A DNA stretch of 64,000 bases from Sphingomonadales bacterium. Lineage in GTDB: Bacteria; Pseudomonadota; Alphaproteobacteria; Sphingomonadales; Sphingomonadaceae. Shown in pieces: positions 1 to 64,000 of this stretch (the first letter of the stretch is position 1; every line of letters starts with the position of its first letter). The stretch spans positions 157-64,156 of the forward strand of contig JAYTPB010000047.1 in the NCBI GenBank assembly GCA_043747445.1. Direction: 5' to 3'. Position numbers and translations under genes: made by a program. A model generated the notes under the pieces. It saw nothing but the letters and a program-made list of their open reading frames with translations, had not been told where the DNA came from and searched no databases.

Positions 1-787
1 GCAGCGCGCTTTCGGTGGTTTGATCGGCGCGCACGACAATCACGCACTGCCCGACATGAAGCGCCAGCACCGATGCGGGCGACGCCGCGAGCGCAGGCGC
101 TGAATCGAACAGGATGATCCGGCGCGGCTTATTCTCAATCAAGCGGTTGATCAGCTTGCCCGTACGTTCGGACGCGAGCAGTTCAGTGTCATTGTTGGTT
201 TGCAGCCCCGCCGGAAGCACTGATAGATTGGGAATATCGGTGTGGATCAGCAATTGCTCAACATCGAGTGCTGGATTGGCGAGCGCATCCATCAGCCCCG
301 GCCCACCGGGCAAGCCCAGTGTTGAGAGGATTTCAGGCTTGGCCACGTCAGCATCAACCAGCACGACCTCAATCTCAGTCTCGCTCGCCATCGATAGCGC
401 GAGATTGACTGACGAGAAGGTTTTGCCTTCATTGGGATGCGCTGAACAAATCAGGATAAGCTGCCCGCGCTCAATCGCTGTCCCGCCGGGGCCGCCAAGC
501 GCCGACAGCAGTAGTTGCCGCTTGATCAGGCGAAACTCTTCCGAAAGGCTGGTCGGCGGTGCGCCGGGAACAATAAACCCGTGTGAGCGCAGCAGTTCGC
601 GATCAATCTTCACGAGCGATGCGGTGTCAATCGGTTGCGCAGCAGGCATAGCCGCGATGACAACAGGCTCAGCGGCAGTCGAAGGCGCAGCCCGGTTGCT
701 AATCATCCCGAAATCATAAGCCTCGGCGGCGCGCTCAATGAGCGATCCGGCGGCGTCTCTTTTGCGTTTCATCGCCATCACCGTCAT
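1..787 (-). CDS. epsG: Chain-length-determinant tyrosine autokinase of the PEP-CTERM/exosortase locus type (EpsG-like); 3' end lies outside the window
   Basis: My own minus-strand translation from the ATG at 785-787 (ATGA overlap with the epsF stop) reads MTVMAMKRKRDAAGSLIERAAEAYDF... It carries the P-loop-like SAHPNEGKTF, plus VVLVDADV and IILFDSAP, typical of BY-kinase/MinD-fold ATPases. It is absent from the ORF track because it runs off the window. The + ORF 114..719 is its shadow. Confidence 0.8.
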   Translation of the reverse strand, partial: MTVMAMKRKRDAAGSLIERAAEAYDFGMISNRAAPSTAAEPVVIAAMPAAQPIDTASLVKIDRELLRSHGFIVPGAPPTSLSEEFRLIKRQLLLSALGGPGGTAIERGQLILICSAHPNEGKTFSSVNLALSMASETEIEVVLVDADVAKPEILSTLGLPGGPGLMDALANPALDVEQLLIHTDIPNLSVLPAGLQTNNDTELLASERTGKLINRLIENKPRRIILFDSAPALAASPASVLALHVGQCVIVVRADQTTESAL

Positions 788-2328
788 GCCACCATACCGC
801 GTTGAACAAATTCAACGGTCATCAAAATCGCAAAAGCCCCGACCAATCCGGCGCATCCGGCGACGAAATATTTGAGCTTTTGCGCGCGTTTTTCCCGCTG
901 CGTCGGGTTCATCACCTCAGTGATTGAGCCAATCACTGGCAGGCCGCTTGCGCGCTGCAATTGTTCAGCCGTCGTGTAAGTCGATTTGATCTGGGCAATC
1001 CCGAACGCTGCCGCCGCACCCGCGCCAATCGCTGCGAACAACACCAACGTCAGCAGCATTGGCCGATTTGGCGCAGCGGGCGAACGCGGCGACGTGGGCG
1101 GTTCAATCACGCGGAACTTGATCGCGTCAGTGTCTGACTGGATCGATCCGCGCAGTTTGACCTCTTCACGGTCAGCAAGCAGCTTGTCATACGCGGTTTT
1201 GAGCACTTCATAATCGCGATTAAGCCGCTGTTGCTCCTGCGCCACGCCGGGTTCGGCGAACTGACGCGATTGAAATTGAGCGAGTTCGGCCTGAAGCTGG
1301 GCACGCCGCCCGCTCAGCGCAGAGACTTGCCCCTGCCGCTCGGCCTGCATCGTGCGCAGCGTTACATATAGCGGATTGGGGCTATTGCTGCCACCGACCA
1401 CGCGCCCCGGCGCCTCATTTGCGGCTGACGCGCGCGCGCGCGCCAATTGATTACGCAACGAGATCATATCGGGATAACCCTCAGTCCAGCCACGCGCCAA
1501 TCCGTCCGAAATCTGACCTTCCAACTGAGCAATCCGCCCCGCCGCCCCGCCGCCGCCGACAAGCGTGCCCGGCGTGTTGATCGTCGGCGGAATTGACGCA
1601 ATCTGGCCGTTGACCGCCGCGAGCGAGCCTTGCGCTGCGCTCAGGTTTGAATCAACCTGACCAAGCTCTGCGCGCGCGGCATCCATTCGCTGGCTCACCG
1701 AACCAACACCGGGCAGTAGCCCCAAATTACGCTGTTCAAATTCTGCGCGCCGCGCCTCGGCCTCCTGCAACTGCACCTCACGTTGGGCAAGCTGAGTATC
1801 AAGGAACTGAAGCGTCTGCGCGGTTTCGGCGCGATTGCCCGAAAGATTGCCCTCAACGAACAGATCAAGCAGTTTTTGGACGATATCCTTGGCAAGCTTG
1901 GCATTTTCATTGTTTGACATGCCACCCGAGCCCGATGCCGCGCTGATTTCAAACAAATTGTCCTGAAGCGTCACAATCTCAATATTCTTGCGCAGGCTGA
2001 TCACCTGATCGGCAATCTCACGCGGAGTTGATCCCTGCTGGATCAGCGCGGTGCGCCGCACGACTTTTTCAAGATTTTCGGCCGAAGTCAGCGTTTGTGT
2101 AATCGTTTCGACGCTGTCTTTGCCCTCGGCGGGTGAAATGCCAAGCTTGCCCGGCAGCATCGTCTGCATCTGGACAAACACGCTCGCGCGCGATTCGTAA
2201 GTGTTGGTAATCCCGCTGACGACGAGCCAGCCGAGCAGCGCAACACCCCACGCAACGCCGAGCGCCAGCCAGCGCCGTTTCCAGATGCTGTGGATCGCAA
2301 TCCGTACTTGTTGATAGAGGCTTTCCAT
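784..2328 (-). CDS. epsF: Polysaccharide chain-length determinant protein (Wzz/GumC type, PEP-CTERM locus subfamily)
   Basis: 514 aa. It has an N-terminal TM (WLALGVAWGVALLGWLVV), a long coiled-coil periplasmic middle and a C-terminal TM (MLLTLVLFAAIGAGAAAAFGIA). It sits between the export protein and the BY-kinase. Confidence 0.85.
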   Translation of the reverse strand: MESLYQQVRIAIHSIWKRRWLALGVAWGVALLGWLVVSGITNTYESRASVFVQMQTMLPGKLGISPAEGKDSVETITQTLTSAENLEKVVRRTALIQQGSTPREIADQVISLRKNIEIVTLQDNLFEISAASGSGGMSNNENAKLAKDIVQKLLDLFVEGNLSGNRAETAQTLQFLDTQLAQREVQLQEAEARRAEFEQRNLGLLPGVGSVSQRMDAARAELGQVDSNLSAAQGSLAAVNGQIASIPPTINTPGTLVGGGGAAGRIAQLEGQISDGLARGWTEGYPDMISLRNQLARARASAANEAPGRVVGGSNSPNPLYVTLRTMQAERQGQVSALSGRRAQLQAELAQFQSRQFAEPGVAQEQQRLNRDYEVLKTAYDKLLADREEVKLRGSIQSDTDAIKFRVIEPPTSPRSPAAPNRPMLLTLVLFAAIGAGAAAAFGIAQIKSTYTTAEQLQRASGLPVIGSITEVMNPTQREKRAQKLKYFVAGCAGLVGAFAILMTVEFVQRGMVA

Positions 2329-2338
2329 TATTCGCCCG

Positions 2339-2983
2339 TCAAAACGCCGATTCGGGGATGATGATCACGTCACCAGGTTCAAGCCGGACATTCGCCCGCG
2401 AATCGCCGCGCTTGAGGAGATCGCCAATCTTCACCGCATACTCGGTCTGCTTGCCGGTCTCACGGTTTTGACGGATCAGGCGCGCACGGTTTCCGGCGGC
2501 AAATTCTGAAAGGCCGCCAACCGCGATCATCGCGTCAAGCAAGGTCATATTCGCGCGATAAGGAATTGAGGCGGGCTTTTCAGTCGCGCCGACCACGCGG
2601 ATTTGCTGAGAGAATGTGCCCGCGAAATTATCGACAATCACTGAAACCAGCGGCTCATTGATATATTGCGAAAGCTGAACCTTGATGTCTTGCGCGAGCA
2701 TCGTCGGGGTTTTGCCGACGGCGGGCATATCCTCAATCAACGGCGTCGTGATGCGGCCATCGGGGCGCACTTGCACTTTTGCGCCAAGCTCAGGATTGCG
2801 CCAGACGAAAATCGTCAGCGTATCAAGCGGGCCGATGATATATTCCTCACCCGGCCCTTCTTGCGCAGTCACAAAGCTCGCCGGGGGCAATTTTGGCCCC
2901 GTCGCGCTGGTTGAACAGCCACTAAGGGCGACTGCACCAAGGCTCACGCCGAGCAACAGCTTTGATGAAAGAGCAAGACGCAT
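2339..2983 (-). CDS. epsE: Polysaccharide export outer-membrane lipoprotein (Wza-like, PEP-CTERM system type)
   Basis: Start moved to the Met at 2983 (MRLALSSKLLLGVSLGAVALSGC, with lipobox LSGC). Poly_export/SLBB-like motifs are present: YIIGPLDTLTIFVW, VRPDGRITTPL, GDVIIIP. Confidence 0.85.
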   Translation of the reverse strand: MRLALSSKLLLGVSLGAVALSGCSTSATGPKLPPASFVTAQEGPGEEYIIGPLDTLTIFVWRNPELGAKVQVRPDGRITTPLIEDMPAVGKTPTMLAQDIKVQLSQYINEPLVSVIVDNFAGTFSQQIRVVGATEKPASIPYRANMTLLDAMIAVGGLSEFAAGNRARLIRQNRETGKQTEYAVKIGDLLKRGDSRANVRLEPGDVIIIPESAF

Positions 2984-3121
2984 CACAAAATCCTTAACCT
3001 TACGACGCCGCGCGCATGCCTCCACTCCCATGAATGAGGGCAAAACAAGACGAAGTTCACTGTGCGTTATCGGGCAAATAGGTGAAAATATTGTTAGGAT
3101 TAACCGCGCGACAACACTGTT

Positions 3122-4351
3122 TCAGGCGTTAACCAATAATTCGGCTGGTTCGGGATGGCCGAGAAACCCGCTTGGGCTGGCCGAACGACCATAAGCCCCG
3201 GCCATAAACACCGCGACCAAATCCCCCACCTCAGCGCGCGGAATGTTCACCGCGTCACCTAGCCGGTCAAGCGGGGTGCAGAGGCAACCAACGATGCTCA
3301 CCACCTCTTCTGGCACACCCGCAAAGCGCGAGGCAATCGCCACCGGATAGTTACGCCGCACCACCGTGCCGAAATTCCCCGATGCCGCAAGCTGATGATG
3401 CAACCCGCCGTCAGTCACGAGAAAAACCTCCCCGTGGCTGGTCTTGCGGTCAACAATCCGCGTCAGGTAAACCCCGGCCTCGCCCACCAGATAACGGCCA
3501 AGCTCAATCGCAAAGCGCGTATTAGCAAGACTTTGCGGCAATGCCGCCAGCCGGGCAGTCAGCGCTTCGCCGACGCGTTCAAGATCAACCGGGATGTCCT
3601 TGGGAAAATAAGGGATACCAAATCCGCCGCCTAGATTGACCAGCGGCGGCACCGCGCCAATCGCATCGGCAAGTGCTGCGGCCAAATCAAGCGTTTGCCC
3701 CTGCGTCGTTGCGATGGCTTCGGCGTCAAGCGCTTGTGATCCAGCAAAAATATGAAACCCGCGCCAATCCGCGCCTGCCGCAATCAGTGATTTGACGAGC
3801 GCCGCCGCGTGGTCAGCATCAACCCCGAACGGCTTTGCCCCGCCACCCATCCGCATTCCCGAGCCACGCAGATCAAAATCGGGATTGACCCGCACCGCAA
3901 GCTTGGGCGCGGTGCCAAGGCGCTCAGCGATGGTCAGCGCGCGGTGCGCCTCGCCCTCAGATTCGAGATTGAGCGTGACGCCCGCGACAATCGCTGCCTC
4001 AAGCTCGCGGTCTCGCTTGCCCGGCCCCGCAAACGAAATATGCCGCCCGCCCGAAGTGAGCGCCAGCGCCATTTCGCCCGATGACGCGACATCAAGGCCG
4101 TCAACCAACGCCGCTATCGCAGTGAGCAGCGCAGGCATTGGGTTGGCCTTAATCGCATAATGAAGCGCAAGCTCAGCCGGAAACGCGGCGCGAAACCGCG
4201 CGATCCGCGCTTTGATCAGCGCGAAATCATAAACGAACAGCGGCGTATCGCCCGCACGCGCGGCGAGCGTTTCGACGTCTTCACCGCCAATCATCAGCCG
4301 TCCCGCGTCGTCCGCCGCAAAATGTGCTGGAATAGTGCCCATTGGTTTCAT
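3122..4351 (-). CDS. Pyridoxal-dependent decarboxylase, exosortase A system-associated (Orn/DAP/Arg decarboxylase fold)
   Basis: 409 aa. It has the HYAIKANP PLP-lysine motif, GGGFGIPY and a C-terminal beta-barrel segment. ATGA overlap with the upstream ligase gene. Confidence 0.85.
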   Translation of the reverse strand: MKPMGTIPAHFAADDAGRLMIGGEDVETLAARAGDTPLFVYDFALIKARIARFRAAFPAELALHYAIKANPMPALLTAIAALVDGLDVASSGEMALALTSGGRHISFAGPGKRDRELEAAIVAGVTLNLESEGEAHRALTIAERLGTAPKLAVRVNPDFDLRGSGMRMGGGAKPFGVDADHAAALVKSLIAAGADWRGFHIFAGSQALDAEAIATTQGQTLDLAAALADAIGAVPPLVNLGGGFGIPYFPKDIPVDLERVGEALTARLAALPQSLANTRFAIELGRYLVGEAGVYLTRIVDRKTSHGEVFLVTDGGLHHQLAASGNFGTVVRRNYPVAIASRFAGVPEEVVSIVGCLCTPLDRLGDAVNIPRAEVGDLVAVFMAGAYGRSASPSGFLGHPEPAELLVNA

Positions 4352-5859
4352 ATGGCGACCCCCGCCTTGATCGCGGCGCGATCAAATTTGCCATTGGCAT
4401 TGCGCGGGAGCGTCTCGCGCCAAATAATGTCGCGCGGCACCATATAGCTTGGGAGCTCTCGCTTGAGATAATCGCGGAGCACAGCTTCGCCCGATCCGTC
4501 CCCGCATACAACCAGCACCACCGCCTGCCCCAGCCGTTCATCAGCAACGCCAAAAGCCACCGCTTCTGCCGCAACCCCGCTTGCCGCCGCTGCCTCTTCA
4601 ATCTCTGACGGACTGATGCGGTTGCCCGAAACCTTGATCATTTCATCATCGCGCCCAACAAAATAGAGCAGGCCTTGTCCGTCGCGCCGCACCGTATCGC
4701 CTGACCAGACCGCCGTACCTCCATATTCCGAAGCCTGCGGCGCTGGCCGAAAACGCTCGGCCGTGCGCTGCGGATCATTCCAATAACCCTGCGCCACCAG
4801 TGGCCCGCTATGGACAAGCTCACCGAGTTCATCATCCTCGGCCACGCGGCCATCGCCGCGAACGACAAGAATTTCAGCGAAAGGAATGGCACGTCCCATC
4901 GACGTCGGATGCGCCGCAACGTGCGCGGGATCAAGCCATGTTGAACGAAATGCCTCAGTCAGGCCGTACATCGGTACGATATCTGCCGCCGGAAAACGCG
5001 CACGGAGCCGATCAATCAGCACCGGGGTCAGCGCACCGCCCGAATTGGTAATCCGCCGCAACCGCGCAGCAGTTTCAGGCGGCCAATCATAATCAAGCAG
5101 TTGCAGCCACAGCGGCGGCACCCCCGCAAGTGTCGTAATCTCATATCGCTCAACCGCCTTCGCGACATCCTTGGCGAGCAGATAATCGAGCGGCACCGCC
5201 GCTGCGCCTGTCGCCCACGTCGAAAGCAACTGATTCTGGCCGTAATCAAAACTGAGCGGCAACACGCCGAGTACGCGGTCAGCGCGCGTAAGCCCTAAAT
5301 AATGCGCCACGCTAATCGCGCCGAGCCACATATTGGCGTGGCTGAGCATCACACCCTTTGGCTTGCCCGTTGAGCCCGAGGTGTAAAGAATCGCTGCAAG
5401 TTCCCCCGGATCACGCGCAGACAGCGGCATTGGTTCCGCAGTCATCATTGCATCGCGCAGCGTATCCTCAAGCCAAAGCATACAGCCTTCGGGGCAATCC
5501 CCCGCTTCAAGCGCATCCGCCCTGCCCTTCGCGGTAATCAGTATCCGCGCTCCGCTATCAGCCAATATGTGCGCGACTTGTGCGCGTTTAAGCAGTGGAT
5601 TGATTGGCACGTGAACAAGCCCAGCGCGCGCCGCCGCGAGCGGCATCAAGCACGCCTCGATTGTCTTGGGAAGCCACGTCGCGACGCGGTCTCCCGCGAT
5701 TAGCCCCTGCGCGATCAAGGCCGCCGCCATTTTTCCAACAACCCCGTGAAGCGCGTCATAGTCAAGCGACTGATCACGGCTTATTAACGCGGTGTCGTTA
5801 TTGGAACCCAAACTCACCAAATGGTCGAGTGGTCTTGGAATGGGGTCTAAGGCGGGCAA
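4348..5859 (-). CDS. Acyl-CoA ligase (AMP-forming), exosortase A system-associated
   Basis: AMP-binding signature YTSGSTGKPKGV and a C-terminal NANGKFDR. The ORF is open to 6039, but that start would overlap the divergent gene by 130 nt. I place the start at the TTG at 5857-5859, which has AAGGA 6 nt upstream. The start is uncertain. Confidence 0.85.
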   Translation of the reverse strand: MPALDPIPRPLDHLVSLGSNNDTALISRDQSLDYDALHGVVGKMAAALIAQGLIAGDRVATWLPKTIEACLMPLAAARAGLVHVPINPLLKRAQVAHILADSGARILITAKGRADALEAGDCPEGCMLWLEDTLRDAMMTAEPMPLSARDPGELAAILYTSGSTGKPKGVMLSHANMWLGAISVAHYLGLTRADRVLGVLPLSFDYGQNQLLSTWATGAAAVPLDYLLAKDVAKAVERYEITTLAGVPPLWLQLLDYDWPPETAARLRRITNSGGALTPVLIDRLRARFPAADIVPMYGLTEAFRSTWLDPAHVAAHPTSMGRAIPFAEILVVRGDGRVAEDDELGELVHSGPLVAQGYWNDPQRTAERFRPAPQASEYGGTAVWSGDTVRRDGQGLLYFVGRDDEMIKVSGNRISPSEIEEAAAASGVAAEAVAFGVADERLGQAVVLVVCGDGSGEAVLRDYLKRELPSYMVPRDIIWRETLPRNANGKFDRAAIKAGVAI

Positions 5860-5907
5860 TATTGATCCTTGATTGAGTAAAGTTTTAATCTGTGGGGCGT
5901 CTCTAGC

Positions 5908-6954
5908 ATGGTGTGGGTTAAGGGAGAATTGCTGACCAGCCTCGATGCTGCAAGCCTTGATCCAACCGATCAACTCACCCGCGACGGACAGTCGAACCTG
6001 TTCGACCGGATTGACTGGTTGCGACGTATATTGCATCATTCTCGGCCAACCAAAACGCCACTCATCGCGCGCGCCGCATCAGAAGGGGCACTGGCATGGC
6101 TGTTCCTCAAATGTGACAATAACGGTCAGTTTAAGGGACTCGCGAACTGGTATAGTTTTGCATATCGCCCGATTTTCGCGGGCAATCCTGACGACAGCCG
6201 CAAGCTATTAATGCTCAAGGCGATTGCCACACGACTCCGCAAAATGCGGAGTGCGCCGACCAGCATTTCGCTAAGCCCTGTGCCGCGCGGCGATGGATCA
6301 TCTGATTTGCTGTCACGCGCCTTCAAACGGTCAGGCTGGTTCGTGTTCAGCACTCAAGTCTCAACAAGCTGGACAGCCCATGTCTCCGGGCTTTCGTTCG
6401 AAGACTATTGGGCGGCGCGCCCCGGCCAATTGCGCAGCACCTATAAGCGCAAAAACTGCAAGGCCGATTTTGACGTCACCATCTATAATAAATTTGATGA
6501 AGCCGCGTGGGAAGAATTTGAGGCGGTGTACGCCGATAGCTGGAAACCCGAAGAAGGTTCGCCCGCATTCCTGCGCGAAACTGCCGTTTTTGAGGGCACG
6601 GCTGGCTGCCTCAGGCTCGGGATTTGTCGGCTGGAGGGCGTTGCCGTCGCCGCGCAATATTGGACGGTTGAAGGCGGCACTGCCTATATTCACAAGCTCG
6701 CTCACCGTGAAAGTGCGCGCGAACTTTCGCCGGGCACCATCCTATCGCGCGCGCTGTTTCAGCACGTCATTGATCAAGACGCGGTTGATGTGATTGATTT
6801 TGGCACTGGTGATGATCCTTACAAGGCCGATTGGATGGACGCGAGTGCGCCGCTTGACCGGATCGACGCCTATAATCCAAGGCGCGTCAGCGGCTTAATT
6901 GGGGCGGCGCGCGCATTCATCTCGGCGCTTGTCGCCCGCGTGCGCGAACGCTAA
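5908..6954 (+). CDS. FemAB-related / GNAT-fold protein, PEP-CTERM system-associated
   Basis: 348 aa, divergent from the ligase gene. Size and position match the conserved exosortase-A cassette. The C-terminal half (YIHKLAHRESARELSPGTIL...IDFGTGDDPYK) resembles the acyl-CoA N-acyltransferase fold. Confidence 0.7.
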   Translation: MVWVKGELLTSLDAASLDPTDQLTRDGQSNLFDRIDWLRRILHHSRPTKTPLIARAASEGALAWLFLKCDNNGQFKGLANWYSFAYRPIFAGNPDDSRKLLMLKAIATRLRKMRSAPTSISLSPVPRGDGSSDLLSRAFKRSGWFVFSTQVSTSWTAHVSGLSFEDYWAARPGQLRSTYKRKNCKADFDVTIYNKFDEAAWEEFEAVYADSWKPEEGSPAFLRETAVFEGTAGCLRLGICRLEGVAVAAQYWTVEGGTAYIHKLAHRESARELSPGTILSRALFQHVIDQDAVDVIDFGTGDDPYKADWMDASAPLDRIDAYNPRRVSGLIGAARAFISALVARVRER

Positions 6955-6980
6955 CGCGCTATCAATACGGTAAGGGGTTA

Positions 6981-7256
6981 GTGAGCGTGACGACACAACA
7001 GCATAGCATCGATACGATCATGCGGGGCGTTCTCGTTGATGTGCTTGGGCTAAGCCCCGCGCGCGCCGATGCGCTTGACGCTGAGAGCGGGCTGTTCGGC
7101 ACGCTGCCAGAACTTGATTCAATGGCGGTCGCCAATCTCCTGACTGAACTTGAAGACCGGCTAGGTATCATCATTGAGGATGATGAGCTTGACGGCGAAA
7201 TGCTCGAAAGTTTCGGTAGCCTCACCCGCTTTCTCGAAGCCAAAGTCAGCAGGTGA
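6981..7256 (+). CDS. Acyl carrier protein (exosortase A cassette type)
   Basis: 91 aa, GTG start with AAGGGG upstream. Phosphopantetheine-serine motif LDSMAV within an acidic helical protein. Confidence 0.8.
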   Translation: MSVTTQQHSIDTIMRGVLVDVLGLSPARADALDAESGLFGTLPELDSMAVANLLTELEDRLGIIIEDDELDGEMLESFGSLTRFLEAKVSR

Positions 7257-7897
7257 CTGACACTTATTCATGGCGCGGTGGCAATGAGTTATGGCTCAGA
7301 TACGGCGTTAACTATCCGCTGCAAATTATTATAATAGAACCCTTATTTGAAGAGGCCAATCGCTGCCGGCGATTGCTTTCAAGCGTGATGCGCGGGCTTG
7401 CCAATAATGGAATTGGCTCGGTTTTGCCTGACCTTCCGGGCACAGGCGAAAGCCTTCTCGATATCAGCGCAGTTTCATTTGATGACTGGCAAGACGCACT
7501 GAAGGCAGTGGTAGATGCAATCAAACCAGAAGTCGTCGCCTCACTACGTGGCGGCGCACTGCTTGACGGCGCAGTTGCAGCGAAGGGTTGTTGGCGCTTT
7601 GCCCCCGAAACGGGTGCGCGCATCGCCCGCGATCTCAGGCGCACCCAATTGAGCGGTAGCGCGCTTTATGCTGGGCACGCGATCAGTGATAGTTTTCTGA
7701 ATGCGCTTGAAAGTGCTATACCCTGTCCACTGGTTCCACTACGCACGCTTCGCCTTGAAAGCGATGCGGGCGATGCTGATACGCGCGTGGCAGGAACGCC
7801 GCTATGGCGGCGCGCCGAACCAGGGGATGACCCAGAACTTGCGGCTAAACTTGTTGCTGATCTCACCGATTGGGTAAAGCAATGCGCCGATTGCTGA
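7253..7897 (+). CDS. Alpha/beta hydrolase, exosortase A system-associated (hydrolase 2 type)
   Basis: 214 aa, GTG start in a GTGA overlap with the ACP stop. Assignment rests on position in the conserved cassette and an alpha/beta-hydrolase-like N-terminal core (IIIIEPLFEEANR...LPDLPGTGES). Confidence 0.6.
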   Translation: MTDTYSWRGGNELWLRYGVNYPLQIIIIEPLFEEANRCRRLLSSVMRGLANNGIGSVLPDLPGTGESLLDISAVSFDDWQDALKAVVDAIKPEVVASLRGGALLDGAVAAKGCWRFAPETGARIARDLRRTQLSGSALYAGHAISDSFLNALESAIPCPLVPLRTLRLESDAGDADTRVAGTPLWRRAEPGDDPELAAKLVADLTDWVKQCADC

Positions 7898-8679
7898 ACT
7901 TTCCCTGCGAAGGTGTCACATTGGCTGCAACACTTGATGAAGCGCCCGGCACTGCTGGCTTGCTCATCGTTTCTGGCGGCAACGAAATCCGTATCGGCGC
8001 GCACCGGGGCATGGCGAAATTGGCAGGCGATATCGCCGCCGCTGGCTATCCAGTGTTCCGCTTTGATCGGCGCGGCATTGGCGATAGCGAAGGCGAAAAT
8101 GGTGGCTTCACCAAAAGCGGCCCCGATATCGCCGCCGCCATCACCGCCTTTCGCGACGCCTGCCCAGAATTGACGCGGATCGTCGCATTCGGCAATTGCG
8201 ATGCGGCGTCCGCACTGTTGCTTCACCGACCAACGGGGATCGCCGTGCATATCCTCACCAATATCTGGGTGGTCGAACCAACCGACGATCTTCCGCCGCC
8301 TGCCGCGATCCGCGCGCGCTATACTGAACGGATGAAAGACCCAAAGGCGTGGATTGGGCTATTTACCGGCGCAATCAATCTCCGCAAGCTGATCGGCGGC
8401 CTCATGCGGATTTCCAAGCCGCAAGCCCCCTCATCGCTCGCACAGGACGTCGCCGCAGGGTTGGCCGTAGTCGAGGGGCCAGTGACGATTTTACTCGCCG
8501 AACAAGACGGCACCGCGATTGCCTTTGCCGATGCCTGGAATGGCCCAGCATTTTCGGCGGCACGGAGGCGAAGCGATATCAAAATCAAAAAACTCGCCAG
8601 CGCGTCACACAGCTTTGCCAGTGCGGACGATTATGCAGCTCTGCGTGATACAATCATCGAAACGCTCAGTCAGACCTGA
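7882..8679 (+). CDS. Alpha/beta hydrolase, exosortase A system-associated (hydrolase 1 type)
   Basis: The ORF opens with TTG at 7870, but the ATG at 7882 is the more likely start. Motifs: LLIVSGGNEIR, FRFDRRGIGDSEG, and a nucleophile-elbow-like AFGNCDAAS. Confidence 0.7.
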   Translation: MRRLLNFPCEGVTLAATLDEAPGTAGLLIVSGGNEIRIGAHRGMAKLAGDIAAAGYPVFRFDRRGIGDSEGENGGFTKSGPDIAAAITAFRDACPELTRIVAFGNCDAASALLLHRPTGIAVHILTNIWVVEPTDDLPPPAAIRARYTERMKDPKAWIGLFTGAINLRKLIGGLMRISKPQAPSSLAQDVAAGLAVVEGPVTILLAEQDGTAIAFADAWNGPAFSAARRRSDIKIKKLASASHSFASADDYAALRDTIIETLSQT

Positions 8680-9648
8680 TCAACCCCGCGCGGCAAACTC
8701 CGCGTGGGCCAAGAATTTTTCAGCATCAAGTGCCGCCATGCAGCCCATCCCTGCCGCTGTAACCGCCTGACGGTAAATCTTGTCAGTGACATCGCCCGCC
8801 GCGAATACGCCGGGAATGCTCGTGCGTGTGCTGCCAACCTCAACCAACAGATAGCCGTCGCTATCCATTGGCAGGCGATCAACGAAAATCTCGGTCGCTG
8901 GCTTATGGCCAATCGCAACAAATGCGCCGTCAACATCAAGTCGCGAAATTTCGCCGGTCACCGTGTCTTTAAGATCAAGCCCAACCAGCCCAATCGGATC
9001 ACCGCCGCCCACAAATGTCTCAACCGCTTTATTCCACAGCACGGTGATGCTTGGGTGCGCGAACAGCCGGTCTTGTAGGATTTTTTCGGCGCGGAACGAA
9101 TCGCGGCGGTGGATAACGGTGACGTCTTGGCTATGGTTGGTCATATACAGCGCTTCTTCAACCGCTGTATTACCGCCGCCGATTACCGCAACCTTTTTGC
9201 CGCGATAGAAGAACCCGTCGCACGTGGCACAGGCCGAAACGCCCTTGCCCTGCATCGCGGTTTCGCTGTCGAGCCCAAGCCAGCGTGCTTGCGCGCCCGT
9301 CGCGATAACCAACGTATCGCAGAGATAAATATCGCCGCCATCGCCCGTAAGCTTAAACGGCCGCTGCGTCACATCAACATCAACGATGATGTCATAGACC
9401 ATCGTTGTGCCGACATGCTCGGCCTGCGCGGTCATTTCTTCCATCAGCCAAGGGCCTTGCACCACATCGCGAAAGCCGGGATAATTCTCGACGTCTGTAG
9501 TGATGGTAAGCTGCCCACCGGGTTGAATGCCCTGAACCACGATGGGTTTCAGGCCAGCACGCGCGGCGTAAATTGCGGCGGAAAGGCCGGCCGGGCCAGA
9601 TCCAAGGATCAACATGCGTGTTTGAATGGTTTTGCTCATGCCGCCCAA
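8680..9648 (-). CDS. trxB: Thioredoxin-disulfide reductase
   Basis: 322 aa. FAD motif GSGPAG, redox-active CATCDG, NADPH motif GGGNTAVEEA. Confidence 0.95.
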   Translation of the reverse strand: MGGMSKTIQTRMLILGSGPAGLSAAIYAARAGLKPIVVQGIQPGGQLTITTDVENYPGFRDVVQGPWLMEEMTAQAEHVGTTMVYDIIVDVDVTQRPFKLTGDGGDIYLCDTLVIATGAQARWLGLDSETAMQGKGVSACATCDGFFYRGKKVAVIGGGNTAVEEALYMTNHSQDVTVIHRRDSFRAEKILQDRLFAHPSITVLWNKAVETFVGGGDPIGLVGLDLKDTVTGEISRLDVDGAFVAIGHKPATEIFVDRLPMDSDGYLLVEVGSTRTSIPGVFAAGDVTDKIYRQAVTAAGMGCMAALDAEKFLAHAEFAARG

Positions 9649-9674
9649 TATAGGAATAAATTGCCGGAAAAATA

Positions 9675-9751
9675 TGGTAGCGGAGGAGGGACTTGAACCC
9701 CCGACACGCGGATTATGATTCCGCTGCTCTAACCAGCTGAGCTACTCCGCC
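9675..9751 (-). tRNA. tRNA-Met (anticodon CAT); could alternatively be the lysidine-modified tRNA-Ile2
   Basis: I folded the reverse complement GGCGGAGTAGCTCAGCTGGTTAGAGCAGCGGAATCATAATCCGCGTGTCGGGGGTTCAAGTCCCTCCTCCGCTACCA by hand. Acceptor stem is 7 bp, D stem GCTC/GAGC, anticodon stem GCGGA/TCCGC with loop ATCATAA, T arm GGGGG-TTCAAGT-CCCTC, and the CCA is encoded. There is no initiator C1:A72 mismatch. Confidence 0.85.
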
Positions 9752-9791
9752 CCAAACGGGAACCGCGCCTATAGCAGAGGCGATTTTGCGG

Positions 9792-10304
9792 TCAACTAGC
9801 GATGAGCGGTGGCGGCGTTTTCATCGCCCTGCCCCCGCCGAAGCGGTACGCTGCAATCGGCGACCACGGCCCGCCCCGGTAATGCCACGCCGCAAGCCCT
9901 GCAATCACTAGCGGGCGAGGTTTGAATTCGGCTGACAGCGCAGAAAGCAACGCCTTGGCAGCAACTGGCTTTGCCTTATTCTGGATCGTGATATGCGGTC
10001 GCCATGCGGCCTGATCTTGCGGGATCAACATAGCGGCGAACGCTTCGGCAATGTCAGCACGGATTTGGCAGAGCGCATCGCTGCGCACGCGGTAGGCAAC
10101 GCCGTAACCAAGCGACATCAACCCGTCGATCATCGCTGGCGGTGGCACATCCTGGGTCGCCGCGCGCAGCCGCCCCAGCAGTTCGCTCTCGCTGCTCGGT
10201 GGCAAGTGGTGGAAAAGCGTCAGATGCGCACGCAGCACATTGCGCTCAGGCGGAAAATGCGCGCGCCGCAGACCATCGGCCCATGCAAAATCGGCATCGC
10301 CCAA
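9792..10304 (-). CDS. 2H phosphoesterase / 2'-5' RNA ligase family protein
   Basis: 170 aa with two H-x-T-x motifs (HLTLFHHL and HITIQNK). Confidence 0.75.
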   Translation of the reverse strand: MGDADFAWADGLRRAHFPPERNVLRAHLTLFHHLPPSSESELLGRLRAATQDVPPPAMIDGLMSLGYGVAYRVRSDALCQIRADIAEAFAAMLIPQDQAAWRPHITIQNKAKPVAAKALLSALSAEFKPRPLVIAGLAAWHYRGGPWSPIAAYRFGGGRAMKTPPPLIAS

Positions 10305-10333
10305 AAGCGCTGATACAATAATCGGCGCGGTCG

Positions 10334-12259
10334 TCAGATTTCGACCTGACTGCCAAGTTCAACCACCCGGTTGGTGGGAAGGCGGAAAAACTCCATCGCG
10401 CTTTCGGCGTTGCGCAGCATCCAAGAGAAGAGATGCTCGCGCCAGATCGCCATGCCCGGCCGCGATGAAGGCAGCAAAGTCTGCCGCGCGAGGAAAAAAC
10501 TGGTATCCATCATTTTGAACGCCGGGCCACAACTTGTTACTTCAGAAAGTGCGGCGGGCACGTTGGGTTCTTCCATAAAGCCGTATTTGAGGATCATCCG
10601 GTGGAAGCCCTGCCCCAGATCCTCCATCTTGCAGCGCCTTGTGGGCTCAACAAAAGGAACGTTGGCGATCTTGATTGTCAGCAGCACAATGCGCTCATGC
10701 AGAATCTTATTATGCTTGAGATTATGGAGCAGCGCATGCGGCACACCGTCTGCCGACGATGTCATAAACACCGCAGTTCCCGAAACGCGCGTGGCCGATG
10801 TTGCGGCTGAACTCACGAAAATTTTGATCGGCATCGCGGCTTCACGCATCCGCTCCATCATTAGTTTGCGACCCTTGGCCCATGTCGTCAGCATCGTGAA
10901 TGCGATCAAACCAACAAGCAACGGGAACCAGCCGCCGTCTGGCACCTTCGTCAGATTTGACGCGAGATAGGCTGTATCAACGGTGAAGAACACTGCAAGA
11001 ATGATCACTGACAGCGTCTTGTTCCACTCCCACAGCTTGAACAGCACAACGGCAAGCAAGCAGGTGTCGATAAACATCGCACCGGTCACAGCGATCCCGT
11101 AAGCCGCCGCAAGATTGCTCGAACTGCCAAAGAACATCACCAGCAGCAGCACCATGATCATCAGCGTCCAGTTGATGAACGGAATGTAGATTTGCCCCGC
11201 TGCGCTTTCGCTGGTGTGCATGATCCGCATACGCGGCATAAACCCAAGCTGGATTGCCTGTTGCGTCAGCGAGAATGCGCCCGAAATTACGGCTTGGCTG
11301 GCGATGATCGTTGCCGCAATCGCGAGCAGAACGAGTGGCAAACGCAGCGTATCAGGCGCAAGTAGGAAGAACGGGTTCTTGATCGCTTCAAGTGCCGCAT
11401 CTGGCGTCAGGCTAAGGATAAACGCGCCCTGCCCGAGATAGTTGAGCATCAACCCCGGCATCACAAACCACAACCATGACAGCTTAATCGGATTGCGCCC
11501 GAAATGCCCCATATCGGCATAAAGCGCCTCAGCACCCGTGACCGCAAGCACGACCGAACCCATCGCCAAAAACGCCATAAATCCGTCGGTAAGGAAAAAC
11601 TGCACGGCATACACCGGATTCAAAGCCCATAGGATTTGCGGGTTTTGGATGATCTGGGCAATCCCCAGAACCGCGATCACGGTGAAGTACAACACCATGA
11701 TCGGGCCAAAAAATGCGCCTACCTTCGCGGTGCCGCGTGATTGGATCGCGAATATGCCAACCAGAATCCCGAATGAAATCGGCAATACGAATTTGCTGAA
11801 CCCCGGATCAACAACGGCAAGTCCCTCAGCCGCTGAAAGCACTGACATTGCAGGCGTTATCATACTGTCGCCGTAGAACAGTGCGGTCGCAAATACGCCG
11901 AGCAGTACAATCGGTGCCGTCCAGCGCGCGCCTTCGGTCTTACTGTTAATCAACGCGAGCAAAGCAAGGCTGCCGCCCTCACCCTTATTATCGGCGCGCA
12001 TGATAATCAGGACATATTTGATCGTAACGACGATCATCATTGACCAAAATATCAGGCTCAACACCCCGTAGATATGGAGCGGATCAGGCGCGAGCGGGTG
12101 ATGCCCGGCAAAGGTTTCGCGAAACGCGTAAATCGGGCTGGTGCCGATATCGCCGAACACGATACCGACTGCCCCGATCATCAGCTTGTAGAGTGATCCG
12201 GCATTGCCATGATGGCCATCTTCCTGATCATCGGGATGCAGTGCATCGGCTTCACTCAT
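10334..12259 (-). CDS. kup: KUP-family potassium transporter
   Basis: 641 aa. Has the GDIGTSPIY signature near the N-terminus, about 12 TM segments and a cytoplasmic C-terminal domain. Confidence 0.95.
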
Positions 12260-12323
12260 GCCAATTTCAATTCAGATACAACAGCTTTCGTCATCGGACG
12301 TTTGCCTTACTCACCCCATTGGA

Positions 12324-12356
12324 GCGGGGGGACTAGCATAGCGCCATGCCCCCCGC
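12324..12356 (-). terminator. GC-rich hairpin downstream of ccmI (possible operon terminator; no clear U-tract)
   Basis: GCGGGGGG (12324-12331) pairs with CCCCCCGC (12349-12356) around a 17-nt loop, about 20 nt after the ccmI stop. Confidence 0.35.
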
Positions 12357-12376
12357 AATCGGATTAGCTACGCCAC

Positions 12377-13027
12377 TTACGGCTTCTTGACGTCAGTCGT
12401 TTTGGCAATCTGAGTCTGGCCAATTTCGGCGAGCCGCGCCTCAAGATCGGCCTTCCACGGTGCCCCCTCAGGCGCTCGTGAAAGCAGCCCGCGCCATACT
12501 TGGCCTGCATCATCTATTTTACCCGCCTGTGCGAGGCCAAGGCCCAAGAAAAATGGCGGGCCAGGATGATTTGGCGAAAGCGTTGCGGCTTTTTCAAAGG
12601 CAAACTGCGCTGCTGGGGACATTTGCCCATCGCTGTGAACGACGAGCGCATTGCCAAGGCCAACCCAAAGATCAGGATTACTGGGGCTTTTCAACAGTCC
12701 AGCGCGCACCGCGCTCACCGCCGCCTGACTGTGCCCCGATTTGATGTACGCGTCAGCATAGGCAAGGATTTCACCCTCTGCGCCAAATTTCGCCAACGTG
12801 GCCTTGCGTAGCGCCGCCGAAATCTCCTCTGGCGGTGGCTTTGAGGCTGCCGATTCTACCGGATTGCCCGGCTGCATCGGGTTGCCCTGCCACGCATAGC
12901 CAGCAATGCCTAAGAACAGCGCTGCACCAGTCATCTCAAGCGCGACACGCGGCATTTTGGCGAAGCGCCATAGCCCCACGCCTACTGTAATCAGAAGGAC
13001 AGCAATCAGACCAAAAACCCAAATCAT
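12377..13027 (-). CDS. ccmI: Cytochrome c-type biogenesis protein CcmI (TPR-containing, short form)
   Basis: 216 aa with two N-terminal TM helices followed by TPR-like repeats. It is the last gene of the ccm string, with a 4-nt overlap with ccmH. Confidence 0.75.
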   Translation of the reverse strand: MIWVFGLIAVLLITVGVGLWRFAKMPRVALEMTGAALFLGIAGYAWQGNPMQPGNPVESAASKPPPEEISAALRKATLAKFGAEGEILAYADAYIKSGHSQAAVSAVRAGLLKSPSNPDLWVGLGNALVVHSDGQMSPAAQFAFEKAATLSPNHPGPPFFLGLGLAQAGKIDDAGQVWRGLLSRAPEGAPWKADLEARLAEIGQTQIAKTTDVKKP

Positions 13028-13437
13028 TTCCTGCGTTTAACCTTCAATCGACTGCTGACCAAGAAAAGCCCAATCAGGAAAAATGCAATTGGCACCACCC
13101 AGATCGGGCTTGTCACTGTCGATGTTGGCGGATCATAAGACACCCAGCTACCATAACGCTCAATCAGCCAAGCGCGAATCGACTCAGCACTTTCGCCCTT
13201 ATCTATCCGCTGGCGAATAAGCGCGCGCATATCCGCCGCCATATCGACATCGGAATCAGCAACTGACTGGCTTTGGCACACAAGGCAGCGAATCGTTTCC
13301 ATCAGCGCCTTTGCCTCGCGCTCTTTCGCGGGGTCGCTCAACTGAATATTGGCCATTTCAGCATCGGGCAATAACGAGTCAGCAGCGGCAGGCGCGGCGA
13401 CCAGCAAGAGAATCGGCATGAACAAGCGCATTTTCAT
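13024..13437 (-). CDS. ccmH: Cytochrome c-type biogenesis protein CcmH
   Basis: 137 aa. Signal peptide, the LRCLVCQSQS motif (CxxC) and a C-terminal TM. Confidence 0.9.
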   Translation of the reverse strand: MKMRLFMPILLLVAAPAAADSLLPDAEMANIQLSDPAKEREAKALMETIRCLVCQSQSVADSDVDMAADMRALIRQRIDKGESAESIRAWLIERYGSWVSYDPPTSTVTSPIWVVPIAFFLIGLFLVSSRLKVKRRK

Positions 13438-13961
13438 TTCGCAGCCCTTAGCGCAACGAGCAATTCATTCACATTTTCGGGATCAATGCCCCCTGCGATC
13501 TGATGGCGGATAATCCCTTTGCCATCGACAACAAAGGTTTCAGGAACGCCAGCGGAGCCGAATGAAATCTGCGCCTTGGTATCATTATCAGCACCGATTC
13601 GGGTGTAAGGATTGCCGTAACGCGCAAGGAAACGATTCAAATCCTGCGGGCGATCGCGAATGGCGATACCGTGAATTTCGATGCCCTGCTTTGCCAATTG
13701 CTCAAGGATCGGGGCTTCATAGGCACAAGGCACGCACCAACTCGCAAAAATATTGACGAGCTTTGCCTTGCCGTCGCGCAAATTTGCGACACCAACCCCT
13801 GGATAGCCATCAACCGCCGGGGGCAGCGAAAATTGCGGCGCTGGCTTGCCAATCATCGTTGATCTGACAATCCCGTCTGACGGGTTTTTCAGGCCATTTG
13901 CAACGACCGCAAAGAACAGCACGAACAGCCCAAACGGAACCCATAGCCAGATGCGTTTCAT
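13434..13961 (-). CDS. ccmG: Thiol:disulfide interchange protein DsbE/CcmG
   Basis: 175 aa. N-terminal TM anchor and thioredoxin fold with WCVPC. Confidence 0.9.
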   Translation of the reverse strand: MKRIWLWVPFGLFVLFFAVVANGLKNPSDGIVRSTMIGKPAPQFSLPPAVDGYPGVGVANLRDGKAKLVNIFASWCVPCAYEAPILEQLAKQGIEIHGIAIRDRPQDLNRFLARYGNPYTRIGADNDTKAQISFGSAGVPETFVVDGKGIIRHQIAGGIDPENVNELLVALRAAK

Positions 13962-15910
13962 GCCGTTGCCTCGACAAAAACGAGAGATTCCTCAGGAAGT
14001 TTACGCGCTTGCGCACCCTTTTCACGCCGTGCCCGCCCAATGAGCGAGAGGAAGCCGCCAAAGGCAACCAACATTCCGCCAAGCCAGATCAAGGTTACAA
14101 AAGGCTTCCACCACATGCGGATTTGCCAGCGGCCATCCGACGTTGGCTCACCGATATTGAGATAAAGCTGACCATCAAGCATTGTCCCGATTGCGGCTTC
14201 GTTAGTGGGCGTAACTGGATTTGAGAACATGCGCGCCTGTGGGCGGAGAATGATTGGTTCGCCGTCGCCGCGCCGCGCCTCAAGCGTTGCCTCCATCGCT
14301 GTCCAGTTCGGCCCTGCGACTGGCTCAATTTTCAGGAACTTGACGGTATAGGGGCCAACGGTATTGCTTTCGCCGATATTGGCCGCAACCAGTTTCTCCT
14401 TAATGAAGCCGCTCTCGCTTGCCATGCCAGCGAGCGATACCGCAATGCCGAAATGCGCGATCACCATCCCGTAAGTGAAAAGCGGCGTCCGCCGCAGATT
14501 GCGCTTCCAAAGCGGAGCGAAACTGCCAACCCCAACGCCAACCGCGAGCAACAGCCCCAGAAACGGCAATATCCCGACATCAGGCCGCGCGATGACAAGC
14601 CCAAGCAGCATCAGTGCTGTCGCCAGCAACGGCAACGCAATCCGCTTCATGACGGACTTAAACTCATCCCGTCGCCAGCGCATCACTGGCCCCATGATCA
14701 TGACGACCACAAGCAACAGTGCAGGATATCCCGCCGCACTGTTAAAATAGGGTGCGCCGATAGAAATTTTCTGCCCCAGTGCCTCAGTCGCGAGCGGATA
14801 TAGCGTGCCGACGAGAACGACCGAAAGGATTACAGAAAGCAGCAGATTATTGACCACCAATGCGCCCTCCCGGCTCATCAGGTCAAATTGATTGCCCTCG
14901 CGCACTGTATTCACGCGTAGCGCAAAGAGCGCGAGCGCGCCGCCGATATAGACCACCAACAGCGCAAGCAAAAAGCTGCCCCGCGTTGGATCAGTGGCAA
15001 AACTATGAACGCTCGTCAAAACACCCGAACGCACCAAGAATGTACCCACCATCGACATTGAAAAGGCCACCACCGCCAGCATCACCGTCCATGCACGCAG
15101 GCCATCTCGCGTTGCCAGCACCGAGACCGAATGGAGCAGCGCGGTCGTCGCGAGCCACGGCATCAGCGAGGCATTTTCGACTGGATCCCAGAACCACCAG
15201 CCGCCCCAGCCAAGCTCATAATAAGCCCAATAGCTTCCCGCTGTGATCCCAAGCGTCAGGAAAATCCAAGCGCCAAGCACCCAAGGCCGCATTGCGCGGG
15301 CAAAAGCCGGACCAACATCGCGCTCAATCAACGCGCCCACCGCAAAACTAAACGCCACTGACATCCCGACATAGCCAAAATACAGTGTCGGCGGATGGAA
15401 AGCGAGGCCGGGATCTTGGAGCAGCGGATTAAGCCCCTGCCCGTCCAACGGCACTGGATTAAGCCGTTCAAACGGATTTGAGGAAAAAATCAAAAAGCCA
15501 TAAAATCCGAGCGCAATTGCCGCTTGCGCAGCCAGCGTTGCAATGTGGGTGCGATATTTGAGCGATCGTTCAAACGCCGCGATCAACCCACCCGCAACAC
15601 CGAGCACGGCCACCCAAAGCAGCATTGATCCTTCATGATTGCCCCATGTTCCGGCAAATTTGAACAGCATTGGCTTGGCCGAATGGCTGTTAAGCGCAAC
15701 CAGTTTGACTGACATATCAGACTGCATAAATACGGTGACCAAACACCAGAAAGATAGCCCAACAAGTAGCCCTTGGAGCATCGCAATCGGGCGAACCCCG
15801 CCCAGCATGTCGCCGCGATTCGTGCGCAGGCCGATGATGCCCATGACAAGCTGTAAACCCGCCAGCACCCCGGCGAGCCAGAGGAAGGCAAGACCAATTT
15901 CAGCAATCAT
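13958..15910 (-). CDS. ccmF: Cytochrome c-type biogenesis heme lyase subunit CcmF
   Basis: 650 aa polytopic protein with the WWFWDPVENASLMPW tryptophan-rich (WWD) motif. Confidence 0.95.
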   Translation of the reverse strand: MIAEIGLAFLWLAGVLAGLQLVMGIIGLRTNRGDMLGGVRPIAMLQGLLVGLSFWCLVTVFMQSDMSVKLVALNSHSAKPMLFKFAGTWGNHEGSMLLWVAVLGVAGGLIAAFERSLKYRTHIATLAAQAAIALGFYGFLIFSSNPFERLNPVPLDGQGLNPLLQDPGLAFHPPTLYFGYVGMSVAFSFAVGALIERDVGPAFARAMRPWVLGAWIFLTLGITAGSYWAYYELGWGGWWFWDPVENASLMPWLATTALLHSVSVLATRDGLRAWTVMLAVVAFSMSMVGTFLVRSGVLTSVHSFATDPTRGSFLLALLVVYIGGALALFALRVNTVREGNQFDLMSREGALVVNNLLLSVILSVVLVGTLYPLATEALGQKISIGAPYFNSAAGYPALLLVVVMIMGPVMRWRRDEFKSVMKRIALPLLATALMLLGLVIARPDVGILPFLGLLLAVGVGVGSFAPLWKRNLRRTPLFTYGMVIAHFGIAVSLAGMASESGFIKEKLVAANIGESNTVGPYTVKFLKIEPVAGPNWTAMEATLEARRGDGEPIILRPQARMFSNPVTPTNEAAIGTMLDGQLYLNIGEPTSDGRWQIRMWWKPFVTLIWLGGMLVAFGGFLSLIGRARREKGAQARKLPEESLVFVEATA

Positions 15911-16341
15911 GGCTGTAAACTATTGGTTTTATGCTGAACGCCCGCCATTTCAGGCGGCTTATAATTTTCATCATGTTTGGCAAGGATATTGGTCGCAACG
16001 AAGGTGCCGCTGGCGTCAAGGCTGCCCTCTGCCACGACCCCGCTATTTTCCTTAAACAAGTCAGGCGTAATCCCGCGAAACGTAACTGGCGTAACATGGC
16101 CGCCATCTTCAACGAGGAATTTGACGGAGACGCCGTCGCTGGCGCGCGTGATCGATTTGGCCGCAACCATCCCGCCCAAGCGAAAATCCTCACCCGCTGG
16201 CGGCTTGGCCTTGGCGATATCGGCTGGTGAGCGAAAATAGGCAGCCTTATCCTTGGCCGCCGACATCGCCAGCACGGCTGAACCCATTACGGCTACCACC
16301 GCAACCACGGCGAGCGTCAATCGTTGATGTTTGGCCTTCAT
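15907..16341 (-). CDS. ccmE: Cytochrome c-type biogenesis heme chaperone CcmE
   Basis: 144 aa. N-terminal TM, OB-fold, and a C-terminal heme-binding region (LAKHDENYKPPE). Confidence 0.9.
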   Translation of the reverse strand: MKAKHQRLTLAVVAVVAVMGSAVLAMSAAKDKAAYFRSPADIAKAKPPAGEDFRLGGMVAAKSITRASDGVSVKFLVEDGGHVTPVTFRGITPDLFKENSGVVAEGSLDASGTFVATNILAKHDENYKPPEMAGVQHKTNSLQP

Positions 16342-16469
16342 CGATCACCCTTCATATCATCAACCGCTTTTTCGGCGCGGCGCATCGTAAAAAGGCTCCA
16401 GCCGGTAACGCCGAGCGTAGCAATGATCGCCAGCACATAAGCCGCCGTTATGTAAGTCCAATGGTTCAT
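16338..16469 (-). CDS. ccmD: Heme exporter protein CcmD (43 aa; below the ORF-track size cut-off)
   Basis: My own translation: MNHWTYITAAYVLAIIATLGVTGWSLFTMRRAEKAVDDMKGDR. It is a single TM followed by a basic tail. It has ATGA overlaps with both the ccmC stop (16466-16469) and the ccmE start (16338-16341). Confidence 0.8.
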   Translation of the reverse strand: MNHWTYITAAYVLAIIATLGVTGWSLFTMRRAEKAVDDMKGDR

Positions 16470-17188
16470 GCCGCAACCAATCTGCGCATCCGCGCCTCAA
16501 CCTTGGCCTCAGCCAGCGTCGCGCGCATTCGCATCAGAACGATAGCACCGAACAGCAGCGAAAACCCAATCATTGTAAAACCAAGTGGCCACAGCAACTC
16601 AGGCGCAATCTTTGAACTCGTCATCGTAATTGAGCGCCCCTGATGCAGCGTATTCCACCATTCAACCGAACCCTTGATAATCGGGATATTGACTGCGCCG
16701 ACAATACCGAAAATTGCTGTAGCGCGGCTGACGCTGGTGCGGTCTTCGCTTGAGGACGCCAGCGCCATATATCCGATGTACAGGAACAGCAGCACCAGCA
16801 CAGACGTCATCCGTCCGTCCCATTCCCACCATGTGCCCCACGTCGGCCGCCCCCAGATTGATCCGGTGGCAAGGCAGATGGCGGTAAACATCGCGCCAGG
16901 AACAGCGCACGCGCGCGCAGCAACGCCAGCGAGTGGATGACGCCAGACGAGTTGGGTAATACTGGCAATCGCAATGCTCGCCCAACCAATCGTACTGAGC
17001 ATCGCGGCGGGCACATGGATGTAGAGAATGCGGACGCTTTCGCCCTGAAGATAGTCAGGCGGGGTTATGAACAACCCGCCGTAAATCCCCACGCTGACGA
17101 GGAATATCCCGATGATCCCGAACAATATGGTGAGCGGCCGGGCAAATTTAAGAAATCGCGTTGGATTGGCTAAGCGGTGCATCGGCAC
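16466..17188 (-). CDS. ccmC: Heme exporter protein CcmC
   Basis: 240 aa, six TM segments, WGTWWEWDGRMT (WWD motif). Confidence 0.92.
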   Translation of the reverse strand: MPMHRLANPTRFLKFARPLTILFGIIGIFLVSVGIYGGLFITPPDYLQGESVRILYIHVPAAMLSTIGWASIAIASITQLVWRHPLAGVAARACAVPGAMFTAICLATGSIWGRPTWGTWWEWDGRMTSVLVLLFLYIGYMALASSSEDRTSVSRATAIFGIVGAVNIPIIKGSVEWWNTLHQGRSITMTSSKIAPELLWPLGFTMIGFSLLFGAIVLMRMRATLAEAKVEARMRRLVAA

Positions 17189-17227
17189 AGCCTTTAACCA
17201 TAGATTAGCAAAGCGAAAAGCCTAATT

Positions 17228-18274
17228 TCAACGACCGATCATCGCTTGCGCAATCCGGTCTGCCACCTTCGCCGGATTATCGCCGCTTGCCGCACTTTCA
17301 TCCCAGATTTGATTGAGCCGATCCGGGATGCCCGCGACCCGCGCTTCGACGGCTTTTCGGTCACCAAGCTTCATATATTCAACACCGACATTGATGATGC
17401 CGCCCGCGTTGATCACATAATCGGGCGCATAAAGAATACCGCGCGCATTGATCCTATCCCCGTCGGCTGGCACCGCAAGCTGATTGTTCGCTCCGCCCGC
17501 AACCGCTGCAACATTCAGCGCAGCGATGCTTGCCTCATCAAGGATCGCGCCAAGCGCGCAGGGGCTAAGGATATCGGCATCAACGCGCATTATCGCGTCA
17601 GTTGCCACCACTTGCGCCCCAAGTTCAGACGCCAGAGCAGAAGCGTGCGCGCCGTTGCGGTCAGCCAGCGTCAACCGAGCGCCGTCTGCCGCAAGCAAGC
17701 GCGCGAGACCACCACCGACACTACCTACACCTTGGATGGCAACATGAACGCCCTTGGCTGTGTCCTTACCAAGCGCGCGCTTGATCGCGGCCTTTACGCC
17801 AAGAAACACGCCAAGCGCGGTTGACGGGCCGGGATCACCCCCCGCCTGATCCGCTGCGGCTGGCAAGCCGCAAACATGGCGCGTGACTTTAGAAATCGCG
17901 ATCATATCGGCGGCGCTCATTCCGACATCTTGCGCGGTGACATACCGTCCGCCGAGGCTTTCGACACTTCTGGCAAAAGCTTCGACCATCGCATCGCTTT
18001 TGCTACCCTGCGCGTCAGACAGGATCACTGCTTTACCGCCGCCCATCGGCAGGCCAGCCATCGCATTTTTATAACTCATCCCGCGCGAAAGGCGCAGCGC
18101 ATCGGTGATGGCGGCGGCAGGATCAGAATAATGCCAGAAACGTGTGCCGCCTGCCGCAGGGCCAAGATTGGTCGAATGCACGGCGATAATCGCGGTTAGC
18201 CCCGATGCGCGATCCCGAAATATGTGAACGCCCTCATGATCGTCAAAATCAGGCAAATTCCATACGGCTGACAT
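17228..18274 (-). CDS. Glu/Leu/Phe/Val-family amino-acid dehydrogenase (leucine dehydrogenase-like)
   Basis: 348 aa. Catalytic-lysine region GLPMGGGKAVI and Rossmann motif GVGSVGGGLA. Confidence 0.85.
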   Translation of the reverse strand: MSAVWNLPDFDDHEGVHIFRDRASGLTAIIAVHSTNLGPAAGGTRFWHYSDPAAAITDALRLSRGMSYKNAMAGLPMGGGKAVILSDAQGSKSDAMVEAFARSVESLGGRYVTAQDVGMSAADMIAISKVTRHVCGLPAAADQAGGDPGPSTALGVFLGVKAAIKRALGKDTAKGVHVAIQGVGSVGGGLARLLAADGARLTLADRNGAHASALASELGAQVVATDAIMRVDADILSPCALGAILDEASIAALNVAAVAGGANNQLAVPADGDRINARGILYAPDYVINAGGIINVGVEYMKLGDRKAVEARVAGIPDRLNQIWDESAASGDNPAKVADRIAQAMIGR

Positions 18275-18358
18275 AGCTCGACCTCACACATTATAAAATT
18301 ACAAAATTAAGTAATAATATTCCAATGTGGGTTTGTCAGCTTATTTATCAGAAAAAAA

Positions 18359-18436
18359 TGGGGCGATCGAGGGGATCCGAACCCCCGGCCTCCGGTACCA
18401 CAAACCGGCGCTCTAACCAACTGAGCTACGACCGCC
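18359..18436 (-). tRNA. tRNA-His (anticodon GTG) with an encoded G-1:C73 pair
   Basis: The reverse complement GGCGGTCGTAGCTCAGTTGGTTAGAGCGCCGGTTTGTGGTACCGGAGGCCGGGGGTTCGGATCCCCTCGATCGCCCCA folds by hand. Anticodon stem is CCGGT/ACCGG with loop TTGTGGT. There is an extra 5' G opposite C73, and the CCA is encoded. Confidence 0.9.
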
Positions 18437-18494
18437 ACAATCCTGACTAGCAGGCGTTGCCCCATACTGACTCGGGGCGTGCGACGTCAAGCCG

Positions 18495-18899
18495 TTAGCG
18501 AATACCAAGCCCAGGACGGCGTGAAGTGTCACCGTGGCTCAACACCGGCTTTGCGTAAAATGGCGCTGCGGGGGCCGGAACAGGCGTATGCCGGGCAAGC
18601 TTTGGATCAACCATTTTCTCAAACGCGATGCCAACACGGTTTTCGGTAGACCATACGATCTGTCCGCGCACTTCGCCGATGCCCTTCATTTCTGCAACCA
18701 CTGATAACCCGCGCGGCTGAGGGCCGGGAAGATCAATCATCATCCCGCCCGAAGAAATGTTGCGCACGCGGACGTTGCGGCTGTGCTTTTCATCGCCAAT
18801 GTGAACGACAGCGCCAAGAAAGATGCTTTCACGCGATTTATCACGCGGTTGCAGCACCGTTTCATCGTCAAAATTGTTGATTGCAATATCCATCATCAT
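18495..18899 (-). CDS. PilZ domain-containing protein
   Basis: Start moved to MMMDIAINNF (18899), downstream of the dksA stop. PilZ-like motifs: RDKSRESIFL...VRVRNISSGGMMIDL. Confidence 0.7.
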   Translation of the reverse strand: MMMDIAINNFDDETVLQPRDKSRESIFLGAVVHIGDEKHSRNVRVRNISSGGMMIDLPGPQPRGLSVVAEMKGIGEVRGQIVWSTENRVGIAFEKMVDPKLARHTPVPAPAAPFYAKPVLSHGDTSRRPGLGIR

Positions 18900-18954
18900 G
18901 GATTTACGCGCAATTGGTTGGAAAAAGGTAAACAACCAAAAGGGTTTAGCTGTT

Positions 18955-19413
18955 TTATTCGTCGCGCGAAATTTTTTCCTGCCGTTCGTGACGCTCCTGC
19001 GCTTCAATCGTCATCGTCGCAATCGGGCGCGCTTCAAGACGGCCAAGCGAGATCGGCTCCCCGGTAACTTCGCAGTAACCATATTCGCCGTCTTCGATCC
19101 GCCGCAATGCCGCGTCAATCTTGGAAATCAGTTTGCGCTGACGATCACGCGTGCGCAGTTCAAGCGACCAATCGGTTTCGCTTGAAGCACGATCCGTTAC
19201 GTCGGGTTCGCGCAGTGATTCGCTTTGGAGCGAAACCAGCGTGCCCTGTGCCTCGCGGAGGATCGCCTCTTTCCAATTGATCAATTTTGCACGGAAATAC
19301 TCAAGTTGTTGGGCATTCATAAAGGGCTCGCCGTCACTTGGCCGGTAATCACCCGGTGCCGGCTCTGATTCGATTGATCGTTCTGGTTTTCGATCGTCGA
19401 GTGAGGTCGCCAT
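18955..19413 (-). CDS. dksA: RNA polymerase-binding transcription factor DksA (single-cysteine, zinc-finger-degenerate type)
   Basis: 152 aa. Coiled-coil with a DxxDxA-like tip (DVTDRAS). The C-terminal CEVTGEPISLGRLEARPIATMTIEAQ aligns to the DksA Cys4 finger but retains only the first Cys. Confidence 0.9.
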   Translation of the reverse strand: MATSLDDRKPERSIESEPAPGDYRPSDGEPFMNAQQLEYFRAKLINWKEAILREAQGTLVSLQSESLREPDVTDRASSETDWSLELRTRDRQRKLISKIDAALRRIEDGEYGYCEVTGEPISLGRLEARPIATMTIEAQERHERQEKISRDE

Positions 19414-19867
19414 ACAAATTTATCCTCTATCTACCGCGCAACAGACGCTCGACCTGCGAGCCAAACATCCGTTACCAGCGTTTAGGCGCGCCTATAGAGC
19501 GGGGCATATAAACGTACAAGCCACCTCTGCGTGTCGCCTCAACGCGTTGCAGCCCTACGCAGATAATTGTTTCAGATCGGTGAATTGGCACACATCCGCG
19601 ATTCGCATCGGCAGGCGCGATCTGATAAGGATTTCTGACGAGAATTTTGGTTGACTGACAACACCCGGTCGCAAAACAGCCCCTAAATGAGACGTTAACC
19701 ATATTGATTTGCACGCTGATGTGGTAAATTTGTTATATACACATCGAATGAAGGTTAATCCGGTTGCACGAGTTTCGGCTTTTTTGCACGGGTGATATTA
19801 GTAAGAATCGAACAGAGGTGAATGGATTAAAAATCCACCTCGGTTCGCAACAAATGGGAAAACGCGT

Positions 19868-21211
19868 ATGTCTGTTAAGATGGCTCTTGCAAAACTCTGC
19901 GCTTGCGCATGTGGCGGTGCAATGATCGGTGGCGGGGCAATTCATGCAACGCAGAGCAAAGCAGGCTCAGCCGGATACCAATATTCAAAGACGCAATATT
20001 CAAAAGCCAAGCCGGTGAAGAAGATTGTCCGCAAGCGCATTGCTTACGCAGCACCGAAAAAGCGCGTGGTAAAACGCATTCGCCGGACGGTCACAACAAC
20101 CACGACAACGCTCGCGTGCCCACCGGGTTCAGTTCAAGTCGGCAACCGTGCCGGTGCGCCGTATCAGCTTCAGTGCGCACAGCAGAGCGTATCGGTTTCG
20201 ACGCGGCCATTGCCAGCGCCATTCCGCGATGAAGGTTTCCGTGGCGGCGGCGGCGCTATTCCCGTTGTTGTTGGCGGCGGCGGTTTCGGCGGTGGCTTTG
20301 GCGGAGGCTTCTTCGGAGGATTTAGCGGCGGTGGCAGCAGCGGCGGCAGCATTGTTGTATCGTCAACATCAAGCGGCGGCTCAACCAGCGGTGGCAGCAC
20401 CAGTACGTCAGGTGGGTCAACGTCATCAGGTGGATCGGGTGGCTCAAGCACCTCAACGGGCGGGCTCAGCAGCACCTCGGGCGGATCATCGACATCAACC
20501 TCATCAGGTGGATCTAGTGGTAACATCAGTTCAGGTGGCTCAGGCGGATCTAGCGGTAACATTAGCTCAGGTGGATCGGGTGGATCGGGTGGATCATCAA
20601 CCTCCACTGGTGGCGTCAGCAGCACATCTGGAGGAGTCAGCAGCACTTCGTCAACGGGTGGGTCATCAACAGGCGGCTCCTCAACCGGGGGCTCATCAAC
20701 GTCAACTGGCGGTTCTTCAACATCAACCGGCGGCGTCAGTAGCACCTCATCAACGGGCGGTTCTTCAACTTCAACTGGCGGTTCATCAACATCGACGGGT
20801 GGCGTGAGTTCAACCTCAAGCACATCAACTGGCGGCGTGAGCAGCACCTCGACGAGTTCAACTGGCGGATCGAGCAGTTCATCGTCAAGCGCGTCATCCT
20901 CCTCGTCGGCATCATCGTCGTCGTCCGCATCGTCGGGCGGGATGAGCACCTCAGGGTCATCAAGCTTTGGCGGATCGACGGGGTCATCAAGTTCGACAGG
21001 CTCTAGCGGCGGATCATCAACCAGCTCAGGCGCGTCATCGAGCACTTCATCCACGTCAAGCTCGACTTCATCGTCAACCTCATCGGGTTCAAGCGGTGGC
21101 AGCACATCAAGCGGCGGTACGCAGGTGCCAGCACCGCCGATGGTACTCCTGTTCGGCGCAGGTGCAGCGGCATTGGTTGCCCGCAAGCGACTGGCCCGCA
21201 AAGCCGCTTAA
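19868..21211 (+). CDS. PEP-CTERM sorting-domain protein with a long Ser/Thr/Gly low-complexity region (putative exosortase substrate)
   Basis: Signal-peptide-like N-terminus (MSVKMALAKLCACACGGAMIGGGAIHA), then a Lys/Arg-rich segment, a Gly/Phe-rich stretch and about 290 aa of GGSSTS-type repeats. The C-terminus is VPAPP-MVLLFGAGAAALVA-RKRLARK, which is the PEP-like motif plus TM plus basic cluster. Confidence 0.8.
   Translation: MSVKMALAKLCACACGGAMIGGGAIHATQSKAGSAGYQYSKTQYSKAKPVKKIVRKRIAYAAPKKRVVKRIRRTVTTTTTTLACPPGSVQVGNRAGAPYQLQCAQQSVSVSTRPLPAPFRDEGFRGGGGAIPVVVGGGGFGGGFGGGFFGGFSGGGSSGGSIVVSSTSSGGSTSGGSTSTSGGSTSSGGSGGSSTSTGGLSSTSGGSSTSTSSGGSSGNISSGGSGGSSGNISSGGSGGSGGSSTSTGGVSSTSGGVSSTSSTGGSSTGGSSTGGSSTSTGGSSTSTGGVSSTSSTGGSSTSTGGSSTSTGGVSSTSSTSTGGVSSTSTSSTGGSSSSSSSASSSSSASSSSSASSGGMSTSGSSSFGGSTGSSSSTGSSGGSSTSSGASSSTSSTSSSTSSSTSSGSSGGSTSSGGTQVPAPPMVLLFGAGAAALVARKRLARKAA
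20243..21112 (+). repeat. Imperfect coding tandem repeats (Gly/Ser/Thr low complexity)
   Basis: Repeated units include GGSSTSTGGVSSTSST (about 48 nt, around 20690-20830) and SGGSSGNISSGGSGG (twice, around 20510-20580). The region is open in three of the six frames. Confidence 0.8.
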
Positions 21212-21243
21212 AGAACTTCATTTGTGCGATCCAAGGAACATCT

Positions 21244-21271
21244 CTGGCCGAAAGGCCGGGGGTGTTTTTTT
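21244..21271 (+). terminator. Rho-independent terminator after the PEP-CTERM gene
   Basis: CTGGCC-GAAA-GGCCGG hairpin followed by GGGTGTTTTTTT. Confidence 0.6.
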
Positions 21272-21299
21272 GTGGGGTTCCCCCGCTATAAACCGTCAT

Positions 21300-21385
21300 G
21301 CTGAACGTGTTTCAGCATCCATCTCTCCACGAGTCCCGTCTTCGCTTGTTGAGAGATAGACCCTGAAACAAGTTCAGGGTGACAG
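21300..21385. repeat. MITE/REP-like palindromic element
   Basis: The terminal hairpins GCTGAACGTGTTTCAGC (21300-21316) and ACCCTGAAACAAGTTCAGGGT (21360-21380) are near-inverted copies of each other (CTGAAC[G/T]TGTTTCAG). They flank an inner ATCTCTC...GAGAGAT stem (21321-21357). Confidence 0.6.
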
Positions 21386-21437
21386 TGTGGTTTTTCAACA
21401 TTGCGAATTCCCCCATCACGCGGCATAGCCTGCGCCT

Positions 21438-22724
21438 ATGCACGACATTAAATTTATCCGCGAAAATCCCGAAGCTTTTGACGCAGCGCAAGCACGCCGA
21501 GGTAATGGACTAACTGCTAGTCAACTACTTGAAACAGATAGTGCAGTACGAGCCGTATTGCCCAAACTTGAAGCAGCTCAGGCTCAAGCTAACAGTTTCG
21601 CAAAGCAAATCGGAGCGGCCATTGCACAGGGTGACCAAGACACTGCTAATCGATTAAAAGCGGCAGTTGCGGACTCTAAAGTAGAGATACCTCAATTTAA
21701 CATGCAGCTAAAAGCTCTCAATGAGCAGTTAAACAGTCTTCTGAGTTCAATCCCAAACCTTGCTCACCCTTCCGTCCCCGATGGCAAAGACGAAACTGAT
21801 AACGCTGTCGTTCACACGCACGGCAACATCCGCAATTTCGCCTTCACCCCGCGTGAGCATTTTGACATTGGTGCAGCCCTCGGCCTCGATTTTGAAACCG
21901 CGCAGAAGGTCTCGGGTGCGCGTTTCGCCTATCTGCGCGGCGGCGTTGCCCGGTTGGCGCGCGCGCTTGGCCAGTTCATGCTTGATCTGCACACGACTGA
22001 ATTTGGCTATCAAGAGGTCGCGCCGCCTTTGCTTGTCCGCGATGAAGCCTTTTATGGCACTGGCCAGCTTCCCAAATTCGCCGACGATTCTTTCCAAACC
22101 ACCGATGGCCGCTGGCTGATCCCCACCGCCGAAGTCTCGCTCACCAATATCGTGAATGGTGACATTTTAGCCGGCACCACCCTCCCCCTCCGTTTCACAG
22201 CACTCACCCCATGTTTCCGCAGCGAAGCAGGTGCTGCGGGCAAGGACACTCGCGGCCTCATCCGCCAGCATCAATTTGACAAGGTTGAGCTGGTTTCGAT
22301 TACGCGCCCCGAGGATTCGGACGCCGAGCATGAGCGGATGACCGCGTGCGCCGAGGCTGTGCTTGAACGCCTCGAACTGCCCTATAGGCGTATGCTGCTC
22401 TGCACGGGAGACATGGGGTTTTCAGCGCAGAAAACCTTTGACCTTGAGGTCTGGCTGCCTGGTCAAGGCCGCTACCGCGAAATCTCAAGCTGTTCAAATT
22501 GCGGTGATTTTCAGGCACGGCGGATGAACACGCGCTACCGCCCAGCCAAGGAATTAGGCGGCGAGAAGGGCACGCGCTTTGTCCACACGCTCAACGGCTC
22601 CGGCCTCGCGGTTGGCCGCGCGCTTGTGGCGGTGATCGAAAATTATCAGGAGAAGGACGGCAGTGTCACGATACCATCCGCGCTGCTGCCCTATATGGGT
22701 GGGGTGGAACGATTGACCCCTTAA
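21438..22724 (+). CDS. serS: Serine--tRNA ligase
   Basis: 428 aa. N-terminal coiled-coil arm and class II motifs ([24 protein letters not shown]). Confidence 0.95.
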
Positions 22725-22727
22725 ACC

Positions 22728-22790
22728 CCGTTCGTGTCGAGCGAAGTCGAGACATCTTGCTGGTGTCTCGACTTCGCTCGACACAAACGG
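22728..22790. repeat. REP-like perfect-core palindrome 4 nt after the serS stop (probable terminator)
   Basis: The left arm CCGTTCGTGTCGAGCGAAGTCGAGACA (22728-22754) pairs with the right arm TGTCTCGACTTCGCTCGACACAAACGG (22764-22790), with one mismatch in 27 bp. Confidence 0.7.
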
Positions 22791-22836
22791 ATCAATTTAT
22801 ACCGGACAGGCTCAGGGCGAACGGAATTTTGAACAA

Positions 22837-23595
22837 ATGCGCATTCTCCTCACCAATGATGACGGCATCAATGCCCCCGGTCTGGTCACGCTTGAAGCCA
22901 TTGCGCGGCAGCTTTCGGATGATATCTGGATCGTCGCGCCGTCTGAAGAGCAATCGGGCGCTGGCCATTCGCTCACCCTCACCCGGCCCTTGCGCATCAG
23001 ACAGCATGATGAACGGCGTTTCAGTGTAACGGGAACGCCAACCGACTCAGTGATGCTCGCGCTCGGCAAGGTGATGGATGCCAAACCTGATCTGATCCTA
23101 TCGGGCGTCAATCGCGGCGCAAACCTTGCCGAGGATGTAACCTACTCAGGCACCGTTGCGGCGGCGATGGAGGGTACGCTCGCAGGCATTCGCTCAATCG
23201 CGCTCAGTCAGGCTTATGCCCGCGAAGGCGCTGGCGACGATGTGTCGTTTGCTACGGCTGAAGAATGGGGCGCGAAGGTGCTGCGCCCGCTGCTTGATGT
23301 TCCCCTGCCCACAAACACTCTGCTCAACGTCAATTTCCCCGCGACTGCGCCCGACGCGGTCAAAGGCGTGCGCGTAACGGCGCAGGGCTTTCGCGATTAT
23401 AGTCGGCTTGGCATCGTTACCAACCGTGATCCACGCGGATTTGAGTATCATTGGTTCGCGCTTGGCGGCGCGAAAGAAACCCCCGCGCACGCAACCGATC
23501 TTGAGGCCGTGATTGAGGGCTATGTCTCGGTCACGCCGCTCACGCTTGATCTGACCGACCGGGCAACAATGGTCGCACTCGCCGCGCGTTTTTGA
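22837..23595 (+). CDS. surE: 5'/3'-nucleotidase SurE
   Basis: 252 aa. Starts MRILLTNDDGINAPG, with GINRGAN-type and YSGTVAAAMEG motifs. Confidence 0.93.
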   Translation: MRILLTNDDGINAPGLVTLEAIARQLSDDIWIVAPSEEQSGAGHSLTLTRPLRIRQHDERRFSVTGTPTDSVMLALGKVMDAKPDLILSGVNRGANLAEDVTYSGTVAAAMEGTLAGIRSIALSQAYAREGAGDDVSFATAEEWGAKVLRPLLDVPLPTNTLLNVNFPATAPDAVKGVRVTAQGFRDYSRLGIVTNRDPRGFEYHWFALGGAKETPAHATDLEAVIEGYVSVTPLTLDLTDRATMVALAARF

Positions 23596-23626
23596 CGAAC
23601 TGGGTTGATCTGCATAATATGACGTC

Positions 23627-24667
23627 ATGACGCGTAACGGGGTAGTTTTGGGGATCATGGTGGCTGCGCTCGTTTCGGGCTGCATTCCGCGTTCGGCGAC
23701 CACCCCAATTCGCACCACAGACGCAGCGCCCGAGGCGGATGCACCGCGTATTGATCCGCAAATGGACACGGTGTTTGACGAAGCCCCGGTGTGGGAAATG
23801 CGTCCCGTTGTCGCCAATGCTGCGATAATTGCTGACGGCAGCTACACAGTTATCGCGGGCGATACGCTGCGCAGCATCGGCAATCGCACCGGTGCAGGCT
23901 CCGAAACACTTGCCCGCGCCAATGGACTTGAAGCGCCGTTCATCATCCGCCCCAGCCAGACACTCACTGTGCCCGGTGGACGCTATCACAATGTGGGAGA
24001 GGGTGAGACGGGCATCGCCATCGCGCGTGCTTACGGGATTAGTTGGCAAGAGATTATCGCCGCGAACGCACTTGAGCCGCCTTATGCGCTGCGGATCGGG
24101 CGACGGCTTTTGCTCCCGAGTGTGTCCACTGACTCCACTCTGGAAATGCGCGCATCGGCATTCAAACTCGACATTGATGACATACTCACAGGCGGAGAGC
24201 CAGCCGCCATTGCCGAAGCGCCCACCGCAGCGCCGCAACCAGCACCAACCCGCCCGCTTCCGCCCGGCGTTGCAGTGACTGAACCTGCGCGCTTTGCCGG
24301 AAGCTTCGCTTGGCCTGCCGCTGGCCGCGTCGCCAATCGCTTTGGCCCGCTTGGTGAGGGCCAAGTCAATCAGGGGATCGACATCGCTGTTGCGCAATTC
24401 GCGCCAGTTTCGGCGGCTGCAGACGGAGTCGTCGCGTTTGTTGGCAATGATGTGGCGAACTATGGTGGCCTGATCCTCATCCGCCACGGTGAGGGCTGGA
24501 TCACCGCATACGGTCGCGCAACGGCGGCAAGCGTGACGCGCGGGCAGTCAGTCAAACGCGGCCAAATCATCGGCAAAGCGGGTAGCGGCAACGCGCCGCT
24601 ATTATTTTTCCAAATGCGCAAAGGCGGCAAGCCCGTTGATCCCGTCAAGCAATTGCCGGTGCGTTAG
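23627..24667 (+). CDS. LysM domain-containing M23 peptidase lipoprotein (NlpD-like)
   Basis: Lipobox LVSGC, two LysM repeats (YTVIAGDTLRSIG, YHNVGEGETGIAIARAYG) and a C-terminal M23 core (GIDIAV...GGLILIRHGEGWITAYG). Confidence 0.88.
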   Translation: MTRNGVVLGIMVAALVSGCIPRSATTPIRTTDAAPEADAPRIDPQMDTVFDEAPVWEMRPVVANAAIIADGSYTVIAGDTLRSIGNRTGAGSETLARANGLEAPFIIRPSQTLTVPGGRYHNVGEGETGIAIARAYGISWQEIIAANALEPPYALRIGRRLLLPSVSTDSTLEMRASAFKLDIDDILTGGEPAAIAEAPTAAPQPAPTRPLPPGVAVTEPARFAGSFAWPAAGRVANRFGPLGEGQVNQGIDIAVAQFAPVSAAADGVVAFVGNDVANYGGLILIRHGEGWITAYGRATAASVTRGQSVKRGQIIGKAGSGNAPLLFFQMRKGGKPVDPVKQLPVR

Positions 24668-24671
24668 ATTG

Positions 24672-24766
24672 CCATTCGGGCTGAGCCTGTCGAAGCCCTC
24701 CCTTTCTTCTTTCAACGATGTGCCAAAAAAGGAAGGGAACCCTTCGACAGGCTCAGGGTGAACGGG
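24672..24766. repeat. REP/MITE-like inverted repeat after the nlpD-like gene
   Basis: CTGAGCCTGTCGAAG (24681-24695) pairs perfectly with CTTCGACAGGCTCAG (24742-24756). The flanks extend the pairing imperfectly. Confidence 0.6.
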
Positions 24767-24828
24767 GGTAATAATCTTGCATATGACAAAGTGACATTCC
24801 CCCCAAACACGCCTATGCGCAGCTGCAA

Positions 24829-26160
24829 ATGACACTCACCACCCTCCCCTCGCCGCCCAAAGTGGGCATGGTTTCGCTCGGCTGCCCCAAGGCGCTGGTT
24901 GATAGCGAACGCATTCTCACCAAACTGCGCAGCGACGGTTACGGCCTGTCGCCCGACTATGCCGGGGCCGATGTGGTGCTGGTCAACACCTGCGGTTTCC
25001 TCGATTCGGCCAAGGAGGAATCGCTTGAGGCCATCGGCGAGGCACTCGCCGAAAATGGCCGCGTCATCGTCACTGGCTGTTTGGGGCAAGAGGCCGAAAT
25101 GATCCGCGCGCGCTTCCCCAAGGTGCTCGCAATCAGCGGCGCACACCAATATGAAGCCGTCGTCAGCGCGGTGCATGACGCCGCACCAATCCCGCCCAAC
25201 GCGTTCCTCAATCTGGTGCCCGACGGCGGATTGAAACTCACCCCGCGTCACTATAGCTATTTGAAGATCAGTGAAGGCTGCAACCACCGCTGCGCCTTTT
25301 GCATCATCCCGAGCATACGCGGCGATCTCGTCAGCCGCCGCCCCGACGCGATCCTACGCGAGGCTGAAAAACTCGTCGCGGCGGGCACCAAGGAATTGCT
25401 GGTGATCAGCCAGGATACGTCAGCTTACGGCGTCGATATCAAGCATCAACCGCGCGATTGGAAGGGCCAGCCCGTCCGCGCGCACATGACTGATCTCGCG
25501 CGCGAACTTGGCAAGCTTGGGGCATGGGTGAGGCTCCACTATGTCTACCCTTACCCCCATGTCGATCAGGTCATTCCGCTGATGGCACAAGGACTGATCA
25601 CGCCCTATCTCGATATCCCGTTCCAGCACGCAGCACCGAGCGTTCTCAAAGCCATGAAACGTCCCGCGAATGAAGCCAAAGTGCTTGAGCGCGTCAAATC
25701 ATGGCGGCAGATTTGCCCCGATCTCACCATCCGCTCAACCTTCGTGGTCGGGTTCCCCGGCGAAACTGAGGCTGATTTCCAATATCTGCTTGATTGGCTT
25801 GATGAGGCACAGCTTGACCGCGTCGGCGCATTCCGCTTTGAACCCGTCGAGGGTGCCGCCGCCAACGCCCTGCCCAATCCCGTGCCCGAGGACGTAAAAG
25901 AAGAGCGCTACGCCCGCATCATGGAAAAAACTGCCGCGATTTCAGCCGCGCGATTGGCAGCAAAGGTGGGTCGCACACTCGACGTGATCATCGATGAAGT
26001 CGATGACGAAGGCGGCGCGACTGGCCGCTCACAGGCCGATGCGCCAGAAATTGATGGCAATGTGTTTTTGAGGGATGCTGGCGGGCTAGCACAGGGCGAT
26101 ATCGTGCCCGTGTTGATCGAGGATGCCGATGAGCATGATTTGTTTGGTGTGGCGCAATGA
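24829..26160 (+). CDS. rimO: Ribosomal protein S12 methylthiotransferase RimO
   Basis: 443 aa. UPF0004 N-terminal domain with conserved cysteines ([14 protein letters not shown]), radical-SAM CNHRCAFC and a C-terminal TRAM domain. Confidence 0.93.
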
Positions 26161-27548
26161 CATTTGACTTTGCGTGCCTCCTTCAACCTGATCAAGGCCA
26201 AGCCGCGCGCAGCATTGCCGTCGCCACCAAAGATGGGTTTGACGATTGGTTTAAGGCGCTTCCTGAGCGCGCGCGCGCGGTTGTGCTTGCCGCTCAGTTT
26301 AAGGGCAAGGCTGGCGAGTTCGTCATTGTTCCGGGCGAAGCTGCCGATGAGTGGTCGGTGGTAATTGGTGCTGCCGATACGCCGGGTGTCTGGGATTTAG
26401 CAGGAGCCGCCGCGCGGTTGCCCGAAGGGACGTATCGGCTGAACGAAGGTGCGCCGGCGCAGGCAGCGCTTGGTTGGCTCCTCGCGCACTACCGCTTTGA
26501 TCGCTATTTGCCGTCGGCTGAGCCTATGCCGCAGCGGGTGTTGCTGACCCCTGAACCAGCGACCATTGCCGAGATGGTACGGGCGGCACAAGCGACCGCG
26601 CTTGTCCGCGATCTCGTTAATACGCCCGCCGCCGACATGGGGCCAGCCGATTTGCAAAGCGCGGCACAGAGCATTGCCAAGGCGCATGACGCTACACTGA
26701 CGATCACCAAGGGTCATGATCTTCACACTGGTTATCCGATGATCCATGCGGTTGGCCGCGCGGCGGACAAGCATCACGCGCCGCGCCTGATTGAGATAGA
26801 GTGGGGCAATCCTGCACATCCGCGCATCGCGATTATTGGCAAGGGCATTACCTTCGATTCGGGCGGGCTTAATATCAAGCCCGGCGGATCAATGCGGTTG
26901 ATGAAGAAAGATATGGGCGGGGCGGCGCACGCGCTTGCACTCGCCAGCCTGGTGATGGCGGCACGGCTCCCGGTGCGGCTGCATATGCTGATCGCAGCGG
27001 CAGAAAATGCCATTTCGGGCGATGCATTTAGACCCGGTGACATCCTTTCGTCGCGCAATGGGCTGACCGTTGAGATTGACAATACTGACGCTGAAGGACG
27101 GCTTGTGCTTGCCGACGCGATTACCCGCGCGGGCGAGGACACCCCTGAATTGATGATCGATTACGCGACACTGACCGGAGCCGCACGCGTTGCGCTTGGC
27201 CCTGATTTGCCCGCAATGTTTTGCAATGATCACGCTCTTGCCCGCGCATTTTCCGAAAGTTCAGTCAACTGCGATGATCCGGTTTGGCGCCTGCCGCTCT
27301 GGTCTGGCTATGATGATATGCTTAAATCGGACGTGGCCGATATCGCCAATAGTTCCGAAAGCGGGATGGCGGGCGCGATTACCGCAGCACTGTTCCTACG
27401 CAAATTCGTGCCCGACGGCGTGGCATGGGCGCATTTTGACACATTCGCGTGGCGCAGTGCCTCCAAGCCCGGAAGGCCCAAAGGCGGCGACGCACTTGGC
27501 CTGCGCGCCGCCTTTGATATGCTCAAATCACGTTATCCGGTGATTTAG
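26157..27548 (+). CDS. M17 leucyl aminopeptidase family protein
   Basis: 463 aa with [13 protein letters not shown] and the MKKDMGGAA metal-site motifs. Confidence 0.9.
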
Positions 27549-28156
27549 CGCTTACCCAAAAATCCGCCGAGGATTGCATCCAATGGGTTTGATGCGCCCG
27601 CCTGCTGACCACCGCCACCAAGTGCGCCTGCAAGCCCGCCGAGAATATCGCCGAGACCGCCGCCGCCTTGTTGAGCAGGCGCAGCAGCTGCACTACCGCC
27701 GCCAATCATTGACGCAAGCACAGATCCAGCGAGGCCGCCCATAATGCCGCCACCCATTTTTTTTGAAACCTGCTGCGCGACGAGCCCAGCAATGACGGGC
27801 AGCATCGCCTTCAGGATCGTGTCACTAATCCCTGTTTGCGCCGACGCATGAGTTGCGACTTGGCGGCTGACGTCCTTTGATCCAAAAATCTGGCCGAGAA
27901 TATTATTACCGTTGTCGATATCCTGTTCTGGCGCGCCCATCCCCGCGACAATATTCGTAATCTGGCCAAGCCCGCCAGCGTCTTCGCTTTTCTGAAGACC
28001 GCCCATGACCGCAGGGAGAAGCGCACCAACAGCCGCATTGGCCTGTTCTGGCGAAAGGCCAAACTGGCTTGCGAGGCCGCCGACATCAATCTGTGGATTC
28101 CCGCCGGTTCCTTGTCCGCCAATAGCACCCTGCAAAAGCTGACCCAAAATATCCAT
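27545..28156 (-). CDS. DUF937-like Gly-rich protein
   Basis: Start moved to MDILGQLLQGAIGG (28156), preceded by GAGGAG. Gly/Ala-rich repeats with an LGGLLG-type periodicity. Confidence 0.6.
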   Translation of the reverse strand: MDILGQLLQGAIGGQGTGGNPQIDVGGLASQFGLSPEQANAAVGALLPAVMGGLQKSEDAGGLGQITNIVAGMGAPEQDIDNGNNILGQIFGSKDVSRQVATHASAQTGISDTILKAMLPVIAGLVAQQVSKKMGGGIMGGLAGSVLASMIGGGSAAAAPAQQGGGGLGDILGGLAGALGGGGQQAGASNPLDAILGGFLGKR

Positions 28157-28284
28157 TATTTTACTCCTCACCCGATTTTTAATACCAGCGGCACCAATGG
28201 CGTCGCCTGATAAAGCATAGTAGCATCGTAGCGCAAAACAATGCCATGGTGATTCGTACACCCGGCCACTGACAGGAGTAACAA

Positions 28285-28656
28285 ATGAGTATTTTTAGCG
28301 CGATCAAGAATGCAATTTTCGGCAAGCCAGCCGCAGCGGCTGCGCCCGCCCCCGTTGCCAAACCAGCCGCCGCAGCGGTTGCCGCAGCGCCCTCGGCTCC
28401 GGTCGATATTGATGCAATCCTGACTGCTGCCGCTGCATCGGTTGATTATGACACCAATTGGCGGACGTCGATCGTTGATTTGATGAAGCTTTGTGGCCTC
28501 GACTCAAGTCTTGGTAATCGCAAGGAGCTCGCCAAGGAGCTCGGTTTCTCGGGCGATATGAATGACAGTGCGTCAATGAATATCTGGCTTCACCGTCAGG
28601 TGATGAACCAGCTCGCGGCCAACGGCGGGCATGTTCCGGCTGATCTCAAGGATTGA
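28285..28656 (+). CDS. DUF3597-like protein
   Basis: 123 aa. N-terminal MSIFSAIKNAIFGK, an Ala/Pro linker and a conserved C-terminal domain (VDLMKLCGLDSSLGNRKELAKELG). Confidence 0.6.
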   Translation: MSIFSAIKNAIFGKPAAAAAPAPVAKPAAAAVAAAPSAPVDIDAILTAAAASVDYDTNWRTSIVDLMKLCGLDSSLGNRKELAKELGFSGDMNDSASMNIWLHRQVMNQLAANGGHVPADLKD

Positions 28657-28784
28657 TCGTTTAATGGTGATGGCTGGCGTGAACGGCAACGTTGCGTCAG
28701 CCATTGCTTTTATGTCCTCTAATCGTCTATCTGCGCTGCAATATGACCGCATCGCGCAGTAGCTTTCGCCTTTCCGGCCACTCA

Positions 28785-29456
28785 ATGACTTTTGACCTCC
28801 GCCGCCACGCGCTGCGTGGGGATCTCGCCGATGTCGCGTTGGCGGGCCAAACTTTTGCGCCGCACTATGCCGAAGCGGCCTTGCGCGAATGTGCCCCGCC
28901 CTTTCTTGCGATGTACGACAAGCCAGACGGCAATCAAGTTTCCGAACTGCTCGGCGGCGAAGGCTTTGGTTTGCTTGATATCGCTGGTGGCTGGGCATGG
29001 GGTTACTCAATCTATGATCATTATGTTGGCTATGTGCGGGCTGATGCGCTGATCGCGCCGACTGAACATACCCATGCAGCGGTAAAAAGTGATCCCGTTG
29101 AAGCCGCAAGTGCGTTTCTTGATATGCCCTATGTGTGGGGTGGACGCGGCGGCGCAGGCATTGATTGCTCTGGGCTGGTGCAGCGCGGACTTGCGGCAGC
29201 GGGGATTGCAGCGCCGCGTGACAGCGACATGCAATTGGCGGAAACGGGTAGCCTGCTTTCTGAGGATGCATTGCTCAAACGCGGTGATTTGGTTTTCTTT
29301 CCCGGCCATGTCGGGATCATGGCCGATGCAGACAACCTCCTCCATGCGACGCGGCATCACGGCAAGACTGTGATCGAACCGCTTGCTAGCGTTGTAGCGC
29401 GTGTTTCGGCTGAACATCCCCAAGCAATCACGGCGCGCAAACGAATTTCGTTATGA
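28785..29456 (+). CDS. NlpC/P60 (C40) family peptidase
   Basis: Catalytic Cys context GIDCSGLV and His context FPGHVGIM. The start is chosen at MTFDLRRHALRGDLADV. The ORF is open from 28692, and 28743 is an alternative start. Confidence 0.8.
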   Translation: MTFDLRRHALRGDLADVALAGQTFAPHYAEAALRECAPPFLAMYDKPDGNQVSELLGGEGFGLLDIAGGWAWGYSIYDHYVGYVRADALIAPTEHTHAAVKSDPVEAASAFLDMPYVWGGRGGAGIDCSGLVQRGLAAAGIAAPRDSDMQLAETGSLLSEDALLKRGDLVFFPGHVGIMADADNLLHATRHHGKTVIEPLASVVARVSAEHPQAITARKRISL

Positions 29457-30385
29457 CACACCGGGTTTTTGTTGATGGTGCCGTCGGGACGACTGGCCTC
29501 GAAATCGCAGGTCGGCTTGACGGGCGTGCTGATCTTGAAATTATCGCGCTTGATGACGCACAGCGCAAGGATGCGGGCGTTCGCCGCGAGGCGCTTAATG
29601 CGGCTGACGTTGTTATCCTTTGCCTACCCGATGACGCCGCGCGTGAGGCGGTTGCACTGATCGACAATCCCAATACAAGGGTGATTGATGCCTCAACCGC
29701 GCACCGCACTGCGCCCGATTGGATATTCGGATTTCACGAGATTGATCCTGACGGGAAACGCAAGGTTGCGGGCGCGATGCGGGTATCAAATCCCGGCTGT
29801 TATCCAACCGGATTTCTAGCCCTCGTTGTCCCGCTCCTTCGTGCTGGGGTTATTCCCGCCGAATGGCCGATCAGCGTGAACGCAGTCTCAGGCTATTCAG
29901 GCGGCGGCAAGGCGATGATTGCCGAATTTGAGGGTGGGATCTCGCCGACCGCATGGCGCACCTATGCACTCACGCTTGCACACAAGCATGTCAGCGAAAT
30001 GCACCGCCACTCGGGGCTTATCCACGCGCCTTTGTTCGCTCCGTCAGTGGCAAATACATATCGCGGGATGATTGTTGATGTGCCTCTGCTGACAGGCGCA
30101 ATGCGCGAAACGCCGACGCCTTATGTGGTGCGTGCGATCCTGCGCAAAGCCTATGCCGATTGTGCGCTCGTTAACCTGATCGAAGATTTTGACGAGGCAA
30201 ACCTCTCAATCGAACACGCAGCGGGCAGCGATCGCCTTGATCTGTTCGTGTTCGGCAGTGCCGATGGTGGGCAAATCCGGCTGGTCGCAGCGCTTGACAA
30301 TTTAGGTAAAGGGGCCGCCGGTGCAGCGGTTCAGTCGCTCAATCTGATGATTGGGGTCAATGAATGTACGGGTCTGCGGATTTAG
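29453..30385 (+). CDS. argC: N-acetyl-gamma-glutamyl-phosphate reductase (short, type 2)
   Basis: 310 aa. N-terminal GAVGTTG Rossmann motif and the catalytic SNPGCYPTG. Confidence 0.92.
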   Translation: MTHRVFVDGAVGTTGLEIAGRLDGRADLEIIALDDAQRKDAGVRREALNAADVVILCLPDDAAREAVALIDNPNTRVIDASTAHRTAPDWIFGFHEIDPDGKRKVAGAMRVSNPGCYPTGFLALVVPLLRAGVIPAEWPISVNAVSGYSGGGKAMIAEFEGGISPTAWRTYALTLAHKHVSEMHRHSGLIHAPLFAPSVANTYRGMIVDVPLLTGAMRETPTPYVVRAILRKAYADCALVNLIEDFDEANLSIEHAAGSDRLDLFVFGSADGGQIRLVAALDNLGKGAAGAAVQSLNLMIGVNECTGLRI

Positions 30386-30473
30386 TGATTACGGGATCGC
30401 CGAACCGGCATGGAGCGCTATCGGCCCGGTGACTATACTTACTTAGGCGGCGGCCAGAGATTAGCAAAACAAC

Positions 30474-31247
30474 TTAAAAGACTGACTCTAATCGATTTTT
30501 TCGATTTAAGAGCGTAATCGCCGATCTTGACGGCTGCTGCCTGCGACGCCGCAGCACTGCGCCAATCATGCCAAAGCCCATAATCATCATCGCCCAGGTA
30601 GCTGGCTCTGGAACACCGCCACCAGCGCCGCCACCGAGCAGGAAGACTTGGCTCTGATTGTCGAATGCCACGAGCGCACCGATGCTGTTAACATTGCCAA
30701 TCGGGCCATTGAGTACATCTGCGAGATAAGAGTCCGCCTGCGCCTGAATATCAACGAAATCACCGAATGTGCTGAAATCGCCGTTCGTCACCGAATAGCC
30801 GCCAACGCCTGCCTCAAACACGATTTCCCAAACGCTGAGCGCAACTGAGGCAGCGATGCGTGATTGCAAGCTGATATCATTGGTCGCCGCAAACAGCGGG
30901 TTGGTATTGCGAAGCAAGGCGGCCAATTGCTGCTGCTTCGTGGTATTTGACAAGAATGACGAAATCGCGCCGAGTTCAAAATTGCCGCCAGTCAGCGTAC
31001 GCGTAAAATCGAGGCAATAAGACAGCACCGAAAAGGGATCATTGGTCTGCACATTACGGCCATTGAAGGAAAAACGACCAGCCTCGCCGCCGAACCTCAA
31101 GTTAAGTGGGGTGTAACTGATCCCGCCGAACAGCGCAGGCGGATCATAATGCGCCTCTTCAAGGAAGATCGTCGTTGCAGATGCGGGAGCGGCAACACAT
31201 GCCGTTGCCAGGCCTATCGCCGCAATTAGTCGTTTGAATATACGCAT
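30474..31247 (-). CDS. PEPxxWA-CTERM sorting-domain protein
   Basis: Start at MRIFKRLIAAIGLATACVAAPASA (signal peptide). The C-terminus is VPEPATWAMMIMGFGMIGAVLRRRRQ, which is PEP, then WA, then TM, then an Arg cluster. Confidence 0.8.
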   Translation of the reverse strand: MRIFKRLIAAIGLATACVAAPASATTIFLEEAHYDPPALFGGISYTPLNLRFGGEAGRFSFNGRNVQTNDPFSVLSYCLDFTRTLTGGNFELGAISSFLSNTTKQQQLAALLRNTNPLFAATNDISLQSRIAASVALSVWEIVFEAGVGGYSVTNGDFSTFGDFVDIQAQADSYLADVLNGPIGNVNSIGALVAFDNQSQVFLLGGGAGGGVPEPATWAMMIMGFGMIGAVLRRRRQQPSRSAITLLNRKNRLESVF

Positions 31248-31342
31248 AACCAACCCCCGAATCACTTCAAGCGAATAGGTTAATCGAATGTTAGCGATTC
31301 ACAAAGCAATCCGAATCGCGTTAAGCATCAAAATGGGACGGC

Positions 31343-32275
31343 TTACATCTCACCCTTTGCCCGCCGTAGCGCGAACCATTTTTCAACATTGGCATTATGC
31401 TGATCAAGCGTGTCAGCAAAAACATGCCCGCCCGACCCATCGGCCACAAAGTAAAGCGCACGCGTCGGCTCAGGATCAAGCACTGCGGCAATCGCCGCCT
31501 TCCCCGGATTGGCGATTGGCCCGGCAGGCAACCCAGCGCGCGCATAAGTATTATAGCCATTATCGGCGGCCAGTTCAGATTTAAGAATGCGACGGCCAAG
31601 CGGTTTGCCCTTAGTAACTGGATAAATCACCGTTGGGTCAGCCTGAAGCTTCATGCCAATCCGCACGCGGTTTGAATAAACCCCGGCAACCTTGCGATGT
31701 TCAGTTGGCAGCGCCGTCTCTTTCTCGACGATTGCGGCAAGCGTGATCGCTTCTTGCGGGCTTCGCGCAACCGTCGTCGGTTTGCGTTGCGCCCATAATT
31801 CAGCGAGCGTCTTGCTCATCGCATCTTGCATCCGTTTAAGCACGGCTGCGCGTGGCTCGCCGCGTACATAGGCATAGCTATCGGGAAGAACTGAGCCTTC
31901 GGCAGGCACTGTGACGTCACCCGTCAGCAGCTCAGTCGCCATCAGCCGCTCCTGAACCAGCACTGAGGGCATGCCCTCAGGAATCGTTACGAAACGCTGC
32001 AATGTCTTACCTGATTGAATGAGCGCGAGGACTTCACCGTCATCCATGCCCGCCTTAACTTCATATTCGCCGGGCTTTATCGGTTCATCCGACCCCAGCA
32101 GCTTTGCCTTGCGCAAAAAGGCGCTAGCCGATTTGATCGCACCTTTTTCTTCAAGCATTTTCGCCGCTGATGTCAGACTTGAGCCCTTAGCAACAACAAC
32201 CGTCACATCCTTTTGCGCAGTCCCGCCGCACGCTGCTAGCAACAGCGCAACGAAAAAACTCAATACAAGCCGCAT
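31343..32275 (-). CDS. mltG: Endolytic murein transglycosylase MltG (YceG-like)
   Basis: 310 aa. N-terminal anchor and YceG motifs (ASIVEKET-like AAIVEKETALP, YNTYARAGLPAGPIANPG). Confidence 0.9.
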   Translation of the reverse strand: MRLVLSFFVALLLAACGGTAQKDVTVVVAKGSSLTSAAKMLEEKGAIKSASAFLRKAKLLGSDEPIKPGEYEVKAGMDDGEVLALIQSGKTLQRFVTIPEGMPSVLVQERLMATELLTGDVTVPAEGSVLPDSYAYVRGEPRAAVLKRMQDAMSKTLAELWAQRKPTTVARSPQEAITLAAIVEKETALPTEHRKVAGVYSNRVRIGMKLQADPTVIYPVTKGKPLGRRILKSELAADNGYNTYARAGLPAGPIANPGKAAIAAVLDPEPTRALYFVADGSGGHVFADTLDQHNANVEKWFALRRAKGEM

Positions 32276-32277
32276 AC

Positions 32278-33537
32278 TTACAGTGACCGCATGACGAGCG
32301 ATGCGTTGGTGCCCCCAAAGCCGAAGCTGTTATTCAGCACAGCACGTACCTGACGCTTTTTGGCGACGTGCGGCACAAGATCAACACCAACACAGCTATC
32401 GCTTGGGTTATCAAGATTGAGCGTTGGCGGTACGATTTGATCACGCATCGCAAGCAGACAGAAAATTGATTCGACCGCCCCCGCCCCGCCAAGCAAATGA
32501 CCAATCGCCGATTTCGTCGAACTCATCGACATACCACTGAGCGAATCCCCAAACAAACGGCGTACCGCGCCAAGCTCAAGCTCATCACCCATCGGGGTCG
32601 ACGTGCCGTGCGCGTTGACATAATCAATATCATCAAGCGAAAGCCCTGACTTCTTCATCGCCATTTGCATTGACCTGAACGCACCTGATCCTTCGGGATG
32701 CGGTGCCGTCACATGATAGGCATCACCCGACAGGCCGTATCCGATGACTTCGCCGTAAATCTTTGCGCCGCGCGCTTTCGCTCGCTCATATTCCTCAAGC
32801 ACGACAACGCCAGCACCTTCACCCATTACAAAGCCGTCACGATCCTTATCATAGGGCCGCGATGCTTTTTCAGGCGTAGTATTGAAGCCGGTAGAAAGCG
32901 CACGCGCCTGCGAAAATCCAGCAATTCCGATTGGGCAGATGGTCGATTCAGCGCCGCCCGCGAGCATCACATCGGCGTCATCCATTGCAATCATCCGCGC
33001 GGCATCACCAATTGAATGCGCGCCGGTTGAACAGGCGGTCACCACCGCATGATTTGGCCCCATAAGGCCGTATTTGATCGAGACCTGCCCCGAAATCAGG
33101 TTGATCAGGCGACCGTGGACAAAATGCGGTGAGACTCGGCGTGGGCCTTTTTCAGCTAGGACAAGCGATTCGCTCTCAATGCCGGGGAGGCCACCGATGC
33201 CCGAACCAATTGAGCAGCCCGCGCGGAACCGTTCTTCCTCAGTCATATCGGTAAGGCCAGCATCCTCAATTGCTTGGCTTGCGGCATCAATGCCAAGAAT
33301 GATGAAGCGATCGACCTGCCGCTGAACCTTATAATCAACGCGCAGATCAGGATCAAAACCCCATGGGTGATCCTTTGCTTTCACCTCACACGCAATCGTG
33401 CAGGCATAGGCGCTTGCATCAAATTGGGTAATCTGCCCGGCACCTGATTTGGACGCGATCAGATTTGCCCAGCTTGTTTCAACGTCTGCGCCAAGCGGCG
33501 TAACAAGCCCCAATCCGGTTATGACAACACGCCGCAT
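32278..33537 (-). CDS. fabF: Beta-ketoacyl-ACP synthase II
   Basis: 419 aa. Active-site ACSTGAH, His motifs NAHGTSTP and SMSSTKSAIGHLLGGAG, and NSFGFGGTN. Confidence 0.95.
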   Translation of the reverse strand: MRRVVITGLGLVTPLGADVETSWANLIASKSGAGQITQFDASAYACTIACEVKAKDHPWGFDPDLRVDYKVQRQVDRFIILGIDAASQAIEDAGLTDMTEEERFRAGCSIGSGIGGLPGIESESLVLAEKGPRRVSPHFVHGRLINLISGQVSIKYGLMGPNHAVVTACSTGAHSIGDAARMIAMDDADVMLAGGAESTICPIGIAGFSQARALSTGFNTTPEKASRPYDKDRDGFVMGEGAGVVVLEEYERAKARGAKIYGEVIGYGLSGDAYHVTAPHPEGSGAFRSMQMAMKKSGLSLDDIDYVNAHGTSTPMGDELELGAVRRLFGDSLSGMSMSSTKSAIGHLLGGAGAVESIFCLLAMRDQIVPPTLNLDNPSDSCVGVDLVPHVAKKRQVRAVLNNSFGFGGTNASLVMRSL

Positions 33538-33554
33538 CGCAATCCTCTCAAATA

Positions 33555-33590
33555 AAAACGGCCCTATCGCATTTGCGAGAGAGCCGTTTT
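33555..33590 (-). terminator. Hairpin between acpP and fabF (terminator/attenuator)
   Basis: AAAACGGC (33555-33562) pairs with GCCGTTTT (33583-33590). On the coding (minus) strand the stem is followed by a T-rich run. Confidence 0.5.
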
Positions 33591-33636
33591 CTATTCCTAA
33601 AAACGCACCCGCAACACCGGGTTAGCGTCGCCGTAA

Positions 33637-33873
33637 TCAGGCTTTCTTTTCATTGATGAAGGCAATCGCATCATTAACAGTCGCGATTTTTTCGGCCGCA
33701 TCATCAGGGATTTCAACGCCAAACTCTTCTTCAAACGCCATCACCAGCTCGACAATGTCAAGGCTGTCAGCGCCAAGATCATCAATGAAGCTTGCATCAT
33801 CGGTCACCTTATCGGCTTCAACGCCAAGATGTTCGACAACGATTTTTTTAACGCGATCTGCTGTCTCGCTCAT
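33637..33873 (-). CDS. acpP: Acyl carrier protein
   Basis: 78 aa from [12 protein letters not shown], with the DLGADSLD phosphopantetheine site. Confidence 0.95.
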
Positions 33874-33990
33874 GGATGATCCTTCTCGTTCATGTAAAAG
33901 CAATGTTCTTAAAATGCCCTAAAGCGGCGCAAGGAAGCTTGCAAGCCCCCTCTTGTTATACCACCCGCGAAGGCATGTTTGCCAAAGCGT

Positions 33991-34728
33991 TCAAACCATC
34001 GCCATTCCACCATTCACATGGAGCGTTTGACCTGTGACATAGGCCGCCTCGCGACTGGCAAGATAGGCCACCGCTGCGCCAATATCTGCGCCTTCGCCAA
34101 GCCGACCAATGGGAATGCGCGTGGTCAGCGCTTCCTTCTGCGCATCGGGCAGGGCGTCCGTCATTGGCGAAACGATAAAACCGGGGGCCACACAGTTGAC
34201 CGTGATGTTACGGCTCGCCAACTCTTGACCAAGCGCTTTTGACATCGCGGTGAGGCCGCCCTTTGACGCGGCATAATTCGCCTGCCCCGGATTGCCCGTC
34301 GCGCCAACGACGCTTGTGATTGAGATAATCCGACCAAAGCGCGCCTTCATCATCGGTTTTGACGCAGCCCGGATCAGGCGGAATGCAGCGGTAAGGTTGA
34401 CCGCGATCACCTGATCCCACTCCTCATCTTTCATCCGCATCGCCAGATTATCACGCGTTACGCCCGCATTGTTGACGAGGATATCAAGCTGCCCAAGCGC
34501 TTCAACTGCACGCGGCACAAGGCCGTCAACCGCTGCACCATCAGAAAGATTACACGGCAGGATGACAGGATCGCCGCCAAGTCCGGTCGCAACCGCCGCC
34601 AGTGCATCCTCTCGCGTCCCCGAAAGCGCAACACGCGCACCTTGCGCCGCCAGTGCCACCGCCACCGCCGATCCGATTCCACCCGATGCGCCCGTCACGA
34701 GGGCAGTCATTCCGGTTAAGTCAAACAT
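33991..34728 (-). CDS. fabG: 3-oxoacyl-ACP reductase
   Basis: 245 aa. SDR motifs TGASGGIG, NNAG and YAASKGG. Confidence 0.95.
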   Translation of the reverse strand: MFDLTGMTALVTGASGGIGSAVAVALAAQGARVALSGTREDALAAVATGLGGDPVILPCNLSDGAAVDGLVPRAVEALGQLDILVNNAGVTRDNLAMRMKDEEWDQVIAVNLTAAFRLIRAASKPMMKARFGRIISITSVVGATGNPGQANYAASKGGLTAMSKALGQELASRNITVNCVAPGFIVSPMTDALPDAQKEALTTRIPIGRLGEGADIGAAVAYLASREAAYVTGQTLHVNGGMAMV

Positions 34729-34737
34729 AACTATTCC

Positions 34738-35157
34738 TTATTTTTGGTTCACGCGGAGGCGCGGAGACGCGGAGGATGTGTAATCATTGACGATACGACG
34801 GAGCCCTTCTTTGAGCGTTGCGCCGCCAAAATTTATGAGCAGCCCAACGGGCTGCTTTGTCAAACGAAGATAGGTTAGAAGTTGTTTGGCATGAGCCGCG
34901 TTTAATGATTCGACTGATTTTAGTTCAATCAGCAGACGATCATCCACTATCAAATCGATTTTGAAAGCGGCTTCAAACTTCATGTCCTCAAATTCAATAT
35001 CAACTGGCTTTTGCCGAACAACTGAATACCCAAGTTTGGCCAATTTGCCTGCCAAAACAGTCTCATAAACGCTCTCAAGAAGGCCCGACCCAAGATCACA
35101 GTGTATGCGCACCGCAAGGTCAATCACATCACCAGTAATCGCGTCAATATCTCTCAA
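34738..35157 (-). CDS. GxxExxY family protein (PD-(D/E)xK-like, 23S-rRNA-IVS-type selfish gene)
   Basis: 139 aa, TTG start. Signature GSGLLESVYETVL (GxxExxY) followed by IDLIVDDRLLIELK. Visibly lower GC than its neighbours. The C-terminus (SASPRLRVNQK) is encoded by the flanking repeat. Confidence 0.8.
   Translation of the reverse strand: MRDIDAITGDVIDLAVRIHCDLGSGLLESVYETVLAGKLAKLGYSVVRQKPVDIEFEDMKFEAAFKIDLIVDDRLLIELKSVESLNAAHAKQLLTYLRLTKQPVGLLINFGGATLKEGLRRIVNDYTSSASPRLRVNQK
34746..34780. repeat. Left inverted repeat of the GxxExxY element
   Basis: GGTTCACGCGGAGGCGCGGAGACGCGGAGGATGTG closely matches the reverse complement of 35160-35201 (GTTCGCGCGGAGACGCGGAGACGCGGGGACGCGGAGGGTG). Both are built from GCGGAGA/CGCGGAG heptads. 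Confidence 0.7.
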
Positions 35158-35159
35158 CT

Positions 35160-35201
35160 CACACCCTCCGCGTCCCCGCGTCTCCGCGTCTCCGCGCGAA
35201 C
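35160..35201. repeat. Right inverted repeat of the GxxExxY element
   Basis: See the left repeat. This copy lies between the element ORF start (35157) and the fabD stop (35211). Confidence 0.7.
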
Positions 35202-35210
35202 AATATCTTC

Positions 35211-36149
35211 TTAAATTGCTTTCAGAAGACCCTCAATATCATCCATTCTGACGAGCGACATCACCGCAACCTCCCCCACTGCACTGCGCTTGACCATTGG
35301 CCCTAGCACCTTGCCTCCAAATTCGACGAAGTGATGCACCCCCGCAGCCTCCATCGCGATCACCGATTCGCGCCAGCGGACGCGACCTGTGACTTGTTCG
35401 ACGAGCAGAGTGCGGATCGTGTCGGCATCAGCAACCGGAGCCGCCGTCACATTAGCATAAAGTGGAACGAGTGGAGCCTGTAGCGAAGCATCGGCCAAAG
35501 CCTTCGCCATTGCGTCCGCCGCTGGCTGCATCAGGGGGCAGTGGAACGGCGCGGATACGGGGAGCAACACCCCCCGTTTGATGCCATGATCCTTGGTGAG
35601 CGCAATCGCGCGGTCAATCGCGGCCTTGTGTCCCGAAATCACCACCTGGCCCGGATCATTATCATTAGCGACAGTGCAGATTTCGCCCTCCGCCGCCGCA
35701 TCAGCCAGCGCTTGTGCTTTTTCGATGTCAGCGCCGAGCAGCGCAGCCATCGCGCCAATCCCAACTGGAACAGCGGCCTGCATCGCTTCACCGCGCAGGC
35801 GCAGCAGCCGGGCTGTTGTTGCCAGATCAAGCGCGCCCGCCGCACACAGTGCTGAATATTCGCCCAGACTGTGTCCTGCGACAAAATCGCACTTATCGAC
35901 GAGTGACACACCGCCCTCCCGCTCAAGCACGCGCAGCGTCGCAATCGCATTCGCCATGATCGCGGGCTGAGCATTGGCGGTGAGCATCAATTGATCCTCC
36001 GGCCCTTCGCACATCAGCTTGAACAGGTTCTGGCCGAGCGCGTCATCAACCTCTTGAAACACTTCACGCGCCACGGTGCTCGCTTGGCTCAGCGCAAGCC
36101 CCATGCCAACCGACTGGCTGCCCTGCCCCGGAAAAATAAATGCCCGCAT
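35211..36149 (-). CDS. fabD: Malonyl CoA-ACP transacylase
   Basis: 312 aa. FPGQGSQ and the active-site GHSLGEYSAL. Confidence 0.95.
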   Translation of the reverse strand: MRAFIFPGQGSQSVGMGLALSQASTVAREVFQEVDDALGQNLFKLMCEGPEDQLMLTANAQPAIMANAIATLRVLEREGGVSLVDKCDFVAGHSLGEYSALCAAGALDLATTARLLRLRGEAMQAAVPVGIGAMAALLGADIEKAQALADAAAEGEICTVANDNDPGQVVISGHKAAIDRAIALTKDHGIKRGVLLPVSAPFHCPLMQPAADAMAKALADASLQAPLVPLYANVTAAPVADADTIRTLLVEQVTGRVRWRESVIAMEAAGVHHFVEFGGKVLGPMVKRSAVGEVAVMSLVRMDDIEGLLKAI

Positions 36150-36167
36150 TGGAAATATCCTTTGATT

Positions 36168-37208
36168 CTAATCGAAGACGGTATTGCTTTTTTCAACCGT
36201 CCACGTCTGCCCCTTGGAAAGCAGCGCCTGCATATCGGCGCGTTTGCCTTCGGACAGTTTGGCATTTTGCTCAGTCACCGCACGATCAAACGTCGGGCGC
36301 GGATGATCAAAAATGACGCCGAGCGCAATGGGCAGGCCGTCCTCAATCGCCATATCGACGAGCATCATCGCGATGCCGCGATTGGTGACGTTGTGGGTAA
36401 TAACGCCAGCACCTTCCCAATCACCATCAACCACATCAACCACTTGCAGCGTAAGCTCTTCACTATTGAGGTGAAGCCCCTTGGTGCCGCCTGCGAACAG
36501 CATTGGCTTGCCGTCTTCAAGCCAAATCTGGTTGAGCGGCGCGTTGCCCTTGTCAGTGAACCCTGCAAACACATCATCATTATAAACGATGCAATTCTGG
36601 TAAATCTCAACAAAGCCAGTGCCCCGGTGCGCGTGCGCAGCTTTCAGCACTTCGGTCAGACGCTTGTGCGTATCAATCCCGCGCGCCACAAAACGTGCGC
36701 CCGATCCAAGCGCAAACGCGCAAGGCGTCGCCGGACGATCCACCGAACCATAAGGCGTTGACGGGCTGCGTGTGCCGACGCGTGAAGTTGGCGAATATTG
36801 CCCCTTGGTCAGGCCGTAAATTTCGTTGTTGAAGAGCAGCACCTGGCAATCAAGATTGCGGCGGATCAGGTGCATCGTATGATTGCCACCGATCGACAGC
36901 GCGTCACCATCCCCCGTGATAATCCAGACATCAAGCTCTGGATTGGCGAGCTTCACCCCCGTCGCCACCGCAGGCGCGCGGCCGTGGATGGTGTGGAATC
37001 CGTAAGTTTCCATATAATAGGGGAAACGCGATGAGCAGCCGATCCCGCTAATAAACACGGTATTTTCAGGCTTCACGCCAAGCTCTGGCATCGTCCGCTG
37101 AACCGCCTTGAGGATCGCATAATCGCCGCATCCGGGGCACCAGCGCACCTCCTGATCAGTCTCCCAATCCTTGGGGGAGCCTTTAGCGATTGGGGTCATG
37201 TCGTTCAT
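36168..37208 (-). CDS. korB: 2-oxoglutarate/2-oxoacid:ferredoxin oxidoreductase beta subunit
   Basis: 346 aa. CPGCGDY, and TPP-binding GDGD...GGNH motifs. Confidence 0.92.
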   Translation of the reverse strand: MNDMTPIAKGSPKDWETDQEVRWCPGCGDYAILKAVQRTMPELGVKPENTVFISGIGCSSRFPYYMETYGFHTIHGRAPAVATGVKLANPELDVWIITGDGDALSIGGNHTMHLIRRNLDCQVLLFNNEIYGLTKGQYSPTSRVGTRSPSTPYGSVDRPATPCAFALGSGARFVARGIDTHKRLTEVLKAAHAHRGTGFVEIYQNCIVYNDDVFAGFTDKGNAPLNQIWLEDGKPMLFAGGTKGLHLNSEELTLQVVDVVDGDWEGAGVITHNVTNRGIAMMLVDMAIEDGLPIALGVIFDHPRPTFDRAVTEQNAKLSEGKRADMQALLSKGQTWTVEKSNTVFD

Positions 37209-37210
37209 AT
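37188..37210. repeat. Direct repeat copy 1 (native korB start region)
   Basis: GATTGGGGTCATGTCGTTCATAT matches 38016-38038 at 21 of 23 positions, with the last 16 nt identical. On the minus strand it encodes MNDMTPI. Confidence 0.85.
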
Positions 37211-37816
37211 AGATTTTCTCGCTTCCTGATTTCTCAAAACAGCATCAAGTGCCGCCATCGCCCGGTCGTGATTTTCCTTTTGGGTCTTTTTCTGTGATGC
37301 AAACCTTCCGCCATCATTGGCGCGCTCATACACGGCTGCAGTAGAATTTATCTTCTGCGCTTTTTCCAGGCCGTCCAAATAATCATGCGTCGAGAGAACA
37401 ATGATGCGTTTGCGGTCTTTTTCTGGGATGAATAGCCCATTGAGCACCTTGTCATCCTCAGTCAGCAAAAGTGCCTGCTCTTCGCCTTCGAGGAAAGGGG
37501 AGTAACGGGCAACTTCAATAGCGGCACGTTCTCCCATATCTGGCGTCTTAACCTTTTCTCGCGTCAGCATCGAAAAATGTGTCGCAAACACTCGCGAAGG
37601 CACAATATTGATCTGATCCGCATGAGCCTGCGTCCATTCAGCAATATCTGCTGCACCAATAGCGGTGCTATTGCTGGTTGCTTCATAAAACACTGCATCC
37701 GGTATGATCACTGGCAAATCCAAAATCAGCAAATAGTCCAAGGACTCCGCCGCAGCCAAAGTGATCAATGGCCCGGTATCCATCAAAAAAATGCGCAGGT
37801 TGAAATCCTCAGCCAT
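37205..37816 (-). CDS. PIN-like (DUF3368-type) putative toxin/nuclease
   Basis: ATG at 37816; the track ORF opens at a TTG at 37834. Motifs follow the DUF3368/PIN order: IFLMDTGPLITLAAAESLDYLLIL..VIIPDAVFYE, then MGERAAIEVA, then LLLTEDDK. The start has an 8-nt overlap (ATGGCTGA) with the upstream 75-aa ORF, and the stop has an ATGA overlap with the korB start. Confidence 0.65.
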   Translation of the reverse strand: MAEDFNLRIFLMDTGPLITLAAAESLDYLLILDLPVIIPDAVFYEATSNSTAIGAADIAEWTQAHADQINIVPSRVFATHFSMLTREKVKTPDMGERAAIEVARYSPFLEGEEQALLLTEDDKVLNGLFIPEKDRKRIIVLSTHDYLDGLEKAQKINSTAAVYERANDGGRFASQKKTQKENHDRAMAALDAVLRNQEARKSI

Positions 37817-38036
37817 TGGACTTTCGCTCTGCAAGCTGCCTCACAATTTCGATGCCTTCCGCGTTGTAAGGTTTGCCATATTGCGGAAGAGGCAAATGCG
37901 CCTCATGCAACTTCATTAGCGTTTCGCCGAAACTGATCGGTTCACCCAACAAATCGCCTAATTCCTGTCTGGTAATCTCGCCCGCACTGAAACGATCCAG
38001 CGGGGTACGGTTCGGGATGGGAGTCATGTCGTTCAT
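37809..38036 (-). CDS. 75-aa putative antitoxin (UPF0175-like helix-turn-helix)
   Basis: The N-terminal MNDMTPI is identical to KorB residues 1-7 and is encoded by the repeat. AGGAA lies 5-6 nt upstream of the ATG. The segment GEITRQELGDLLGEPISFGETLMKLHEAHLPLP resembles UPF0175 partners of DUF3368 proteins. Confidence 0.5.
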   Translation of the reverse strand: MNDMTPIPNRTPLDRFSAGEITRQELGDLLGEPISFGETLMKLHEAHLPLPQYGKPYNAEGIEIVRQLAERKSNG

Positions 38037-38038
38037 AT
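38016..38038. repeat. Direct repeat copy 2 (duplicated korB start region)
   Basis: GATGGGAGTCATGTCGTTCATAT; see copy 1. Confidence 0.85.
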
Positions 38039-38052
38039 CATTTCCTAACCTA

Positions 38053-38391
38053 TCAATCCCTGATTAAACTTGTGACAAACTCAAACGGAATCGCCAAGAA
38101 GAAACTCAAGCCCAGCAGTCCTAACCAACTTACCCACCTCGGAACCACTCCTGTACCAGCAGTAAGTTCCCACGCTTCAAGGCCAAAACCTACATCGTCA
38201 TGCGAAGCTAAATCCGGAGCGCGACGTTCAATGTACCAACTGATTAGAACAGAGTTCACGACATAGAGAACAGCGCCGAAACAAAAACATACCGCAAAAT
38301 ATGCCCAATACGGCAATGCTAGTATCTTAACAGTCATCATAGATACCGATGCTGCAAAAAACGTCAGGAAGCAGAATATTAAAAATCGCAT
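38053..38391 (-). CDS. Small three-TM membrane protein, no recognisable family
   Basis: ATG at 38391 (MRFLIFCFLTFFAASVSMMTV...). Three hydrophobic helices. It lies in the lowest-GC part of the window, 37-38% by my hand count of three 60-nt samples. The RBS is weak. Confidence 0.45.
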   Translation of the reverse strand: MRFLIFCFLTFFAASVSMMTVKILALPYWAYFAVCFCFGAVLYVVNSVLISWYIERRAPDLASHDDVGFGLEAWELTAGTGVVPRWVSWLGLLGLSFFLAIPFEFVTSLIRD

Positions 38392-38452
38392 CCCATTTAA
38401 CCTTGTTTTAGGGTAAATAATGAAACGAGTTGAGGATAGCAGCGGCCAAAAC

Positions 38453-40345
38453 TCATGAAAGCGCTCCTTCAATCGCCGTTGTAATCTCGGCAATCGTAAA
38501 TGGCTGGCCCGAAACCTTGTTCAGCGGGCGGGCATCAACCAGATATTGATCGCGCAATACCGTCTTGAACTGGCCGGTGTTCATTTCGGGCACGATCACC
38601 TTGTCGTAACCCTTGAGCAGCTCACCCAGATTTTTGGGAAGCGGCCAAATGTGGCGGACGTGGATGTGGCTGACATCTAGCCCCTTGCGGCGGCTGCGCA
38701 GCACCGCCTGATGGATCGGGCCAAAGGTTGATCCCCAACCGACAATGGCAAGCTTGCCGCCCGGAACGCCGAGCGAGATTTCCTGATCAGGAATGCTGTC
38801 AGCAACGCCGAGCACTTTGTTCTGGCGGATGTCAGTCATCATCTGATGATTTTCCGAACCATAGTTGATGTGGCCGGTATCAACTTCTTTCTCGATCCCG
38901 CCGATGCGGTGGAGCAATCCGGGGGTGCCGGGCTTCACCCAAGGCCGGGCGAGTTTATGATCACGCCCATAAGGTTTGAACCCGCCTTCGGGCACATGAT
39001 TCAAAAATGTCACCGGGAAAGGCGCATAAGCGTCCATATCGGGGATCGCCCAAGGCTCGGCCGCGTTGGCGATATAGCCGTCGGTCAAGAGCATCACTGG
39101 CGTCATATATTGCACCGCGATCCGCACCGCCTCAATCGCGCATTCAAATGCATCAGCGGGAGAACAGGCGGAAATCACAGGCATCGGCGTATCGCCGTTG
39201 CGCCCATAAACTGCCTGATAAAGATCGCTCTGCTCAGTCTTGGTGGGCAGCCCAGTCGAAGGCCCGCCGCGCTGTGAATTGATGATGATGAGCGGAAGCT
39301 CAGTCATCACTGCAAGCCCCATCGCCTCACCCTTCAAGGCAATCCCCGGCCCTGATGACGATGTGACGCCCAGTTTGCCTGCATAAGACGCGCCGATGGC
39401 TGACGCGATTGCCGCAATCTCATCCTCGGCCTGAAACGTCGTCACGCCAAATTCTTTGAGGCGTGAAAGATGGTGGAGGATCGCCGAAGCAGGCGTGATC
39501 GGATAACCACCGAAGAATATCTTAAGCCCCGCAAGCTGCGCCCCTGCAACAATCCCAAGCGAAATCGACTCAGCACCCGTAATCGTGCGGTACTGCCCCG
39601 GTGCAACATTGGCCGCAGCGACATGATGCTGCTTCAGCCGCGCATCGCCAAGCCCGTCGCCGCTGATTTCTGCGGTTTCGCCGTATGCATGGCCAGCATT
39701 GAGCGCGGCGATATTGGCCTCCGCCAGCACAGGACTCTTGGCAAACTTCTCATTGAGCCACGCCACAATCGGCGCGCGGTCACGGTCAAACATCCAGAGC
39801 GCAAGGCCAAGCGTCCACATATTTTTGCAGCGCAGCGCTTCCTTATTGCCAAGCCCAAACGGCTTGACCGCATCAAGCGTCAGTTGGGAAATGTTGAAGT
39901 GCATCAACTGCCATTTGGAAAGGCTGCCATCCTCAAGCGGATTGGCCTCATAGGCCGCTTTTTTGAGGTTACGCTCACCAAATTCGCCATCATCAGCAAT
40001 GATCAGGCCGCCCGCTTTGAGCGCGCCAACATTGGTTTTGAGCGCGGCAGGGTTCATCGCAATCAGCACATCGGGTTCGTCGCCCGCCGTCGTGATTTCC
40101 GCCGAGCCGAAATTGATCTGAAACGCAGATACGCCGAACAACGTGCCCTGCGGCGCACGAATTTCGGCCGGAAAATCAGGGAAGGTGGCAAAATCATTGC
40201 CCGCCAGCGCGGATGACAGAGTGAACTGCCCCCCGGTTAACTGCATACCATCGCCTGAGTCGCCTGCAAAACGGACGACGACGGCTTCGGTGTTTTCGGG
40301 TGCGTTAAATATGGTCGCACTCTCGGTGCGCACGGCGGTGGCCAT
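38453..40345 (-). CDS. korA: 2-oxoglutarate/2-oxoacid:ferredoxin oxidoreductase alpha subunit
   Basis: 630 aa with a fused gamma-like N-terminal domain followed by the PFOR alpha core (GYPITPAS, GGPSTGLPTK). Confidence 0.92.
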   Translation of the reverse strand: MATAVRTESATIFNAPENTEAVVVRFAGDSGDGMQLTGGQFTLSSALAGNDFATFPDFPAEIRAPQGTLFGVSAFQINFGSAEITTAGDEPDVLIAMNPAALKTNVGALKAGGLIIADDGEFGERNLKKAAYEANPLEDGSLSKWQLMHFNISQLTLDAVKPFGLGNKEALRCKNMWTLGLALWMFDRDRAPIVAWLNEKFAKSPVLAEANIAALNAGHAYGETAEISGDGLGDARLKQHHVAAANVAPGQYRTITGAESISLGIVAGAQLAGLKIFFGGYPITPASAILHHLSRLKEFGVTTFQAEDEIAAIASAIGASYAGKLGVTSSSGPGIALKGEAMGLAVMTELPLIIINSQRGGPSTGLPTKTEQSDLYQAVYGRNGDTPMPVISACSPADAFECAIEAVRIAVQYMTPVMLLTDGYIANAAEPWAIPDMDAYAPFPVTFLNHVPEGGFKPYGRDHKLARPWVKPGTPGLLHRIGGIEKEVDTGHINYGSENHQMMTDIRQNKVLGVADSIPDQEISLGVPGGKLAIVGWGSTFGPIHQAVLRSRRKGLDVSHIHVRHIWPLPKNLGELLKGYDKVIVPEMNTGQFKTVLRDQYLVDARPLNKVSGQPFTIAEITTAIEGALS

Positions 40346-40505
40346 TATGATGTTTCCTGCAAACTTTGATGTGCCGCGCTTTAGGCGTGGTCACATGCGG
40401 ATGCAAAATAGTTATTATGCAGCAAAGCGCAATCTTTCTTGGCTCTCGACGGCAAGGAAAAAGCCATTTAGGCTTACCCCAAGATCATAATACCGGAGTT
40501 TGCCC

Positions 40506-41447
40506 ATGACCAAAGCCTATGTTCGCCCTGATGTTGAGGCGTTTCTCAATTTCCTTAACAATGTGCCCGGCCCAAAAATGCACGAGCTAACCCCCGATGA
40601 GGCGCGCGCGCAAATGCGGATGATGGGCGTCGTTGCTGAACTGCCCGTTGGTGATTTGGCAATCGTGCGCGATCTTGAAATTTCGGGACCAGCCGGGATA
40701 ATCCCCGCGCGGCTTTATGACGCCCGCGAAACGCGCAGCGCTGGGCCAGTGATGGTGTTTTATCACGGCGGCGGCTTTGTGATAGGCGATCTTGAAACCC
40801 ACGGGCCTTACTGTGCAGAGGCCGCGCGCCAGCTTGATATACCCGTTATCTCAATTGATTACCGCCTTGCCCCCGAACATCCCTTCCCGGCAGCACCCGA
40901 AGATTGTGAGGCGGCAACGCGCTGGATTGCTGAGAATATCGCCTGTAATGGCCTGATCCTGTCAGGCGATAGCGCGGGCGGCAACCTCACCGTTGTTACC
41001 GCAATGGCGCTGCGTGATGCGCCCGCCGCTGTGCCCGTAATCGCGCAGAACCCGATTTACCCTTTCGTTTCAATGAGTGGTGATTGGGACAGTATGCGTG
41101 ATTTCGCTGACGGCTTCCTGCTCTCAAGCGACGGCATGGCATGGTTTAGCGACGCCTATGCCAGCGACCCCGAGGATCGCCGCGCGGCACCGCTTTCGCA
41201 TGATCACGCAGGCCTGCCACCAACCGTGGTGATGACTGCGAGTCTTGATCCGCTCCATGATCAGGGCGTTGCTTATGTTGCGGCACTCGAAGCGGCGGGC
41301 GTTCACGTCCGCCATGTTGAGGCCGACGGCAACATCCACGGCCTGATCAACCTGCGCAAGATCATCCCTTCGGCGCAAGACGATATCACGCGCAATCTTG
41401 ATGCGTTGAAGGTAGTGCTGGCTGAGGTTGTAATGGCCCCCGCATGA
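40506..41447 (+). CDS. Alpha/beta hydrolase, hormone-sensitive-lipase-like esterase
   Basis: HGGGF oxyanion motif and GDSAGG nucleophile elbow. ATG at 40506 with GGAG 7 nt upstream; the track start at 40500 is a TTG. Confidence 0.85.
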   Translation: MTKAYVRPDVEAFLNFLNNVPGPKMHELTPDEARAQMRMMGVVAELPVGDLAIVRDLEISGPAGIIPARLYDARETRSAGPVMVFYHGGGFVIGDLETHGPYCAEAARQLDIPVISIDYRLAPEHPFPAAPEDCEAATRWIAENIACNGLILSGDSAGGNLTVVTAMALRDAPAAVPVIAQNPIYPFVSMSGDWDSMRDFADGFLLSSDGMAWFSDAYASDPEDRRAAPLSHDHAGLPPTVVMTASLDPLHDQGVAYVAALEAAGVHVRHVEADGNIHGLINLRKIIPSAQDDITRNLDALKVVLAEVVMAPA

Positions 41448-41920
41448 TTGATCCAAATACCCTGCCTTATCGGCCCTGCGCCGGAATTATGCTGCTCAAC
41501 GCGGAAGGCATGGTGTTTGTCGGTCAGCGTCTTGATAGCCAGCTTGACGCGTGGCAAATGCCGCAGGGCGGGATTGATGATGGTGAAGAGGCCGAGGCCG
41601 CTGCGTTTCGTGAACTCCAAGAGGAAACGGGCATCGCGCCGCATCTTGCGCAATTGATCGCGCGTTCGGCGGGCGAGCATCTTTATGATCTGCCTGACCA
41701 TATGCTCGGCAAAATATGGAAGGGCAAATATCGCGGCCAGCGGCAGATATGGTTTCTGATGCGCTTTCTCGGCAGCGATGCTGACGTGAATATCGCCACC
41801 CACAGTCAGGAATTTCGCGCGTGGCGCTGGGCCGCGCCTGAGCAACTGGTTGACCTCATCGTCCCCTTCAAGCGGGAGCTTTATGCCAATGTCATCGCCG
41901 AATTCGCGCCCCATTTATGA
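41444..41920 (+). CDS. rppH: RNA pyrophosphohydrolase (Nudix)
   Basis: 158 aa. Nudix box GGIDDGEEAEAAAFRELQEETG. ATGA overlap with the esterase stop. Confidence 0.9.
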   Translation: MIDPNTLPYRPCAGIMLLNAEGMVFVGQRLDSQLDAWQMPQGGIDDGEEAEAAAFRELQEETGIAPHLAQLIARSAGEHLYDLPDHMLGKIWKGKYRGQRQIWFLMRFLGSDADVNIATHSQEFRAWRWAAPEQLVDLIVPFKRELYANVIAEFAPHL

Positions 41921-42548
41921 GGCCAAACCCGCCAGTTGGTGGGAACGCACCGTCGTCCCCAAACTAATCGGCTGCGCCTGCGCACAGCCGCAAATCATGA
42001 AGGCGCGCAGCCGGATCGTCCCGCAGGCTGAGGGCGATGTGCTAGAGCTTGGCTGCGGCGGCGGTATCAACATGCAGTTTTACGATCCAGCGCGGATTAG
42101 AAGCTTTGCCGGGCTAGACCCTTCGCCAGCACTGCTCGACGCCTCACGCGCCGCTGCACAAGCCAAGGGGATGACCGCTGATATCCGCGCTGGGATTGGT
42201 GAAGATATGCCCTTTGATGACGCCAGTTTTGACACCATCCTCGTCACCTTCACGCTTTGCTCAGTAGACGATCAAGCGCAGGTTTTGCGGGAGATGCGCC
42301 GCGTCCTGCGCCCCGGTGGCAAGGCGCTGTTCCTCGAACATGGCAGCGCACCCGACGCGAGCGTGCGCAAATGGCAGCGGCGGATTGAACCAATCTGGAG
42401 CCGCATCGGCGGCAACTGCCACCTCACCCGTGCCATCACTGGAGCCTATGAAAGCGCAGGTTTCAAAGTGTCAGCCGGAGACAAGGGGTACATGCCCAAA
42501 ACGCCGCGCCCCTTCGGCTGGATCGAATGGGGCGAAGCGCGGGTTTAG
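41883..42548 (+). CDS. Class I SAM-dependent methyltransferase
   Basis: Motif I VLELGCGGG and post-I/II motifs. The start is ambiguous (41850, 41883 or 41889), and all candidates overlap the rppH 3' end. Confidence 0.8.
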   Translation: MPMSSPNSRPIYEAKPASWWERTVVPKLIGCACAQPQIMKARSRIVPQAEGDVLELGCGGGINMQFYDPARIRSFAGLDPSPALLDASRAAAQAKGMTADIRAGIGEDMPFDDASFDTILVTFTLCSVDDQAQVLREMRRVLRPGGKALFLEHGSAPDASVRKWQRRIEPIWSRIGGNCHLTRAITGAYESAGFKVSAGDKGYMPKTPRPFGWIEWGEARV

Positions 42549-42674
42549 GCAGGCCAGAAGGCGCGCCAGATCACATAGCCAAGCGCTGGCAGGCCGATCA
42601 AATCAACCGAAGCAATCTGCCGCAGCGCAGGCGGCGCGCCTTGCAGCCAGTAGAGCGAGCCTGAAAACTCCGCT

Positions 42675-44402
42675 TTAAGCGTCTTGGTCGCTTTCTGGGG
42701 TATTAGCCCGTTGAAGCGAATGCTGCTCACTCGAAAGATGTCCATTAGGAGTCGATGTTGCCGCTCCAGCGAGCATTCCGTTTAGTGAACTGCCGCCAAT
42801 GCCTATCTCTCCCATAAGCGCGTCGATAAGCGGGCCACCGACCCGGTATCTCATAGCCGCCGCCACAGCCGAATCCGCAAGGTTACCATTATTATCTGTG
42901 ACATCAGCACCATTCGCATCACCGTGAAGTCCTCGGGCATCAAGAATACTAATCTTGTCAATCTGCTCCATTGGTTTGCTCGCTGCCGCGATAATGGCGG
43001 GAAGTGCATCAAGCATCGCTTTGCGTGCTAACAAAGCGGTTTGCGTATTGTTGAGGACGTTTGTTGCCTCATTCAATGCAGTTTGGCCTGCCGAATCCAC
43101 CTTAAAGGCTGCTGCCCGTCCTTCGGCACGTGATTTTTCGGCATCGGCTTCGGCCGTTGCTTCAGTCCGTAGGGCCGAAGCGCGCGCCTCCGCCGCCTCT
43201 TTTTCGGCAGTAGCCGCCACAGTAATGCCAACAGCCTGCTCTTCAGCCTTCTGAGTGGCTGCAATAACGGCGACATTTTTGTTCCGGTTGGCAATTTCAG
43301 TCGCCTGTGCAGTGGTAACGCTCTCCTCAGCTCGCACGGCCAGCGCTCGCGCTTCATTGGCTGCGGCAGTCGCCGTCGACTCTTCCTCAGATTTCTGCGC
43401 GGTTTGTACGGCGGTTGTGATCCGCGCTAACTCAATATTGCGATCCCGTTCGATCGTTGCTGTTTGAATTGCACCATCGCGCTCGATAGTCGCTGTTTGA
43501 ATAACCTTGTCAGCTTCGGTCTGCGCAACAGTCTGCGCCTGCTGTGCTGTAATCCGAGCGATTTCAGCCAAACGTGTCTGTTCTGACTCCGCCGTTGCAA
43601 TTGCGGTCGCTTGCTCTGCCCGTCTCGCTGCAAGGGTTTGCTCTTGAGTGAGCTTTGCTTGCTCCGCAGCTTGCGCGATCTCAAGCGATTGATTGTTCGC
43701 TTCTAGGTTACGCTGCTCAATCTCAACGCGGTTTGTGGCAACTATATCATTTCGAATTTTCTTCCGCTCTTCGATTGTCCGCGTAAGCACGGTCAGCCCC
43801 TCGGCGTCAAAGGCATTATTCTCGTTAAAATGCTCAAACGCAGTTTGGTCGAAGTGCGTAATGCTGACCGATTCAAGCTGAAAACCATTCATATCCAAAT
43901 CGGTCATAAGCGCTTCTTGTACCTTTTGGATGAAATCGGCACGATTAGCGTGCAAATGCTCCATCGTCATAGTGGCGGCGACTGAACGAAGCGCCGATAC
44001 AAGCTTGCCATCAAGCAGCGATTTAACTGCGTCTGGACTGTTCACAGAATCACCCAACGTCTGCGCCGCTGCCGCAATCGACTGTGCGTCAGGTTTTACC
44101 TTAATGTGAAACAGACCAACCACGTCTACCCTCAATTTATCGAGCGTGATCAGTGCGTCCTTGTTGAGGCGCGACACCTCAAGCTTCACTGTTGTCAGGC
44201 GAACTTGCATAAGCTCATGGAGAACAGGGATCACCATGATGCCGCCATTTAAGACAACTTTCTCGCCACCAAACCCGGTACGGATCAGCGCCACATCTTT
44301 TGTGGCGCGTCGATAAAGTCGGGTAAGAATAACGCCAATCACTATGAGTGATACAAGTATAATTCCTGTATAGATGAGAATGTTGATCAATGATTGTGGC
44401 AC
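42675..44402 (-). CDS. Flotillin-family SPFH protein (YqiK-like)
   Basis: 575 aa. N-terminal TM, SPFH/band-7 domain and a long Ala/Glu/Gln-rich coiled coil containing an internal duplication (IQTATIERDGA / IQTATIERDRN). Confidence 0.88.
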   Translation of the reverse strand: MPQSLINILIYTGIILVSLIVIGVILTRLYRRATKDVALIRTGFGGEKVVLNGGIMVIPVLHELMQVRLTTVKLEVSRLNKDALITLDKLRVDVVGLFHIKVKPDAQSIAAAAQTLGDSVNSPDAVKSLLDGKLVSALRSVAATMTMEHLHANRADFIQKVQEALMTDLDMNGFQLESVSITHFDQTAFEHFNENNAFDAEGLTVLTRTIEERKKIRNDIVATNRVEIEQRNLEANNQSLEIAQAAEQAKLTQEQTLAARRAEQATAIATAESEQTRLAEIARITAQQAQTVAQTEADKVIQTATIERDGAIQTATIERDRNIELARITTAVQTAQKSEEESTATAAANEARALAVRAEESVTTAQATEIANRNKNVAVIAATQKAEEQAVGITVAATAEKEAAEARASALRTEATAEADAEKSRAEGRAAAFKVDSAGQTALNEATNVLNNTQTALLARKAMLDALPAIIAAASKPMEQIDKISILDARGLHGDANGADVTDNNGNLADSAVAAAMRYRVGGPLIDALMGEIGIGGSSLNGMLAGAATSTPNGHLSSEQHSLQRANTPESDQDA

Positions 44403-44427
44403 ATTATTATCCTGTTCTGCGTGAATT

Positions 44428-45048
44428 TCAAATTGGTCTTAGCGTCGGATGAACGTCTGGCAAGCCAAAGAACACAGTACCCTCCTTGCGGACAAGCATC
44501 GTCGTCTCACCCTGCGCAATAACATCATCATCATTATGGGGCTCAACCATAACATAATGGGCCTGTTTATACTGATCTAACACCTTCGCGCGCGCGGGAT
44601 GCCCTCGACGCGCGGCGCCCTCAAGGATCACGCCGCGTCGCATTATAAGATCTTCAGAGTCAATTACCGTTGTCTCGTAAGCAGGAATTATCTTCACCAA
44701 ACCAGAAGCAACAAAGCGGTTGGCAACACTCCCAATTGTCAAAGCCCCAACCGAAGCCAATGCCCAATGCAGCGGCTGTCCGATGGCAAATGTCGTGATT
44801 TGTTGAATAGCAACACCCACGAAAGTAAAGCAACCAAGCAACGATGTTAGCCAAATCAAGATTGGCAAATCATTACCGATACCGAGCCAATCCAATGCAT
44901 TTCCGTCATGCGCATTAAGGTCAACGTCTGCCACCGAATCAATCTGTCCGACGCCGAGGCCGATTGCCTCGATCAGGCCAACGCCTACCATCAACAAAAA
45001 AGCAATTGAGAAAACGGCGTATTCAGGCGTCAGGAACACATCAAGCAT
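44428..45048 (-). CDS. YqiJ/NfeD-like membrane protein with a C-terminal OB-fold (DUF1449 type)
   Basis: 206 aa, several TM helices followed by a soluble beta-rich tail. It lies immediately upstream of the flotillin gene, as in the yqiJ-yqiK pair. Confidence 0.7.
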   Translation of the reverse strand: MLDVFLTPEYAVFSIAFLLMVGVGLIEAIGLGVGQIDSVADVDLNAHDGNALDWLGIGNDLPILIWLTSLLGCFTFVGVAIQQITTFAIGQPLHWALASVGALTIGSVANRFVASGLVKIIPAYETTVIDSEDLIMRRGVILEGAARRGHPARAKVLDQYKQAHYVMVEPHNDDDVIAQGETTMLVRKEGTVFFGLPDVHPTLRPI

Positions 45049-45113
45049 TCTGACACTGTTATCAGAACCAGTGCCTATACTTCAAGCTATATGCGATTTG
45101 CGTCTCTCATCCC

Positions 45114-47174
45114 CTACCCCGCCTTAACCTGCGCCCGGAACTTATGCAGCAGCGGCTCGGTATAGCCGTTGGGCTGTTCCACCCCTTCGAACACAAGCGC
45201 GCGCGCGGCCTGAAAGGCAATGCTATCGGGGGTTAGCGTCCGGTACAGCGGATCACCTGCATTTTGCGCGTCAACCTTGGCCGCCATTTTGGTGAGCGCT
45301 GCGTCCACCTGAGCCTCACTGCACACGCCGTGGAGGAGCCAGTTGGCGATATGTTGTGAGCTGATGCGGAGCGTCGCGCGATCTTCCATCAGGCCGACGT
45401 CATTGATGTCGGGCACTTTTGAACAGCCAATCCCTTGGTCAATCCAGCGGACGACATAGCCGAGAATGCCTTGGGCATTATTCTCAAGCTCTTCGCGCAC
45501 TTCTTCGGCTGACCAGTTGTGACCGATGGGCGCAACCGGGATAGTAAGGAGCGCACTCAGCCCCGGCGTTGGCTCCTTTGCAAGTTCAGCCTGCCGCGCG
45601 AACACATCAACCTGATGATAGTGCATCGCGTGGAGCGTGGCGGCGGTCGGGCTTGGCACCCATGCCGTGTTGGCTCCCGACTTAGGATGGCCAATTTTCT
45701 GCACCATCATATCGGCCATCATGTCAGGCGCGGCCCACATGCCTTTGCCAATCTGCGCCTTGCCGGAAAAGCCGCAGGCAAGGCCGATTTGGACGTTGCG
45801 CGCCTCATACGCGGTGATCCAATCGCTGCTCTTCATCGCGCCTTTGCGGATCATTGGCCCGGCCTGCATTGATGTGTGCATTTCATCGCCAGTGCGATCA
45901 AGAAAGCCTGTATTGATGAAAACGATCCGGTCTTTCACCGCATGGATGCACGCGGCGAGATTGGCCGAGGTGCGGCGCTCCTCATCCATCACGCCGACTT
46001 TGATTGTATGGCGCGGTAGCTCCAACAAATCCTCAACAGCATCGAACAAGTTATTGGTAAAGCTGGCTTCTTGTGGGCCGTGCATCTTGGGCTTGACGAT
46101 ATAAATGCTGCCCGCGCGGCTATTGCGGTGCGTGCCGAGACCTTTCAAATCATGAAGCGCACAAAGTGATGTGAACACCGCATCAAGAATGCCTTCAGGT
46201 GCTTCGCTGCCATCGCTGAGCAGCACCGCCGGGTTGGTCATGAGGTGGCCGACATTGCGGACGAACATCAGGCTGCGCCCCGGCAGAGTGACATCACCCC
46301 AAACCCGGTCAGCCTCAAGCGCGCGGGTCTGCGTTTTGCCGCCTTTTTCAAAGCTAGCGGTCAAATCGCCGCGCATCAGGCCAAGCCAGTTTGTGTAGGC
46401 CGCCACTTTATCTTGCGCATCCACTGCTGCGACTGAGTCTTCCAGATCGATGATCGCAGTGAGCGCCGACTCAAGCCGCACGTCAGCAATACCAAGCAGA
46501 TCAGTTTTTCCAATTACATGCTCAGGATCAATAAAAACTTCAATATGCAAGCCATTGTTTTTGAATAGTAATGACTGATTGTTGTCATTGGCGACTAAAT
46601 CGCGGTGCGCGGCACCTTTGATCACATCTGCCCACCCCGGAATCGCTGCGTCGAGAAACGCCCGCGCCCGCGCAATCACAGCAGTTCCTCGCTGCGCATC
46701 ATATCCACCCGGCTTGGCAGGCGGCGCATCAAGCGCGTCAGTGCCGTAAAGCGCGTCATAAAGGCTGCCCCACCGCGCATTGGCGGCATTGAGGACGAAA
46801 CGGTCATTAAGGCTTGGCACGACAAGCTGCGGCCCGGCCATCGTCGCGATTTCAGCGTCGACATTGGTCGTCCCTATGGTGAAGGGCGCTGGTTCTAGCA
46901 CCAAATAGCCAATCTCACGCAGGAACGCCTCATAAGCGGGAGCATCATGCGGCTGGCCTTTACGCGCCTGATGCCACGCATCAATTTGTGCCTGAAGCAA
47001 GTCGCGTTTGGCTAGCAATTCGCGGTTTCGCGGCACCGTCACCTCAAGCAGTTTGGCGAAGCCCGCCCAAAAGCTGTCACCATCAAGACCAGTTCCTGCT
47101 AGCGCCTTGCTGTCAACAAAATCGGCCAATTCGCTGGCAATTCGGATGCCGTGGCGTGTGATATAATCAGTCAT
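45114..47174 (-). CDS. glcB: Malate synthase G
   Basis: Start at [13 protein letters not shown] (47174). About 686 aa with conserved malate-synthase-G blocks ([28 protein letters not shown]). Confidence 0.93.
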
Positions 47175-47297
47175 GAAATGCCCTTTATCGCTGTGTTGTT
47201 CCGGGGAGGAAAGCAAGGCGAAGCTCCTATGCCGCAGAGTGAGGCTGCGTGCAATCGGGGACTGTCGCAATAATATTACGCGGGCTATGGTGCGCTC

Positions 47298-48500
47298 ATG
47301 ACTCTAACAATAACCGAACAGGCACTCGTTGAGCGTGCCGCCGCAACGCCAATGCTCGTACAGGTTGAGCGCTGGGCCGCGATCAACACGGGCACGCGCA
47401 ATCTGGACGGATTAAAGGCTCTGGCAGGGCTGCTTGCCGATGAGTTTGCATCGCTTCCCGGCGCGCTATCGCTCGTCAGTGGTGATCCGGTTGAAAGCGT
47501 CGCCGCAAACGGCGTGATCAGCACAATCGCGCACGGCGATCATCTTCATCTCCGCGTTCGCCCCGACGCGCCGGTGCAAATGCTCTTCACTGGCCATATG
47601 GATACCGTATTCGCTGTTGACCATCCGTTTCAGAGCATGAAATGGCTTGAACCCGGAGTTTTGAACGGCCCAGGTGTGGCCGATATGAAGGGCGGGATTG
47701 CCGTCATGCTGGCCGCGCTCAAGGCGGTTGAGGCCAGCGGCACTGGCTTTGGCTATGAAGTGATCATCAACAGCGATGAAGAGGTTGGATCGCCCTCCTC
47801 CGCTGCGCTGATCGCACGCGCGGCCAAGGGCAAGCTTGCAGCCTTCACTTATGAACCTTCCGCACTCCCCGATGGTACGCTTGCCGGGGCACGCGCGGGC
47901 AGTGGCAATTTCTCGATCATCATCACAGGAAAGAGCGCTCATGCTGGTCGCAACCCCGATGACGGGCGCAACGCGGTTGTTGCGGCGGCAGACCTTGTCG
48001 TCCGATTAAAAGCGGCAAGCGGCGCTGGCTTTTCTTGCAATCCTGCGCGGATTGAGGGCGGCGCACCGAACAATGTCGTACCCGATCATGCAATCCTACG
48101 CGTTAATTTCCGTCCTAAAACACCTGCCGATGAGCGAGTAGCGCGCGCTCTGCTTGATACGCTTGCGAGTGAAATCGCGCGAAGTCATGACGTCAAAATC
48201 CATATCCACGGCAGCTTTGGCCGCCCGCCAAAACCGATGGACGAAAATGCCAAAAAGCTCTTCAACCTCGTAAAGCTATGCGGCGCAGACCTTGGCCAGA
48301 CCATCGGTTGGAAAGACAGTGGCGGCGTCTGCGATGGTAATAACATCGCTGCGTGCGGCGTTCCTGTGGTCGATACTATGGGCGTGCGTGGCGGATCAAT
48401 CCATTCTGCCGATGAATTTATGATCGCAGACTCGCTCGGCGAACGCGCCGCACTATCGGCACTTGCCATTTCCCGTATCATTGCCAAGGGGCATTTATGA
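47298..48500 (+). CDS. M20-family metallohydrolase (carboxypeptidase/desuccinylase-like)
   Basis: 400 aa. [14 protein letters not shown] and SDEEVGS metal-site motifs. Overlaps the astA start by 4 nt. Confidence 0.8.
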
Positions 48501-49528
48501 CTTTTTTGATCCGCGCGGCGCGCCCAGATGATGTGCAGGCCCTTTATGAAATGGCGAAACGGACGGGAGGCGGATTCACCAACTTGCCACCTGACAAAAA
48601 ATCACTTTCGGCCAAGCTTGAGCGCGCCGCCGCCGCTTTTGCTCGCACCGAAGACTGTGTTGCGGATGATCTCTATGTCTTCGTGCTGGAAAATACCGCA
48701 ACCGGCGAAGTACGCGGCACATGCCAGATTTTCGGTCAGGTCGGGCAGAAATGGCCCTTTTATTCCTATCGTCGCGGCACGCTCACGCAACATAGTGTGG
48801 AACTGAACCAAACATTTCGCGCTGAGATGTTGACGTTATCAACTGACCTTGAAAATTCAACTGAAGTCGGCGGGCTGTTCCTTCATCCCGGTGAACGCTC
48901 AGGCGGACTCGGGATGCTCATCGCGCGGAGCCGCTATTTGTTTATCCGTAACCACCGCGCGCGCTTTGGCGACAAGACTATCGCTGAACTACGCGGCGTA
49001 ATCGATGAAGCTGGCGGGTCCCCCTTCTGGGACGGTGTAGCGGGGCGCTTCTTCGGGATGAACTTTCAAGCCGCCGATGAATTCAATGCGGTTCATGGCA
49101 ATCAGTTTATTGCAGACCTGATGCCGAAGCATCCTGTTTACACCGCGATGCTCCCCGAAACGTCACGCGCCGTGATTGGCATTCCCCATCCTTCGGGCCG
49201 GGCCGCGATGCGGATGCTTGAGAATGAAGGCTTTGCTTGGGAAAATTACATTGATATTTTCGATGGTGGCCCAACCATGACGGTACGCACCGATCAAATC
49301 AGAAGCCTACGCGAGGCAAGCGACTCGGCGATTATAGCGATTGACGAAAGCCTTGGCGAGCATAAGGCTGGCGATAAGGTGCTCGCCACCAGCGGCAGGT
49401 TCGCTGAGTTCAAGGCTGCCTACGGCTGGATCGTTACGAAAGATGACGGCATCGCCATTGATCCCAATTGCGCCGACCGGCTCGGTGTTGGTGTTGGCGA
49501 CACCATTACGCATGTCGCACGGTGGTAA
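48497..49528 (+). CDS. astA: Arginine N-succinyltransferase
   Basis: 343 aa. The N-terminus IRAARPDDVQALYEMAKRTGGGFTNLP parallels AstA-family N-termini. Confidence 0.85.
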   Translation: MTFLIRAARPDDVQALYEMAKRTGGGFTNLPPDKKSLSAKLERAAAAFARTEDCVADDLYVFVLENTATGEVRGTCQIFGQVGQKWPFYSYRRGTLTQHSVELNQTFRAEMLTLSTDLENSTEVGGLFLHPGERSGGLGMLIARSRYLFIRNHRARFGDKTIAELRGVIDEAGGSPFWDGVAGRFFGMNFQAADEFNAVHGNQFIADLMPKHPVYTAMLPETSRAVIGIPHPSGRAAMRMLENEGFAWENYIDIFDGGPTMTVRTDQIRSLREASDSAIIAIDESLGEHKAGDKVLATSGRFAEFKAAYGWIVTKDDGIAIDPNCADRLGVGVGDTITHVARW

Positions 49529-49529
49529 T

Positions 49530-50771
49530 ATGCTGATCGAAATCAACTTTGACGGTCTAATCGGGCCAAGCCATAATTATGCTGGGCTGAGCCTTGGCAA
49601 TTTGGCATCGGCGAAGAATGCGGGCGGCACCTCTTATCCTCGCGCTGCTGCACTTCAGGGGATTGCCAAGATGCGCGCGAATGTCGCGCTTGGCCTCACG
49701 CAGGGCGTGTTTATGCCTCAGGCGCGGCCCAATCGCGAGTGGCTTGAGCGCCTGGCAACGGCACCAGAGGCAGCCGATGCAGCGATGCTCGCCTGTGCGC
49801 TATCGGCCTCATCAATGTGGGCGGCAAATGCGGCAACGGTTACACCAGCACCCGACTCGACCAATGGCAAATGCCATCTGCTTGTTGCCAACCTGATGAC
49901 GATGCCGCACCGCAGCCATGAATGGCACGGCACGTTACGCCAGTTGCATCTTGCCTTTGCGAATGATGCGTTTTGGGTTCATTCGCCAGCACCCGCGCCC
50001 TTTGGCGATGAAGGCGCGGCAAACCATATGCGGCTCTGCGCGCATCATGGCGCAGAAGGCGTTGAGGTATTTGTTTACGGCGTTGCTGGTGGCCCCTTCC
50101 CCGCGCGCCAGCATCTTGAGGCGTCGAAATTTGTTGCCCGGCGCAACCAAGTCAAAAATGCGCTCTTCGTTCAGCAATCCGATGAGGCGATTGCGGCGGG
50201 TGCCTTTCACAATGATGTCGTTGCGGTTGCCAATGAGCACGTGCTATTCGCGCATGAGCAGGCCTTTGCGAATAAGGACGACTTTTATGCCGCCCTCCGC
50301 GCACAATTGCCAGAGGTCGAGATTATCGAGGTGCCTGCTGCATCAGTGAGCCTCGCTGATGCGATCAGCAGTTACTTGTTTAACGCACAGCTTGTGACGC
50401 TGCCTGACGGCGGCATGGCGCTGATCCTACCAACCGAATGCCAAGACAATAGCCGGGTGTGGAATTGGCTACAGACAATGGTGGCGGGCAATGGCCCGAT
50501 CCGGCGGCTCGTTCCCGTCGATGTGCGCCAGTCAATGGCCAACGGCGGCGGCCCCGCTTGCCTTCGCTTGCGCGTTGTGTGTGATCCAGCAACGGTTGAT
50601 CCGCGCTTTCTGGTTGATGGTGCCAAGCTTGACCAAATCGCAAAAGTGGTTGAGGCGTATTGGCCCGAAAGCATACAACCGGGCGAACTTTCAAACCCCG
50701 AGCTTTGGTCAAAAATTGAGGCAGCGCGGGCGGCGCTGCTTGCCGCGCTTGATTTCAACGAGCTGACCTAA
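49530..50771 (+). CDS. astB: N-succinylarginine dihydrolase
   Basis: Start moved to MLIEINFDGLIGPSHNYAGLS (49530), 1 nt after the astA stop. The C-terminal GGGPACLRLRV carries the catalytic Cys motif. Confidence 0.88.
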   Translation: MLIEINFDGLIGPSHNYAGLSLGNLASAKNAGGTSYPRAAALQGIAKMRANVALGLTQGVFMPQARPNREWLERLATAPEAADAAMLACALSASSMWAANAATVTPAPDSTNGKCHLLVANLMTMPHRSHEWHGTLRQLHLAFANDAFWVHSPAPAPFGDEGAANHMRLCAHHGAEGVEVFVYGVAGGPFPARQHLEASKFVARRNQVKNALFVQQSDEAIAAGAFHNDVVAVANEHVLFAHEQAFANKDDFYAALRAQLPEVEIIEVPAASVSLADAISSYLFNAQLVTLPDGGMALILPTECQDNSRVWNWLQTMVAGNGPIRRLVPVDVRQSMANGGGPACLRLRVVCDPATVDPRFLVDGAKLDQIAKVVEAYWPESIQPGELSNPELWSKIEAARAALLAALDFNELT

Positions 50772-50859
50772 GTGTCGGATTAACTTACATTTAACCATAT
50801 TCGACACCCTAAAAAGCACGAGTTTACGCGGTTGGCCTAAACCTTGCTGTTGTTAACTT

Positions 50860-51072
50860 ATGAGTAATAAAATCAAACGGCTGTTCATTATCAAAACGCG
50901 CTGGGAAGCCTACGCAATCATCTACGCGCTTGCGCTCGGCGGGGTGCAGCGGGGTTTTCTTTACGTTGATCAATATCCCGGTTTTGGTGGCAAGCTGCTC
51001 TTCCTCGCAACAACCGGTGCGGTTTTCATGGCGGGCGCAAAAATCCTCGACGCGGTGCGCGCTCAAATCTGA
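50860..51072 (+). CDS. Hypothetical small two-TM protein
   Basis: 70 aa with two hydrophobic segments. The 3' end overlaps the convergent CoA-transferase stop by 10 nt. No family recognised. Confidence 0.35.
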   Translation: MSNKIKRLFIIKTRWEAYAIIYALALGGVQRGFLYVDQYPGFGGKLLFLATTGAVFMAGAKILDAVRAQI

Positions 51073-52259
51073 CCGGCGGCGCGCGCGATCATCGCGGCAT
51101 CATAACCAAGCAGCCCGCCCAGAATCTCGCTGCTATGTTCACCAAGCAGCGGCGGGGCTTTTGGCGCAACCACCGGCGTTCTGCTGAGTTTAAGCGGTGA
51201 TCCAATCAAAGGCACCGTACCAGCCAACGGATGCGACACGCTTTGCACCATGCCGCGCGCGAGCGTTTCAGCAGCACCGAGCGCGGCCTTCATTGGGCGC
51301 ACTTCACCGCATGGCACTTTGACCTTGTGCAGCGATTCTAGCCACCAATGCGTCGGTTTTTGCGCAACCAGAGGCTCAAGTATGGCATCGAGCGCCTCTC
51401 GGTTTTTTACACGCGCGCTGTTCGTTGCAAACCGCGCGTCATCGGCCAAATCTCGACGATCAAGAAGATCGCGACAGAAAATGCCAAACTGATGATCGTT
51501 GCCCACAGCAATAACGAACCGCCCGTCAGCACTTTCAAACGTGCGATAGGGCACGACCGAAGGGTGGCTGTTACCAAATCGCTTCGGCTCTTCATCCGAA
51601 ACGAGGCAGCTTGAACCAACGTTGGCGAGCATCGCCAACTGGCTGTCAAACAGCGCCATATCGATATGCTGGCCAAGCCCGTCACGATCTTTGGCAATCA
51701 GTGCAGCCAGAATCGCTTGGGCCGCAAACATACCCGTAAAGAGGTCTGCAACTGCCACGCCAACGCGTACCGGCGGACGATCCACATCGCCGTTAATCGC
51801 CATCAGCCCGCCTTCGGCTTGGATCACATAATCATAGCCGGGTTCGGCAGCACGCGGTGATTGGCGACCATATCCAGAAATTGAGCAATAAATTAACCCC
51901 GGAAACTGATCCGAAAGTGACGGATAATCGAGACCGTATTTATCAAGCCCGCCAAGCTTGTAATTCTCAACCAGCACATCGCTGGTCGCGGCGAGCGCCT
52001 TCACTGCGGACTGCCCCTCGGAACAGGAGAGATCAATCATAACCGATTTCTTGTTGCGATTGGCGCAGAGATAATAGGCGGACTCGCCTGCTGCATAGGG
52101 TGGCCCCCAGCCGCGTGTATCATCGCCGCCTTTGGGGTTTTCGACCTTAATCACCTCAGCACCGAGATCACCAAGGATCATTGTACACCATGGCCCGGCA
52201 AGTACGCGCGACAGATCAAGAATACGTTTGCCTGCAAGCGGCGCAGCGCGTGTGGTCAT
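51063..52259 (-). CDS. CaiB/BaiF family III CoA-transferase
   Basis: 398 aa. ILDLSRVLAGPWCTMILGDLGAEVIKVE at the N-terminus and a conserved Asp region. Confidence 0.88.
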   Translation of the reverse strand: MTTRAAPLAGKRILDLSRVLAGPWCTMILGDLGAEVIKVENPKGGDDTRGWGPPYAAGESAYYLCANRNKKSVMIDLSCSEGQSAVKALAATSDVLVENYKLGGLDKYGLDYPSLSDQFPGLIYCSISGYGRQSPRAAEPGYDYVIQAEGGLMAINGDVDRPPVRVGVAVADLFTGMFAAQAILAALIAKDRDGLGQHIDMALFDSQLAMLANVGSSCLVSDEEPKRFGNSHPSVVPYRTFESADGRFVIAVGNDHQFGIFCRDLLDRRDLADDARFATNSARVKNREALDAILEPLVAQKPTHWWLESLHKVKVPCGEVRPMKAALGAAETLARGMVQSVSHPLAGTVPLIGSPLKLSRTPVVAPKAPPLLGEHSSEILGGLLGYDAAMIARAAGQI

Positions 52260-53131
52260 GCGTCGAGCGTCTTTATGATCGCTGAGAAATCAAGCCCGCC
52301 CTGCCCTGCGTCGGCAAAGGCCTGATACAGCGCAGCCGCGCGTTCGCCCATAGGCACTGTGGCATCCACTGAATGCGCCGCCTCCATCGCCAGCTTTAAA
52401 TCCTTGAGCATTAGGGCTGTTGCGAAACCGCCTTGATAATCATTATCTGCAGGCGTCTTCGGGCCGACACCGGGCACAGGGCAATAGCTCGTCATTGACC
52501 AATTCTGGCCTGAGGCTTTGGATGAAATATCATAGAAAGTCTGCAAATCTAAACCAAGCTTCTTGGCCATCGCAAAGGTTTCGCAGGTCGCGATCATGCT
52601 TGCACCGAGGAGCATGTTGTTGCAGATTTTGGCCGCCTGCCCTGCCCCTGCGTCGCCTGCGTGGATCACTGCTTTACCCATCGCCGAAAGAATCGGTTCT
52701 GCTCGCGCAAAGGATTGCGGAGTGCCGCCGACCATGAAGGTCAGCGTGCCACCATTGGCCGCTGCGATCCCACCTGATACAGGCGCATCGACCATTTCAT
52801 AGCCTGCAACCGCAGCCTGATCACAGACATTCCGCGCGGTAGAGACATCGATGGTCGAACAATCAAGCAGCAATGCCGTGCTTGGTGCATGATCGATAAC
52901 TTCGCTCGAATATACGCTTTCAACAATCTTGCCATTGGGCAGCATTGAGACAACCGCATCAACGCCCGCGACTGCATCCCGCACTGAAGTGAAGGTTTCA
53001 CAACCATTGCCCTTGGCAATCGCAAGCGCCACCTCGGACAAATCAAACGCGTTGACGCTGTGCCCCGCCTTCACAAGGTTTGCGGCCATGCCGCCGCCCA
53101 TATTGCCGAGACCGATAAAGGCTATTTTCAT
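52256..53131 (-). CDS. mmsB: 3-hydroxyisobutyrate dehydrogenase
   Basis: 291 aa. [16 protein letters not shown] Rossmann motif and the catalytic-Lys region. Confidence 0.9.
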
Positions 53132-53913
53132 TGGCCGCTCCAGTTGCCGGGGCGTTTCTCAACAAACGCCGCCATGCCTTCTTTTTGATCCTGTGACCCG
53201 AACAGCCCGTGGAACAGGCGCCGCTCAAAATTCACGCCCTGCGCCAGCGTTGTTTCAAACGCGGCATTGACCATTTCCTTGGTTGCGAGCGCCGCAAGCG
53301 GTGCCATGCCAGCAATCACGGTTGCAGACTTCAGCGCCTCCTCAACCAGTTCAGCCGCCGGCACTACCTTGGCAACTAGCCCGGAGGCTTCAGCCTCAAC
53401 CGCACCCATCATCCGCCCCGTCAGGCACATTTCCATCGCCTTGGCCTTGCCAATCGCGCGGGTGAGGCGCTGTGATCCGCCCATGCCGGGGGTGACAGCA
53501 AGCTTGATTTCGGGCTGACCGAACTTGGCGCCGTCGCCTGCGATAATAAAGTCAGCCATCATCGCCAGCTCACACCCGCCACCAAGCGCAAAGCCGTTAA
53601 CAGCAGCGATCCACGGTTTGCGCGTCGCAGTGACCTTTTCATAATCATAGAAGAAATTGCCGCCATACATATCGGCAAAGCTCTGGCTCTGCATTTCTTT
53701 GATATCGGCGCCAGCCGCAAAGGCTTTTTCCGAACCAGTGAGGACGGCGCAGCGTTGGCTATCGTCCTTGTCAAACGCGCCAAAGGCAGTCACCAAATCA
53801 GTGAGCACCTGACTGTTCAGCGCATTCAACGCTTGCGGGCGGTTGAGCGTAATCAGCGTCACCGCGCCCTTTTGCTCAACGAGGATGGTTTCGTAGGTCA
53901 TAGCGGTTTCCAT
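53128..53913 (-). CDS. Enoyl-CoA hydratase (crotonase family)
   Basis: 261 aa. Oxyanion motifs FAAGADI and GGGCELAMM. Confidence 0.9.
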
Positions 53914-54941
53914 TCTTGATCGGCAGGCAGCGGCGCAAAAATTTCATCAAGCAGCGCATCAGTTACGCCCTCTGGTGTCGCTGGATTCCAGCGCGGCGCA
54001 TTATCCTTATCGATGATTACCGCGCGGACGCCCTCGATAAAATCATGACGCGTTAGGACGCGCGCAGCGATCCGATATTCCATGCGCATATTGTCAGCAA
54101 AATCAACGAAACGCGCGCCGTGGGAGAGTTGGCGCAAGCTCACCTTGCACGTTTGCGGCGATTTCGTTCGTAGGCCTGCAAGCTCCTTGATCGCCCATTC
54201 GCCGCCATCGTTTTCAAGTGCTGCCAGTATCTCCTCATAAATATCAGAGGCGAACAGGCGCTCAATCTGCGGGCGGCTCTCCACGATTTTGGCGAGCGGA
54301 GCGCCAACGCTCGCGTTTTTAAGGATCGCTTCCGCATTTTCGGGATTGGCCGCAATCGCCGCTTTAACGCCCTCCAGCGAAGCGCTTGGGAGATAATGCG
54401 TCGCCAGCCCGACCGCGAGGCAATCGGCCCCATCAATCCGCGCACCCGTCAGCGCAAGATACTGGCCAACCCGTCCCGGCAAGCGTGAAAGATACCAGCC
54501 GCCACCAACATCGGGAAACAGACCAATCCCCGTTTCCGGCATCGCGAAACGCGTGTTCTCAGTCGCGATCCGGTACTTGGCTGGCTGCGAAATGCCGACG
54601 CCGCCGCCCATCGTGATCCCGTCCATAAACGCGATCACTGGCTTTGGATAAGTGAACAGTAAGTGATTGAGCTGATATTCATCACGGAAGAATTTGCGGC
54701 CAGCCTCGCCACCAACCAGTGCCGATTCCTGCAAGAAACGAATATCTCCGCCCGCACAAAAACCGCGTCCATCAGCATGGTCAATGATGATGCACTGCAC
54801 CGCGCCGTGATCTGCCCAAGCCTTCAACTGCGCGGCCATCGCATGAACCATGTCAAGCGTCAGCGCGTGCAGTGCCGCTGGGCGGTTCAGGCTGATGACG
54901 CCAGCCCCACCATCGATCCGGGCGATAATGTCTGTGGTCAC
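53898..54941 (-). CDS. 3-hydroxyisobutyryl-CoA hydrolase (crotonase superfamily)
   Basis: 347 aa. FCAGGDI and [11 protein letters not shown], plus the C-terminal extension typical of HIBCH enzymes. Assignment is supported by operon context. Confidence 0.82.
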
Positions 54942-56083
54942 TGGCGTAACAAATCCCGTCCTACGATCATCCGCATCACTTGATTAGTGCCCTCAAGGAT
55001 CGAATGGACGCGCAAGTCGCGCCAGAAACGCTCGATCGGATAGTCCTTCAGATAGCCATAACCGCCGTGAAGTTGAAGCGCGTCATTGACGATTTTCGAC
55101 CCGTTATCAGTCGCCAGCCGCTTCGCCATTGCCGAGAAGCGCGACTTGTCAGGCGCACCCGCATTGACCTTTGCCGCCGCGAGATAGAGCAATGCCCGCG
55201 CCGCCTCCAAATCAGTCGCCATATCGGCGAGCATGAACTGCGTGTTTTGAAACTCAGCAATAGGCTGACCAAATTGCTGGCGTTCCTTGGTATATTTAAT
55301 CGATTCATCAAGGCAACGCTGCGCCCCGCCAAGCGAGCACGCGCCAATATTGAGCCGCCCGCCATCAAGCCCCATCATCGCAAAGCGGAAGCCGTCACCC
55401 TCTGCGCCAACGCGGTTTTCAACCGGAACTTTCACATTGTCGAAAATCACTTGCGCGGTGGGAGAGGCATTCCAGCCAAGCTTACGTTCGGGCGCGCCGA
55501 AGCTGACGCCCTCCATCGTCTTTTCGATCACAAGGCAGCTAATGCCCTTTGGCCCGTCAACGCCAGTGCGCACCATTGTCACATAGACATCATTGACCCC
55601 GCCGCCAGAAATAAACTGCTTGGTGCCGTTGACGACATAATGGTCGCCCATAAGTTTCGCTGTCGTCTTGAGCGCCGCCGCATCCGAACCACTGCCTGGC
55701 TCAGTCAGGCAATAGCCCGCCATTTTATCCATATTATTGAGCTGCGGCAGATAGCGGCCCTTGAGTTCCGCCGAGCCGAAACAGTCGATCATCCACGCCG
55801 CCATATTGTGGATCGAGATGAACGCCGATGTCGCGGGACAGCCATAAGCCATCGCCTCCATAATCAGCGCCGCCTCAAGCCGCCCAAGGCCGATCCCGCC
55901 CGATTCCTCAGACACATAGATTGAAGCAAAGCCAAGCTCAGCGGCTTGTTTGATGGTATCGCGAGGAAAATGATGCTTCTCATCCCACTCCGCCGCGTGC
56001 GGGGTGATCGCGTCGGCAGTAAATTTGCGCGCCATATCCTGGATTGCATATTGGTCTTCGGTTAGATCGAATTGGTTTGTCAT
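54938..56083 (-). CDS. Acyl-CoA dehydrogenase (isobutyryl-CoA dehydrogenase-like)
   Basis: Start at MTNQFDLTEDQ (56083), in an ATGA overlap with the RidA stop. Contains the ACAD motifs CLTEPGSGSD and QLHGGYGY. Confidence 0.9.
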   Translation of the reverse strand: MTNQFDLTEDQYAIQDMARKFTADAITPHAAEWDEKHHFPRDTIKQAAELGFASIYVSEESGGIGLGRLEAALIMEAMAYGCPATSAFISIHNMAAWMIDCFGSAELKGRYLPQLNNMDKMAGYCLTEPGSGSDAAALKTTAKLMGDHYVVNGTKQFISGGGVNDVYVTMVRTGVDGPKGISCLVIEKTMEGVSFGAPERKLGWNASPTAQVIFDNVKVPVENRVGAEGDGFRFAMMGLDGGRLNIGACSLGGAQRCLDESIKYTKERQQFGQPIAEFQNTQFMLADMATDLEAARALLYLAAAKVNAGAPDKSRFSAMAKRLATDNGSKIVNDALQLHGGYGYLKDYPIERFWRDLRVHSILEGTNQVMRMIVGRDLLRQ

Positions 56084-56460
56084 AAGCTGTTCGTTTCTGC
56101 TTCGATTTCGACCTTCCATTCGGGCCGGATGAAACCCGATACCAGAAGTGTCGTTGTTGCGGGGCGAGCGACGCCAAACCATTTGCCGTGGACAGCGGCG
56201 ACGCTTTCAAAATCGGCACGGTCGGTCAGATAAATGCAGGTGCGCACCGTATCGGCAATGTTCCCGTCAAGATCGGCAATTGCCTTGGCAATGATTGCAC
56301 AACAACGCTCCATTTGCGCAGCGGCATCGCCAGGTGTCGTCGAACCATCAGGCTCGATCGCCGCCGTGCCCGCAACAACAATCTGGTTGCCCGTCCGGAT
56401 GGCACGGCAGAAACCGATCACCGGCTCCATGGGGGAACAGCTGCTGACGCGCTGTTTCAT
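56080..56460 (-). CDS. RidA/YjgF-family protein
   Basis: Start at MKQRVSS (56460). About 126 aa with a YjgF-like core (AAQMERCCAIIAKAI...TCIYLTD). Confidence 0.7.
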   Translation of the reverse strand: MKQRVSSCSPMEPVIGFCRAIRTGNQIVVAGTAAIEPDGSTTPGDAAAQMERCCAIIAKAIADLDGNIADTVRTCIYLTDRADFESVAAVHGKWFGVARPATTTLLVSGFIRPEWKVEIEAETNSL

Positions 56461-56464
56461 CTCA

Positions 56465-57973
56465 TCACCCCATCGTCGGGATAACAAATGCATTGGCACC
56501 GTCACCTACCCCACCATCAGGCCAGCGCTGCGTAATAGTTTTGGTCTTTGTCCAGAAACGGACGCCCTCCATGCCGTGCTGATTGGTGTCGCCAAACGCC
56601 GAACGTTTCCAGCCGCCGAACGAGTGGTAGGCCACAGGCACAGGAATTGGCACGTTGATGCCGACCATGCCGACATTCACCCGCGCAGCAAATTCACGTG
56701 CGGCGTGGCCATTGCGCGTGAAGATCGCAACGCCGTTGCCATATTGGTGCTGGCTCGCGAGGCTAAGCGCTTGTTCAAAATCTGCCGCACGGACGATCTG
56801 TAGAACGGGCCCGAAAATCTCTTCCTTGTAACTTTCCATCGACGTTTTGACATGATCAAACAGCGTGGGGCCGATGAAGAAGCCTTCCTCATGCCCCTGA
56901 AGCTTAAACCCGCGCCCATCGACGACAAGTTCTGCGCCTTCATCAACGCCCTTTTGAATCCAGCCCTCAACCTTTGCTTTGTGCGCCGCCGTGACAACCG
57001 GGCCGTAATGCGCATCAACATCGGTCGAGATACCAACGCGGAGCGCCGCCATCGCTGGGATCATTTTTTCGCGCAGCGCAATTGCGGTCTTCTCGCCAAC
57101 CGGCACCACGACTGGCAATGCCATGCAGCGTTCACCCGCCGAACCAAACGCCGCGCCCGAAAGATCATTCACCACCTGATCAAGATCAGCATCGGGCATT
57201 ACAATCCCGTGATTCTTTGCCCCGCCCATCGCCTGCACGCGTTTGCCCGCAGCAACGCCGCGTTGATAAACATAGTGCGCGATGTCGGATGAACCCACAA
57301 AGCTCACCGCTGCAATCGCTGGATGATCAAGGATCGCGTCAACCATTTCCTTGTCACCGTGGACGACCTGACAAATGCCCTCTGGCAGGCCCGCTTCAAT
57401 GAAGAGTTCGGCCAAACGCACCGGCACTGACGGATCGCGTTCGCTTGGTTTAATGATGAACGCGTTGCCCGTCGCAATCGCAACGCCTGACATCCAAAGC
57501 GGAATCATCGCGGGGAAGTTAAACGGCGTAATGCCTGCACCAATGCCAAGCGGCTGACGCATTGAGTAAACATCAATGCCCGGCCCCGCACCTTGGGTAT
57601 ATTCGCCTTTCAACACATGCGGGATGCCGCAACAAAATTCTATCACTTCAAGTCCGCGCTGAATATCGCCCTTCGAGTCGGCGATCACTTTGCCGTGCTC
57701 GGAGGAAAGCATGTGCGCGAGCGCGTCCATATTGGACTCAACCAGCGCTTTGAAATTGAACATCACGCGCGCCCGCCGCTGCGGATTGGTCGCCGCCCAC
57801 GCCGGTTGCGCTTTCAAAGCGGCCTGCACCGCGCGTTCGAGCACTGCGGCATCGCCGAGTGCGACTTGGGCTTGGACGCCGCCATTGTTGGGATCAAACA
57901 CATCACCAACGCGCGCACTGCCATCACCGGCGCCGCCTGAGATAAAATGATCGATTTGCCGCATCGCCGCCAT
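56465..57973 (-). CDS. mmsA: Methylmalonate-semialdehyde dehydrogenase (CoA-acylating)
   Basis: Start at MAAMRQIDHFISGG (57973). ALDH motifs FGSAGERCMA (catalytic Cys) and EEIFGPV. Confidence 0.92.
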   Translation of the reverse strand: MAAMRQIDHFISGGAGDGSARVGDVFDPNNGGVQAQVALGDAAVLERAVQAALKAQPAWAATNPQRRARVMFNFKALVESNMDALAHMLSSEHGKVIADSKGDIQRGLEVIEFCCGIPHVLKGEYTQGAGPGIDVYSMRQPLGIGAGITPFNFPAMIPLWMSGVAIATGNAFIIKPSERDPSVPVRLAELFIEAGLPEGICQVVHGDKEMVDAILDHPAIAAVSFVGSSDIAHYVYQRGVAAGKRVQAMGGAKNHGIVMPDADLDQVVNDLSGAAFGSAGERCMALPVVVPVGEKTAIALREKMIPAMAALRVGISTDVDAHYGPVVTAAHKAKVEGWIQKGVDEGAELVVDGRGFKLQGHEEGFFIGPTLFDHVKTSMESYKEEIFGPVLQIVRAADFEQALSLASQHQYGNGVAIFTRNGHAAREFAARVNVGMVGINVPIPVPVAYHSFGGWKRSAFGDTNQHGMEGVRFWTKTKTITQRWPDGGVGDGANAFVIPTMG

Positions 57974-58121
57974 AACTGCTCCAATGATATGAGTTTGGGC
58001 AACCTTAGAAGGCTTAGCCCGCGCGCGCAAATCACATAACAGGGAACTTTTTTCAATTGCAGGAGTTACACTTTGTGTTCTTATTCCACATTGGATAATT
58101 TATACGTTCGATCAGTCCAAA

Positions 58122-58577
58122 ATGGATTTTTCAAAGCTGGCATCTAAGGGCGAGTTGATTCAAAGTAAGAGTATGTCGCCTTTATACAATTTTCACCCTG
58201 ATTTTCCGACAAAAAATGTGAAAGCGTTTTGTATCCGTGCATCTTATCAAATAGCCGATAAAAGTATCGAACATCTGGTAATTGGTTATTTTGACGATCA
58301 GCACCGCTTAATCCAAGTTGGTGAAGCCTGTTCAGATGGTATTGATACACTTTCAGTGCCTATCCGGAAAATTACGCATAATGCGCTCAACCTGAACGCA
58401 CATAGTATTATTTTAGTGCACAATCATCCAAGCGGTGACCCTAAACCGAGCCGTAACGACATTAAACAGACACGCGATATGGCGCGTATACTCAGTCCAC
58501 TTGGTGTTTCCATTGACGATCATGTAATTGTCGCAGGCGATCAACAATATAGCTTTCGTGAGGCAGGGCTTCTCTAA
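58122..58577 (+). CDS. RadC-like JAB/MPN domain protein (domain-only, orphan)
   Basis: 151 aa. JAMM motif HNHPSGDPKPSRNDIKQT. It lacks the N-terminal HhH part of full-length RadC. One 60-nt sample of this islet counted 42% GC by hand. Confidence 0.8.
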   Translation: MDFSKLASKGELIQSKSMSPLYNFHPDFPTKNVKAFCIRASYQIADKSIEHLVIGYFDDQHRLIQVGEACSDGIDTLSVPIRKITHNALNLNAHSIILVHNHPSGDPKPSRNDIKQTRDMARILSPLGVSIDDHVIVAGDQQYSFREAGLL

Positions 58578-58639
58578 TCAGGCTTGCTCAAAGGCAATCG
58601 GCACGGCATTGACGGCAACATCAATCCTGTGAGGCCATA

Positions 58640-59539
58640 GTGACAAAAGCCGATTACAATCCTAACTACCGCGAAGTTGACGCGCTGATCGCTTTGCTCA
58701 CTGTGACAGCGATTGGTGATGACAGTTATCTGGGCGGGATCAAGCCTGATGGTATCGGGCGTGTATTTGGTGGTCAGGTGATCGCACAAGCCTTGATGGC
58801 GGCGCAAAATTCGGTTGCTGAAGACCGAATTGCGCATTCGCTCCACGCCTATTTCATGCGGCCAGGTGCTGAAGGGAGCGAAACCCAGTATCAAGTTGAA
58901 CGCGATTATGACGGCGGCAGTTTCTCGAATCGTCGCGTTGTCGCCCGACAGAATGACAAGGTGATCCTCACGCTGTCAGCCTCCTTTCAGCGCCCTGAAA
59001 CCGGGCTTTCGCATCAGGCGATCATGCCGCAAGTCGCAATGCCTGAGGCGCTTCGCAGCGATGCCGAAATTCGCGCCGAACTGCGTGACCGGATTCCTGA
59101 GCGTTACCAGAGAATCTTCACCCGCCCGCGTCCATTTGAATCGCGCCCAGTTGAGCCGCGCAATTGGTTAGTCGGCGAAAAAAGCGCTCCGATCCAAAAC
59201 ACGTGGTTCCGCCTCGCCAAACCGATTGGCGATGATGCCGCGATGCACCGCGCGATCCTTGCCTATGCCACTGATATGTCGCTGCTCTCGACAGGCACAT
59301 TGCCGCACGGGCTAAGCTGGATGCACGACAATGTTTTTTCGACCAGCCTTGATCATGCGATCTGGTTTCACGCGCCGTGCCAGGTTGATGACTGGCTGCT
59401 CTATGCCTGCCAAAGTCCGTGGACTGGCGGCGGGCGAAGTATGAATTTCGGATCAATCTTCACCCGCGATGGCACACTCGTTGCCTCGACCGCGCAAGAA
59501 GGATTGATGCGCGAGATTAAACCAGCCGACTCTGCTTGA
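58640..59539 (+). CDS. tesB: Acyl-CoA thioesterase II
   Basis: 299 aa, GTG start. Double hot-dog fold with [11 protein letters not shown] and SLDHAIWFH motifs. Confidence 0.9.
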
Positions 59540-61151
59540 CCGCCGCTGCCACGAAACTCGCAAACAACGGATGCGGATCAAGTGGGCGGCTCTTGAGTTC
59601 GGGATGGAATTGCACCCCTACAAACCACGGATGATCAGGCCGCTCAACAATCTCTGGCAGCGCACCATCGGGTGACATGCCGCTGAACAGTAGCCCGTTT
59701 TTCTCAAGCACGTCGCGGTAACCGACATTCACCTCGTAGCGGTGACGGTGGCGCTCCGAAATCATCGTGCTGTTATAGATGCTCGCGATATGGCTGTTGC
59801 CCGTCAGCACTGCGTCATAGGCACCAAGCCGCATCGTGCCGCCAAGATCGCCGCCTGCCTCGCGCTGTTGTAGTCCCTCTGCTGTCATCCATTCGGTGAT
59901 CAGGCCAACGACGGGTTCTGACGTCGGCCCAAATTCGGTTGAAGACGCCGTCGCAATCCCGCCAAGGTTGCGCGCCGCTTCAACACAGGCCATTTGCATT
60001 CCAAAGCAAATGCCAAAGAAGGGCACACCCCGTTCACGCGCGAAGCGGATGCTCGCGATTTTGCCCTCGGCCCCGCGTTCGCCAAACGCACCGGGCACAA
60101 GGATTGCGTCAAGCGGCTCAAGCAGCGCGGCGACATCGCTGTCTGCGCTTTCAAACAGCTCGGCATCAATCCAGCGGATATGCACCTTCACGCGGTTGGC
60201 GATCCCGCCGTGAGCGAGTGCTTCATTGAGAGATTTATACGCATCCTGAAGCCCGACATATTTGCCGACGACGCCGATGGTGACTTCGCCTTCGGGATTG
60301 GATTGCCGGTCTATCACATCATTCCAGCGGCTCAAATCGGGTGCAGCGCCGGGTTCAATCCCAAACGCGCGCAGCACTTCATCATCAAGCCCCTCACGGT
60401 GATATTGCAGCGGAACGGCATAGATTGATGAGGCGTCAAGCGCCTGAATAACGGCTTCTTTACGGACGTTGCAGAAAAGCGCGATCTTGGCGCGCTCCCC
60501 CTCGGGCAGGGGATGTTCAGTGCGGCACAGCAGGATATCGGGCTGAATGCCAAGGCTCGTTAATTCGCGCACGCTATGCTGCGTTGGCTTGGTCTTCAGT
60601 TCGCCCGCCGCAGCGATATAGGGCACGAGTGTCACATGGATAAACACCGTATTCGTGCGGCCAATATCGTTGCGAAGCTGACGGATCGCCTCAATGAACG
60701 GCAGCGATTCGATATCGCCAACGGTTCCACCAATTTCACACAGGACAAAATCAAGATCATCGGTCTCGGCTTGAGCAAACTGCTTAATCGCATCGGTGAC
60801 GTGGGGGATCACCTGTACCGTCGCACCAAGATAATCACCGCGCCGTTCGCGCGTAATGATTTGCTGGTAAATCCGGCCCGAGGTTACATTGTCTGACTGC
60901 CGCGCCGAAACCCCGGTGAAACGTTCATAATGGCCAAGATCAAGATCAGTCTCTGCGCCGTCATCAGTCACATAGACTTCGCCGTGCTGATAGGGCGACA
61001 TCGTCCCCGGATCGACATTTAAATAAGGATCAAATTTGCGAATGCGGACTTTATAGCCGCGTGCTTGCAACAGCGCGCCAAGCGACGCCGCCATGAGACC
61101 TTTGCCGAGCGAGGAAACCACGCCGCCGGTGATAAAAATAAACCGCGCCAT
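59517..61151 (-). CDS. pyrG: CTP synthase
   Basis: 544 aa. [18 protein letters not shown], and a glutaminase domain with GICFGMQ and HRHRYE. Confidence 0.96.
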
Positions 61152-61216
61152 GGGAGAAGAGGCTTAAGCGCTGTCCCCCCGAATAGGCAAGGCCGAGAAT
61201 CCCAAAAACGAAAATA

Positions 61217-61765
61217 TTATTGTGGGCTATTTCCCGTTTCCACTGGTGGCGCTGCAACGGGTGGAGGGGCCGCTTTTTCAGCCGCAGGTTTGGCAGCCTC
61301 TGGCTTGGGCGTCGCGACTTTAGCCGCAGGTGCAGCCTCACGCGCGGCTGGCTTTGGCGTCGCTTTTTCGGCCGATGGCTTTGCGTCAGGCTTTGCTGGT
61401 ACAACTATATTATCTTCGATGATCGGCCCTTCACCTGCTGGCTGGCTCGGCGTTCCGCCTGCCATTGGCACACCCATCGGCGGGGCAACAGGCGCGGTGG
61501 CGGCCTTGCGCGCAAGCGATGTATCAAGGTCATCAGGCGCACGATTGGTGATCGCAATCGCGGCGAGCGCAATCGAAAGCGTGACAAACAAGGTTGCCAA
61601 CACCGATGTCATCCGCGTGAGGAAATCCGCCGCACCGCGCGCCGACATCAGCCCCGCCGGATTACCGCCGCCTGCCAGCCCGCCGCCTTCAGAACGCTGC
61701 ATAAGAATAACGCCAACAAGGGCAGCCGCGACAATGGCGTGAACGACGAGAAAAAAGGTGTACAT
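61217..61765 (-). CDS. secG: Preprotein translocase subunit SecG with a long Pro/Ala/Lys-rich C-terminal extension
   Basis: The N-terminal 75 aa form the canonical SecG core (LVGVILMQRSEGGGLAGG, plus a second TM). This is followed by about 105 aa of low complexity (AKPDAKPSAEKATPKPAAREAAPAAKVATPKPEAAKPAAEKAAPPP). Confidence 0.85.
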   Translation of the reverse strand: MYTFFLVVHAIVAAALVGVILMQRSEGGGLAGGGNPAGLMSARGAADFLTRMTSVLATLFVTLSIALAAIAITNRAPDDLDTSLARKAATAPVAPPMGVPMAGGTPSQPAGEGPIIEDNIVVPAKPDAKPSAEKATPKPAAREAAPAAKVATPKPEAAKPAAEKAAPPPVAAPPVETGNSPQ

Positions 61766-61804
61766 GAGCTGAGTGCAATTCCAATTCGGATCAAGCCGTG
61801 GCCC

Positions 61805-62164
61805 TTAGCGCAGCCACGCGGCGGGATCAACTGGGATGGCTTTATCCTGCGCGGCGGTCTTAATCCGCAATGCCGCCAGCCGCGCATAATCCGCCTGACG
61901 TTCATTGGCGATTCTGCGAGCGGCGTCGCTCAGCTTGGGCATATTCGTCGGCGACGGCGCAAACCTAGTGCTTGCCTCAACCGCGCAGTACCAATGCCTG
62001 CCCCAAATTCCATCATCAGGATGCGGCCCCGCCGGATCATTCAAAATGTCGCTGTCAAATACCGAAACCACCGCCTGCGCACGCGGGGCGAGTGTGCCGT
62101 TCACATTGATCAGGATCGCATCATTGCGTGGATCGAGGGTGAAGTCGTGGGTGCCTAGAGCCAT
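61805..62164 (-). CDS. Hypothetical protein (119 aa), no family recognised
   Basis: Genome-typical GC-rich third codon positions and no internal stops. It lies between lpdA and secG on the same strand. Confidence 0.5.
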   Translation of the reverse strand: MALGTHDFTLDPRNDAILINVNGTLAPRAQAVVSVFDSDILNDPAGPHPDDGIWGRHWYCAVEASTRFAPSPTNMPKLSDAARRIANERQADYARLAALRIKTAAQDKAIPVDPAAWLR

Positions 62165-62344
62165 CAGACTGGTCGATTCATGAGCGAGAGTGTCTCAATC
62201 ATTTTTCGCGGAAATCTCAGGAAGTTTACACTGAATCGGTAGTTTTTCATGGGCCTGCCAATCTCGGTTCCAAAAGTGGAGCGGCGCAAGTCTGCCAAAG
62301 CGGACGCGTGTAGGACAGTTATTTTTTTAGAGCGCTCCAAACCT

Positions 62345-63736
62345 CTAAAAATGCAGTGCCCGTCCGTAAGCACTCAACACACTTTCGTGCATCATCTCAC
62401 TCAGCGTCGGATGCGGGAAGACGGTGCCCATGAAATCGGCCTCGACCAGTTCGGCTGTTTTGCCCACGGTATAACCCTGGATCAGTTCGGTGACCTCCGC
62501 GCCGATCATATGCGCGCCGAGAAGCTCGCCCGTCTTCGCATCAAACACCGTTTTAATGAAGCCCTCGGCCTCACCAAGCGCAATCGCCTTGCCATTGCCG
62601 ATGAAAGGGAAATTGCCGACCTTCACATCATAGCCCGCCGCCTTCGCCTTGGCCTCGGTCAGGCCAACGCTTGCGATTTGCGGGTGGCAATAGGTGCAGC
62701 CCGGAATGTTGAGCGGGTCCATCGCGTGCGGGTGGCCGCCAGCGATTGCCTCTGCCGCAATGACGCCCTCATGGCTCGCCTTGTGCGCCAGCCAAGGCGG
62801 CGCGGTGACATCGCCAATCGCCCAGATGCCGGGCACATTGGTGCGGCACATCGCGTCGGTATCGATATGCCCCTTGGTTGTTTTGATGCCGAGCGCTTCT
62901 AGCCCGATATTCTCAGTATTGGGCACGATGCCGACCGCGACGATCACATGGCTAAATTCGGACGTGACGACCTTGCCATCCTTGCCCTTGATACTTGCAG
63001 AAATGCCGGTGGCACTCGCCTTGATCGTTTCAACGCCTGCTCCGGTCATGATCGTGATGCCCTGCTTGGTCAGCGCCTTTTCGAGGAATGTTGATATGTC
63101 GGCGTCTTCAACCGGCACGACGCGGTCAAGCATTTCAACCACGGTTACCGCAGCGCCCATGTCATTGTAAAAGCTCGCAAATTCGATGCCGATTGCGCCT
63201 GATCCGATGACGAGCAGCTTGGTCGGCATCTCAGGCGGCACCATCGCGTGACGGTACGTCCAGATGCGTTTCCCGTCCGCTGGCGCAAACGGCAAATCGC
63301 GCGCGCGGGCACCTGTGGCGATGATGATATTCTTGGCGGTGAGGTCTTCGGCCTTGCCATCCTTGGTGACGGTGAGCTTTCCGGGTGCGGTGATCGCGCC
63401 GTCGCCCATATGAACCGCGATCTTATTCTTCTTCATCAAATGGCCAATGCCCTGATTAAGCTGCTTCGCCACCCCGCGCGAACGTTTGACCACCGCGTTT
63501 ATATCAGCGCTGATGTTGGTCGCGATCAGCCCGTAATCGCCCGCGTGCTGCATGTAATGAAAAATCTCCGCCGACCGCAGCAGCGCCTTCGTCGGGATAC
63601 ACCCCCAGTTGAGGCAGATACCGCCGAGGTTTTCGCGTTCGATGATGGCAACCTTGAGGCCGAGTTGCGCCGCCCGGATCGCCGCAACATAGCCACCGGG
63701 GCCAGAGCCGAGGACGATGAGATCGTATGAGGACAT
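62345..63736 (-). CDS. lpdA: Dihydrolipoyl dehydrogenase
   Basis: 463 aa. GSGPGGY FAD motif, redox-active GGICLNWGCIPTK and the C-terminal HAHPTLSE-like HPTLSE. Confidence 0.95.
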   Translation of the reverse strand: MSSYDLIVLGSGPGGYVAAIRAAQLGLKVAIIERENLGGICLNWGCIPTKALLRSAEIFHYMQHAGDYGLIATNISADINAVVKRSRGVAKQLNQGIGHLMKKNKIAVHMGDGAITAPGKLTVTKDGKAEDLTAKNIIIATGARARDLPFAPADGKRIWTYRHAMVPPEMPTKLLVIGSGAIGIEFASFYNDMGAAVTVVEMLDRVVPVEDADISTFLEKALTKQGITIMTGAGVETIKASATGISASIKGKDGKVVTSEFSHVIVAVGIVPNTENIGLEALGIKTTKGHIDTDAMCRTNVPGIWAIGDVTAPPWLAHKASHEGVIAAEAIAGGHPHAMDPLNIPGCTYCHPQIASVGLTEAKAKAAGYDVKVGNFPFIGNGKAIALGEAEGFIKTVFDAKTGELLGAHMIGAEVTELIQGYTVGKTAELVEADFMGTVFPHPTLSEMMHESVLSAYGRALHF

Positions 63737-63749
63737 TAGATTTTCCTAT

Positions 63750-64000
63750 TCAGTATATTTTTCGCCACCGCTTGAATGCGGCGACATCGGAATTTGAGAG
63801 CTCAAAAAACTCATTTTTGATTTTTTGCTTGTCGAACCGTTTCTTCCAATAGGCTTCAACGCCAGGAGGATCATCAGTCTCAATTCTAAACACTTCATCA
63901 AGCGTTTTAGGAGTGTGGCGATCAAGGTTGCCTAAGCGCTGATTCGGGGTAAAAGAGTGGCCAACTTTATATTCTCCTCCCCCATAATTGATAAGGTAGA
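63750..64000 (-). CDS. GIY-YIG / T5orf172 (MUG113)-like protein, C-terminal part only (5' end outside the window)
   Basis: My own translation: ...YLINYGGGEYKVGHSFTPNQRLGNLDRHTPKTLDEVFRIETDDPPGVEAYWKKRFDKQKIKNEFFELSNSDVAAFKRWRKIY*. It follows the T5orf172 pattern (YK[VI]G.T....R...L, E..[WH]..F, [EN][WF]FEL). Lower GC than lpdA. Confidence 0.6.
   Translation of the reverse strand, partial: YLINYGGGEYKVGHSFTPNQRLGNLDRHTPKTLDEVFRIETDDPPGVEAYWKKRFDKQKIKNEFFELSNSDVAAFKRWRKIY

Follow-up and report, generated by a model that had tools for sequence, protein, structure and literature searches.

A toxin-antitoxin-like gene pair encoding a PIN-like protein inside the korA-korB operon of an uncultured sphingomonad

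Among described systems, those closest to the locus analysed here are the COG2886 (UPF0175)/COG2405 (DUF3368, PF11848) gene pairs, predicted to be toxin-antitoxin systems of the PIN type (Makarova et al. 2009, PMC2701414; Matelska et al. 2017, PMC5499597). The COG2886-PIN pairs among them are described as mostly archaeal and cyanobacterial. Like these, the pair described below has a small helical gene just upstream of, and overlapping, a VapC-group PIN-like gene with an hhhDTGPLI-type first motif; it is likewise a computationally predicted toxin-antitoxin module scattered in varied contexts, and PF11848 is assigned to most homologs of its PIN-like protein in precomputed tables. Unlike them, the family has no PF11848 match by hmmscan and its partner no PF03683 match, the PIN-like protein is about 200 aa long and belongs to a small family, and one clade of the pair lies inside an enzyme operon, apparently without a promoter of its own. 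With VapBC systems such as those of Pyrococcus VapC4 (5h4g) and M. tuberculosis VapC20 (5wzf), the pair shares the PIN fold, conserved acidic active-site residues and overlapping genes with the antitoxin-position gene first. However, sequence identity to these VapC structures is only 12-20%, with TM-scores of 0.45/0.60, the partner is not of the RHH, AbrB or Phd type, and no autoregulated promoter is evident.

Two further comparisons concern defence and addiction. PDC-S70 is a PADLOC candidate PIN-nuclease defence system, experimentally unvalidated (PMC12988326), to whose models 50 of 57 members of our PIN-like family are weakly similar by HMM across the N-terminal half of the PIN domain; PDC-S70, in contrast, is scored as a single gene and is mostly archaeal, and its models cover our family only partially. 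CreTA safeguards CRISPR-Cas (PMC10097628), and toxin-antitoxin cassettes stabilise plasmids (PMC6354349). The module described here is similarly tied physically to a host function, and its loss or silencing could be penalised, but the tie is positional and translational, within a two-subunit enzyme operon, rather than regulatory, and any guarding role is putative.

The korA-korB junction and its inserted DNA

In the window (the whole 64-kb stretch of DNA that was analysed), korA (POR_N, 5e-52; TIGR03710, 3e-189) and korB are separated by a gap of 1,244 nt holding three minus-strand ORFs (Table 1), and the coordinates, the separation of about 1.24 kb and the three same-strand ORFs given by the first-pass annotation all hold. 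That annotation had also called the insert foreign in composition, and the gap is indeed the lowest in G+C of 1,256 equal-length sliding windows across the 64 kb, at 3.7 sd below the mean (47.3%, versus 56-57% for korA/korB and 56.5% for the window average), with a GC3 of 42-59% in the gap genes versus 64% in korA/korB. Its hand counts of 37-38% G+C were accurate (38.3%, 36.7% and 36.7% at 38041-38100, 38281-38340 and 38341-38400), though these are local minima within the gap. An assembly artefact was ruled out: independent contigs from NCBI, ENA, Logan and JGI carry the same proteins.

Table 1. Features of the korA-korB region, in window coordinates
Feature	Position	Strand	Remarks
korA, alpha subunit of 2-oxoacid:acceptor oxidoreductase	38453..40345	-	630 aa; POR, POR_N, PFOR_II and TIGR03710 matches
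Mini-ORF, 19 codons	38397..38456	-	Putative; read from sequence
Slot-1 gene, 112-aa membrane protein	38053..38391	-	Three hydrophobic segments by hydropathy profile
sm75, 75-aa four-helix partner, putative antitoxin	37809..38036	-	Adjoins the PIN-like gene upstream
PIN-like nuclease, 203 aa, putative toxin	37205..37816	-	ATG start; fold and acidic residues
korB, beta subunit	36168..37208	-	346 aa; TPP_enzyme_C and PorB_KorB matches
Direct-repeat copy 1, sm75 start	37995..38038	-	2 nt upstream plus first 14 codons
Direct-repeat copy 2, korB start	37167..37210	-	Repeat family D1

The genes of the region are tightly packed. The TGA stop of korA sits within an ATGA at 38453-38456, and the ATG overlapping this stop, which is the korB start position in genomes with an empty site, begins the putative mini-ORF, which stops 5 nt short of the ATG that opens the membrane-protein gene, in what we call slot 1. 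Both overlaps given by the first-pass annotation are present: sm75 and the PIN-like gene overlap by 8 nt (ATGGCTGA, at 37809-37816), and the PIN-like stop and the korB ATG share an ATGA at 37205-37208, a 4-nt overlap that chains korB to the PIN-like gene. An alternative 209-aa form of the PIN-like protein would begin at a TTG at 37834. Translation may thus run as a coupled chain from korA through the mini-ORF, the slot-1 gene, sm75 and the PIN-like gene to korB, in which case ribosomes would pass through the pair before reaching korB.

Comparison of the junction across sphingomonads, as the first-pass annotation had proposed, showed that neither the sm75-PIN pair nor a remnant of it occurs in any of 77 species-representative Sphingomonadales kor loci, and that the korA stop and korB start overlap in 26 of the 77, by 4 nt in 22 of these 26. 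An empty junction with overlapping stop and start codons is the common state in the order, and the genomes without the pair include two close relatives, L017, with a KorB 87% identical to that of the window, and L013. Because the pair is absent from these 77 genomes and the two codons overlap in 26 of them, the gap is an insertion at the korA/korB junction, and it is compositionally foreign. It is not a recent one, since synonymous sites are saturated among the kor-embedded alleles. Elsewhere, the same korA-korB junction hosts other conflict-type genes, namely HicAB, Bflower and DUF7660.

The insert had been described as a single three-gene cassette, and this did not hold up. Slot 1 is hypervariable, carrying an unrelated gene in a relative with a 99% identical KorA; in L001, where the slot is taken by an unrelated gene, the breakpoints fall at the korA stop and at the ATG of sm75, and in L176 it is absent, sm75 starting on the ATGA that overlaps the korA stop. 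The slot-1 protein of the window, with its three hydrophobic segments and a conserved WELTAGTGVVPRWVSWLGLL motif, has no match in Pfam, NCBIfam or PADLOC. Only seven homologs turned up, of which one, in L181, lies outside kor and is 43% identical. The slot-1 gene is an independent, exchangeable occupant unrelated to the pair, and the gap is made up of two independent units, this gene and the conserved sm75-PIN pair, which would have been inserted as accessory units at the ancestral overlap of the korA stop and korB start.

These observations bear on whether the three genes could supply the 2-oxoglutarate oxidoreductase with accessory subunits or assembly factors, namely an anchor (the membrane protein), a chaperone (the small protein) and a maturation factor (the 203-aa protein). 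Their common orientation and translational coupling inside the operon would suit such roles, as would the KorB N-terminal residues borne by sm75 (see below). Nonetheless we give this explanation almost no credence: most kor operons, including all 77 of the species-representative Sphingomonadales loci, do without these genes, the first of them is swapped for unrelated genes or missing in close relatives, the composition of the gap is foreign, the pair is widespread without kor, and one relative (L011) has a PIN pseudogene while its korAB is intact. The distribution of the pair contradicts the accessory-subunit reading.

The PIN-like protein and its small partner

The 203-aa protein belongs to a family of 67 clusters at E <= 1e-30. 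In an alignment of 57 sequences, residues D13, D40, E45, E96, E101 and E120 are invariant and D121/D122 nearly so, and the window protein has all of these acidic residues, which lie where PIN-like nucleases have them, after strand 1, in the helices that follow and after strand 4; the motifs from which a PIN-like assignment had first been made (MDTGPLI, IPDAVFYE, GERAAIEVA and LLTEDDK) are present and fall on invariant columns. A conserved helical extension of about 55 aa, which sets the family apart from the COG2886/COG2405 pairs, follows at the C-terminus. When the AF2 model of the protein (pLDDT 86, pTM 0.85) was compared with the PDB using Foldseek, PIN-containing chains ranked first with a probability of ~1.0, the best match, at a modest E-value of 1.6e-3, being 9g8n_M, a chain of a human Ski2-exosome complex in which the matched region is presumably the PIN domain of the nuclease subunit, followed by VapC4 5h4g (2e-3), 1v96 and VapC20 5wzf. 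By its modelled alpha/beta/alpha fold and conserved acidic residues the protein is PIN-like, in line with the first-pass annotation, and a putative nuclease. PIN domains are also found in non-toxin proteins, and a toxin function is put forward here as a candidate role.

Membership of the DUF3368 branch, proposed by the first-pass annotation, is possible. PF11848 (DUF3368) is listed for most of the PIN-like homologs in precomputed tables, mostly as weak or faint matches and unmarked for P0002, P0031 and P0095, whereas hmmscan against Pfam-A returned PF11848 for none of the proteins scanned: the window protein (E <= 1), the 57 family members (A1; E <= 0.1) and 10 further relatives (E <= 0.01). 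PF20698 (PIN-TPR-GreABC) was matched by 20 of the 57 homologs, below its threshold. The window protein is a weak match to PDC-S70 (best E 3.7e-6, model positions 4-87 of 162), and the E-values of the family members matching these models are no better than ~1e-7.

Partners of the sm75 type (~70-76 aa) share the motif YSRGEI..LG..FG.LL..L..LPLPR. The AF2 model of sm75 has a pLDDT of 77, with 51 for the N-terminal 10 residues; no Pfam match and no PDB sequence or fold match was found for it, and in these searches it matched no known antitoxin family and no DNA-binding fold was confirmed. Its motif layout may resemble that of UPF0175, which serves as a lead only. The earlier suggestion that sm75 resembles the UPF0175 (COG2886) partners found no support in searches of 45 family members: PF03683 had no match in 35 sm75 family members at E <= 1, nor in 10 divergent non-kor partners at E <= 10. 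We take sm75 as the putative antitoxin of the PIN-like protein.

Both genes are under purifying selection, with dN/dS values of 0.07-0.10 for sm75 versus close relatives and 0.08-0.15 for the PIN-like gene (korB, 0.01-0.02 among close relatives), and with dN/dS of 0.07-0.15 are functional.

Probable capture at the korB start, exchange and decay

The kor-embedded PIN genes are monophyletic, yet their hosts are spread over at least four positions in the KorB tree. Among the window, L011 and L178, KorB is 97-99% identical, while the PIN protein of L178 is only 41% identical to that of the window and that of L011 is 53-71% identical to it over two aligned segments. The sequence comparisons point to one capture of the pair at kor, followed by exchange of alleles between hosts.

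The start of sm75 repeats that of korB. The two copies of this direct repeat (D1; 44 nt, 75% identity, 828 nt spacing) share a 16-nt exact core, ATATGAACGACATGAC, which occurs at two sites only in the 64 kb (0 expected by chance). The duplication is found in all other kor-embedded loci examined, being merely residual in L176 and L177, and only in kor-embedded loci does sm75 begin with the N-terminus of the local KorB: MNDL starts both products in L006, and in L011 the two starts match at 25 of 26 nt. We propose that one lineage of an otherwise free-roaming pair was captured at the 5' end of korB in an event that would have duplicated the first korB codons and regenerated korB downstream, which would be why sm75 carries the KorB N-terminus. 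The flanking repeat may in turn allow the pair to be lost precisely, and perhaps to re-integrate.

Decay is seen as well. In two independent assemblies, L011 and L012, the PIN gene carries a frameshift, and the final ORF in them still stops on the korB ATGA. Since it is frameshifted in these two and absent from L017 and L013, the pair is dispensable.

We also considered that the pair may have been domesticated as a post-transcriptional regulator, the PIN-like RNase and its partner having been recruited to adjust kor expression, whether through cleavage of korA-korB mRNA, which would set subunit stoichiometry, or, as had been suggested earlier, through a link between 2-oxoglutarate oxidation and growth arrest; a KorB-like sm75 N-terminus would then give both genes the same translation-initiation behaviour. 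The monophyly of the kor-embedded clade, its long residence at kor under purifying selection, the strict coupled chain with its ATGA onto korB kept even in the frameshifted L011, and an sm75 start that copies the korB start and tracks its local variants (L006, L011) all agree with such a role. It is quite unlikely all the same, given the absence of the pair from all 77 species-representative genomes, L017 and L013 included, the pseudogenised PIN gene of L011 and L012, the homologs of the pair in unrelated contexts, and deeply divergent alleles beside near-identical KorB, a pattern usual for conflict genes but not for housekeeping regulators.

The pair outside kor and within its operon

Outside kor, the pair was found in 82 loci (L008, L010 and 80 metagenome loci) with PIN identities of 38-51%, and kor genes flank it in none of them. 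In most of these loci with a readable upstream ORF, the PIN gene follows a homologous partner of ~70-76 aa, and the neighbouring genes vary, L010 being a HepT/MNT/TacA island. The two genes of the sm75-PIN pair, ordered as in type II toxin-antitoxin systems with the small one in front, form a conserved module that does not depend on its context. To this extent the first-pass description of a toxin-antitoxin-like pair stands; its likening of the partner to UPF0175 is not supported. No homologs of the pair family were found in plasmid and phage collections, so we infer mobility of the pair solely from the variety of its contexts.

A further candidate reading is an anti-phage abortive-infection module of the PDC-S70-related PIN type, parked in a constitutively expressed operon. 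PDC-S70 models are matched by the window protein (4e-6) and by most of its family, allelic diversification and host-to-host exchange resemble the behaviour of defence loci, and HicAB, Bflower and DUF7660 occupy the same junction. We regard this explanation as unlikely: the PDC-S70 matches are weak and confined to the N-terminal half of the models, the system is unvalidated and described as single-gene, phage and plasmid collections yielded no homolog, and there is no defence island around the window locus.

Typical type II modules carry their own autoregulated promoter upstream of the antitoxin gene. A scan that covers only sigma-70 consensus sites, and so no non-consensus alphaproteobacterial promoters, found no sigma-70-like site inside the gap, counts being equal to those in shuffles; terminator-like sites in the gap were no commoner than in shuffles, and there was no Rfam match. 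In L176, where sm75 starts on the korA stop, there is no intergenic room. The pair having no recognisable promoter of its own, we infer that it is transcribed from the kor promoter.

On balance, we think that the pair in the gap is probably a toxin-antitoxin-like module that was captured by the operon and exploits its transcription and translation, in which the PIN-like protein would be toxic and sm75 would neutralise it. Such a captured module would be maintained as an addictive or selfish element, perhaps with a part in defence, rather than as a component of the enzyme. Most relatives are without the pair, its alleles have been swapped between hosts and it has decayed in one lineage. An old kor-embedded clade under purifying selection would fit a domesticated host function equally well.

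The arrangement had been thought undescribed, and our literature search likewise found no paper on such a pair within a korAB operon. A toxin-antitoxin-like pair, together with a membrane-protein gene, inside the operon of a central-metabolism enzyme gives this uncultured sphingomonad an example of a rare intra-operon home for such a selfish or defence-type module.

The insertion between korA and korB

The genes on either side of the gap were confidently identified as the two subunit genes of a 2-oxoacid:acceptor oxidoreductase, and they enclose 1,244 nt with three ORFs, all co-oriented (see table). Reading the gene boundaries from the sequence, we recovered the overlaps that the first-pass annotation had described, namely ATGGCTGA between the gene for the 75-aa putative antitoxin (sm75) and that for the 203-aa putative toxin (the PIN protein), and ATGA between the latter and korB. 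Its claim of low G+C held in part: the sample counts are exact, yet they are local minima, and the gap as a whole has 47.3% G+C against 56.5% for the window, the lowest value among 1,256 windows of equal length. The source contig (64,170 bp) belongs to a MAG whose closest KorB relatives are Sphingomonadales, and an assembly artefact was rejected on the strength of independent assemblies.

When scanning species-representative genomes with KorB, we took the best 80 of more than 595 korB loci, from Sphingomonadales, and found both genes visible in 77. In 26 of these 77 the stop codon of korA overlaps the start codon of korB (by 4 nt in 22 of the 26), whereas the spacer measures 1–135 nt in 37, 136–199 nt in 3 and at least 200 nt in 11. 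Neither sm75 nor the 203-aa gene, nor any remnant of them, occurs in the 77 loci (0/77), and a 6-frame hmmsearch of other occupied or empty junctions gave no remnant of the pair. The content of the gap is an insertion at the korA/korB junction, for which the empty site is known; the same genes at native composition in all relatives, the pattern expected of an ancestral component, is not what is seen. An accessory subunit of the enzyme, encoded between its two subunit genes, is effectively excluded by this distribution.

A scan of 35900-40700 matched no Rfam family, and promoter-like (sigma-70 consensus) and terminator-like sites are no more frequent there than in shuffled sequences. A mini-ORF of 19 codons follows korA. 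It opens on the ATGA that contains the stop codon of korA, the position at which korB started ancestrally, and has the GGAG at the 3' end of korA upstream of it. Only 5 nt separate its end from the start codon of the membrane-protein gene, and it may serve as a relay of translational coupling.

Features of the gap, of other korA/korB junctions and of further genes noted in the analysis
Feature	Sequence	Coordinates	Strand	Description
korA	window	38453-40345	-	alpha subunit of 2-oxoacid:acceptor oxidoreductase
mini-ORF	window	38397-38456	-	19 codons, putative coupling relay
membrane-protein gene (slot 1)	window	38053-38391	-	112 aa, hydrophobic
sm75	window	37809-38036	-	75 aa
PIN gene	window	37205-37816	-	203 aa
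korB	window	36168-37208	-	beta subunit of 2-oxoacid:acceptor oxidoreductase
direct repeat, 44 nt	window	37167-37210, 37995-38038		75% identity
GxxExxY / PD-(D/E)XK gene	window	34738-35157	-	139 aa, PDDEXK_3 1.7e-35, GC 46%, GC3 45%
ORF with RadC/JAB-like motif	window	58122-58577	+	151 aa, motif HNHPSGDPKPSRNDI by eye only
frameshifted PIN gene	L011	5403-6004		67-aa + 133-aa ORFs
frameshifted PIN gene	L012	1142-1743		67-aa + 133-aa ORFs
HicA + HicB-like	L033 (Blastomonas sp. MAG)	3391-4010	same as kor	HicA 1.5e-20, HicB-like 7e-17
GIY-YIG nuclease	L081	4570-5004	same as kor	
isochorismatase	L079	2207-2737	same as kor	
Bflower protein	L088	4636-5004	same as kor	PF21784
DUF7660 protein	L085	4716-4985	same as kor	
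membrane protein	L031	4623-4979	same as kor	
membrane protein	L063	4699-5004	same as kor	
secreted protein	L087	4472-5008	same as kor	178 aa
'WF..LPCVH' family	L001	1232-1561		109-125 aa in the family; slot after korA
'WF..LPCVH' family	L013	5326-5679		slot after korA
'WF..LPCVH' family	L075	4627-5004		slot after korA
PDDEXK_3 relative	L011	8153-8587		same place as in the window
PDDEXK_3 relative	L003	7694-8089		right after korB
PDDEXK_3 relative	L013	7136-7654		right after korB

An exchangeable first gene and a conserved pair

The order korA, small gene, 74-78-aa gene, ~200-aa gene, korB is repeated on independent metagenome and MAG contigs (L001, L002, L003-5, L006-7, L011-12 and L178-180), whose PIN proteins are 41–90% identical to that of the window. 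The first gene differs in nearly every locus with such a kor-embedded pair. Slot 1, the place after korA, is taken by a membrane protein in the window, by proteins of 71 aa in L003 and 90 aa in L011, by an isochorismatase in L006 and by an unrelated 109-aa protein in L001, whose KorA is nonetheless 99% identical to the window's; L176 has no gene there, its sm75 beginning at the very ATGA that holds the korA stop. In an alignment of the window with L001, the replaced stretch is bounded by the korA stop on one side and precisely by the sm75 ATG on the other. Because slot 1 can be swapped or empty, the single three-gene cassette initially proposed has to be given up: the gap is two units, an exchangeable slot 1 and a conserved pair.

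The membrane protein of the window belongs to a tiny conserved family (7 homologs, common motif WELTAGTGVVPRWVSWLGLL), one member of which lies outside kor. The public call for its gene (P0184) is 95 aa, starting at an internal Met; the 112-aa form is backed by homologs of 108–119 aa and includes the first hydrophobic segment. Scans of the three gap proteins against Pfam, NCBIfam and PADLOC found nothing above threshold for the membrane protein and, overall, only sub-threshold matches (ElaD/SseL_C 0.009, FUSC-like 0.1, PDC-S70 4e-6).

The first-pass annotation had placed the 203-aa protein in the DUF3368 branch of PIN-like nucleases. Its PIN-type nature is borne out by fold and conserved acidic residues: the AlphaFold model is confident (pLDDT 86), PIN-containing chains lead its PDB matches (one from an exosome complex, with Pyrococcus VapC4 and M. 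tuberculosis VapC20), and D13, D40, E45, E96, E101 and E120 are invariant, D121/D122 nearly so, in an alignment of 57 sequences. The DUF3368 assignment is given by precomputed tables of the collection but by none of our scans, and bridging through shorter relatives gave no PF11848 match. A first search gave 591 homologs at E <= 0.001; among 1.84 billion representatives searched with a profile there were 784 clusters at that threshold, of which 67 reached E <= 1e-30. Neither the PIN protein nor its profile nor that of the partner had a significant match among PDB sequences. The PDC-S70 match of the 203-aa protein is weak, and 50 of the 57 family members share it; PF20698 is matched by 20 of the 57, again as weak HMM similarity. 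We regard a dedicated anti-phage role for the pair as unlikely.

For sm75, the predicted model has four helices and a disordered N-terminus; the helix-turn-helix reading agrees with this helix layout and derives from it, since no fold match in the PDB was better than E = 1.3. No Pfam family matched, UPF0175 included, so the proposed identity as a UPF0175 partner was dropped after a negative profile test. Weak matches to the VbhA antitoxin (~1e-3, below threshold) were set aside.

Away from kor, homologs at 38–51% identity never adjoin kor genes (L008, L010 and 80 metagenome loci), and most such loci with a readable upstream ORF have a homologous ~70-76-aa partner there, with the motif YSRGEI..LG..FG.LL..LPLPR. 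The neighbours of these pairs vary, L010 being a HepT/MNT/TacA island, and plasmid and phage collections gave no homolog. Both pair genes show dN/dS of 0.07–0.15 in unsaturated comparisons, indicating purifying selection. The conserved pairing with a partner outside kor and the PIN fold support a toxin-antitoxin-like pair of PIN type, its toxicity putative, and together with the ATGA overlap they uphold the earlier view of such a pair translationally chained to korB. Among described systems, the nearest is the predicted COG2886-COG2405 PIN toxin-antitoxin pair (PMC2701414, PMC5499597), membership in which is unproven for the window toxin and failed for its partner, because DUF3368 never appeared in the scans and sm75 has no UPF0175 match. 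The PIN family of the window and its partner family are both without confident Pfam-A/NCBIfam annotation in the libraries used and merit family models.

Probable capture, allele exchange and the korB-derived repeat

In a neighbour-joining tree of 88 sequences, PIN proteins from kor-embedded loci fall into one clade, which argues for a single capture. Carriers stand at four or more places in the KorB tree, with empty-site species between them; in L017, for example, KorB is 87% identical to the window's and the spacer is only 35 nt. KorB is 97–99% identical among the window, L011 and L178 (dS 0.55–0.71), and their PIN proteins have diverged (identity to the window 41% in L178 and 53–71% over two aligned segments in L011); since the L011 allele also groups with that of L006, alleles have moved between hosts. 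Sliding korA/korB nucleotide identity between hosts with different PIN alleles is flat (83–95%), with no co-conversion gradient, and speaks neither for nor against homing or recombination.

In two independent assemblies (L011 and L012) the PIN gene is frameshifted into two ORFs, the last of which still ends on the korB ATGA, and korA and korB are intact and 97–98% identical to the window's. The pair is thus dispensable while its coupling to korB is preserved. A domesticated regulatory role for the pair seems to us slightly more doubtful than an anti-phage one. Both contigs have the final 27 nt upstream of korB in common with the window, despite the 53–71% identity elsewhere in the aligned PIN segments; a recombination breakpoint a little inside the 3' end of the PIN gene is suggested by this. 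On balance we lean towards a captured toxin-antitoxin-like module that would be expressed from kor by transcriptional read-through and translational coupling, having no apparent promoter of its own, so that ribosomes seem to have to read through the pair to reach korB; its persistence would be that of a selfish or defence element, lost or swapped now and then.

The longest direct repeat in the region (see table) spans the korB and sm75 starts, and the 64 kb contain no other occurrence of its 16-nt exact core (chance expectation 0). The KorB N-terminus, MN[DE][MLI]T, is conserved across the order (korB start ATGAACGAnATGAC), and in every kor-embedded locus the sm75 N-terminus is that of the local KorB: MNDMTPI in the window, L001 and L003, MNDLTP in L006, a 25/26-nt match of the two starts in L011 and a decayed copy in L176. 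Non-kor partners match their downstream gene in at most 2/7 residues, making this mimicry kor-specific. A further 21-nt, 81% match (family D5) between DNA after the korA stop and korB codons ~30–37 was indistinguishable from chance-level repeats and was not used. The simplest origin would be an insertion into korB, in frame and a few codons from its start, with duplication of the target; sm75 would then sit on the original korB start, as it does in L176, and korB would be regenerated downstream. The local co-variation of both starts in L006 and L011 requires more than this; candidates are gene conversion, an exchange of alleles in which the crossover falls within the repeat, and integration by recombination on repeated occasions.

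The junction as a site for accessory genes

Several of the wide junctions (11 species-representative loci, and the metagenome locus L013 as a further case) hold other small same-strand genes, mostly with ATGA/GTGA overlaps at both ends. These many unrelated occupants, together with the copied KorB N-terminus, suggest that accessory genes, many of conflict-system type, have an intra-operon hot spot at this junction; our literature searches gave no account of one. Because the conserved korB start ATGAAC holds a TGA, an in-frame upstream ORF would end on the korB ATG, a probable natural contributor. The HicAB genes of L033 are a second, unrelated toxin-antitoxin module at this junction; the GIY-YIG gene of L081 is flanked by the repeated coding motif PRHSRFxGNP...WVPAKAGMT. 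The 'WF..LPCVH' family, with motif (A/T)WFA.V.G..LPCVH..W and no Pfam match, occurs with and without the PIN pair.

Elsewhere in the window, the PDDEXK_3 gene is wedged between fabG and fabD, another nuclease-like gene inside a housekeeping operon. The ORF with the RadC/JAB-like motif adjoins another low-GC stretch at ~57900.

More speculatively, and at rather long odds, the pair may have made part of its host gene serve as a homology arm that travels with it, and the overlap of the korA stop with the korB start would offer promoterless conflict genes a landing pad precise to the nucleotide. Recombination between the two repeat copies would then let the module exit precisely, and a single Campbell-type crossover would let it re-enter at any sphingomonad korB start. 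Users of the landing pad would include the PIN pair, HicAB, GIY-YIG and Bflower- and DUF7660-type proteins, all living off the operon's transcription and translational coupling. If true, this would account for a kor-embedded clade that is monophyletic yet scattered over hosts, for scarless empty sites, for PIN alleles incongruent with host KorB, and for an sm75 start matching the local korB variant.

Chromosomal toxin-antitoxin modules are usually free-standing and self-regulated, and their roles are debated. The window pair differs in lying between the two subunit genes of a central-metabolism enzyme, apparently without its own promoter, and the view that this arrangement is undescribed stands, as we found no account of a pair between korA and korB in the literature searched. 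Follow-up is most warranted for the korB-derived repeat and the junction hot spot. The pair offers a natural test case for whether selfish modules can parasitise an operon's expression signals, whether such a module makes the operon harder to silence or delete, and how toxin-to-antitoxin dosage is managed under a foreign promoter.
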